The translations under genes and the position numbers were made by a program. 64,000 nucleotides of DNA, from positions 797,503 to 861,502 of the forward strand of contig NW_002060951.1 in the NCBI RefSeq assembly GCF_000150275.1. Direction: 5' to 3'. Of the stretch, positions 1 through 64,000 are shown piece by piece (the stretch's first letter is position 1; each line of letters opens with the position of its first letter). The notes below the pieces were generated by a model, which made no database searches, was not told the DNA's origin, and worked only from the letters and a program-made list of their open reading frames with translations. Source of the stretch: Trichoplax adhaerens. Its lineage: Eukaryota > Animalia > Placozoa.

Positions 1-85
1 CTGACTTCTAGTACTGCCTTATGGACACTTATTGTACAGTCTACACTGCAGTGTCCTGCACAGTGCACTGCATACTCCAACTTGG

Positions 86-197
86 CATTCGGCTTGAACA
101 ATTTCTGTCCTAACACAGTGTTTGTATAGCGATTGCACTCATTTCTGCTTCGAAAATCAATAATTGGATCGGGTTCGGCTTGCCTTTCCACTCCATT
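86..197 (-). repeat. Dispersed ~110-bp repeat, copy 1 (inverted relative to copy at ~27526-27635)
   Basis: Reverse complement aatggagtggaaaggcaagccgaacccgatccaattattgattttcgaagcagaaatgagtgcaatcgctatacaaacactgt matches 27526 onward. Confidence 0.85.
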
Positions 198-575
198 GCA
201 GCAACTGGTGTACAAGTGTACTGTACACTGTACACTGTACAGCATGGGGTCAAATGCTGTACTGTACTGTACACTTGTGTACACTGTACAGTACAGTACA
301 AAGCGAACACGATACAGTACAAATCACTCTGGGAGGATCCCGCTATGCAGTGTTCTATAGTACTGTACAGTACACAGTAATTCGCTATACTCTACGTATA
401 GTATTCGCATGCTGGCCTACAGAAGGACAGAATATTTCTAAGGCTGCGAGACTATGGTCAATCGATAGTACTATCAATGTGTGGTGTATGGGTTTCAAGC
501 ACTGTTGCAACACCAGTAGTGCATCATTTGACTTGAAACTTGCAGCTTCTTACTCAGCTGAATCGCGGAATTGCA

Positions 576-1840
<1,265 letters not shown>

Positions 1841-4800
1841 TGTATTTCATTTTTCAATCAATTCATTACATCATTTCGTTAATGTGTATTTAGTATTCTT
1901 ATGTTGCTAACGGCATCAATATGTTACTATCAAAGTAATGCCGTCCCAGATTAAATCAATTGAACTGTCAAAACTTTATTGGTATTTAAGGTGTAAATAA
2001 TTTTCTAGTGTAATCAATTATTCGGATATGCTCTTGAATGAATTACTAGATATATATATGCCTCGTGTTTAAAATTATCAGAAATAATTGAAATCTTAAC
2101 GGTATAGTAGTGCTCACGAAATATCATCGCTACCTCATTAATCTTCATAAACCTGTAAATAGGATGGACAATGACGTTACTTTAAACTAATATTAGTTCA
2201 TTAATTGGACAAGCAAGGCTTGCAAATTATTCCACCCAAAACGAATGATTATGGAATATTTTTATAACTCAAATCTCATTTCTAATGTTGTAACGGGATC
2301 TTTCAATCAATCAGCCTGATTTGAATCACTAGAGCTTGTTAATAATCTATAGAAATCCTAGTAATTATTTATGCTATTTGCTGATCATATATGAATTATC
2401 ACTTATCTTCTAGAACTTTCTTCACCACTGTACGCAATAAACGTGCGCTTTTTAAAATTAAATATTTATATACGTTTAGATATAAAACAATTCAATGTGT
2501 CCTATATAGGCACAAATAAGGCTTATCTGGTCAATCTGCTGTGAATATTAGAAAAGTTAAAGATACGTAATCTATAGAATACACTCGAACGTATGTCTAC
2601 TAAAATGGAATAACAAATTAACTTCAGCACAAGCTATTCCAGCATATCAACACAGTCCTCCAACGAATAATTGACTATGACAGCCGACTCCTTGCCAATG
2701 TCTACTTTAGAATAAAATAATACAGCCTCCTAGCTTATCCTACAAGCTACGCTCGATATATTGCAGGTCTATTGTCATTTATAAGTAAATTAGGCAGTAT
2801 AATATCTGTTCATCCTTTTCTAGCGATCAATTAAGGCATATAAGAAACTTACTATACCGCTGTACCATCCCCTTAAAATAGTAGGTAGTCTTATAAAGTA
2901 CACTTTTGTACGAATGATATCCAAACATCAATATTAGTGAGTCGTTAATTCATTTGGCTATTTGCTATACTGCAAATAATCTAGTTAAACCTAGCTCCCA
3001 TTAGTGTATATGAACTCGACGGTCGTTAAACGCTTTAATCTACATGCTATTCTGTAGGCACTACAATAGTATTCTCATAGCGTAAAAATATACATATTCT
3101 GATATTCCTACGCAATCGAATCTTTGCTCATCATTATAAACGAAAAATTATCGAATGCGAAATCATAATACTACTTATTTGCCAACTTCAAGGTAAATAA
3201 ATTAAATATGCTGTTATATTAGTTGGTAAAACAGAAAATATGCTATTCCATACGTAATAGCATCATTATTCTTATAATATTTAAATAAAATTGGCAACAA
3301 GACTTTGCTTATCTATCAAAGGAAAAGTTACGAAATACAAGAAGCTCGTCATACTATCAAATTTTTGTCAATACTTATGTTGTTTGACTGTAAGTGTACC
3401 CCGGATTAACTGATAGCAGTACAGTTATCATGTTATTTTAAATCTATTAAGCGAATTTACTCTCAAATACGAGTACATAAAATATCCAATATTACTTTCA
3501 CACATCTTTAATAGCCTTAAACCATTCGAATAATAGAAACTCGATACATTGCGAATGTTTACCACTCTTTGCTACTTGAATCATTTAAAACAGTACAATA
3601 ATATGATAACCTTATAACGCATATAACATTGCACAGTTAAAGTGTTTCATTTTCGAGAATGATTAATGTGTGATACTGATCAGAATCACTTGATCGCAAC
3701 ACACGTAATCTTATTAAAATCGAGCTACCAATAGCTATAAAAATAACTCATTAGATACCTGAAGGCTAATTTATAATCTTAGTGTGGATGTATGCTTATA
3801 TTGCCATGCGGGGGGGAGGGGAATATTTGACTTCTCATTGTCATTGAAGGTATCTCATCACTTCAGCTTCTAGACTATCTTGTAGAAATATCACTCATGA
3901 CATGTTTAAAACCAATATTTACTTGTTAGTACCTCAATTAGTAGTAAGTAATGTTGCTCACTTATCCCGTTACAGCTTAAAAATATGGTACAATCAGTTA
4001 ATTTCTGAGATAATGCAAGCATCCTCTTTGATTTCAAATCCTATATCAATTATATCTTCTATTACTGTAACAGTCAAGCTATAATAATTAACGATCAGCG
4101 ACGGGTTACGGACCAACTATGAATGCTACACCATTAGCAACCCAAATAATTTCATTAAATGCAAAGTTGATCTACTGAGATGTTATCCTTGTAACTATTT
4201 CTAGCGTACTGTAAACATATTTTGATAAATCATTCGCTAGCCAAAGAAAATTTCACTTTATCATGACCCTTACATCAAGTATATGCCCAATTTTAGTGCA
4301 TAGACATAAAATAGATTAAGAGTTAGTGATTAATTATTTAAAACAAGGCGATTATAATATATTCTGCAGGAAAAAATTGACGTATTTACCGGTATCTTGT
4401 AGTTATAGAAAGAAGAAAATATACAAATAGATTCAATTGATAATAACTACGTTACAGTCGAATCATAGCACAAGACTAAATTATACAATATGGAACATAC
4501 AGTCGTAGGTGTATACGCTAATTAAATCAAGACGCTACAATATTATTGTTCATCTCCTTCTACGCTAGTAAAGTGTGGTCTTAAAATGTAAATTAGTATG
4601 AATACAGCTAACAAAAACAGCATCGCTTGGTATCACAATTAGAATAGCTTGATTGAATAGCCTATGTTAAAATGGCAATGCCTAGATATTATAATTAGAA
4701 TAGCAAAGTAAGACGACGGAATAATCTCCATCAATAGCAAACAGCATCAATTTAGAACAAGGATATGGTATGGATAGAAACTAGCCAGAATGGTAACACC

Positions 4801-5075
4801 TGATATGATTATAATTAGAATAACGCAGTAGAAAGACTCAATACCTTCACCAGAAGGTGATTTTGCTTTTCTTATTTTAGAGCAACTTATTAACATGGGT
4901 ATCAAATTAATTAATAAAACATCACCTTGTTTCAATCAGAAGAACAAAGTGCAACAATTTAAATAGCCTCCATCAATAGGCAAAACAGCATCGTACCGGT
5001 ATTCTCCTATTATAGTGCGAATATTTAAGGTATAAAAACTAGCATTTTACAAGTAAGACTTGTCGGGTATATTGA

Positions 5076-8000
5076 TCATAGCTCCGAAACTAGTACTTCC
5101 TTATTTTGATTCTTTAGACTAGTACGCTCTAACTCAGAAAAATCAACATCTTCATCGTCGTCATTTTCACTTGTATTTAAGTCTACACTTTGTGAATTTT
5201 GTTGTTCAGATTCTGTAGTCGGCTCTCCAGGTGTTTCACACAAGGTGGAATCTGAAGTTACTGTTGCAATACTAACTCTCCTAAGATCTACATCGGTCGA
5301 ACAACCTTCTTCATCGTTCGTAGAATGTTGTTCATTTTTATCTGATAGATTATCGTGATCAAGTTGTTGATCCCCAGAGGACTGATTACTACGATCGGAT
5401 TGGGTATGATGATTCGATTGATCATCATAATTTGACTGATCTTCAGTGTTGGGCTGATTATTCTGATCTTCAGTGTTGGGCTGATTATTCTGATCTTCAG
5501 TGTTGGGCTGATTATTCTGATCACGTTCAACAGCTACTTCAACGCAAATATCCTTATTAGATTGTACTTCGGATGATTTTATTTCACAATTTTGCAGCTG
5601 ATGATTCATTTCTTCAAGTTCATCTAAATTAGGTTTCTGGCGGCGATGATTATGGCGAATTGCATCTTCAACTGATAATGTCCTGGTTGTAAAAGGTGTA
5701 GCTTGATCTGCTGGTTCGTTTTTGTCATAATTGCTACTGCTGCTCGAGAGTCGATTATCATTACCTGCTCCTTCCTCATCTAGAATTTTACCCTGCCGAT
5801 TAACTATGATGGCCGGATTTACGCTTCCTCTAGTATTACGCCGTGGATAATTGATGACATCAACGTTATCCTTATCCGAAAGTGGGTTACCGAGGAAACT
5901 ATTCATACCTCGTCTTTGCAAAATGGGAGACGGCGCTACTCCACGTCGGCTATCGATAAAACTTTTAATAAAGGCAATAGTTCCTCTTCTACCGCTCTAT
6001 ATCAAAATCATATTATAGTTTCACAAATAAGATCAAGTTTAAATATATGTAGGCTGTAGATCTTCTCCAATTATTTTTTGCTATTAGTAGAGCATTACAA
6101 ATATGCTTTTAATACAAAGATTATAAAATACAGGTGACAGCTTCTCACTTTTTGCTCAACAATATTAATATTGTATTAGTCCGTGCATAATTCATTATTT
6201 CATATAAGGAATTATTTTTGATAGGTGTATGTAGGTAAGATTTTACTTCTTATTATACCGTGCGATTAAAGGGGTATTATTAACGAAGACTTCATATCAA
6301 GAAGAATTTCAATTTTGGCAACAGTTCCTTTCTGCCGCTCTAAGCGATTCATACTGTATTATAAAGTCATATTTGACGTCTACATTTCTTAATTATAAGC
6401 CACAGCCTATCTATACTTCTATATAATTACTGCAATAGCTTATTCTAAACTAATGGCATAAATACATCGACATTAATTTCGTCACTATCAGTGGACTATG
6501 GCTATTTATGTTGACTTATGTTTCATGTTAATACGGCTATTAAGTTCTAATTATAGCCTTCATATCAAGGAGTACAAAGCCTTGAAGCTGTACAAAAGCT
6601 ATTTGTTTGCTAATCAAAGATAACATTCCTACCTTGACTAATAGTCTTTTACTTTCTTTCGTCATTTCCCATTCGGTAGTTTTAACATAGTAGGTGTTGA
6701 TACCAACAGTCCTATAGAAATCGTCAGTCTAAATTGTAAATAAGGATAGAAAATAATAATGGAAAATCCAAAGTTAGAAAAGACTAAATTCCGATCAGGT
6801 TTCATATCTTTTACTCCAATTAACTATCCTTTATTTACATATATATATAAATCACTTTATACCCTAATAAATTTATTTTTGGTATTCATCAATATTGTTT
6901 CCTAGAAGAACAGGTGAAAGAATTCTTTACTTAATTAATCTCAATCAGAATTTGCATATGCATAAACATGAAAAAGAAGGAATAAAAGCATCCTACATAT
7001 CTATATAATTTCTATCGCTATACAGTATTTCCTAGAATTACGTGTATGTAGAAACTGATTCTTTTCAGCACCATCAAAATCGATAGATGCAGAAATCGAC
7101 ACTACTTTAATACAGTACCTAGTAACTACTATAATACGTACTATATAAATGTAATATATTTTCATATACGTTGCAAAATTTAAGTTAATTCTGATCGTAA
7201 TACAATGATAGAACCAGTATCATATTTTTCAATTACCACTAAAGATCCAATATATTCTTTAGGGTCGCGAATGTCAACGCGATCATGACCCAATAAGACA
7301 CTCTTTAAATCAATTCCCCTCTTTCGAACATAATTATACAATTCCCATTCAGTAACCTATCCAAAAATATAGAATTATGATTTTAATAACGCCAGCTATT
7401 AAATTTTATAGAATTATTTTGATTTATTAGCTACTATTACTACTTATAACGTAATAAAATCAATATAGCCCAGTAAATAAAATTAAAATTCGTGTGCATT
7501 TATTCGTAGGAGTACACGAGTAAAAGCTTACGAATAAAAATAAAATCGGGGTTACTATTTCTATATGCTACGTAACGTCCAGGAAAAAAAAATAAGATTA
7601 CTCGTAACTGTAAGATACTGTATATGAGTTGAAACATGAATAGTAAGCTTACCATGCCGTCATCATCAACATTGAGTTGATGTACAAATCTTCCGATCAA
7701 AAATTCTCTTGTAGCATCGGAGAATTTAGTTGGATCCTCGCTACATAATATTCTTATGTCATCATCAACTAATTCCTCCTAATTAATAGCAATAACCAGA
7801 CAATTTAATATCGGTCAATTGATATAACCATCCATCTAACTATAAATTTATATGGTACACGGTATCAATGGAACAGGTAGAGGCTGTATACTGATCACAT
7901 TGCTAGTCTACACTAATAGTATATCATAAACACTTGAAATATCGAAAGTAATAAATTTTTTGAGCATAGGATGAAATAATTTTAGATTTTGTAGTAGCTC

Positions 8001-11000
8001 TGATAAATTAATCAAGATAATTAGTACAACTGCAGCATTCCATGATTTAATTGCTCATTCCAAATCTATTGATAAAACGAGGCAAAGTTAAAAATAAAGA
8101 ATCAACCTATCTTGTATCCTATTTACCCGCTAAAAAGTATACTATATTTACTAGACACAAACTAATCCTATCATAGTCAGCAGTAACATTTTTCCTTTCA
8201 CCTGAGTTAGAACACTTTGTACATCAATCACGTCATAATATAATTCTTCATATTTCTCCTTACTTTCGCTTAGAACCTATCAATGAAATTACAGTATTTT
8301 ACAACACCAAATTTACCTTCGATTTATTAAATAGAATTTTAAGTCTATTATCTCATCAAATATCGACTGCAGTACCCTTATAAGCAGTGGCATTTTATGC
8401 CAGTCTTTCAATACATAAAATATAATCAAATTAAATAGAATTGTAACGCAATTACCCCTATAACATCTCGAATAATAATTTCCACAGCTTTACTTTTTTG
8501 GCCTTGACTTAAGTAAGCCTCCTCCTATCAATTAAAGTAATGCAGCATGAAACTTTCCATTGAAATAAATATAATAAATTAACAAAATCGGAGGACGACA
8601 TAGGATGTTCCATGCGATTGTCTCAAACAAGGTATTTTTTTCACATTTTTACATCAGTTATATCCCAGATGAGAATATCGATACTGGTATGCTTACGAAA
8701 CAGATAATTTGATCTAGCTATATCTAATCTAGTTACATACCAGCCAATCTTCAACTTTATCCTCAGATTTATCCTTATTAGTAGGAAATTGGATGTTTTC
8801 ATCAAGATCTTGCATAAACCCAAGTAATTCTAGCAGAGTAACCTAATTAAATTGAAAGACCATGTTATATTAACTTAACAAGCTTTTTCTTATTCATGTA
8901 ATCTGCTAATGGCTAGATATCCATGATACTCATATCTATATATGACAAGTAGTATCCAAACTCTCCTAATTTGCGATTTCTTTCGCTATCATAAGGTATT
9001 AATAATTCATGAACTATTCATAAGCACATAAATCATCGGATAGATATCATTAAAGTCCTCAAACTTATATCCACATAAAACTATTATTGACCATATCTTA
9101 AAGCAATCCTTATGATTTATCGACGCTTATACCTACTAGAAGACTGCTATAAATCTATTTTTAAAACTTTTAGCAACGAAACTGATATTATAAACAGTAT
9201 TATTCAACCTATAAGTACCGTAACTCTCAGGTTATCATTAGTCTCTATTTTTCCTTTCATATATTACGAGACTTTACATTGTTGGAATTAATACGCATAT
9301 AACAGTCCTGGACGTTAGATTTTTATAAATCAATGCATACCTTTTTATCGCCATCAGGATTAATTTGCTGTAGAAGCTCTACATAACTATTGCATTTGAG
9401 TATCCGCAGGGATTTCTTAGGCAGCTAATTAATTAGCATTTAATAAACAAATTTGATATTAATAATGAATCGGTATCCGGAAATACATTTAGGTCCTTCA
9501 TTACAACTATAAGGTAGTATAATGTTTATTCTTCATGTTTCAAATATTACACTTTCTGATTATTATAAGACGGTTACGTTACGAAAGTCATGCTCGAAAT
9601 TTACTACTGATTTTAGAAGATTATTATAAGTTATCAAGAAGCTTTGTTCTACAACTACGATCTTGATTTATTATCTTAATTAATTAAGGAACATAAATTC
9701 CTCATATAATTGCAACCATGAGTTCCCATAAGCATCATTAGTTCTCATCAAGTAGACTTGATAATAGTATACTATGGGCTGATCGACGTGGTAAACGGGA
9801 AATACCTCTTTTATACACTCCTTGACCTTTTCCGTTTCATAACAAATTTCATCATAAAACTTCGGTTCCTTCTCCCGTAATAACTTTATGAAAGTACCAA
9901 AAGCTTCTGATAGATTATGTTTTTTCGTAGCTTCAATGTAGCATTTCATTCTAATTTCAAATACAACAACATAAAATCCATACATAAAGTGAACCCATCG
10001 CGCATTAATATATCATATAGTTTCCTAGCTTTAATGGTTTTACTATTACTTCAAGTAATGGTACAACACTAATAATTAGAATAACAATTTTACTAGAATA
10101 GCAGAATATGAATAGGATAGGCTATCGTATTGAAAGATTCATATTTATTATATTGTACTTTTACACTCTACGCTTAAATCAAGCATAACCAAATTACTTA
10201 GTCTATCAATCAATCAAATAGTTGCAAAATCCTTAGATTAAATCGCAACCATCCATTCATAAATTCATAAAATAGTTGGGGTAGATATACCTCTTCTTCA
10301 TCCTTTTCTCTTGTGTTTGTTTTAGCCTGTCAATTTGTGTAATGGGCTTCCTACCAAATAATTTCTGCTCTCTCCTAATTAATTTTTTCCCAAAAATCTC
10401 AGGTTCATTTTCTGAAAACTATACAACATATCCAAATGTTATCAATTTAAATTTGATTTTCAGTATAATTTTGCTGTAACGTCCTATTCTTAACACCAGC
10501 ATCTAATATTGTTTATAAGTAGCTTAAGTTAAAAATCCATTTTTATTTTATAATAAGAAGAGCTATCATCTAGCACAGATATTGCTTTAATCTGGGCTTG
10601 TTTGTAATGCAATTGAACTATATATTATTTTAGAGGTTGCTAAAAGGAATGATAGCTCTCCTTTGATAAGCTTCAGAGCAGTGTCTATCACATAATTAAG
10701 TATTAATTACAAAATGAGGATATCCAAACTTACCAATAGAAAGCCAATAGTTTTATTATCTTCCCCTAGTTTAAATCGATCATCCACCTCTCCTGAATTT
10801 CCGCTTTGAACTTTACGAAGGAAAGTGTTCTCTTCCTTCATGGATAGCCACCAACCTAGAAGCCATACAGTACAATATCCATTATCAATTGATTAAAATA
10901 TTTTTAGGGCTATTACAAAATATTTAATTGAAATCGATGCAATGCTTCTTTAATACAAGCTACATTTATGTAAATGCCCATATTGAAGGCTTTAAAGTTA

Positions 11001-14000
11001 ATAAGTTTTGATGTAATATCTTGCTCTAAAAGTTCTATTTGTATGGCCACACTAAAAATAATTAAAATTTGATGTGGTAATCAATTTACTTCAAGTTATA
11101 CATACATGGTTATATCGAAATTTGAATTAAAAGTGAAGCAATATTCCATCTACTGCATTTATAACCATGCAGATATAATAGGTTATATCAGGTTGATAGG
11201 GCTACTATTTTTTACAAGTTATACGTATTACTAAATTAAATTTGATTAGCATCGACGTACTATTCTACATACACGTATAGCAATTTATGTTTGCACCGTG
11301 ATATCGAAAATAGTTAAATTCAATGCGATATCGTATTTCATAATTATCATAAACAGCTGAGTACAGTACCTACCATCGAACACATGGATTGGATAGTTAC
11401 ATACTAATCCACCATCAGTATAAATATCGTTGAATGTTGCTCCTTTTTCCCAATTACCACAGCAGCAACAACAAAATAGGCATCGTATACATTTAAAAGT
11501 CGATTCTCGTCTTTCTTCTTCTTTCGACAGATCTTGTCGTTTATACTTTGCTCTCGTAAAATAGCCTGTAAAGCATCGTATGCAATGCATGCATTAGTCA
11601 AGCCTTAAATATATTCATTATCTTAAGACTAATGTTATTTACCTAGGGCTTGCTTGATAACATATCGCTTACTATTTTATGTGGAGCTATCATTGTATAC
11701 GGTAGTAATTTATGTTACTATATCATATTTTTGTCCTCTATGGATACCGAACTTAATAGAAATGAAATTCTTGCCTAAAAACCTCATTACTGCATTCCTT
11801 TTTAAATGATTATACGTAGTGATAACTTTTTTGTCAAGTCATGAATATTAGGTTTATTTGATATTTAAATCATAAATTGACGTTCGCAGAGAAATTTTGT
11901 ATAAGTTAGTTAAGCTATTAGCTGCTAATTTGTGATACACGAGAAAGATATATAACCATCAGCAAAGTAAAAATCATAAAGCTGCCCTACCAGCACAGAA
12001 ACTACAGCATCATTATTAGAATGTATGATTAAGCATCAAGGATTCGTTGTATAAGTTGATTGATAACGGTTCAAGACTGTTTAAGGAAAACTTTTTCAGC
12101 TACAGCCCACAGCCCTCAAGCACATCAAATGACTTGCTAATAATATGTAGTACTGTAAAGCTCAGTACAATAATATGCATTTATTACTGAATGATAGATA
12201 ATATTATAGAGCTCGGACACTAATTAAAGTTATACTCTCTTATTAGCTTTGGCTACTTCAACATGATACTTCCAAGTTTTTTATTAATATTACGTCTGAT
12301 CAATTGCCCGTACCTGGTAGTGACATGGACATTCTAACTGCTTTATAGATTGGTATGTGAGGAGTTGTTTTCGGATGAAAATATTCCGCATCTAATCGAT
12401 TTAAATTGGTAGCTAAAACACATAGTTCGATGCCGGTATCGTCATAAAGCTATGATAAAGGAAAGAAATAAAGCAAAGGAATTCAAAATCGGATCTGAAA
12501 TGTAGCAGATTTAAATAATTTTGAATATGAAATTGCCTTTTGATAATTTTTAAGTATTTTCTATACTTTTATCAAGTGCTAATTACAGCAAATATATATA
12601 ATCAACATTTTACAGTTACCTCACGAAAGGTTAAATCGAATTTCCTGTTATCCTGACTCAGATACGGACCCTCTGCTAATTTTCGTTGAAACCACTTTTC
12701 TAAACGCCCACCGGGATTCCAGCCATATCGTAAGATTAAATTTGGCAAGCAACATATTTTCCCGCGCCAATCATCTGCACTCAATCATACCGAGTAAGAA
12801 GCAATTCCGAATAAAATAAAGGAAGATGGAGTAAGAACAAAGATTCATAAAGAACGATAAAGCGCATACACTGTCACGGTTTTAATATAATGCTGTTAAT
12901 CAAGAATTTACCTTTAATAACTCTCTTGATCGTATCACCTTCAAGAGTATTAGCAATCTCGTCAACACTGAAACCAACTGCTAGCAGAGCAACCAGCATG
13001 GCGCCAGCACTCGCCCCAGCATAGCGACGAATCTTAGGTTTACCATCTGCTTCTTTAAATAATTCTAACCTGTTTAACACCTTCAGAATACAACAAAAGT
13101 AATTCAAAATAAAAAAAGCAGTCCGTTAATATGTCCAAACCATCACGAACACCTGTTGAAATGAAGGAATATATGTACAGGTGGCTTAAGCACTTAATAT
13201 AATCGTTTACGGAAATAAATGCAGATTTGTAAATAATAAATATCGTAAATTAATTAAATCTGTTTACACTTTTTGAAAGTTTATACGATCTAATTACTTT
13301 AACTCTGTAGATAACAAGACGACAGTTTTGGACTCATGTGTGTGAGTATGTAAACTTTACAGCTAATAAAATTAAAAATAAACTGTGCTATATGGGTAAA
13401 TGGTACGTATGACAACAAAGCGACAATCTTTATAGTTGTTTTCGTTTAAGTAAGATTAATCATCATATTGTTTAAATTCATTCAGCGTTATCTCATTAAA
13501 ATAAACGTAAAATTACACCAGACTTTTACTGCTCAGGATTTACTCATTTTAACTATTGTCAATTTAAAGCGGTTACCTCTGATTATATCTTAAAATTTAA
13601 ATAAGTTTTATACTAATGTAACATAAGCCAGAAATCGTTTTACCTTATTAAGATCTAACTTCAGGTAATTAAATTTAATCACTAAATCTAGCTCCACATA
13701 TTAACATGTTGAAGAAGCACAAAACGATCTCAGACTCTAATTAATGATGAGTTAGTCCTTTCGCCAAACTTAGCGTTAAATAATCATCCTAAATTACGTT
13801 ATGCTACCATAACTGTAAATTTTTAGCAATTACCGTTGACGATACTAACCTTAAAGCCAGAGAAAAAGTATCACGAACGATAAATCGCAATGTATAATTA
13901 CAATTAAATGATTATCACCTTCCTATATGTTACTCCCCAGTCATTGATTTATTACCTTAATCTCTTTCTATTTTTGCCTTATATTTTAAATGTATCAACA

Positions 14001-14240
14001 TCTTGCTATTAAAAACGCCCTTATTTAATTTTTCGTACACGGTAAAATAATCATCATGGTGCCACGACTAACCTGTAAAGCTCCAACATAAGCCATTCCT
14101 TTGACTCCTCCGCCTTCGAATACTAAATTCTCGAATGGAACTCTAGAAATAGAATGGTCTTCTATCAAAGCATCCAGTTGTGCTTTTAACAATTGGAGTT
14201 GTAACTCCTCTTCTTCTTCCCAAATATCGAGTAAGCTCAT
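5076..14240 (-). CDS. Patatin-like phospholipase A (ExoU/VipD-like subfamily) with poly-Cys insert, two EF-hand-like loops and a long acidic low-complexity C-tail; ~17 exons (e.g. 14240-14073, ~13081-12911, ~12775-12620, ~12449-12313, ~11565-11371, ~10855-10733, 10418-10291, 9950-9806, 9424-9341, 8842-8741, 8524-8456, 8276-8202, 7778-7653, 7356-7237, 6901-6863, 6728-6633, 5996-5076)
   Basis: FENLVFEGGGVKGMAYVGAL (oxyanion GGGxK), GASAG (catalytic Ser), AVRMSMSLPG, YTDGGLVCNYPIHVFDG (catalytic Asp), GWWLS, RTVGINT. Start Met is uncertain because there is a splice acceptor at 14271 upstream of it. Confidence 0.88.
5437..5520 (-). repeat. 27-bp coding tandem repeat x3 (QNNQPNTED) in the last exon of patatin A
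   Basis: tgatcttcagtgttgggctgattattc is repeated three times on the + strand. Confidence 0.95.
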
Positions 14241-17200
14241 ATTAGCAACTGGCGAGTTAGTGGAGCTTTTCCTTTAACGATTGGAGTAAAGAAGCACAAA
14301 AAATTCAGAAACCAGTTAATTTTTATTTTACTGGTGTGAGCAAGATATCTGCTGATTAGATCTTACAGAATAAGACTAAATAAATTTCTGATCTGATAAA
14401 CTACAAGAATCTCACTCATATTCCAATACAAGCAATAAATCAACCAAGAAAGACCAAAATATTGTACAACATATTGAATGATTCAAATTTAAATACGACC
14501 CGACCCCTCTTTCTTAAAATGATATTACGGTCATAGTAATAATATCTTGCCATCATCTTGTATATTATTAACTCTTTATAAATCAGGTCAAATACCAATA
14601 TAAACTAGAGAAACATCGCGTTTTCCAATTTTCCTGATCATAGCACCTACTTCGCAGTGGGCTTTAATCAAAATATGAAAACACGCCCGACAATAAGAAT
14701 ATCATACTTAACGATTATTTCCGTATCTTCTTACCAATCTTATCTTTAATTAAAACTATTAAAGATTACTTGCTAGATGCTCTATGTTTCTAATTAAATA
14801 ATTCAATAGCTTTTGTATTCTAATATATAGAAGCACAAATAAAACGAGCCGGTACTATTGCACTGCAATAGTAATAGTGTAGGAAAGCTGTTTATTTAAT
14901 ACCATGATCTACGATAAAGGCATATTCTGAAATCTTTAATCTTATTGCTTAATATGTAGCTAGTTTCTAGAACGATCAAAAACTACCGTATTACTTTTCC
15001 TTAGGGATTCAGTTAAAATTATAAAATTGGAAAGAGCTCGACTTAGTGCTATAGCAACTTTAGAATAAACACTACCAGAAAATGATTCTTATTCAACATC
15101 ATGATATGCCATAATGACAAGTTTTTTATCCTGTAATTATGATTTGTTAATTCAAGCTAAGGGGATAGAGAGCTGTTATTTTCTTTGAATTTAGCTATTA
15201 ATTACCCAATCGAATACTATACAATCATGAAAGTAGATAAAAAATGGAAAATTGATTAAAAATGCAGCACTAGATCAAGCTAAAATGACAAAGGCTTCAT
15301 CTCAATTATAGGACCAATAACTGCATTCTTAAAACAATCAAGATTGGCAATTTTTATCATTTTTTTCATGAGTTATCATCTTATGTATGTAATACTATAA
15401 CTCTATTACAAATTACTCTCGATCGGACAGCATAGGATCACAAAAGTAAATGATGTAAGAAACAATTATTATTTAACACCATGGAAAGCTTGAAATAGTA
15501 AAGATTTCAATCTTATAAATATGATCTGCCAGTTCATTCTTAAAACGAAGATATTTCACTACTCTTAGCATTTTCTAGGTAGTTGCTGGGTATCATTTTA
15601 TGTATCTTTTATCAATAGAAGACTAGAAATTACGGTACGCCCGATCCGGCATCTCAGAATCATTAAAGTAAATAATATTGGAAAAGGATTTTTATTCACA
15701 GCATAACACATTAATGATAGTATGAACTTCTTTTCTATGGTTATCACAAAGAACCTCGCTGTAAAATAATGAAGATTTGTTGTCTTCACCTTTTTCTTGC
15801 GATAATTATTATCTTTCAGGAATTTTATGTAGATATGGATTGCATCGATTTTATTTGTTATCATTCATTATTTAATTATCTAATTTTTAACATTGCTACA
15901 ACATTGCTACTCATCGAACCGCCCTAATACTGTATGTCAGCGTGCATGCTAAGAGATATAACTTACGAGTTTGCTATAATATCGTCGTTTCTCTCCTATA
16001 TGATCTACTGTACTAGACTCAATTAACATGGGATTGGATCTAAACCTATTCTATTTTAAGCCTATCGATGAAATCATCTATTTCGTATTACCCTCTACAA
16101 GTAATGATCGTATTTGACCTGAAAGGCATGGAGTAAAGGTAAGTACCCTAAATTCAAGTTCATTCTATACAGAAGCACACCCTTAACACTATCAATTTCC
16201 ACATTGATAGCTTAAGAGTCACTCTTGAATAAATTTTTATCAAATTGTAACTAGCAGTACTATCAGCCCGTAGCCAAAGTAAGATTTTTTAACAAGTACT
16301 AATTACTTTTATAATCTATGTTGAACAACGCTCGCGATCAGAATTATTAATTCAAATCTTCTTGATGAGACAAACTGATCTACCCTATCAATGATCTAGA
16401 CTTTATAACTGGCGTTACTTATAAATAATTATCAACAACAACTGTCATTAAAGTAGGTATGATCATCTGATATTCATAGATAATTTTGAAGTCAGTCATC
16501 AATCTAGCAATCTACTTATTTTTGCGCAAGGTGTCCATTAAGGTAATATAAGTTAATACGAGTAATACTTGATTCATTAATAACTTAGAATCGATTTACT
16601 TGACTCGTTTGCATCAACTAATTAATCAATTCGGCTGCTTAAGTATTATATCACTTGGATTTCTGTAATAATGACAGTAAGAAATAATCGAGTCAACTTG
16701 TTAGCTCGCACCTCACGCATTAAATAAATGAAACAGCCTACTCATTTTACAGTAGAGCAAGAGTCAACATATCACGGATTCAATACTTGAACAAATTTTA
16801 GTTGAATATTCCTTAAAACCCATTGGCTAACCTGTTGAATCAATCATGGAACGATGTAATCGCAAAAATAAGAATATGAGTCGACAATTAAAAATTGGGA
16901 CGGTTAGCTATCAAGTACAGTAAAGCAATTTTAGCTTACTGGCTTCTGCCTATACGTTCAATCATACTTAAAATCAATCGGATTTAGAACAATGTACTTA
17001 TTTTAAGATAAGAATCATCAAGACTAACGGTTTAATAAACCTTGATTCAAAATAGCCTTAGAATCCCATTCGTTTTAAACTAACTCAAAGTATTGGTCAG
17101 CCTTTCTCGATGATTTAAAATTATCATGATCAGATATTAAATTATATCATTTTAACTCAATTTGGATTTTCTTCTGCTACATTCAACGACTACAATTCTT

Positions 17201-20200
17201 AATTTAGATGTCTACTTTGGAACCAGCATACCTTGAATTCTCCAGAATTAATAGATCGTGACGATAAATATCAGGAAAAGGCGTAGATCAACTTTGTTCT
17301 TGGTATTCTAATAAAGGCTAATGGAATTGTAAATACATATATCAAGATACCAATCTAATCCAATGCTCCGATTTCTCGATTTGGTTTAAGCGAAGCTACT
17401 GTAGAAGCATGGAAATTGCTATAGATATTTATATATGCCGCTAAGCAGTTTGTGAAAAGTTATTCATGCTAATTAGACATTAATGAGAAAGAGGGAAGAG
17501 TCCTAGTCTTTGTCTGTCTTTTAGCTAATTACTATGCAATGTTCTATCAGTCATTTTCTGCTTAAGGTTGGGCAACCAAACAATACTGAATGCTTATTTT
17601 GAATAACATAATTACTCATCAATAAAGGCAAACAATATGCCACAAGAATAGCGCCTGTTAGCGACGGTAAATTGAGTTCTTTCTATATGGTCTAAATTGG
17701 CAAGCTCTACTATTATCCTTGAATAAAGGAGTGGCCTCGAATATAATACTGTGGAAAATGATCCATAAATGAATCTACTATCATCGTAACAACAGTTGCT
17801 TATGATGATAAATGATATTCTAAAGTACTTTTAAGTCGATCTGATCAACGCGTACGATTTGTATCCTTACTTTTAAGTCAAATGATGGATACCCTCTTAC
17901 ATCAGAATGTACTATTGTATGTTTTAACTTTCATTTAACATGGCATGATGATTGATAGAAAATTAATAAGAGATGTTGGTCTGTAATCTAAGTGTCAGTA
18001 GTTAATAGATGTTCGATACACTGATGCGTCCAATGAAAAGTCATCGAGTCGTAGACAAAACTAGTAGTCAGATGGAATATTCTTAACATCCTTGTAGACT
18101 AACGTCATGAAATCCCTTAATTCTATTTATCGGTTAGGGAGAGCTGTAACTGATAGTTAAAAGTATGTAGGAAGTTAATGAATCAATTTCAGCTTCCTCG
18201 CGCCTTTGATAATCATTTTAGGCATGGACAACAAATTTGTTTGTCGTACTAAGTCAGCAATTCGCTTCTTGCTGTAGTTTTAGATATAACGTATGTAAAG
18301 TTGGACTGTGATATCGTATTTGTTCCATTGAAAGTTGTATTAGCGGAAAGAAAAGCTAACTGGTCAGAGTGGCAGTTGAATAGATCTACACTCCTTAATA
18401 CTCACAATACATCAATAACTAGATATACTACTGTATATAGTGTAATGCTGTAGTTCTATTTCGATTAGAGTATGATAGAATTAGGTGGAATTGAATTTAA
18501 AATATTGCTCATAGAGAATTAGAAGCTATTACAAAGACGCAATACTACTAGTTATTTGCCGGGATTACAAAATTTGTAATATATTAGCCGATAGTTAACA
18601 TTTACTTATGGCTGTAGTACCCTCTAAAATTAGTAATCCTGTCGATTTTAATATGCAAAACACAGGATAATTCATGAAATTATTCCCGCATTGTATCGAT
18701 ACTGAATGAGCTTTTATATTCTGGGGTCTCCATATTAATGTCGCCAATTAATCTACTATCAATGAGATCAAGTTTTCTCGCCTTGCTAGGATTCTTACGT
18801 GAGTACATTGCCCTTTTATTCGTTTAAGTGATATTAATAAAAAATCTGCGTGCGTCGTTATGATCTCAAACTTAAATAGCTGTTTAAGGATGATTTAGGA
18901 TTTTAAAATATCTATGAGTTAGTCAATAGCTCTGTAGAATATGAATTGTTATGATACCCCGATATTTGCAATAGTAAGATTGCATTTAAATATTCAATTA
19001 CTGTAGTCATCTAGTCAGCAAAGATCAATTTTGAATTTAATTGAAGATCTTAATAAGCAGCATAAAATAGAAAGCACGCTATTAGCATTCTTACTCTTTA
19101 TACGTATTCCACTTCATATTCATACAATTACAGTATTATTTGCTGAGGAATATTTACCCTGATGCAGACTTACCATAATGCTATATCTTGTAAATGGTTA
19201 ATCCTACTTTAGGAATACTCGCATACTCACAGAAATTAATTCTAGTCTTATGTGTAATGTAAGGAAAAGGTTTATTACCGTAAGATCTGAAATCAACACT
19301 GGAATAACTGTATCATGTAAACATAATATACAATTGTTATATTGAGCAAGTCGACAGGCCGAAAGGTTTCAACCCGCTCGACAGTAGTGCAAATCTAATG
19401 TAGATCGTAAGCATAAATATAAAGCAAAAATGAAAGCAAGCAAAGATAAATGTTCAATTTATGCACTGGCTTTATACTATCTAATTACGTTATAAGATAC
19501 CAATTTATTTCACTGCCACGTATTAATAGTTTTAGGCTTTCTGACTGATTTAGAGAATATCCAAGCCGAAATATAATTTCTATAAAGACTGTACTACGCT
19601 TTTCCCAGTTAACCAGTAAATCACCAGATGAAAGCGAAATCAATGAGCGGTAGTAATGTCTTTACGTCATTAAAGTATTTTGTCATCTGAGAATATCTTA
19701 AGTGCTTGAGCTGATACTATTATGATGCAGCACCTATATTTAGCAGTTACATGATAGCTATACAAGATTCCTTATTCCAACATCATCACATTAATATTAC
19801 AGCGTTTCTTTCTTTATTTCTCTCTATCTTTAACGGGTAACAGTACTACGTAATCATTTATTATTGGAGATAGTAACAAAATCTTAGAAACGCATTACGG
19901 GGACTTACAATTAGTATTAGTAGTACAAGTAGATTGCTTCGCATAACATCTAGCTTAAACCTATAATAAAAATTTGATTCTTTAATTACACATTATTACA
20001 GTATTGCCAAAAGCGACAACCCTCTGATAAATCACATACGGGAAATCGTATTAATATACCGTTTTATATATCAATGTAAATATTCACATATTCTCATATT
20101 TATAAATGTTTCGGACTGTAGCTGCAACACTCTAAATAGCACTATACTTTTGATTCCATAACGCAGACTATACTTCATTGTAGATACAACAGAATGAGTT

Positions 20201-20463
20201 ATAATATTAGTGGATATTAAGATTATATCTATTCGGTTACGGCTTGTACGATGTACTGTAACCCTTATGGCTGAACCTGTAAGTGTTAGTATTACTACTA
20301 GATACTATCGAATACTGAATTCATTTCTTTAATAATTTGATGTTCCAATCAGGCCTACTACGAAAGAATTTAAATTACCATACAATACGGAATAGTCTTG
20401 GAAAGTCCCATATGCAAACTTTTTATCATAATTCTGCCACTGTTTCATCACCACAGCAAATGC

Positions 20464-23400
20464 TTATACTGTTGTTACTTTCCGGCGATCGCGTAGACGG
20501 GGTAAATATTCGTTAATAAAGAAAGCTATAGTCCCCCTTCTTCCACTCTATAATTGTTAAAATGAATTAAAATCACCATTATACGAACAACTTCGTACCT
20601 TGCAGCGAAAATAAACACTTTAACAATAAATATCTTTGCAATAATTATTACATTGCACGATTATACACAAGCTCGCAAAAATGTTACAGTATTATTTTAA
20701 CCTTACAAAATCGTATTTCATTCCAATATATTATAATTCTACTTCTACTTTACTAAATGATGACTATGCAGCAATAAGTCGCAATATTAAGCTTACCTTT
20801 TTCAATAACTTTTTGTCTGCCTCATCCATATACCAATTTGTTGTTCCAACATGGTGAGTATTAATTCCAATTGTTCTATGTACATCCACACCCTTTCAAT
20901 GTAAATTTATAAATCACATAACATATAACCATACAAATTACTATTATATAATTTTTTAAGAAGTCAATATTTTACTACGAGGTATCTAAATTCTTTCATA
21001 ACCAACCTTTACAAATCTCCTTTTAGAACTCATTGCTAGTGTGTCCTATTTTTTCAATTATAGTATTTGATATTAACTTAGTCTATCAAATCGTAAATTG
21101 GTTCTACATAAACATAAAAAGTATATCTTACCAATAACGATGACACGTATTCAGAGGGTTTGGTTATGTTGACCCGCTCAAACCCAAGATGACCAGTCCT
21201 CAAATTTACACCAACAGAACGAAAATATCCAAGAATCTCATTCAGATCAACCTATAGTATTAATGCAGCTAATGTTACCTTCATTGACACTGCAGTACAC
21301 TAATGCCTATATTGAAGTATTTATATTTTAATCGTTCTTACAAATTTCTCAAGGCTTTAGTATAAGGTAACAAATATCAACAAAGCTTTTAAGCATGTAT
21401 ACAGTAAATCTTTAACATCTATTGTAATAAATGAATGTAAACTATTATGTGCACTATGCAGTAAGCCAGTAATTAAAATTGTTTTATCGCTCTATCAATT
21501 ATTCCTTTAATCTTTACCCTATTATCATTGTTCGGATTAATTTTTTTCATGAAGTCAACTTCACCACCCCGACGCAGTAGTTTCGACTTTGCAGTATTGT
21601 CTAAATTCTATTTACAATTTTAAACATTAATAAACATCTAGACTAAAAACCAACATTATGTAGTAATATCATTCTCTAATCCAAAAGTAGGTAACCCTTA
21701 AAATTTCTTGTACATCTTCCAGGCGATAATACGATGGTCTATTTCCATCAGTTACAGCGTATTTATCTAATTCCTGCATAAAATTAAAATACCATTACTT
21801 CTAATGCGGAAATGTTCGAAAACAGAATTTAGCAAAAATATAAAGCTAACAAAATCAGTAAAACACTGGGTAAGGCTATCACGTAAACAGAAAACGTGCA
21901 AGTACAGTGATACTAATTGTCAGTAAGACCTAATGGCAGCATGGGCATACTTGAAAGTCAGACGTGAGTATAGAGCATTCTTCTCGATCACAGCGACAGT
22001 TTACTTAGTATTGCATGCATATAGCAAAATCTGCTAGTTATCAACATTATTAGTGTATGTAGTAATTAACTATAATTGTAAGTGTAAAGTACTACAGTAC
22101 TATTGCAAAAATTATAAAGTTGATATGAAATAGTTAAAAAATAACGGCTTTTTGGTTGAAAATACTCGTAAAGTCTACGAAATGTTACAATCGCTTCGCA
22201 TTAAGACTATCATAAAGTAGTAATGTCATACATTCCATACAGTCTAGCAAGTGTTACAATAATTGCATAATGAATACCGTCATAAAACGTTCAAATTCTC
22301 GAAGTAAATCCTGTCGATCTGAATGAGAAACCTGAATGGATTTCCTAGTTTGTTTTAGCAAATTGTAATTGAGCTCCAATTAATATATTTTCTCGATAAA
22401 GGGAAAAAGAGTATGATTCTGCGGCATAAATCTGTATTGTGCTTAGAGTGCCAGTTGCCAACAATTTAACAACCGCTAAATTCCTATATACTTGCCTGCC
22501 CTTTTTCTGGGATAGTTTCGTTTGAAATTCCTTACTCAAATGATAATTTACCCAATTCCTAACCGATTGCTTAGGCATAGAGGGGTTATTCTCTTTGCAC
22601 CGATGAAATAACGAAGCTTCTCTTTCTATTAATTTTTTTGCAAATATTTCCGCTTCATTCGCTGAATACTACGGTAAGAAGCATGTTATAATAAAACGAT
22701 TAATACTCTTTATAATGTTGTAACATTTATTGGCGATATCATCTCAATATAATACAATTGTGATACAGCCATTCCGAAGATGCAATTTAATAGCAGGCTT
22801 AGATTGTACAGTTACACTAGTAATAAGTCATGAATACGTACGTAATCGATAGAATAAGCAAATTTCACAAGAAATTTATTCGGTATTTATTAACTTACTA
22901 ATAGTAGCCCTAATGTTTTCCAGTTGCATTCTGTCCCAAATCTGGCAGCGTCATCATATAATTCATCAATTCTCGTATGGAATGGTCTAAGTTTTTTAAC
23001 GAAATGATTTTTCTCTTCTAAGGAAAGCCACCATCCTAAACAAGTAATTGTACAGTAATTATGAAAAAGGCTTTGATACAGCGTACAAAACACACTATAG
23101 CTGAAGAACAAATTACTTCTAACGGGAATAGCTTACCATCTTAATTACGTACAGTAGAATAATAGCCATCTTATTGTTTTATATGAAAGTAGAACATCTT
23201 TACTTTATAGGCTTTACAGAAGTTACTACTGTATGTTATTGTCTATTTACAGTAGGTTGTTCTATTTTTAAAATCGAAATTTGAAATTTTTCTAACGTGT
23301 ATTATCGTATATTTTCGAAAAATTATTTAGAAAAGCGACAAGTATAGTACATGTTATTTTTTCGTAAGATTAACTACATATCGATTTAAATAATACGTTT

Positions 23401-26114
23401 GGAACACCGTAATAATAATTACAAATTAAGAAAGTTTACCGTCGAAAACGTGTATTGGATAGTTACACACTAAGCCACCATCAACGTAAATATCTTTCCT
23501 AGATGAACCCTTTTCCCATCCACCACATATACAGCAACAACACCAACAACGAATGCATTTACACGATTTTTCGGATATATCACTTTCATCATAATCTTCT
23601 CTAGGATAACGCATTCTTGCAAAGTAGACTGTAACAACAAGTACGCGTATATAGTCAATTCAAATCTCCTTAGCATTAAGGATTAGTTCCACTTCTCTTA
23701 TAAAAATATCGGTATGAGTACGAGCTACATGTATACTAAAATAATTACTAGTCTAGGGGCAAAACTGTAACAACACTAGACAAAGGTAAACTTTGATACA
23801 GAAAAAATTTAACAGGACTCACAAGGAAGAGACATTGACATTCTGACTGCTTTATAAATTTCCATGTTTGGCGTAGTTTTTGCGTGTAGATAATCTGCAG
23901 ATAGCCGATTTAAGTTTGTTGAGACGATACATAGTTCGGTATCATTACGTTCCAATAGCTAAAGATCAATACGTATACCGGTAAGTATCAAGTGTAGCCG
24001 CGTTAAATAAAATATGATTACAACTACTACATGAATACGCTCATTTCGTTACTATCAATTTCATTAAATAGTTATAGCCATCAACCTGAGCGAAAGTGAT
24101 ATCTGAGTCGATATTCAGTTCTTTAAACCTTTGTCTGAACCAGCGCTCAATTCTTCGCCCGGGATTCCAACCAAATTTGGTGATTAAATTGGGCAGCAAG
24201 CTACAGCAACCTAATGCATGATCTAGACTCGATAATATTTGGTTAACAACTGTTAGTATAGATGTTTAGCCTTGTTCAACGTAAGTATTGAATTTTAGTC
24301 TAATCTATATGCATCTAATAACAAGAGTTAGTCAAGTTGTATTTTGAATACAGCATTTTATTATGAAAGATATTAGTTTTAACTTCAGTGGATACCTTCT
24401 AAGATACCCTTAATATTTTGATTGAGTAAATAATCAATATCTTTTAGTTTCAATCCTATTGCAAGGAGAGAAGCAAGCATTGCACCAGCACTAGCTCCAG
24501 CTATCCGTTTAATCCTTCTGTTGCCATTGGCATCCGTTAGTATTCCTAATTCTTGTAGAACCTAATTGCAAATTGTCAATGCAAACATAATGAATAGCAT
24601 TGTAGAACTAAGAAAGGGTTCAGTTCATTAGTTTATTTGCATAGTATGGTAAATTGATCACTTTGATGCGTAGTATATTTTAATGGAGTTGAAGGATATT
24701 TACAGTATCGCTATAGGCTGGCTGTACTTTATTTACTGTAATTTATAAATGACTTTAACTTAGCCATTTGAATCAATCTACTATCCCTTTGTGCTAATTT
24801 TATATTTAAAATTTCTGATATAGAATTCGCTATACTGTATATGCACACTGTTTTATATGACTAATTGCAAGACATACTGTAGCTGCTGTAATACCATAAC
24901 GGGATTCATGTCCATTTTATGGGCTAGATTTACTATTTCTCTGTATTCCTTATACTATAATTCCAGTCATCATTTCTATTCTTTTCGGGGATTTCAATCA
25001 TGTAGGAGAACGTCATTTTAATATGATCAACTCAGTACAGTTCCTGTCATAGTTATCGAGCGTAACTACTATCATTCGGCTTACTTGTAATGCTCCGATA
25101 TAGGCGATACCCTTAACACCACCGCCTTCAAAAACCAAATTTTCGATTTCATCTTCCTCAGTTAATCGTCCTTCCTCTCTTAAAGTTTGCAATTCACTTT
25201 TAATATGATTTATTAATCCCAATTCTTCTGGATCGAAGCCAACGCTCTCTTCACTATAATGAATGAATTGATGTCAATTTAGCACCATGTTGCACGATCT
25301 GAACCTTAATATCGATGGGTACTCATGTTGTGAAATTTCAATTTGAAAAGATTGTCTGACTGTCATTCGATACGGCTGTACGTATGTTGTACTGTATTCT
25401 CGAAAGATGTTTACTGTAATGTATTTGTTGATAATAAGATTACTTCAACTTTGTACCACTAGAATTGAATTGACTCATTGTAATCCTCTTGATCGGCATG
25501 GTAACTGTGACTGATTGACGGAATGAATCCATGCTTGTCTAGAGTCTTCTCCAACCATTGGTACACTTGTGTGCAGTATGATGGATGTCTTACATAATAT
25601 GAATTCATGATTAAAACATTATTCTTATTTCAGTCGTACTGTAGATTTCTACGCTGTCATGGTCACTCTCTGCTGTGATAATACGTATACGCGTCGAGGA
25701 TAGGGTCGTTTATTCATTTTCATTTCACTTGATTGCTTTCCTTGGCTGTATTATTCATACATGCTCTTTCTACCTACAATATCTGCTTGATTGATACAGT
25801 AGAAAGAATTCCTGATCTGCAGTAAATTGACCAATGTCCTCAACTGTATAGGAAATCCTTGCACATCCGCGTCCACTTATTTCACACTTGCGTCTGACGA
25901 AAATTCACCTCTTATAGAGCACAAAAATGTTACTGTTGTACTGTACTGTACTGTTCACTTGCAGTTGCTGTATTGGCAAATTGTCTTCTTGTTATTATTT
26001 CAACAAAATGTTGATGGAGAAGGCACTAAATATTATTATGTTGCCTTCTATCGACAACGAATCATTGCAATGAGATGGCAAAACTTACCTCCTAGGGGAA
26101 CGATTACGATTCAT
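20464..26114 (-). CDS. Patatin-like phospholipase B (tandem paralog of A) with poly-Cys insert and one EF-hand-like loop; first exon either 26114-26089 or 25532-25444, then 25253-~25085, ~24561-24397, ~24222-24086, ~23958-23824, ~23628-23440, ~23036-22899, 22668-22496, 22344-~22279, ~21774-21697, 21607-21518, ~21251-21132, ~21045-21007, ~20892-20798, ~20548-20464
   Basis: ENLVFEGGGVKGIAYIGAL, AGASAGAML, AVRMSMSLP, YVDGGLVCNYPIHVFDGWWLS, RTIGINT, SGRRGTIAF...KVTTV*. Intron positions are largely shared with paralog A. Confidence 0.88.
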
Positions 26115-27280
26115 CTTGATTCCTTGATCACAAGCGAATTGGCACACTAATCTACTGGATCATATTAGGTTCAAGTAACTTAATCCAATTGCAATGGCAG
26201 CCAGTGGACCCAATTAAAAGCGGTACTGAAACGTTCCAACTGGCACACAATCGTAAACGCTTGAAGCCAATGGTTGAAACGCTACTCCGCCAAAGTGACG
26301 CGTCTTGGAGTCAATAGTAGCTGTAATTGAATTACCATTTTAGCTGCAGCATCGGACGAGTACAGTATACTGTATGTAGCAGAGTCAAATTGCAATACGA
26401 AACACTGCCATCCAATACAACCCTAGTCACTGGCATCACTTTCTTTCTCTTTCTAAGAATGATGACGCAAGAGTCATTATCTTGATGACAATAACAATCG
26501 CGTTTCGCCACTCATTTGCTTTTAATATTTGAGTTATTGAACTATGGTCGCACATAGTCGCACACGTGCTGGGATAAATTCGAGCATGCGCGGAGATGCC
26601 ACCATTTTGCCTGAAAGGCCCGCTTTACTCACAGTACTGTGTACTGTACAGTGTACATAGTGTACAGTATAGTACTGTACAGTACGTACTGTAGACTATA
26701 GAGGTTAAAAAACATCTGTGTTTTTGACCAATAGGAGAATTTTTAATGTTGAACAGCTTTTAGTATAGAGAAAATAGAAGGAATTTCATACACATCACTC
26801 TACAGTACTGTATTTCTGTTTTACCAGATTTGCAGTCATTTCCTCTCTGAGCAACTGCAGTTTTATCTTCCTACACTGTACAATATTCATGAGTGTACAA
26901 TTCAGCCATATTGATATCGATACTCAGCGTAAGTACAGTATAATACTGGACGTACAATCGTATTTTGCTTGTCTGGTCCAGTATTTTAGTAACAACCCAC
27001 ATGCCTACGGCCCACTATCTTCTGAAAAGCATACTACAATATTTTAGCATAGCCCATAGCATGAAATTCTCGCCCTTTTCTATACTATACTCTACCGTAT
27101 ATACAGTACTGTATGATTGAAAGATATCAACATAGCAGGGCCTAGTGTACAATAACTGTACTTTAATGCCTTCCAAAACAGCAACGATATCCTGAACTAT
27201 GACCAGATCCAGACCCCCAGTAGTTTTACAGTATATCAGACTTTGAACTTTAACCATTCCTCCCTCTGGTCTCTAGTTTC

Positions 27281-27329
27281 ATTGCTAAAAAGTTTACAGT
27301 AGACTCTCTACTGTAAACTTTTTAGCAAT
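27281..27329. repeat. Perfect 23-bp inverted repeat with 3-nt loop
   Basis: attgctaaaaagtttacagtaga-ctc-tctactgtaaactttttagcaat. Confidence 0.95.
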
Positions 27330-27525
27330 AAAATTGAAATGAATTATTATTAATTATCAAAGACCTTGGCTAGACCTGTCAGAGATTCGGTTATCAAGAT
27401 CATTTAGTAGTTTATGACTGTGCATTAGATCCAACTATGCAGTACAGTACAGTAGTTGGTTTCGCTAATCTGCACTCTCACAGTCAGGCCTCGAAACGGG
27501 CATACTGTACTCAGTAGAGTCGTTA

Positions 27526-27635
27526 AATGGAGTGAAAAGTAACCCGAACCCAATGGAATTGTTGATTTTCTATCCCCAAATGAGTGCAATCGCTATACAA
27601 ACACTGTATCACCATAGAATTTCTGAAGTCGAATT
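27526..27635 (+). repeat. Dispersed ~110-bp repeat, copy 2
   Basis: aatggagtgaaaagtaacccgaacccaatggaattgttgattttctatccccaaatgagtgcaatcgctatacaaacactgt; shares an identical ~30-nt core with copy 1. Confidence 0.85.
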
Positions 27636-28619
27636 TCGCCCTTCAAGTCTGTATACAGTACTGTATAGTAAAAAAGAAATTTGTAATTTCTATCGCTATA
27701 CAGTACAGTACAGTACTGAGTCTGATGAATTTCGATGGCACTCTGAAAAGATATAATTGTACTAGTTCAATCAGGTTCCAACGAGATCAAATCTATATGT
27801 ATTTGTAGTCGAATAACTCAGAAATGCCGATTTGGTTCTTATTTCTCGAAATAGTTTATAATTTTCCCGTAAAATTGGTTAAAAGTCTACAATATCTACA
27901 GTACGAAATGAATTTTTTCTACAGTCCAGTCAGTACTGTACTTGTACTGTACAGTACAATGGAAGAAGCACTCTAGTATTTGACCCATTTCGGAACGCTA
28001 CAGTACGGTCAAGTGTAACCTTGGTGAAGTACATTGTACTGTACTACTATAAAATGAACTGACAAGACCCTCCATAAGGGTCTCTACTGTAGTCTACTCA
28101 CAACAGGATTCTATGGACCACCGCAACAAACTATTGTACTGTATAGTAGAGCACGTCCAACACTCCTCCAGTTCCCTAGTCCCTAGCAACGCCATTGTAC
28201 CGTATCGTGGTCAAGGAAGAAGCACCATCAGTCACAAGTAACAAACCTTCTCATACCATAAATAGATTAATGAATTCTATTATCCGATATATGAGTCATG
28301 AACATGTTGAAAAAGACTTTTCAGTCATCAGTCATACTCATCCTTGATCACCCTTGGCTGGGGTGCCATCCACGTCATAACCGCGTAACGCTCGACCGTA
28401 TTTGCCGTATTGTACACCGACATACAGACAAACAGACAGAACATAACAGTCAAACCAATCATCGTTAACATTAGTCCAACGGTGGTGTGATCGGTGTCGG
28501 GCTGCCTATCTGCCTGCCTGCGTTATTGCTTGTGGCTTTTTTTCCGTCCATTCCTAACTGGAATATTATTGCAAGCGTTGGACTAAAAAGAAATCGAGTA
28601 ATCCATAAATGATTTGATT

Positions 28620-31600
28620 ATGTTGTTAGAAAGCGAAATTACGGGATATGATGTTCTAGCGGTGGTGTGTATGGGACTATGGAGCTATTTTATTTCTTTT
28701 CATCTTGTAGCGCTAGGATACGGGTAAGGGCGTTACTTACTTATACTATATCAATCATGTCTACTTTGCGTGCTCTTCCAGTCGATAGTATCGTTGTTGA
28801 AAGACGTTTTTATAGCGGTAGCATAGTCAATCAATGCTTGCTATTTATTCCAATTCCAGTCGGCTCTACTTCTCATTTGGCTATGCCAAGATGTTACTTA
28901 TTGATAGTATACTACGTTAAGGTAGCATATTGTACATGGCAATGGCTTAATTACTCCTTGAATGATGGCGTCTTTACAGTCATGTACTTGAATTCAATAT
29001 GCCACCAGTCGTGCCTAAAATCATACTACTCGATAAATAGTAGTACTACAATCCGATATTTTTGGGGGGCCCCCGCGTCTCTCTCTCTCTCTCACTCCTA
29101 TTTTAGGATCGGATTTTTAACGTAATGTCTCTATTTTTTACCTTCTTTTATCTATTATAGCAAGTACATTTTATACCGTAAGAGTCAATCAGAGCCAGAA
29201 GAATTAGCCGATGTACCGGGAGTATCTATTCTAAAAGTAAGTGGTCAATGATGTGAAAAAAAAAAATGAAGTAAAAGGTATCCTATACAGACGATTGACC
29301 AAGTAATGATGGCCATCCCTCAATTTATGCGTTGATGCGTAAACTTAATCTTGCTATTCACTACCATCGAACTTATTTGGTAACTCGATCATTATAATTA
29401 AATCAGTCACCTTAAATAACTTTAAAATGCCCTTTTTAGACCAGTGGAGTACGGTACCCTACTGTCAACAGTGTACAGTATTGAACAATAGTCATAGTAA
29501 CTGCCCACGAACTAGTAGTATTTTAATACCCATTAGAAAAACGTATTGCTTTGGTATGTTGAGTATTCCCGGTGAAATATCGTTAATACCGACAATCTGC
29601 TTATTTAAATCTCAACTAAAATCTACTTTTGCCCATTTTTTCTACTTCATTACCTTATTTACAGCCTTTAGTTGGTGGAGACGCTAATCTATCGCACAAC
29701 TTGGCCTCTTATTTCGAATTAACGTATAGCAGAGTAAGTCTGGCAATCTTTTTATTAAACTTTGATCTTTTATTGAAGAATTGTCAAGGAAAAAGTAGTA
29801 GGCAAATCAAGTGTTTTCCTTACATTTTGAACGAAGAAGAAAAATAGATATTGTCTATACTACGTTGCTATTTCTTTCAATCCAGAATTGTGATCTTACT
29901 CGGATTGCATGTTTGGACTTTATTGCTACTGTACATGAGAAACACTTCACAATTATATACTAACTAAAAATGCAGTAGACATTTTAAGTTTAATTGTTAC
30001 TGCTTTTCATTTCTCTACCGTCTAATTGATACTTTTTTAAATTGTCAATCTACTAGTACGAACTCTTCTTTTGCATCCAAAATCCTGAAGATCCCGCTAT
30101 TGAAATTGTTAATTTATTAATCAAGCAGTACCCGAACGTCAAAGCCCGTTTATTTATAGGTAACTAACTGTAAATCATGTTTTTTTAGTTAAATTTCAAA
30201 ATTAATTTCAGCCATATTGTTGAATTGAATTTTTACTTGAATACAATCCATGTACCCGCGTGAAAGTGCTACTACGTTGCTATCATTTGCCTAATTGAAA
30301 AGACTCTTAGTGAAATTAAATACTTCATCACAGCAGTCTTGATGGTATACCCGTACAACCAATAACAACTCCTTCGCTCTGTGTCAAGAAAGTAGTGCCG
30401 TTAAAACACGTGTATTCAAAACATAAAACCACTAAAACTACTTACTCCCTATCCTATACTGTAGTTCACAAACTGGTTGATATCTTTTGGAAATGATAAA
30501 AATTAGTACTGATAGTGTGGTATCGTACACTGTACGCCCAAAGATTAGTTTATCTACAGTATCTATAATAGTAGCTGGCCTAATGATCATTTACACCCAG
30601 GGGTAAAAATAATAATCAATCGATTCATGACATTTTGCTAGACTGCCGTAACACACAGTCCTGATAGCTGTTGTCATTGTAAAGTTACTTGTAAACCAAA
30701 TCCAATTTTACATTGTACAGTATGTTGCCAAGAACGGTAAATCTCGTAGACCTAATGAATCTCATATCTAGCAAAATTGATTGGCCTCGCTGCAAACATA
30801 ATAAGATCAGCATACTGTACTGTAGTAATCTTTAGATTTTTACTCATTCATTTTGTCATTATCATTTTTATCTATTGTACAGCATACAATCTACTGTATA
30901 TTTGGTTTGTAGCATTATAAGTACTTTATTGTGGTCAATAGTACATACGTAAATCGTGAGAAATGAAAACCATGGAGTATAGTCTTTCACAAATAATGCT
31001 GATTACCATGTTATCTACAGTACAATATATTAATAAATAACAAATCACTGCTGCATAAAGTGACTAAGACCATGATAACTTTAGTAAAGTACTATAGCCT
31101 GAAAATTATTGCGTTTTCCCATAATTTCCTCTAGATTAATCATGATCCTTCTTAATAGTCATATCACTATTGATTACAAATATAATTATACCATACGTCG
31201 ACCGTAGGTTTATCACTAACTTTCATACAAGGGTATATCAGGTGGATGTACTGCCCCGCTAGTAAGGAAGAATTGATTGTAATTAAAGATATCAAAATTA
31301 AGTTTCCCCAAGGCATTTGCTTAGTAGGTCTAATGAATATACTTTACTATAAATAATTGTAAATAAATACTACTGTACAGTATAGTAAAAAACAATCGAA
31401 TGAAGTTAGCCTAGTAACTACTCTAAGAATACAAGTATTGAACATAGCGTATAATACCCAAGATATAATAGCAATTCCGTGACAAAACTGAATAGCATTT
31501 TATGATAATATAACTATGATAGGTTATGACAATAAAGTTTTCGATGATACGAAAGTATGCTCTCTCAATCTATGGATTAATAACGGCTTACTCTATGCTT

Positions 31601-33331
31601 GTCCAATAATTATAATATACATAAGATTATTAAGATCAACATATTCAAATAGTACAAGTCTTACTTTGTGTGTCTATCTTCTTCTAATGCTTTTTACGCT
31701 AAATACGTATCTCTAATAACGATATGTTTCATTTAGAAACCGTTGATACATGTCTCAATCCTAAAATTAACAACCTTCTCCCCGGATATGCAGCCGCACA
31801 ATATGACTTACTTTGGATTACAGACAGCAACATCAAAGGTACAGCTAATAATAATGATTTCATTGTTATTTCTTTGTTTGCCAGTTCTGATGCAATTCCA
31901 TTGACTTAGCTATCCTTTGTATAAATTTTTACCTTTAAAATATCATGAAAATGTTTTCCTGATTCATATGCAATGAATTGGGATATTTGATTACTATTTT
32001 AGTTTATTACTAGTAGTAACAATGATACATTATGAAATAACGTGACTGTTGATACTTGTCTATATGAATTTCCAAGTCTACTTTTTCAATTTTATGCTAT
32101 TCTATGTGTACCTTTTTAATACATTATCTTTCGTAGTAGCTTGCTTGTTTGACGATTGTAAAACCGTACTATAATTTTAATTGGAAATCTAACTCAAAAT
32201 TTGCTTTGTTCGTGACAGTGACGCCAAATACATTAACAGATATGGTTGCGAGAATGACCGAAAATGTCGGCATGGTCCATCAGTTGCCCTATACGACACA
32301 CATCGATTCGTTAGCAGGATATTTAGATAAAATCCATTTTGGTGGTGCTCATGGACGTGTTTACTTAACCACGAATGCATGTGGAGTTAATTGCGCCAGC
32401 GGAATGTCATGTTTATTCCGTAAGCATCTTTTGGATGAAGTGGGTAAGTGAAATCGAGACTGTTTATCTAACTTACCTAAGGACCATTCAATTAAGTTTA
32501 CATGAAATTTAATTTTAGGTGGCTTAGAAACTTTTGGTTGTTATATTGCTGAAGATTTTTTTCTAGCCAAGTCAATCTATGACAGGTCTAAATAAGATTC
32601 AGCCCTTTGTAGCGTTTATAAGAATGGATTATTGTACTTAACTGACTTACTTTGCTTTACCAATGCCTTTTTATAGAGGTTGGAAATTTGCTTTAGGGAA
32701 TGAACCTTGCTTCCAAAATCCGGGAAAAAGATCAGTGCAAAATTACGTCGCTCGGATGATTAGGTAATCATAAAACATCGATGGATTTTATCAATACGCA
32801 TATTCTTTACATTCGATCTAAAAATTAGTTGTAATTAACTTTAAGCGGAATTATGACCTTTTCTTAAATTCTTTGTATTAGATGGTCTCGTCTACGTATG
32901 GCTATGATTCCTTTAATTTCAGCATTCGAACCAATATCAGAGTGCATCGTGTGCGGACTGATAGGAGCTTATGGCATAAATCACTTTGCAAAAATTGGAT
33001 TTGGTACCATTTATGGTATTCATATCGGCTGTTGGTTCTTATTTGATATGATGCTACTGAAATTAATTCAGGTATTTTAATTAAAAATGGCAAAAGCATA
33101 GAGTGAACTACTAGATTCAATTTCACTTATACAATAATAAGAATTCATATTATTTATTTTTAATAGCCAACTCCAATAGAAGTATCCTGGAAAATTCCTT
33201 TGATGTGGATATTTAGAGAGTGCATATCCATCTGGATTTATATTAGAGCCCTCTCTAGTCGTACTGTTATCTGGAAGAATCAGAAATATCGAGTTCTTTA
33301 TGGTGGAAAAGCTGAACCATACGTAAAATAG
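28620..33331 (+). CDS. UGCG: Ceramide glucosyltransferase (GT21), 10 exons: 28620-28723, 29161-29236, ~29664-29733, 30057-30159, 31737-31838, 32219-32443, 32519-32585, 32677-32763, 32882-33071, ~33168-33331
   Basis: N-terminal TM helix, [74 protein letters not shown] ((Q/R)xxRW motif), EPISEC. Confidence 0.95.
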
Positions 33332-36139
33332 CATAATACCCATAATATAGAGTTTTATTTTCAAATGAAATAATTTTAGTTAACTAAGCTTCACATTTAT
33401 GCTCTATAGATGTAACATAATTGAAAATTTTTATTCACCGGAAAATGTAACTACCGGTGATAATGCAATAAATGCTTTTCATCATCTATTATTATGATAG
33501 ATATATAGATGCAGATTAGACTATTTTAGCTATTTAATACTAGTAACAATTACTAAACATATTTGCCGGCTTGCTCATTATCTTTAATATAAATTCTATA
33601 ACTTAATTCAATATTATTGTAAATGATGACCATGATTTCGGTTACCGCAAAGAAACTTAACTTAGCTACTGTTGCTTTTTGAATATCTAAATAATGTCGG
33701 TTAGATTTCAAATTTTGATATGTTTGTACCTAATGTTTGAATTCGCCAGGGTTTTATTATCATACATATTTAACTTCAAATTCAGGCAAATTTTGGAAAG
33801 TAGAACATTATCTTATCTTTTTACTGTATTACCGTTGACATTAGTTAGTAGACAATCATGACTTGCTTATCGACTTTGTTGCATAACTCTAAGTTTGGCT
33901 TTGTTTAGTGTAAATACTGTATTGATGTTATTGCAGCAGTAATCATTGATGAAATCGTTGTTTTCTTAGTAGATTATGAATTTTGAATTGACAACTATCG
34001 TAATCGTATCAATTTGATATATGACCTTGTATTTGGCATGTATACTGTATGTGCATTATATAATCTGTGTATATGAAAAATTCCTCAAACAACTTTTAGG
34101 ACTTTGTAACAAATTGGACAGATTAAACCATGTAATAAAAACTTAGCATCTTTTAATTTTGGTCAGCCATTTCTTGGTAGTACAGTAGAGCTACTTTAAC
34201 ACCTAAAAACACCAATCTACTGTATTACCTAGTAGAGCATACCTATTGCTTATTTAGCTGCATTCTGCTCATATCTCCCTGAAATCAAACAATTTAAGGT
34301 TGGAATTAGCGCTCAAATTGAAATATTCTTAGATTTAAATTCAGAGAAAGGAATTTTCACACATTAAAAAATATAGAATAAAGTAAAATGGATATGGTCG
34401 AATGCAGAGTCTACATATTTTTTTATTTTTATCCCTGCTACATTGCCTATTAATTGCAAGATACACTAATATTATAAAATGGTTACCCCTTGGCAAGGGA
34501 TACTAGGTGTAATCTCGTGGTGCATGCTCTTGGACAATACAGTAGGATTTGACAAACGATTAACCACGGATAATGATTTCTGACGTTTATTCAGCAACAC
34601 GGTTGATGTAAACAGTGATTTAGTAGTTACTCCTTGTAGTTAATTTCTCTTTCAGTACACTTCATGTCGTATTGGTTAATTCGCATTCTATTTTTACCCA
34701 CTTTTCAGTGCAATATATTATAATTGAAAGTATTGATGCTGTGATTACTTTTACCTATATTCAAAATGGCTAGGATAGGAAAAGCGATGATTGTATGATT
34801 GGTACAATATTGAGCTATTTTAGTGAATTAATTAGTTATACGTACCTGTATGCATTAAGATTACAAAAGTTTTTTAAGTCCATGGAATTTGAAATTTACT
34901 GTCAAAAGCTATATATAGTACTTCTAAATAAATCTGCTCGATTTTAAGTGCAGTAGAATAAATGCTCTTTGCTGTCATAATTTGATCAGCAGTATATAAA
35001 ATTGATTCAATTCGATGTGATACAACAGTAGTTCATAGTAAGTTATAATTTTTAACGCTCCTAGATATAAAAACTGTCTTTATTTCAATTATTTCAAGAT
35101 GATACCAGTACCATATCGCAACTGAACAAAATATAATTACTTGTAGCCGATAAAATTCACGATATCACACTATTAGGATGCTTATATCTCGAGTTGTGAC
35201 TTAGGCTCTGCAACTAAATTTATCCATTTCATGTAAATACGAATTATCACCACACTTCATCACTATTAGCCTGAATTTGAACTTTTAAGAGTATAAGTAA
35301 AATGGTATCTTAAGGTATCATAACAACTGTGCAGTAAGTCGTGCTTTATTGCTCTCCTACAAATATAGTTTTAGAGTTAATAAATTACGAGTATATCTAA
35401 AATATAGCTGATGATAATACAACAACTCCTTGTAGATACATTGTGTCTATTGGTATATCCCTCCATGGATTCATAATACAATTGATCAATTTAAAGGAAA
35501 AAGTACAATCTTATTGCTAGGGATATATGAAAAAGGTAGTCAAAGTGATAATTCTCTTGAATCCAATTTGATGCATGAAAATTATAAGATTCCACAACTT
35601 ACAGTACTACGTTTATTTTATGTATACGTATTCTAGTATCATAGATCCAAAAATTAATATTTCTACGCAGATACTGTATCTATTGTGAACTTTCTTTAGC
35701 CGAACGTCTATGTCAATAAAATTATTATACACCCATTATCCAACAAGATCTTTTATTCGAATTTTGTCGTAACTATGTATCATCTATTTATCAGTATTTA
35801 TCTATTCTTGTAAAGTCACTGGTGAAATAACTTCGTGAACAGGCAATAGCTATTTTTAGAAAATGTTTCACGATTAAAAATTGCGCCTAATATGTATACT
35901 GAATTAAAATATTGTCATTTTAAAATCTTCATTATACAGTCGCCTAATTATAACGCACGCATTAAGCAGCCTGAGAATTCTAATAATCGTATATTATCTA
36001 ACCGAAGTCAAGACATTATTGAAAGTAGTGGTCATACTTCTCCTGTATGTCAATAACAATACCTTCGAACTTTTATAGAGTATACCGGTAACTAATAGAA
36101 ATTATTTTTTTATTATAGACTGATCCATGTCAAGATTTA

Positions 36140-39100
36140 CTATTTAGCCCACATTTCGGATGCTACAGGGACTTCAATTTCATCTTGCACTTGAGAAGGT
36201 AAGTTAGGAAAAAAATTGATACCAGATAACGCCTCGATATCACGTATACTTGTGGTATGATCTAATAGGTAAACGTCGGTCAACTGCAGCAATAAAAAAA
36301 TCAAAAAGGAGTATTATATAATTAGTCCTCATTCCTATTAACATTATATAACGTCTAGTTTATCAGTTTTAGTAAGTTTACCTGTCCTTGTGGTTTACGT
36401 GAGTTGAGATGCGGTAAGACAAACGATATGACATCAATTTTACCCTGACATGGGTCTATTGCCTTTTCATTTTTACTATCTGCCATTTTCTTTGTAGTTT
36501 GACATTTAACAAATATCTTATAAAAATGCGTGGGAAGGACAACGGTATCGATTGCACCATGAATCCAACTAATTTTGTTAATAAGAGTAGACTATTAATA
36601 TACACATAAATTAAAAATCTGATTCATAAAGTTTTATTTCTAAGTATTAATTTTTAATTTTTCGCCGAGCTTACTAGGAAGGATCGCTCCAAATTTTATT
36701 CCGATCACCAAGAACTAATGAACCTGAAAGGACATAAACACTGCCATATTTTTTAGCCCAAGTTCTCGTTAAGCTTTCGAGGTTAAGCCAAGGGCCTAGT
36801 ATAAAGCAGTTATTATTATTAATTAACAAACTACAATTGTTATTGTTAGATTTAAGCATTGATACCGACATGCTACGATGTATCGAGATGCTAACCTGCG
36901 TTAAAATTATGAATTTGCGGGGCTATATTGGATAGCAAGTAGGTATTAGCTTGCGCCTCTGCATCAAAGTTCATGTCACCTTTTTACAAGTCATGAGAGA
37001 TTTATTAGTTGCCGATATATATTTGTATAAAAATTATCTGCGACTAACATAGCAAACACTAAATTTATTGCTGTAAGCTTAAACATTCAAGATTGATATG
37101 CTAAATCAAAGTTATTGCCTTGCACCACAGCAAATTACACATGATTCAATGATTTTCATACTACGACAGTTTGATGCAGTAAAGCTACGGGTACTCTTTG
37201 CTCGTTTTATATTCGAATAAAGTAATAGCAATAATAATATAAATTCAGAATAGGATAATTTTTCTTTAAATTACCCTGGATCTAAAGAGCATGGCAGCTG
37301 GAACTGCTTATTAGAGTAAAGTTACGGTATACCAGTTTTTAGGTATTAATATTTACAGGTTAAATATTTAAATATACGGATAGTGTACGGTACTTTCAAA
37401 TATGTACGATGCTTATGCATGCAAGTTAAAATTATCTTCAAATATACTCTATCGAATGATATCTGCCGGTATTTAAAATAATCTAAGATCATTAGTATTC
37501 TATCTTTATCCAATACTGCTTTTATGTACCATACCGTTTGGAGCCATATGGCCACGATCGTAGCCAGATCTGGAGTAGCTGGTACAATTAGAAGCTTGAG
37601 ATGCAATGGACAATCGAAGATCACGTCGGAAACAATCGTTTCTCTTTAGGAACCCTGAAGCTTCCTAGTGGCATAAATAATTTCATTGACAACAATACTT
37701 TAACATGTAAGAACTCCGCTTAAGCTAATACGTCAAGAAGGTCTAAATTAATTCTGTACCTTAGTTGTTATTTCATAGCCTACAAACCAAGGTACTCGAT
37801 AGGTGTTGCTATAACTGGTGATGTAATGATTTTGATATAGGATGCAAGTATCAAGAGATACTCGATATTCTGGAATACCCCATGGGAAATTCATCATTTG
37901 AGCAGCAGACTCTAAATGAAAATCAAAATTCAACGTTATTAATAGCAACGATAAATTGGATTAATTAAACTTAAATTATCATGATCTATTTTAAGATGAT
38001 TCTGTTACTGTATAAGAAGACAATTAAATGCTTATTTATATGAAACCTTCTTGCGTAGTCATATTGAGCGCTTGATTGTACAGAGTCAAATTCGCTTTGA
38101 CAACACTCTACAAGATTTAATAAATAATTTTACATAAAAAAATTTTCAAGTATTGAAAAAATTAAACTTTTCAGTTCGATAACAAAAATTGGACAGATAA
38201 TATTATCGCTCTTGATAAAAATTTAATATTCTATTTTTAAAATTTTTTTATTGAATATCAATTTAGGCTTTAGCAAATGGCAGGTGTTGCTTATTTGTAT
38301 AAATTCTATAGCTTTTGCAGAGCGTTATTCCCTTCACTATATCTATCATTAACATAATGCTAAATATAATGCACGGAACTTACGCGGCAATAGGGACAAA
38401 CACAGCTCGAACATCGAGCTCTATCTTCAAATAAAGCAGTATCTGCCGGTATACGGCAAACTGGACCTGGCTGACTCGGAGCTTGCGGGGTAGCAACGCC
38501 TGGATTCCTTAACATGGCTCTCAGTGATCCTAAGACGCCATTATTCTTGGCTGGCTTAATGCCTAGTAACTCTATATATTAAAGATTTTATATTTAATTA
38601 TCAGCAGGTACACATCAATTGCTATCCTTTTCTTTGCTGTAAAATAGATTAGAAACAACGTACTTGTCATGACATTATATAGCTGAATATTTAAAAATGG
38701 TTTAATCTTCTTAGAGCTGTGAAATCCAGGGCCTGAAGCCATAAAAATGGTCCTCATATCCTTTTCCAAATTATCCCAACCACTTGTAGCTAACCCACAC
38801 GCTGTATAATTGGCGTCGTATCTAAGACATAAATTATATAAAATTAAAATACTACTCACTTGTACCTACGAGTGAAGCTATATTGCCATTTTAATATATT
38901 TACTTACATACGTCTAACCAAGTAACCATCCACCATTACGACTATTACATCAGGGATACGCCTAATAAAAAGTAGATTTTAAATGATCAAGTTAAGATTA
39001 AAAAATAGAATAGTTAAAATAAAATTAAGATCTTATATTCCTTTATGATAAATTAGTAGCTAAATCATTAATGCTCAAATTACTTTGAAAATTAAATTCT

Positions 39101-42100
39101 TCAGGTATAAACTGTAATAGTAAATGGTATCGAAATTGCGATCTAAATCATCTATAGGCGTCTGTCGTTATTTCACTATATCTTGTGTATTTGTTTTACA
39201 TTAGCTTTAATTATAAATTATAGTCCACCGTGTACTTATTATTTTATAGTAATTATTTTTGTAACACTAAGCTGATATGACTTTGACCTGCACCCAGTAA
39301 CTACTAGCGTGAATATCGTATTTTGTATCCTTATGAATTTATCTGACGTTTACATAATCTCCTAATTAATGTATCCTACAGCTTAGCTAGAAATGACTCT
39401 CAGCGCTTGATATTATCTTAATTAATACGAGTACCGTATCATTTATTGAATAACTGATATATAATAGCTATAGCTAATCGTCATTTCAAATGAGTTAACT
39501 CAATGAGCTAAATTTAACTAGAATATCCCGGACACAGTATCCAGCATTACTAATAGCCCCTTAGCGATGTCCACTGTAGGTTGAGTCTTAGTAGTTACGG
39601 ATAGCCTGCTATCCAACTAATATGTGTAGCTAATTTTGAAAATACCTACACTGATATCTTACACTGATATCCCACTATAACTATAACCTTAATTAGGTCG
39701 CTGATCTGATAAGGATCACTAAGTATAAGTACTGTGCCGCTAGTCAAAAATTTCGAATTTGTAGCTACATGAATCAAGCTGAACTTAGTGACTTAGAACA
39801 ATCCTTCGTTAATATACTAAAGTACCGGTACCTATATAATGGGACAGGACTGGAACCATTATATACTTCAACCGTTATAACCATTACATAAAATGGGAGG
39901 TTAAGATCATTTTACAACTTGTTGATCTTGTATTTTAAGACGTCATTCATATTTGTGGACAACACCCTGTCAAACATTAGCCAAAGATCGATACAAAATC
40001 AGAATAGTATGATGATATCTCGGATTGTTATGATGATTAACCCTTTGTTTGCTTGATTTGTTTATTTTCTGCTCAAATTTAATTACTAAAACGATTCAAT
40101 ATTAATATACGTCTATACATAGTTTGTATGGTGTAATCGGTGGTATACTGCTAAAATAATTGGGCTTATAAAATGATTTTAAGAGTAGACACAAATTCTG
40201 CAACAGTCAGTTAACATATTTTTAAAAACGTTTATATTTCGGACCGTAACTTAAATGGAAATTTATCGGCAGAACAGGCTCCGCTATTTAATCAACACCT
40301 TACGTAACGATTGAAGCGAAGACGTTATAAAGTTTTAGTCTATGATCAGGGTCTATAAATATTTGAGTTAAAGGCATACAAGCGTAGCATAGTACGATGT
40401 TGGTTAGCACAGTACTTCTAATCTAGATCCATAGCATTACTGCTTATTGCGCCCCCGACTATGTAATAAATAATTATAATGATACTGTAGATACATTCCA
40501 TCATGCCATATATCTATATCGCCTTAGGGATATATGTGCAAATTTACTATAAACTTATGTGAAGATATCTAAAATAATGTGAGCTGGCAGATTTTAAGAA
40601 ATTACTAGAATTGATTTTCTTCACACGAGTATTTAATTACTACCATATATATTAGTACATTTAGGAAAATCTTCGATATGGATGATTAGAGTCCTAACTT
40701 ATCGATTATAACTATACAGTAAACTTAGCTCCAATTTAGACTGTCAAGTTACTCTGGTACGGTATCTAACCTATGTGTATATCTGATATTCGAAATGTTA
40801 CTCTTAGGCTTAGAATAAGCTCTAAGTTGATTACAAGTTGAAAGCTCTAGTCAAGTGAAAATTTGCTTAAATATTGTTTATATTGCATTATAATAAAATG
40901 AAAGAGTGGAAATCTTAATGGATTTTAACATTAAATGTAGAGAGCAAAGTATCATGGCGTGAACCTTTATCAAATGTAATCAATACCATTTAAGTGTGTA
41001 CTGTATCTCTATAATTAGGAGTATGGAACTTCATAACTATAAAAGTGCCGAGATATGCAATTTGTAATAATACAAAACTGAATCACTTTGTTTAGACATG
41101 AATACTTCAAATCCATAAATTGGATAAAATTGTTCAATCTTTATGCAATCAATATCTTAGTATCTCTGCATTAACCGGACTTACGTGTTATTGCGATAAT
41201 GGAAACGAAACGGCAAGTCTTCTTTCTTGAATACAGTAAACTTACTACTTCTACCCTGAATATGATCAAAGTTATCAGTTAAAATTGACAATGGATGTCG
41301 TGAGAATATCATAAATTATTCAATTTACTTTAATCTTTGAAACTACTTCCGTAGCATTTCCTATAAGAAGATAACAGTATTATCAGAAAATGCTACAAGT
41401 ATAAAAAATTTTAGAAACGAAGTCAATGAACCAATTTCTGATGAGCCCTTACCTCCATTAACGAGGATACCTCCGAATGCTCCTTGATTGACGACTTGAT
41501 TTTTATCAACATCAATATACTAATGAAATTATAGCATTATAAATTCAACATCAATCAAAGATTATAGTATACTAATTTATGATATAATAAATTATTATTA
41601 CCGTATTTAAATATCTTATTTTGGAACAAGATGGTTGTTTCATTCCTGGTAAGCAAAGGTAAAGTAATAGTTTATAAGTAGTCCAAACCAGAATAACAAC
41701 GCCACTTAAGATACAATCATGCGTTATAAACCTTACCATGATCAGAAGTAATGATGACATTTACACAATGTTCAGCATTGCGTTGTTTTAATCCTTGGGT
41801 AATGGCACCAATTGCATTATCAATGTTCTTTATTTCTTGATTTACCTATTAACATTTTTTTATTAGTCATAACATAGTTAGCAAATATTCAAGTAGCGCA
41901 GTTGCAAGTGTCAATATATCTCAAGGATAGTATAGCCTGTAAAGATTTAGTAGATTCGCAGTGATTGTATGCGTAAATCAAGCTACTAATAGCTTTCCAA
42001 CTTGAACTCTTAACAGTCTAAAAATTTAAATTTTATGCAGGAAAGAACAATCCAATTAATGTGAGTCCTAATACTCGTATCCGTCTAATATTACCTCATT

Positions 42101-45100
42101 CGATGTTGGACCATATCTAGCTCCTGCTAGTTGAACTTGATCGAAAGTCATGGTAATGAGTTGTGGCCTGGTGTACGAGTAACATTGGTATTAAAAATGT
42201 ATCTCAATCTAGTTATATTTGATCTATTTTTAAAAAATCATAAAGCGCATTATTAATCACAAATTAGATTATATCTGCAAGCAACCGTTTATCGGCAGGC
42301 ATATCAAGCCATTGAAAAAACTGAGTAACGCGATCCATAGCCGTGGCATTCCTATAGTCACAAAAAGTATTTAAATTAGAACTGATGATGTTCTTGGCAT
42401 CTACAATTAGCTGTTCATTACTTACATGTTGGGAGGAAACCGATAATTGGGATGATATCCTATAATAAATCATTTCAAAAATAGAAAAATAGTATTATAC
42501 TACCAATTTACAACAGTATTACTTATATTTAAGACGTTATATTTCTTGAACTGATTTCAAATACTATAATTCATTTAATGTCAACTCTCTTACTGTCTTC
42601 CTACCTTGGAAATTGGCTTGATCTCCTGGCCAAAAGTAGCTTGCTGTAGTAATATTATTTTTGTTAGCGGTTACCCAAATCTATAGAGATGGATAGCCAA
42701 AAGTAAAACTTAACATTAAACTTAACTTGAGATAGAGATTTTAGAGCTTTTTATTAGATATACGGTACTATATTACTGTAGACTTACCGGTTCACCACCC
42801 CACCATTTTTCTTGGGTTCCATTGACGCCCTTAAAATCAAAAGTTTCTTGAAAATTGGGATCGTAAAAATTATCAGCAACAATGCCATGACTAACTGGGT
42901 ATAGACCCTAATTAGTAGAAAGAAATGACGAATTTAGAAAAACTTTATCTCATTACTATTAATAAAATGTAAATGTAAAGAATTCAAATTCCGATAAAAG
43001 GATATTTATCATGTACTGTTAAAATACTGTAGAGATTTGGCAGCGTTTGCGTGGGGAAAACTGGTTTCATATAGTCTGCTTGGGTACCCTTGGAAGCAAA
43101 AGCGGAAATATTGGGTGTTTGACCACGATTAAGATAATCCCAACGGAATCCATTGAGAGAGATGACCAGTAAAGGTGCAGGAGTTATACTACATTTGCAA
43201 ATAAAGCGCTAATGGATCAGCAATTGTCAGTTATAATTTCACGATTGTATCTCTAGCATCTCTTAGGTGTATTAAATTCTAAATTACAATAATTCTTTTA
43301 CCACTCTGAAATGTGTTAGTGGAGCTACCGATTTAATGAAGCTTGTATTCATTAAATTAACCTGCATGGTGGGAATGTTATTGGTGGTAGGGTAGTTGCT
43401 GGTGGAGTTGTAGGTTGTTTAGTAGCCGGTTGTGTAGTAGCAGGTGGTGCAGTTGTCGATTGCTCAGGTGTGGCTGAATTCGTGGATTGCGTAGTAGCAG
43501 GTTTGGTTGAGTATGTGGATTGTGCTGTAGGTGACGATGTTGGGCATAAATTGCCGCCTTGTTGCCCTTGATTTACACCTATTGAATTGAGTAATTATTA
43601 ATTCAACTACAGAACTATTAGCACGGCTTTTTGGCGCAGAATTATCTGACTATACAGTTACAGACCTCTTTGGTTAGCAAACCAGCCGATCATGAACCCA
43701 AGACCGAAAACCACACCAATTACGAGAATGCCGCCAACCTGAATAAAAAATTAGGAATGGTGGAGGAAAAGATTATTTAATTAAAATATGAAATTTTAAT
43801 CTTAAATTTAAAATTATTCTAAATTTTTCGCTTCACTAAAGTGGCCGTTCCATAATAATATCACGGCTTAACTTTTTTAAATTATTAAAATTCATCTCGT
43901 AACGAAAAGGTATAAATTAGGTATTTCCACGCAAAATGTAAGAGCATCGTACGGCGACATCCTATATTAGTAACTCAATTCGTTATCCTTTAATGTGTGC
44001 TTATAATCAAGTTATAATTAATCGCAGATTTTATTCAACATTCACAGGGCTATCTTACAGCGATATAATATTCGTTCATCGTATTCGTGTCACTAGAGCT
44101 CACCCTAAATCCAAACAATACGTTATATATTTTCTTTTATCTGAAAGTAAGGAAATACGGTCCCCTACGGCAACAACAAAATTTAAGTACCGTACCGTAA
44201 TTAATCACTAATGGAAAGAAGCAAATTCATGAGTAAGGAATACAATCATAAGCGAATAAGGAAGCATTATTTATAAGTAAAACGAAGAAGTTTATACTAT
44301 AAATAAATAAAATAATGTAATATTACGATGGAATTGGGTTGATTATGCCTCTGCTTATTAACATACAAGAAAGTCCAGATATATAGCAGTGAAATTGATT
44401 GGATATGTCCACCAAAATGAATCATACTATGGTTATAAGCTTATATACTATAAAGTAAAAATATTAATATTACTACTAAATACGACAGACTTATGTTTAC
44501 ACCTGTCACGTTAACATATACTATAAATTGAAAAAAAATTATCAGTTATCTACGTAAAATCGATGACTACTGAAATATATTATAGTCACCAAATTATTAT
44601 CCAATGGATAAATGAACGCTTGTATAATATTTGTGTAACTAGGGTCCAGCTGCCTATCTATAACAGTTTTCAACTATATGCATGCTTGTGTAAATTCATA
44701 TAAGCGATTTCAATAGATTTCGATAGGAAAATAAGATTTTGCTATTGCGGATAAATCGTAAAATTGAAATCCGTCGCCATATTTATTACGAGCTAAAGGC
44801 TGGTTACAGAAACCAGTATATCATTAGATCCGATCGTTCTCAAATTCAAATCTTTGAGGTTCATTACTTACGACATAAATAATATTTTTTCTCCTAGCAT
44901 CAGCTTTATTGCTGCCTCTAAGACCTTCCACTTCCAACTTTTCTCTCTAAAAAGTAAAATGTTTAAAACTATCAGTATGCAAACAAATATTTGACTCGAC
45001 GACCTCGACTCTGATATAGAATGTTTTAAATAAAATATAAATAAATTTGTTCTATAAGAATGCAAATTCAAAACTACTTCATTCCTGAATTTTTCTATTC

Positions 45101-47405
45101 TTATAAGGGCAAATTTCTATCTAATTTCTATTAGCTGCTATCGAGTGGTTTTTGTTCGTATATAAGTCGAAAGATAACGATTCATGGCTATATTGATATC
45201 AATCTGACATACAGCGGGTAAATAAAGCGTTTTTTTTGCCTCAAATAGAAACAGTTTTGAGTTATAAACTTATGATCTTCCACCTATTTTAATTTAACTA
45301 ATAGTTGTTATTTTGGCTAAAGGCAACAAACAACTTTAATTATTAACCTTGGCTGAAATCACAACAGCCAGTAGTGAAAAATTTGATTTTACACAGTTCT
45401 GCTAAAGCTTTTGTGTATATATGCAAGACCGCTAAAATCATTATTTCTGCAACTGTGTTGTTTAAGTCAGATATTTCAGGAGCACGACTACTTTTGAAAT
45501 TTTATTATAAGAAATAGAGTCTGGAAAGGAATTGCAGCCAATACAGTACTGGATTTTAAATCATATTCAATTCTTGACAAGAATTATCAGACGCCTTGCC
45601 AAGCCTCGTCAATTTGCACGGAAAGATAATAAAATTAATTAATTATAATTTACTATTAAATCTAACTGAAATGGCAAAACCCATTTGAAATTGTTCGCTA
45701 GTTAAGAGCATTAATTCATGTGATACAGGTTTATAGCCAATCTTGGGCTGTTCAATCAATATAATCAATATGGATTCGAAGATATTGATGATATGACGAC
45801 CAATAATTTACTCCATTCAGTAACTTAAATTTGTCTTATTACTGTCTGTCTATCATTATAAAGGTAATTAAATTAATTAATATTCCTATATCATGTAATC
45901 GCCAGTTCTAAGAATTACGAACGGACAATCTCAACCATCTTCAAGATTACTTGAACGTTTCTAGAGAATGACAGTATCTACCAGATATTTTTGGAGAATT
46001 ACGACCGGACAATCCCAATCATCTTCAAGATTACTGGAACATTATTTATACAAGCCATGGAGATCAAACAGAGCCATTAAAAGTCGACTACTTAAATGTT
46101 TATATATGTAGTAAGACAACTTATTTATCCTAGCGGTATTAACCTTGATTCTATCAAATTTTGCATCGAACTTTGACAACTAGGATGGATTTAATGTATC
46201 ACTCTGCTTAACATAGAGAGTAAAATTAAAGGTATTCTATCATTGCGCATTTCTACGACGAAGGCCTAGCAGTATCATTACATAGATCAATTGAATTGTG
46301 ACTAATCCATGCAGTGGCTTTTGCTTTTATCCCTATAGTAGTCTATAATTACGTTGATAATTACCCTAGCAAAATTTTTGTCCGCATTAATTTGGGAAAA
46401 CAGTTTAAAAATATCCTTTCGATATTCGGTAGTAGCTTGGGACTAAGTAGCATCGTTAAAGTAGGATAGGCGGATGACTACCGAATCATAACTAATGCAT
46501 CCAGCTGATTCAACCTTATTCTACACAGTTTGCAATTGAAATTTGGATTGATTTGCTTCAATATCTTGCTATGGATGAAAAATAGATTTATGGTGATAAA
46601 GATCAAATAAATCCAGAATAAACTGCGTCATTGCTTATGCTCTGCCCTTAGTACTTTATAGGTATAATTTCAATTAGACTAATCAATTAACTATCACGCT
46701 AAAATGAGGATTTAAAATGTCCTAACGTCATTCGTTCATACTATCAACATCGAGCAGATTCAATAATATCAATTTGATAATGCTAGTGGTATCAGGTTTT
46801 AACTATCTAGAGGGCTTACATGATGTCTTAACTCCTTCTGTAATCAACATTTGTATCTATTACTACTTCATCTCATTACATTCGTTTTTTTAACGAGATC
46901 AAATATTACCAGTGATCGATAGCTATGTTATATTTAAAATTCTTAATATTACAAATAAAATTTGATTTATTGAGGATAATATCTGGCTTTATCGAATGAT
47001 TGAGGGTATAAAGAGTTGAGTATATAGAGAGGGTGCTGCCTATATATATACAAGCGCTATTAGCAACTGAAATGACATTCAAACTTAGGATCGGAGAATG
47101 ATTATGCCAAAAATGTTTGAAACTGTTATTTTAAATTTATGTGCACGACGTATACGTGCAAGATCTATTCAATATTATCTTACGAGGGACAGCATCAATA
47201 TTTAGGAGTAGCCTAAAATTTTTCGAATCAAATCTATTATCAGGGAAAGAAATATACTTTTATATTCTAAAAAATAAAAACTTAGCAAGTAACGGAGAAA
47301 TTGGAACAATTTTAACGTAGATTCTTGATTGAATGCTGGTAAAAATTAGCTAAAATTATTCCTATAAAATTGTAGTTATTTCCTTACCTCTATTCTATTC
47401 TCCAT
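36140..47405 (-). CDS. ENPP-family copy A: type II TM, Thr/Pro stalk, degenerate alkaline-phosphatase-fold PDE domain, intact-looking DNA/RNA non-specific endonuclease domain (~24 exons; 47405-47388, 44946-44872, 43738-43666, 43578-43362, 43188-~43016 ... 37664-37535, 36979-36896, 36795-~36674, last exon ending 36140)
   Basis: TM VVGGILVIGVVFGLGFMIGWF after RRK; [109 protein letters not shown]. Confidence 0.9.
45911..46040 (+). repeat. 46-bp imperfect direct repeat (45911-45956 and 45995-46040) in intron 1 of ENPP A
   Basis: agaattacgaacggacaatctcaaccatcttcaagattacttgaac vs agaattacgaccggacaatcccaatcatcttcaagattactggaac. Confidence 0.85.
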
Positions 47406-48664
47406 TTTTCCAAACGATTTTACTCTATCTTTCTGCGATCGACTTAACAAGAATGCTTAAGCTCTAAGAGTTAGAGAAGATATCAGAAATATGCACAAAG
47501 GTACCAGTTTATAAACGATTAATTAGCAAATCATGCTAATTAAGAAAATAATAAGAAGGAGGAGAGTTAAGAATCAATAGATGAAGGAGGATCATAATCT
47601 AATTGCAATTAAAAGCTTCTTTATGTTTTGCCCCCTACCGTATAACTATGAATAAATAATGTTATTGTTACTTTAGACTGCAACAAACAACTATTGATTC
47701 AATTCACAAATGCTCTAACATTGATTTTAACTGGATAGCGTAAGAATTTTTATTGAAGATTAGCAAATTTATGTAATTATCATTGATCTCTTCTCATAAC
47801 AATAATAAATAGTAAGGTATGCGTAGTAATTATTTTCGTCATTTCACCAATGCAATACAATAATTCAATAAAATTTTCACAGCTAAATCTTATCGTACTT
47901 GGATACGTAATCCACATTGTGAAGATGTACCCTATTAATTTCATTCTATCTAAGCTATTCTAATTTTAAGACGCAATTGCTACAATAAGTTTATTTTAAT
48001 TCCAAATGTCAACTACTAAATTGATTTCGCAGTAGGATACTGTTACGTCAAATAGATGCATAGTATTCACGTAAATAAACTGTAGTACTGATCCGTGAGT
48101 AGCTGTTGCTAATGGTAAAAGTTGGCGGTTATCAACTAATATAAGTAACTTTAAGATTGTAATGCTGTGACTCAAAAAATTTTATAGCAAGAACTTCACT
48201 TTCTTGTAAAATTTTACTTTATTGTATAAATTGGTCCTCCTAACAAATTGCTAATGACTACCTTCAGTCACCTTCAGTCTACAACTTTTTGACTTATTAT
48301 AACAAAATCTATGATTAATATGTGATGCAGTGATGCAATGTAAGCATCACTATGTTTTTAAAAAGCTACGGTATGCATTTAATTATCATATACAATTAAA
48401 AATTTTCACAATTTTACAATCTAATTTTACATAATGAACTATTTTCGTACAACATGATAACCACAATCTTAAGCTAATTTTGGACTACAAAAGTGCTCTT
48501 GTAATATACCGTAATTAAAGGACGTACTTAATAAAATTTTGAGTTTCTAATATATGTTATTAGTTACAATTCGATTAGCTAAAATGGTGAGCAACAAGTA
48601 GTTGTAGTTTGTAGCTTACTTTGGATCCGTATAATAAAACCCAGAAATGCTTTAGCAATCGTAA

Positions 48665-51135
48665 AGGACGTGCGGGATAAAATTTTAATTTCCTAACCAT
48701 CATCATTCTAATAACCTCTTCTATTTACTTATTTTTCAGGTTACAAGAATAAGTGATACAACAATGCATTAAAATCCTCCTATAAAAGAACAGTAAAATA
48801 GGCTCAGGCACGTCTTTTATATTAACACTACGGCAATATGCCTTTTTTCCTATAATTTTATAAAATAAAATAGCTGAATATAAAATTAAGCTATTTTAGG
48901 AATGATTGCTCTAACCGTCAAAACGATCTCAATTAATTTAGTAGTTAAAGGAGTTCATATACAGGTATACAGACCTATAGATACTTTATGCTTTCGAGAA
49001 AATATTGCAGTGCTGTATTGTTGCAATCCCTACTCTACAGTACTACATACCGCATATTGGAGAAATTATTACAGCACTGTTTATTTATTATTCTTACATA
49101 AACTGTATTCTTGGTGAATGCATAAAATTGATTTTATTACACCTCAATTTCCATTAATTATCATTGCAGTTGAACATGTAATTTTACCTATCAATATAAG
49201 CAGACCACTTATCAATAAGAATATATAAATGGCTAAAGTTGGTCTTTATTTCAAATAAGAGATTAGTCTAAAGCTATCAAAAAAAATTGTAAATTGCATA
49301 ATTATTTCTATTGTAGATTATACGCATTGAAGTTTTCATATATTCTAATTCATTAATGCGTTGTAAAATATCTTAACTCATACTCTACTAATAGCCTATA
49401 AAATATTTACTAGCAACTATAAATGATAAATTGAATTTATAACGCAAGGTCCAAACTGTAAGCGTTTAGAACTATGAAAGTGCAATTAACGAATCATGTA
49501 AGCTAGTAAAGTTAAAAAATCGACCATAACTCTGTGGGTGTTTGGGTTTCAAACGTAACTTGTAACTCTGCTGAAAGTTCAGGGAAGAAATCGATGCCAG
49601 TCAATTTTTCGATATCAGCTATACTGGAAACATGATCAAAGATTTGCGATACGGCAGACTGTAAAGCAAAAGAAGTGGGAATTCAAAAATCAGAATATTA
49701 CTCCTCAAAATTTGAACTGTAGATACAAAATAATCATTAATAATACATGACCTATATTCGTGTTCAGATATCATCTACAGTATAAGTCTATTATATGCAT
49801 TTATAATATGAAATTTAATACTATGTAATTAAGGGAAATACGCGTCTAATACGTGTGTATGACCTTTAAAACTTACATTATTGAGGCATAAAATCGTACA
49901 AGATACTCGGGTGGACGCATATATCAGATTTTACAATATTGATATATACGAGTAAACTACTACGGATGCGAAATGTGTTGTATCTGCCGAGTATTTAGCA
50001 TAGTAATACTAGCATAAAATTATAAAAATTCAAAGACCTGTAAAGACTATTATTAATGTAACAGCAACCCAGAAAATCTGTACATGGCTACTCCAGTTGA
50101 AAATAACGACGCACAGTACTTATGATACAAAAGACTATTATTAATATGAAATTCCCGTCTAATACCTTGTCACGTACCTTAGTATTGAGAACGTAGACTG
50201 TTAGCAACGTTTAGTATAATGTACAGTAACGTGACTTTCAATTTTTATCTTAAAACATATTTAGCAGCTTATGACTACAAACTACAGATCGTAGTGGAAG
50301 ATTCTATGCTACAGATGACTATATACAGTAGGGTGTCGAGTTACTATTAAAATTAAAGATAAAATAGAGCTGTAATTCATACATTAGGATATAGTTAGTT
50401 CATCGTACTTTGACTGGTAGAAATAGTATCTATATAAATACTGTAGTCGATTGCACATTGGATTAATAATGGTCCGCTGTAAAATTTTGTTACCAATAAT
50501 AACCTGGATATCAGTAAAATATGGTAGAATGTTGCTATACTGCTTGTAGCTGTGAATGCTACAAAGAGCATACTAGCTAGTAACGTTTATTATTCTAATA
50601 GTTCTTTCTAGATACGTTTAGTAGTTGTATTCGGCTAGAGTAGAGCTGTGCAAACCTAATCTTCGTATAAGATTTAATAAAGTTCTAAATTTTCTATAAA
50701 TTATAGATATTTGAGATCGGTTACATACATCACCTACCTGCAAACTATTAACACTAGACTTAAAATACCTATATAAGCAGCTATTAATACAAGTATGTAA
50801 AATATAATTTAAATTATTAATGTAGTATCACTATTTCTATAGAAAAAAGGATAAAGCATCAGTATATTTCGGTATTGTTAAATATTTAAAGTACAGTATT
50901 ATTGCAAGAATCTCATTAACATCAGTGGATTTAATAATATATATCTACAGTTTATACAACTACTATTATCCAAATTTTAAAAAATCGTTTTCTATTGTTA
51001 TTTACGTAATTATGTTTACATGGTTAAATTATAATTTAGACCTCGATTTGACCGATAATAAAATATTACAAGTATTCTTACGTGACATTGAGGTGAGGCT
51101 GATTTACTATGTGGCAGTATAAATGATAATGCTTC
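48665..51135. repeat. Segmental duplication unit (ENPP B 3' end plus ~850 bp of downstream flank), homologous to ~62010-64000
   Basis: Colinear blocks, e.g. gataaaattttaatttc at ~48675 and ~62020, aaagctatca at ~49270 and ~62751, last exon, and intron segments. Confidence 0.85.
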
Positions 51136-54100
51136 CAATTTACCACCACATGGTTTGTGATTGCTTGCTGATCCATTACATGCGACTTGATCCGAGTCTT
51201 GACATTTTACAACTATTTTATAAAGATGCGTCGGAATAGCTACAGAGCCTATTTCGCCGTTTAGCCAACTGAGAATAGAAATAAGGACAATAGCTACTTA
51301 CTATAATCTATTCTTTTAATTAGAATTCTATACTAAAGTGGCTACGATACTACTTACTATGAAGGATCGCTCATGACCGTTTCATGATCGGCTTTTATCA
51401 TTGCTCCTGATATAACAAAAATCCCTCCGTACTTTTTAGACCATTTATTAATTAACATCTCCAAGTAGTTCCATGGTCCTAGTTAAAGCAAGTTTTAGCA
51501 TAATAGAATAAGAGGTCAAGATTTCTGTATCGTAGAATATCTACAGCTTATATAAGTTTTCTTCTATACAGGCTAGTCTAACCTGTCTTAAATGCAGCAT
51601 GGAGCGGTACGATATTAGATAACATGTTTGAATTGGATTGAGTTACCACATCGAAGCTTACATCGCCTTAATCAATTCAAATTTATCAAAATGCAAATTT
51701 TATACATTCTTTTTACAATCACACATTGTAGGACACTAGAATATCTTCTTACTTTTAGGCATGAGATGTCCCTTTTCATAGCTGGAGTTTACATAATTTG
51801 AGCAATTAGAAGTCTGTGTTGCAATATCTAATCGTATGTCACGATGATAGCACGTGTCTTTATTAGGAGAGGCAGTCGATTCCTATCGTAGATATAATTC
51901 TCTTATTTTTAGTTAAAACTGTAGTCAAGTTATGAAGCCTTTGGAGTTTAGCCTAACCTTATCAGACAGGAAATAACCAGCGAATAAAGGTATATGGTAG
52001 ATATTACTATATCCAGATATTATTGCTTATGATAAAGTGANNNNNNNNNNNNNNNNNNNNNNNNNNNNNNNNNNNNNNNNNNNNNNNNNNCAAGATGAAA
52101 GAGTCGATGGAGTATTCTTTCAGCATCTCAAAATAATTATAAAATTGACTCCTAAAGTAGAAGCTTATATAGGTAGGTATCAACTAGTATAAAAAGTATT
52201 CAAATCAATCGGTTGGCCTATTAAGATTACAAAGTGGCAAACTGCAAAATATGAATGATAATTATAATCGTAGCCATAAGTATCATTTAGCTTATCAGGA
52301 CTAGATCAAATTAAAATTACTGATGAATAACCTAAAATAATACTTACATGGCAAAAAGAACAAATACATTCGGTGCAATTCTGTCTAACTGCTAAGATTG
52401 CAGATTCTTGAGGTACTCTGCATACCTTACCTATTGTTTAGAGCCGTGGAGATTTAGTTATATCATTAGCTTATATAAATAATTTTAATTTTATTATTTA
52501 TATCTTATAACGCCTTATTTTTTCTTCCAGACAGGATATAATCCGTCAAAGTAGACTAGCTTACCGGGTAGACTAGCACTAGATTTCGAAATTGGTGGAG
52601 GATTTTTTAGAATATGATGTAGTCTTCCAAGTGTCCCATTATTTTTAGCTGGTGAAACATTTAAAATAGCTAGATGGAATTAATCATACCAGTTAGTATA
52701 CATTAAATCTAATGGTTATCTACAGTATTTAGACTATCTTACCCATTTAAAGCTAGAAATCAAACAAAAATTTTTATTTTGTAAGTTTTATAAAACTAAA
52801 ATTTATTTTGTACCGTATGATTATATGGAAATCTGATTAGAGTTGCATGTTCAGGTCGTGATTAAATTTAATCAAGATTTAATACTTAAATGCTATATCG
52901 ACTAGGGTAACAGCTTCGATACTATAAACATATTAAACCAAATAATATATCCCATATTCTATATATGGTGGGAAAAAGTGAATTTCTTTTAAGCTACGGA
53001 ATTCTTATCAATTTCGTAGCTAAAACTGTTCACAGATTCCTTTGAACCGTCGATACGGCCTATGGTATATTTTTTAACTAGAATAAAAGCTAAACTTACT
53101 AGCCATTAAGTTATAAATTTCGATATTTAAAAAGGGTTTGATAATAAGTCCACTCTTAAAGGCTGGTCCGCCTGCTATAAAAATTGTTCTCATGTCTGGA
53201 TCCAGATTGTTCCAACCGTGATTAGCGCCATGGCAGGATGTGAAATCAGGATCATATCTACGATTTAAATTTTACTTAGCTTTGATCATCTATAAACAGT
53301 TAAACGATATTTTAAAGACTGCTAATAAGACTTACGAAGGTCTAACGATCCAATTTGAATCCGGCAAAACTACAATTTCGGGTATACGCCTAATTGAAGT
53401 AATGGATCATTGCATATGCTTGAGAACAATACGGTATAAAGCATCCCAATTCATTATAAAAATTCATTAAACTAACCTGTTATCATAATAGTGCATACGA
53501 ATTGGCAATTCTTCTCTCTTAAATACTTTCCAGTGTTTATTTTTACACTGCAAATACGTGTACGTAAAATATTCGAAGTTAAATTAAATAGAATTTAGTT
53601 ATAAAATGCTGAATTGATATACTTTTCTGTATAATAATTATAAAAAACAAAGAAAGAATCCTTACTCGCAACTGTTCTACAACTTCATCAACGTTACCTA
53701 TGAGAATTAAAGGAAAATAAAGCTTATCCAATTAAGACATATTTAGCAGTTTATGGTTACAGATGCTTAATGTCATCTAGAACTAGAGGACAGCATTCAG
53801 TGTTTGACTGGTCTCATTTCAAATATAAATTTGGATTTAACATAGAACAGTATAGCAAGTATGATCAAAGATAAAAAATCCACTCAAGTTTGTGTCATAA
53901 TATTCATAAAAAGCTTGCACTACTTGTAATTTTCTTAACAATATCAAGGACAGAGATTCTTTCAATAGTTATGAATGCCATTGTTAAAAATCTTCTTTGT
54001 AACAAGAAACCGGGTCTTAAACACTATCTTCACTAGTACTCGTGTTCCCAACTAACTTAGGGACATATCGTAGTTCAACTAACTCTCAGCTACACAAATA

Positions 54101-57100
54101 AGCTACTAATGAGTAATAGGTTTAAATACTTCACTTTATTTTCGTTAAACTTAGTCATAAAATGTACTAAAGAAAAACGTAAGAATATTCTTAGCAATTA
54201 TAGTCAAAAGATCCTGCAAGTGACTAACTGAAACTGAGCAGCTAAGCTAGTGCTCGGCTTTTTATAGTCTCAGCAAACGCCGATGGTGCACTTGTGAATA
54301 TTCTTGACATAACGACTTATACTGTAAAGTATACATATCCTAGTATAGCAACTAGAGCCTCAAGGCTCTGCAAAGTAATTGCACCTTACACTTAAGGTGT
54401 TATTAATTAACGTTTACTGTGTAATTAACTCGTTTTGCTGTATTAATGATCCTCATAAATCACTATTTCGATATTAGAAGCAAGTAAGTAAGACTTAAAT
54501 TTTATGCATTCCTTGAAGAAATTTCTGTCCTTTTTATTAATGTCTTGTACTGAAGATCATCATAAACTATTGCCACAAGCGAGACGTAAATAATCTACAT
54601 AGATAGCATAAAAGCCTCCTTTACTCATTAATTCTTTTGCACTAACAGTATCGGCAAATTAACACTTCAACTATACGAGTATCAAGTAGGGGCAAAAAAA
54701 TCTCTCATCTTCTATCTGATACCTAAAATATTGATAGAGAGATATACGCTAAACTAATTAACATTCAAAGTACCTGACCTGATTTGGTTTGAATATCGCC
54801 AAAGCCTCCAGAATTGCGCACAGAGACATTGGTTGTATTGACATACTACATCAATTATGGATCAGATCATCAGTTAGTGATAAAGAGATCGACTCTTAAA
54901 TTAGCACTTTCTATTATTTTGCTATACTAATAATAATTTATTCATGGAAAAGATTACCTTGTCGAAGTAAATGATTCGGTTGCAGCATGTCTTCCTTATA
55001 CCTCGAAACATTAAATAATGATAAAATTTTCATCGCGATACTAGAATGCTAGAAACTAGCGCCTAGCATATTAATTAAACAGTACTTCCACTTAAAGAAG
55101 CGATACCGAATTCAATCAGTAACCAAAATCTAAATCAAATATTTGATCTCACAGTATTCTTACCATGATTTGCAGTTAGGATAATATTAACGCAATCTTG
55201 CATTCCTCGCTCCTTCAAACCGTGTAAAATAGCTCCCATTAAATCATCAATGACTTTAATTTGCTCATTGACCTGAAATGAATTTTAAAATAACTAGTTC
55301 AAAATAGCGTAAAACTACTTGTAATATAGATCGTATCAACTTGATCTGGATGGAAATGTCAAACTATTAGTCTGAAGATAGCGAAATATACATTGAAATA
55401 TGATGATTGCATACTTCTGGTGAATCTGGGCCATGTCCACGTGCTGCAACATCCGGTTCATCAAAATATAAGATCATCATCGTAGGGCTTCATAAAATGG
55501 TATGCTAATTTAGTCAATTGCTAGGTGGTATTGCGGACTATTCATCCAAAATTATTTAGAAAGCAATATTTACCGTTCATCTTCAGGCATTTCAATCCAT
55601 TTAAAAAATTGATCTACACGATCCATGAAGGACACTGCTCTATACAACATAGATATTGAGAACAATATAACACATACGGCTTTCTATCTTGGCAACAAAT
55701 ATTAAGCGTGCTTTATATCACAGAATATGATTCTCAAGAGTAATTCAACAGCAAATTTAGATCAAGAATGGTGACTGGATTTGTGTTACATACCCATCAT
55801 AAAGGTACCAATAATTCGGTCGATAGCCTAACAGTAGAATATTTAATTTATAATTAAATAAATTCCATTTTTTATTACATCTTAAGCTGCACAGCCGATT
55901 CAAAGCCAAAAATATGCTAGCTAATAGTTACTTAACTTCTAACTAGGCAAAGCAAAGCACGATCTACACTAAAATATTTATGGATCATTTTTGAAATTGT
56001 CTATTTCATGAAACATTTAAGCACTAAAGAATGTGAGCTGTTGTAGCTGACTATATTATGCTATTAGAGACCGTATAGAGTAGGAATTTTACTGTGCACT
56101 AAAACCGCTCAATTTTTTTTAAGTATTTACAATAAATAATTCCTTCAATCCTATCAATCCTATCAAACTCTATGATATTGATTACCTGCAATCTCGGAAG
56201 CAGATCCGACCCAAAAGTAGGTAGCTGATTTCAAATTGTGTTTTCTTGCCGTTACCCAAATCTAAAGATAAAGCGAAATATGGGAGTATTGTAGATTAAT
56301 TAAGTTATTGGGCCATCAACAGTTTTTAAGAAGTAGTTTACTTACCGGTTCACCTCCCCACCATCTCGATTGAGTAGCATTCCTCGATCCCATAAAAAAT
56401 CGTTGGTTGTAAACAGGATCATAAAAGCTGTTTGCTACGATGCCGTGGTAGGCAGGATACAATCCCTAAATAGTACACGCTCAGTAATCATGACATATGC
56501 AGTTCCACCTGTCATTTCATCGATTTTTTCAATACAACTAACCGTTACTATGGTATAAAGGTTGGGAAATGTCTTGGTAGGAAAAACAGATTCCATATAT
56601 TCGGCTCGAACACCCTTCGCAGCTGAAAAATAAAGTAATGTGATAAATATATCGAGTGAAGATCAGAAACAAGTGGCTTTCGATCATTAACAGGTTAAAT
56701 ATAGAAGCTATCTATAAATTATTAGAACCTGAACTAATTATATTTGTAGATGGCAGCAATGACGTAGGACAAAATCGGTGTTAGAAATGGCAGTGACATA
56801 TATATATATAACATAGGTTAACATATATAGTAATGCTAAAGGACAATGTGTGTCCCTGCTACGTAATAAAATCATTAACTCACCAAATTTGGATATATTA
56901 GGAGAAAATCCACGATTAAAGAAATCCCAGCGAAATCCATCAACGCCAACTAACAATAACGGTTTTACTTTTGCTCTAATATATTAGTGCGCAAATGTAT
57001 AGTTTAAGAAGCTGGATTAGTATCATGACTTGAAAATAATTGAAAATCAGCGCAATACTCTCATCGTATCCTATGGTGTGCCCTTTACTTTAATAGTAAT

Positions 57101-59110
57101 CAATAAGTTTTTCAGTGCTAAGTTATGAATCAAACTCCTACAATTGTTTGCATACATACTTGCAGATGTCCGGAATAGTCGGTTTAGTCGGTTTTGAAGC
57201 TGTTGGTCGAGAATTAGTAGCTGGTGGTGGGCTAGCTGGCCGTTCAGTAGTTGGGGGTATCCTATTGGTAGCTCTTGTTGCCGTCATAGTTGGGCGAGTT
57301 ATAGTAGAATCCTGTTCGCCTAAATGACCATTGGCTACGATATTTTCAAATTTATAGTAAAGTATATCAAAAACGACTAATAAATTCTTTGCGAAGCAAA
57401 ATCGTATATTATGCAATCGATTTCATCCAATAACTAGAAGATCAGTATAGTTCAATGAATTTAGTAATGACTGTGTCGCATGATTAGTATACATTTGACG
57501 AATGTTGTCTAAGTAAATGGATGTTTACGTAGGTATTAATCGCTCTATATTTTTAAATTTTTCATTATTTAGCTTAGAAGTGAGTATGCTGGCTAGAAAC
57601 TTCCATCAACAACTCTATGCAATTTATTGATCGTTGGAATATTGATTTTTCAACGCAATCAGTCTGATAAGAAGAACACATCGACAAATAAACTCATTAT
57701 TTTCTCCTTAAATAGGTATAAATTTTTGCTTCGCTACTAAACAGCTCCGTAATTTATCCATCACCTATACATTTACACTGATTTCTAACGCACTTCTGTC
57801 AAATTTAGTCCATAATAACATCCAAATTTACCTGCTTTTTGCGTAAATATACCAATCAGAAGACCAATTGCAAAGGCTACGATGATTAGGATAATCCCGG
57901 CAATCTAATTGAATATTTAAGACTAAAATATTATAAATTAAATATCAAAAAAATCTTAGTCTAAGAGAGCTTTGATTTCTAGTCAGGCTTAAACATTCTG
58001 CTATGATACTTTTTTCTTCTGAGTTGTCTAGATATTATTGCTGCCGATAAATACCAGACTAAGGTCTAACATGTATTTCAAGTCCAGTTTTGGACGTGAG
58101 TAAGCCTTTATTAAGTCTGGAAATACAAATTACACTCTATTTCAAGCGAACGATACTTAACGTAATACCTATTCTCAACTAATGATCGTCAGAATTTCGC
58201 TATACTCGTGGGCATCATTGATATATACAATATTTTAAGGATAAGCTGGTCAGAAATGGATTAACTTGGGCAGAATTTTAAAAATATGATCTATAAATCT
58301 AAGAAATACATAAATTAAATGTAACTTCTAATTTCGATTACTTAGGGTATCTTTTTCCAGAAATTAATCGCTTATAATAATATCCTGAGATCTTGTAGTA
58401 GTTTGTGCATTACAACCGCACTTTTATCCTACTGCACGAATGTTTAGTCATACAAATCATTACTTATCTCTGTCTCACGTTCAGTTCTCACGAAAGTTAC
58501 GATATAAATACGTGTAATTAAATGCAATTGTGATTGCAGAAAAGTTTATCATCGATAATCTTTCTACAGCCCTCTATAGCTCTCTAAGAAAGAGTCTTGC
58601 TATCGTGCTAAGTCATAATAATTACTATTTATCCATTATGGCGTTACACGATTACTATCGAATAAATGCATTTAACCTATCACAGACTATACATTAAGGT
58701 AACAATAGTTTACCGGAAGCCAAATCAAGTATAAAGCTCAGTACCCCACTCAAAGTACCTTGCGAGCTTTCTAAGCACAATTTATGTTCATGAATTATAA
58801 TGCTAAAGTTAACAGATCGAACGTGCGATGATAGAAGTACTAGTAGGCGAGTCAAAGGAGTTAAAAATTAGGAAAATATCAATTACTATTATGAGATAGG
58901 CCATATTGCATGCAAATCAAAGATAGTGAGTGATGCAGTAAGCATTTTCAATTTAGCAGTTAAATCAGATCATTCATAATATTAAAAAATAGAATTAGCG
59001 TTTCAGATAGCTTTGTTAGATTGCAGCATTATTTGCCTTAGCGATCTTACCAAATGAGATCTTTTGATTTTATTATTCGATTGTTTCTGGCTTACTTCTT
59101 CAAATTGCAT
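49512..59110 (-). CDS. ENPP-family copy B: type II TM, Thr/Pro stalk, PDE domain with altered metal ligands, degenerate nuclease domain; interrupted by an assembly gap at 52041-52090
   Basis: [133 protein letters not shown]...LWSIF*. The 5' end could extend further upstream. Confidence 0.85.
50168..50725 (+). mobile_element. Probable solo LTR (558 bp) in the last intron of ENPP copy B
   Basis: Absent from the paralogous intron of copy C (~63565-63575). Starts TGTCAC, ends GTTACA. Flanked by TACCT (50163-50167) and TACAT (50726-50730). Internal TATATAAA at 50431 and AATAAA at 50676. Confidence 0.6.
52041..52090. other. Assembly gap (50 N) inside an ENPP B exon
   Basis: Run of N. Flanks translate to sequence homologous to the ENPP A FPWGIP/CILYQNHYITSYS exon. 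Confidence 0.99.
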
Positions 59111-62100
59111 CTTCGAATTACCGTGATATGTTTGAATTGTAATAGAGAGAAAACGATGAATTTCATACGCGTATTCTAAATTAGATTTAGTTTCAAGAAT
59201 CAAAATAATAAAAATTAATCTACAATATAAATTGTGCTATCAATCTACAACTAGCAACAGAAGAATACTACGGTAATTACTATAATTTATCGATCAGAAA
59301 GTTAGACTAAAGTTAGCATATTACTATCGTCGATTTCCGAGTAAATTCAAATCATCCATAGCACGTATTACTGTGATAGACTCATTATAGTTATTAATCG
59401 GATAGATCAATGACGAAAATTTTAAATATACCTAAGTAATTATCTTTAAATATTAAGCAATGATTTATGAGAATCAAATTGTAATTAATAGAGCAAATTG
59501 TAAAAATCCTGTTCGACTGGTAATCTTTAGCAAATTTTTGTTGGAATTTTATTATAGGTCTTCTCTATCTGCTAGAATAGATTGAGCGAAAAAATTCGTC
59601 TTGAAAATATCCAATATCTATATAATGAGCCCCATATCTTTATCTCTAACAGTATCTCTGTCTAACTGGTAATGATTATATCATATCATATATCCTAAGA
59701 GCTTTCCAGAAAAGAGACCTATCATTTAAACTAGTAAAATTATTCTTTTCTAATCTTACTTTAGCACTAGGTATTTTTCTGCTTTTCTTTCTTTACTATA
59801 ACCAGAGATTTTCTTAACTTCGCTTAAATCGATGTAGGTCGATCAGTTAAAGGCAGAAATGACTATCATTACGCCAAGTGCTAGTAATAAATAGTTCTGA
59901 AATTGACTATGGTAGGATGTGATTGGATAAGCTTGATTAATCCACGTACTTTAATCCCTATGGATCTCTAGATCAGCATGATTACTCAAGGTAACAGCTA
60001 TATTGATAATTTGTACTCTAAATGTATGAAATTATCATCGATTTCAATTCATAAGCAAATGTAGGTGCGTCTATTATCTAAATAATCTGATCCTGATTTG
60101 AGCGTACCATCTCGTACCGTAATTCAGGCTTGTACAAATATTCACAAAACATCAGGCAGCCAAGACTAGAAAAATAACAATAATAGTATCACTGGTATAA
60201 GTTAACTTGAGATCTTATGTGAAACTTGGCTATTAGTATTTTTCTAGTCTGCAAAATATTGTAAACAAAGTATTATTTTACTAAAGCAAACATGACATGC
60301 AGAAACTAGTGATGAATTCGAAATATGCGGTCAAGAGTAAGTAAAATAGGAGCGTAATTGATGTTAATCGCCTTCGGTATAGCCTATGGTGATATCATCA
60401 AGAAATCATTAAATCCACAATCAACGGCACAATTGCACAAAAGTTTTATTTTAATAATTTTATAATTGCTATAATGTGAAGAAATGATTTCCAATGGTAT
60501 TATGAATGGATAGAAAAGACTCCTCTTTATCTCAATCCATAATCAAAGCGATTTACGTAGAACTCATTACCATTGTATAAAAATCAAGTAGTCGATAATA
60601 ATTGCTTAAGAGCTTAGGCTTTTCGTTAGAACCTATCCTATCGAAAGAGAATACTATAAGATTATTGAAATAGCATAGAAGAACTCGGTATTATTCATTT
60701 CTTTGGCTAAGATAATCATTTCAATGGCTGCAACACTGAATTTATTTCTTTTAAGGTTATACTCGATATTAGAAATACCATGCATCTTAAACTTTTGTAA
60801 ATAGTTTATGACATTATTTCATATTTTTTACTGGAGCAATGAAGACCTAATCATAAATAGTCGCAAAAGCATCCACTTTATAACAGATGCAATTGACTTA
60901 AATTTAGTCAGATTAGAAGGCTATCTCATTCGTATCATAATTTGCACGCAGTACCAGGCACAACTTAATACTTCCTTAAGGGGTTAAAATAACTGAAAAC
61001 TGCAAGTTCAGTTAGCTCCTCCTAATTGGAACTGCCAGGTTCGACATACGCAAGTAAACAAATAGATGAGTTCCTCAATCAAGTAGGCAATTACTAACTT
61101 TGTTCAAAATTTGTAATAGCCCAATATTATAGAGCCACGAGAATCGAACTTCGTTTAGGAATAGATGTAGAAATAAATGCCCCGTTATCACCTTTTATCC
61201 AATTTACTATGCAAGCAAGCACGGATAAATAGGACGTATAGATGTAAACAAACTCAATCCCTTAAAGAAATAAACACGCTATAGGTAGCATTGATTTGTC
61301 TAAGGTTAGAGTCAAATCGACTAGAATTTCGATATTTTAATATTAAAACTTGGTAGATAAATGTTGCAGCATGCGATGATGACCTATATTATAGAATGAT
61401 AGATTTTGGGCTTCATAAATTCACTTTATCGACCGTAAAATAGTTGTAAATCGGTAAACTTTCTATAATTAGAGATAGTGATTCTTTCTAACAATAACGA
61501 ACAATTTATCACCTCTTATTAATTATCATTCTACACTTATCCAATATCTAGCGTTCGAAAAGCTAGCTGTACGGGGCAGATTCCTTGTCATCAATAGCTG
61601 TCGCAAATTTTTCTAGCCGATGAGTGTTGTAGTTATCAAATTGCCATAGCTTCTATGCATATGCTAAGCGAATTATCAAAACTTACCAAGTCGTGTTAGC
61701 TGAAGAGAAAGTTTTACGTTTAAAATGATCCCAACGAAATACATCTTTAAAAACGACAATTAATAGTTTTCTCTTATAACTCCTATCGACCCTAACCTAA
61801 CTTCAGAAGAGTGGATATTTATGTGCATATTCATCGTAATAAATGCAATCATTACAAGTAATCGTATATTGCAGAGTTCATGGTAAATGCGTATTATTAG
61901 TAACACTTGAATTAGCTAAAAATAGCAGGCAACAAGCAGTTATAGCCAGTTTTAGATCTGTATAACAAAATTGAACAGCGCTTTGGTAATTCAGTTAAAG
62001 TATTATCCAGGAGTGCACGATAAAATTTTAATTTCTGAACCGTGGCTCAAATTGTCTCTTCTAAATCAATTATTTTTCAGTCTAGTTGCTAGTATAAGAA

Positions 62101-62994
62101 ATTCAGCGATGTATTCAGATTTTTCTATCAAGAACCGGTAAAGCAGACTAGCATGTCTATCATTTTTTTACACTATGCCAAGATACGATTCTTCTTTCCT
62201 TAGTTTACATAAAATGCAATAGCTGAATATTGAACTATACCTTTTTAGGAATAATTATTCTAACTATAAAAGATATATCAATTACCGTAACTCAGTCGTT
62301 AAAAAAGTCTATATGCATGAATTCAGACCCTAGATAGTGTGATGATCTTCGTTCAGTAGAATGATATTATGGATTTTTATAGTTAATACCAACTGGTAAG
62401 GATCAACATAAGTAATTCTAATCCCGCAGAATCGAACTTTGAAATAATGCACGAATTCTTTAGTAATAATCAGAAATAATATGACAAAATGCTAATAATC
62501 CATACTCTACTGTACTATACACACCATAAAAAAATTATTGTAACGCTGTTTATTGATTATCTTTTATATAAATTGGGTTTCCAACGGATTCATAAAATTG
62601 TTACTGTTATTCCTCAATTTCTAGTATCATACCAATTGAGCATGCAATTGCATAAAGGCAGTAGCATCTATCAATGTAAGTAGCCCGCTTACCAATAAAT
62701 GATATGCAAAGGATCAATTTGAACTTTATTCTAAATGCGGAGTTAGACTAAAAGCTATCACAAAGAAATTGTAAACATTATAATTTTATTGTAGGTTATA
62801 CGCACTGAAATTTTCATGTACTCTAGTTCAACTATAACGTCGAGAAAACAGCCTAACTAATGCTCTACTGCAAGCCCTCGATGCATTTACCATTTAACTG
62901 TAAAATGGCAAATTGAAATTATAACACAAAATCTAATTTTTAGCATTTAGAATTATAAATACGATTAATGAATGAATGATGTAAACTAGAAAAG

Positions 62995-64000
62995 CTAAAA
63001 GATCGACCATAACTCTGTGGGTATTTGGGCTTCCAATTGAACTTGCAACTCTGCTGGAAGTTCAGGGAAGAAATCGATACCAGTCAATTTTTCTATATCA
63101 GCAATGCTGGAAACATGTTCAAAGATTTGTGATACGGCAGACTGTAAAACAAAAGATGCAAGAATAAAATAAAGGAATACTGCTCTTTAAAAATGTACAT
63201 TGTAGATATAAAATAATCATTAAAATATAAAATTAATACTACAACTAAAGAAAAATACTTATCGAACATGTTTGTGTATAACAATTTAAAACTTAAATTA
63301 TTGAGATGTAAATATCGTTGTAATGCTAAAAAATATGTCATATTTTTCAAAATTTATATATAACCGCGATTGATACAGAATGTACCGTATACCGGATATA
63401 TAGCATTTCATTACTATAGTAGAATCATAGAAAATTGCAAAATCGGTAAAGACTATTACTAATGTGAAAATAACCCAGAAAATCTGTCCATAACTACGCA
63501 ATTAAAAATTATTAACGCAGAATATCATTGATGTAAAAGGCTATTATTTACAAAAGATTCCATCTAGTATCTGCAAACTATCAATACTAAACTTAAAATA
63601 TCCATTTAAACAACTGTTAATACAATTATCGTAAAAAAATTTAAAATATTCATATAATATCGCTATTACTACGGGAAAAAATATGAAGCATCACTATGTT
63701 TTAGTATCTTTCTATCATTTAAAGTGCAGTATTAATGTAAAATTCGTGTAAGTGTTGTTAATACTAAGGTCAATTCCACATTAGCATCAGCAGATTTTAT
63801 GCATATGAGTACGTATAGTTTGTATGAGTTTTATGACTCAATTTTAAAACGTCATTGCATCATTATTTATGCAATTATGTTTACATGGTTAAATTATAAT
63901 TTAGACCTCGATTTGACCGATAATAAAATATTACAAGTATTCTTACGCGACATTGAGGTGAGGCTGATTTACTATGTGGCAGTATAAATGATAATGCTTC
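62995..64000 (-). CDS. ENPP-family copy C, last two exons only (64000-~63946 and 63141-62995); gene continues beyond the window
   Basis: EALSFILPHSKSASPQCR | [48 protein letters not shown], nearly identical to the copy B C-terminus. Confidence 0.9.

Follow-up and report, generated by a model that had tools for sequence, protein, structure and literature searches.

A placozoan ENPP with a degenerate phosphodiesterase zinc site and a complete EndoG/NucA-type catalytic set in its nuclease domain

Vertebrate ENPP1 and ENPP3, together with secreted ENPP2 (autotaxin) and snake venom phosphodiesterase (PDE), are built in a like order of a PF01663 domain, a lasso linker and a PF01223 domain, with a type II anchor in ENPP1 and ENPP3. 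In the PDE domain, Zn1 is bound by two His and one Asp, and Zn2 by two Asp, a His and the Thr nucleophile (PMC8808174). Textbooks and reviews regard the C-terminal domain of ENPP1-3 as the relic of a nuclease, catalytically dead and serving only to stabilise the PDE domain; a layout of active PDE and dead nuclease-like domain was also assumed in a preliminary description of the DNA studied here. The EndoG, EXOG, NucA and Serratia nucleases consist of a single domain and are soluble, being either mitochondrial or secreted. In this fold Mg2+ is bound by an Asn (N187 in Drosophila EndoG, dEndoG; N172 in the human enzyme), while Gln181 and Glu195 hold its hydration shell (PMC2790893, PMC2653514). 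Here we describe a gene of Trichoplax adhaerens in which the catalytic roles of the two ENPP domains appear to be swapped. In vertebrates the PDE domain carries seven conserved Zn ligands, and no catalytic residue is left in the nuclease-like domain; the Trichoplax PDE lacks four of the seven, and its nuclease site is complete. Our literature search found no paper describing this layout for the gene.

The gene, TRIADDRAFT_64138 (XP_002115076, UniProt B3S3V7), runs from 47405 to 36140 on the minus strand of the window (the whole stretch of 64,000 nucleotides analysed) and is the first in a tandem array of five ENPP paralogs. Its public model (P0166) is 100% identical to the window, with the same start (ATG at 47405) and stop (TAG, 36142-36140). 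The frame is open over 25 exons and 841 amino acids and is supported by RNA contigs of three runs: X5 and X6, which are RNA-Seq runs of one study, and X4 from another study, whose RNA nature is guessed only. All tested introns were GT-AG, with contig depths of 142/101/300 at such joints in these runs, and spliced transcripts were abundant. The RNA contigs added exons 9 and 12, which are missing in the public model and present in the model from Trichoplax sp. H2. The public H1 and H2 models disagree with each other; in the H2 model exon 2 follows on from the upstream paralog's tail instead of from exon 1, and exon 5 ends at a donor at 43062, as opposed to 43017, which keeps the Thr segment and lies outside the RNA-covered part.

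The encoded protein runs from a short tail in the cytoplasm through a transmembrane helix and a mucin-like stalk of Thr and Pro to a PDE domain, which a Cys-rich linker joins to the nuclease domain. Exon 1 (47388-47405; start codon 47405-47403; MENRIE) is found in the public model only, is GT-AG compatible and lies outside the RNA-covered part, while exon 2 (44872-44946), which the H1 and H2 models share, encodes the cytoplasmic tail and ends in ARRKNIIYV. Exon 3 (43666-43738, from mapping of the public model) encodes the transmembrane helix, predicted by AlphaFold2 as a hydrophobic helix at residues 20-53 that is preceded by basic residues. Exon 4 (43362-43578) encodes a 72-residue stalk rich in Thr, Pro, Gln and Ser (18 Thr, 14 Pro) and predicted to be disordered (pLDDT ~30, residues 54-117). 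From the helix and the basic residues on its N-terminal side we infer a type II single-pass membrane topology, as in ENPP1 and ENPP3. The protein has 10 N-glycosylation sequons and 14 Cys. Its stalk stands in place of the SMB domains and EF-hand-like motif of vertebrate ENPPs; PF01033, present on the vertebrate matches, was not found on the public model, its paralogs or its cnidarian relatives. The order PF01663, linker, PF01223 in a single chain was recovered by collinear Pfam matches on the exons, precomputed Pfam annotation of the public model, HMMER and Foldseek. The AlphaFold2 model (mean pLDDT 81, pTM 0.80) superposed as a whole body on NPP3, ENPP1 and autotaxin with TM scores of 0.70-0.82 over ~740 columns (Foldseek). 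HMMER matched ENPP1/2/3 chains at E ~1e-89 to 1e-72, with most Cys conserved.

The PDE domain starts in exon 5 (43017-43188; PF01663, E=8.6e-19), which holds the Thr nucleophile (43046-43044) and the substitution D218N (43154-43152, AAT, in SLNGF). Exon 6 (42788-42907; PF01663, E=1.7e-8) carries N277D (42874-42872, GAT, in GIVADNF). Exon 7 (42605-42680; IWVTA to FWPGDQANFQ) was placed by Pfam and the public model, and the loose end of an RNA contig beyond 42461 reads into it; exon 8 (42426-42459) was placed by RNA joints and splice sites. Exon 9 (42286-42351), encoding 22 residues from NATAMD to ADKR, is defined by RNA joints 42166/42285 and 42350/42425 in all three runs and by the H2 model. 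Two substitutions, D376Q (42133-42131, CAA) and H380A (42121-42119, GCT), fall in FDQVQLAGARYGP of exon 10 (42095-42167), which is also supported by RNA. SDHG is kept in exon 11 (41737-41845; PF01663, E=2.8e-9, and RNA), with D423 at 41743-41741 and H424 at 41740-41738. The domain continues through exon 12 (41602-41645, MKQPSCSKIRYLNT; RNA joints 41519/41602 and 41644/41736, and the H2 model) and exons 13-15 (41185-41519, namely 41519-41453, 41360-41329 and 41255-41185; RNA joints), where one synonymous difference was seen at 41217 (GAC>GAT). One long intron of 2223 nt (38962-41184) precedes exon 16 (38908-38961; RNA joint 38960/41184 and the public model). Exon 17 (38664-38821) carries H535S (38784-38782, AGT, in ATSGWDN), with RNA showing 0 other letters, and exon 18 (38384-38571; public model, HMMER alignment and RNA) encodes the end of the PDE domain and the Cys-rich linker, or lasso region.

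Residue equivalences rest on two kinds of alignment, HMMER against chains of snake venom PDE and autotaxin, and MAFFT of 27 sequences. At D218/T256/N277/D376/H380/D423/H424/H535 the Trichoplax protein reads N/T/D/Q/A/D/H/S. In place of the DTNDHDHH expected of ENPP1-3 (seven Zn-holding residues and a phosphate-binding Asn), all three Zn1 ligands (D376, H380 and H535), the Zn2 ligand D218 and the phosphate-binding Asn are replaced. These five substitutions, the loss of every Zn1 ligand and the retention of the Thr nucleophile and SDHG had been reported in the preliminary description; each codon was checked on the window, and every stated coordinate proved right. The substitutions are not sequencing errors, because the Trichoplax sp. 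H2 ortholog (P0280), which was sequenced separately, carries identical residues and the RNA contigs of three runs show 0 other letters on the motif exons; this source was also rejected on the grounds that D376Q, H380A and H535S each differ from the usual codons by two base changes. Among 150 ENPP homologs of 600-1100 amino acids, DTNDHDHH was universal, model gaps aside, and NTDQADHS was found only in TRIADDRAFT_64138 and its H2 ortholog; conservation of the latter pattern was judged in very close relatives only (H1, H2 and the strains from which the runs came). Asn in motifs of the SxDGFR type occurred in 0 of 130 cases among the best 150 matches of a representative-protein search. Judged from these positions, the PDE domain has lost its binuclear zinc centre and is probably catalytically dead, as proposed earlier; its fold is kept, and it evolves under constraint. 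The proposal that it serves as a nucleotide-binding module gained no support, the aromatic residue beside the nucleophile being Leu (TLPNLY versus TFPNHY in relatives).

Analysis of the C-terminal domain gave the opposite result. Exons 19-20 (37760-38107, namely 38107-38047 and 37911-37760; RNA joints, public model and HMMER alignment) encode the rest of the linker and the start of the nuclease. Exon 21 (37535-37664; PF01223, E=3.6e-6) contains the FRRD Arg (37628-37626), aligned to NucA FRPD and equivalent to Serratia R57, and DRGH (37559-37548, GAT CGT GGC CAT), aligned to DRGH of dEndoG, NucA and EndoG, with its general-base His at 37550-37548. The best PDB matches of this exon are dEndoG, Anabaena NucA and EndoG, not ENPP chains, and SGYDRGHMA is identical in dEndoG, its best solved match. 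Exon 22 (36896-36979; PF01223, E=6.4e-7, and EXOG alignment) provides the SN Asn (36929-36927, equivalent to human EndoG N163), a Gln (36917-36915, dEndoG Q181) and the Mg-binding Asn (36902-36900, dEndoG N187 and human N172), at +22, +26 and +31 from the DRGH His. Exon 23 (36675-36795; Pfam, RNA and EndoG alignment) follows with a Glu (36778-36776, dEndoG E195) eight residues after that Asn and an Arg (36766-36764, R199) four residues after the Glu, within LESLTR, which aligns to LEKYSR of EndoG. Exons 24-25 (36140-36568, namely 36568-36382 and 36283-36140; public model, HMMER and RNA) complete the domain, which matched EXOG (E=5.5e-22), dEndoG (1.2e-21) and EndoG (1.6e-16).

Nine positions with roles in catalysis, metal binding or DNA binding were checked, and all are kept. 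Each residue to which the dEndoG structure paper assigns a part in binding metal, activating water or binding DNA has its equivalent here, and the set of Arg, DRGH, Asn, Gln, Mg-Asn, Glu and Arg shared by EndoG, EXOG, NucA and Serratia nuclease is complete and correctly spaced. The DRGH, metal-binding Asn, Glu and Arg described earlier hold up in spacing and in PF01223 and PDB matches. At the level of sequence, the domain retains the full beta-beta-alpha-metal catalytic set, including the Arg residues of the DNA groove and transition state (equivalents of Serratia R57, the DRGH Arg and dEndoG R199), of a DNA/RNA non-specific endonuclease, in contrast to the dead nuclease-like domain of ENPP1-3. 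Unlike the soluble enzymes, this nuclease is fused behind a pseudo-PDE and is predicted to be tethered at the cell surface. Burial of its catalytic cleft is not expected, and the lasso linker could limit access of long DNA.

The closest sequence relatives share this architecture: copies D and E of the array (TRIADDRAFT_58867 and 58868) and 'ENPP3-like' proteins of Acropora and Hydractinia. Identity to TRIADDRAFT_64138 is 43-50% for the paralogs and ~39% for the cnidarians. A survey of basal metazoan ENPPs, as had been advised, revealed an intact nuclease set with DRGH in Acropora and Hydractinia and NRGH in copies D and E. The PDE zinc site is likewise complete in these proteins, which makes them candidate dual enzymes; it is lost only in TRIADDRAFT_64138 and its H2 ortholog. 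Intact PDE and nuclease sites in hexacoral and hydrozoan ENPPs and in copies D and E strengthen the earlier suggestion that the ancestral ENPP nuclease domain may have been catalytic. Copies B and C (model TRIADDRAFT_58865), of the same strand and architecture, are a mirror image, with an intact PDE site and a decayed nuclease (EKGH, Gln>Leu, Mg-Asn>Lys and Arg>Asn). In the 27-sequence alignment the nuclease positions were decayed in copy B/C, octocorals, sponge and bilaterians. The EF-hand-like Ca2+ motif (DxDxDGxxD), which matters for stability in vertebrate ENPPs, was absent in all four placozoan copies and present in cnidarian, sponge and deuterostome ENPPs.

The domain trees were likewise reciprocal. 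The distance of the PDE domain from the placozoan ancestor was 0.59 for TRIADDRAFT_64138 versus 0.30-0.40 for its paralogs, a branch 1.5-2 times as long. For the nuclease domain the distance was 0.32 versus 0.70 for copy B/C, whose branch was 2.2 times longer, and the branch of TRIADDRAFT_64138 was as short as that of the slowest paralog. The PDE of TRIADDRAFT_64138 is fast and its nuclease slow, mirrored in copies B and C by an intact PDE and a fast, decayed nuclease. In a single strain comparison using contigs rather than reads, 1 difference (synonymous) was counted in 1513 nt of exons versus 23 in 2163 nt of introns (Fisher P = 7.7e-5); intronic divergence was 16 times exonic, with 0 nonsynonymous changes in the compared part, and this therefore indicates purifying selection.

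Taken as a whole, our best explanation, which we consider probable, is that TRIADDRAFT_64138, which has the two-domain body of ENPP1-3, is expressed and maintained by selection as a type II membrane protein, and that it acts as a membrane ecto-endonuclease on a pseudo-PDE scaffold, derived by subfunctionalisation of a bifunctional ancestor. The cell-surface ecto-nuclease proposed at the outset is consistent with the N-terminal helix, the Thr/Pro stalk, the sequons and the catalytic set. One hydrated Mg2+ would be bound through the Asn at 36902-36900, with the DRGH Asp positioning it; water would be activated by the His at 37550-37548, and the Arg residues would bind and neutralise phosphate. 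Extracellular DNA and RNA would then be cut irrespective of sequence. The pseudo-PDE would be the structural partner, the role played by the nuclease-like domain in vertebrates. A bifunctional ancestral ENPP, both endonuclease and 5'-nucleotide phosphodiesterase, may have duplicated within placozoans with reciprocal site loss, TRIADDRAFT_64138 losing the PDE and copies B and C the nuclease, while D and E kept both. The protein might help to break down nucleic acid outside the cell, as in external digestion of prey, with oligonucleotides passed to the PDE-active paralogs.

It is unlikely, in our judgement, that neither domain is catalytic and that the nuclease motifs are kept for binding only, in a protein that serves at the surface as a receptor or binder of nucleic acids or of some other ligand. 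Non-catalytic ENPP nuclease-like domains are known to have lasted hundreds of millions of years, and the EF-hand-like motif is lost here; yet the nine positions are kept on a short nuclease branch, they decay quickly where catalysis is lost, and binding alone does not need the general-base His, Mg-Asn and Glu together. Sulfatases and phosphonate monoester hydrolases of the alkaline-phosphatase superfamily use one metal at the equivalent site, and the PDE domain could similarly have been repurposed, holding a single metal on N218, D423 and H424 with the Thr nucleophile for a new hydrolase activity beside the nuclease. Thr256, D423 and H424 are retained, Asn can still ligate metal, and the domain is under constraint with a high-confidence predicted fold. 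However, the Zn1 ligands have become Q, A and S rather than Lys or His, with which mononuclear relatives handle the leaving group, an acidic Asp takes the place of the phosphate-binding Asn, the base-stacking Phe by the nucleophile is Leu and the branch is lengthened, and we rate such repurposing as quite improbable. The divergence of TRIADDRAFT_64138, the greatest in the five-copy array, and the conflict between its two public models could point to a duplicate in decay, still young as a pseudogene, or to an artefact of assembly or annotation. Such an origin is very hard to reconcile with an open frame of 25 exons and 841 codons, GT-AG boundaries in every tested intron, abundant spliced transcripts, the low and exclusively synonymous exonic divergence and identical residues in the H2 genome; the pseudogene concern raised earlier was met by the same transcripts and difference counts.

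The ecto-endonuclease reading suggests that the ENPP family may have begun as an enzyme digesting nucleic acids outside the cell. More tentatively, with the odds somewhat against it, ENPP1-3 may originate from a bifunctional surface enzyme for extracellular nucleic acid, in which the endonuclease would make 5'-phosphorylated oligonucleotides and the PDE would trim them to mononucleotides. Cnidarians and copies D and E would have retained both sites, the jobs would later have been split among placozoan copies (nuclease only in TRIADDRAFT_64138, PDE only in B and C), and bilaterians would have kept the PDE only. If so, TRIADDRAFT_64138 would be the first ENPP with a nuclease as its sole catalytic domain. 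Early-branching ENPPs with a complete nuclease site, together with the zinc centre discarded by TRIADDRAFT_64138, make the origin of the fusion directly testable, and the five-copy array offers ready-made biochemical controls. If the nuclease is active, this array would be a compact natural case of reciprocal subfunctionalisation in a two-domain enzyme, with copies having both activities, PDE only or nuclease only. The ENPP1-3 body plan would then have been a nucleic-acid digestion machine originally, and its one-armed descendants would be the vertebrate enzymes that act in mineralisation and in LPA and cGAMP signalling.

Mapping of the public protein P0166 (the JGI model of TRIADDRAFT_64138 of the placozoan Trichoplax adhaerens; XP_002115076, UniProt B3S3V7) to the window revealed 100% identity on the minus strand, from an ATG at 47405 to a stop codon at 36142-36140; the limits of 36140-47405 given in the preliminary description are the ends of this model. 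The source genome comprises 105.6 Mb in 1414 contigs, with 31% G+C. Pfam matches on the minus-strand open frames were collinear, with PF01663 (type I phosphodiesterase, PDE) on upstream exons and PF01223 (DNA/RNA non-specific endonuclease) on downstream exons. Contigs of four public sequencing runs were mapped to positions 36500-42499. Spliced contigs over the gene were identified in X5 and X6 (one study, recorded as RNA-Seq) and X4 (a second study, taken as RNA by guess only), at depths of 142, 101 and 300, respectively; its introns were covered by thin contigs only (depth 2-9). Most of P0166 was confirmed by the fifteen splice joints listed, each with GT..AG borders in minus-strand orientation. 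The model was nevertheless rejected as fully correct, since the RNA joints revealed two minus-strand exons absent from it: 42351-42286, encoding 22 aa, and 41645-41602, encoding 14 aa. P0280, the ortholog model of Trichoplax sp. H2, includes both. An exon guessed from open frames at 39792-39649 was also rejected, as the joints place this stretch within a 2223-nt intron (38962-41184) and the true exon at 38961-38908. Exon 1 (47405-47388, minus strand) is taken from the public model alone and lies outside the RNA-mapped region. In the RNA-supported model, 25 exons join into an open frame of 841 codons. This joined 841-aa model was used in alignments, trees and counts; database and structure searches took single exons, P0166 or P0280.

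P0280 was likewise rejected as a fully correct model. Its N-terminus carries the end of the upstream paralog, with exon 2 (44946) joined to the last exon of that gene (49521). In addition, splicing in this model proceeds from an internal GT donor at about 43061-43062 (versus 42907), outside the RNA-mapped 36500-42499, which would delete the segment carrying the Thr nucleophile. These features may reflect an alternative isoform, transcriptional read-through or an artefact of annotation. The 2223-nt intron stands among introns of 73-276 nt and is covered in both orientations by thin contigs (depth 2-9), which show approximately 1% strain differences. The first PDE exon (43017-43188) is single in TRIADDRAFT_64138, and an intron interrupts it near exon residue 32 in all four paralogs (copy B counterpart, 56543-56962); this intron was therefore probably lost.

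Residue equivalences in the PDE domain were established by HMMER alignment of P0166 to the snake venom PDE and autotaxin chains, together with a 27-sequence alignment, and codons were read from the window. Using human ENPP1 numbering, this analysis revealed five substitutions: D218 to Asn (AAT, 43154-43152), N277 to Asp (42874-42872), D376 to Gln (42133-42131), H380 to Ala (42121-42119) and H535 to Ser (38784-38782). The Thr nucleophile (43046-43044) and D423 and H424 (41743-41738) were retained. In ENPPs, Zn1 is bound by two His and one Asp, and Zn2 by two Asp, one His and the nucleophile (PMC8808174). By this ligand list, the substituted positions remove all three Zn1 ligands, as first proposed from the sequence, and one of the four Zn2 ligands. 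The suggestion that the pseudo-PDE may still bind nucleotides was unsupported, as Leu occupies the place of the aromatic residue adjacent to the nucleophile. Another natural loss of Zn1 ligands within the family was found in the Fowlpox virus alkaline phosphodiesterase-like protein, an ENPP homolog with Gly at D376, Leu at H380 and a dead nuclease-like domain.

The nuclease domain contains the DRGH motif (37559-37548). Residues important in EndoG include the Asp and Arg of this motif, the water-activating His, the SN-Asn (human N163), Gln181, the Mg-binding Asn187 (human N172), Glu195, Arg199 and a Serratia R57-type Arg (PMC2790893, PMC2653514). All were matched in TRIADDRAFT_64138, at positions +22, +26, +31, +39 and +43 from the His and in an FRRD motif. 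The best solved matches of the DRGH exon were Drosophila EndoG, Anabaena NucA and EndoG rather than ENPP chains. In the searched literature, the nuclease-like domains of ENPP1-3 are described as inactive and without the catalytic His. An EF-hand-like Ca2+ motif (DxDxDGxxD), reported to be important for ENPP1-3 stability, occurs in the ENPPs of cnidarians, sponge and deuterostomes and is replaced in all four placozoan copies (in TRIADDRAFT_64138, region 36675-36795).

TRIADDRAFT_64138 (36.1-47.4 kb, minus strand) opens a tandem array of five ENPP genes that share one strand. In coordinates that extend the window numbering beyond 64000, it is followed by copies B (49.5-57.9 kb; 49521-57904), C (63.0-76.1 kb; 63004 to about 76057, past the window end), D (TRIADDRAFT_58867, 86.4-94.3 kb) and E (TRIADDRAFT_58868, 98.6-107.3 kb). 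The public model TRIADDRAFT_58865 is a chimera across copies B and C (51061-76057). The nuclease exons of B and C encode identical peptides, suggesting that the copies duplicated recently or underwent gene conversion. All four paralogs keep the PDE site (DTNDHDHH). Copies D and E carry NRGH with the rest of the nuclease site intact; B and C carry EKGH together with Gln to Leu, Mg-Asn to Lys and Arg to Asn changes, and so have a kept PDE site and a decayed nuclease site, the opposite of TRIADDRAFT_64138. Outside placozoans, full nuclease and full PDE sets were identified together in ENPP3-like proteins of Acropora and Hydractinia, whereas TRIADDRAFT_64138 keeps the nuclease set only. An Oculina ENPP carried TRGH, and the nuclease set was decayed in octocorals, a sponge, hemichordates, echinoderms, arthropods, a tardigrade and vertebrates.

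The pattern of PDE substitutions is not due to chance. Each of 150 ENPP homologs of 600-1100 aa was aligned pairwise to the model. DTNDHDHH was found in all surveyed homologs, save gaps from faulty gene models, and NTDQADHS only in TRIADDRAFT_64138 and its H2 ortholog. Among the best 150 matches of a representative-protein search, Asn was found in 0 of 130 SxDGFR-type motifs. The exon 5 search of representative proteins did not return the TRIADDRAFT_64138 product; its top matches were mollusc models from Dreissena, Mizuhopecten and Nucella (1950-2234 aa) with two or three ENPP units per chain and no DRGH; such models reflect either genuine multi-ENPP proteins or the fusion of tandem genes. Full protein searches identified no orthologs beyond Trichoplax H1 and H2 among proteins of 0.55-1.75 times the query length, a range in which fragments from other placozoans may be missed.

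When each domain was analysed in its own maximum-likelihood tree, the placozoan copies formed one clade, with TRIADDRAFT_64138 sister to the others (SH-aLRT 99-100). Distances from the placozoan ancestor were 0.59 (TRIADDRAFT_64138), 0.34 (B/C), 0.40 (D) and 0.30 (E) for the PDE domain, and 0.32, 0.70, 0.32 and 0.43, respectively, for the nuclease domain. In TRIADDRAFT_64138, where the zinc site is lost, the PDE domain is fast and the nuclease domain slow; in B/C, where the nuclease site is lost, the nuclease domain is fast and the PDE domain slow. Pairwise identities agreed with these reciprocal rates.

AlphaFold2 modelling of P0166 with 42 homologs, which lacks the 36 residues encoded by the two added exons, gave a mean pLDDT of 81 and a pTM of 0.80, with both domains mostly above 85. 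The model contained a helix at residues 20-53 and a disordered stalk at residues 54-117. Foldseek comparison with whole NPP3, ENPP1, autotaxin and venom PDE chains returned TM scores of 0.70-0.82 over approximately 740 columns; the packing of the two domains is therefore predicted to follow the vertebrate ENPP arrangement. The catalytic cleft of the predicted nuclease domain should be free. Ten N-glycosylation sequons, 14 mostly conserved Cys and basic residues before the helix are consistent with a putative type II ectoprotein.

Several alternative explanations were considered. That the gene is a pseudogene or the substitutions an artefact is close to excluded. The H2 ortholog is 98.9% identical with identical key residues, the RNA contigs over the motif exons carry no differing letters, and three of the PDE substitutions each require two base changes. 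The frame is open and spliced, and X4 differed from the exons (1513 nt mapped) at one position, a synonymous GAC to GAT change at 41217, compared with 23 differences in the listed intronic contigs (2163 nt; Fisher P = 7.7e-5). This contrast, a contig-level measure from one strain comparison, argues strongly against a pseudogene; the PDE domain is clearly constrained, as expected of a scaffold. Repurposing of this domain as a single-metal enzyme is possible, given its retained Thr, Asp, His and Asn; however, the Zn1 ligands are lost without any replacement. A non-catalytic binding protein is unlikely, given that nuclease positions decay fast after loss of activity.

Taken together, these data establish the architecture, zinc-ligand loss, retained nuclease set, expression and constraint of TRIADDRAFT_64138. 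The observation behind the preliminary description was confirmed and its interpretation is supported at the sequence level, namely that this is an ENPP1-3-type protein with catalytic and pseudo-catalytic domains swapped. It would act as a Mg2+-dependent, sequence-non-specific endonuclease tethered at the outer membrane face by a stalk that is flexible and O-glycosylated; the pseudo-PDE would serve as the structural partner of the nuclease domain. Public databases already list the gene and its domains under automatically assigned names ('uncharacterized protein', 'Endonuclease'), and the H2 ortholog as 'Venom phosphodiesterase 2'. The searched literature contained nothing on these genes or Trichoplax ENPPs, nor on any ENPP with a live nuclease or dead PDE. 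TRIADDRAFT_64138 likely arose by subfunctionalisation from an ancestor with both activities, whose endonuclease would have released oligonucleotides and whose PDE would have converted them to 5'-mononucleotides, and a digestive role in this externally digesting animal is plausible.
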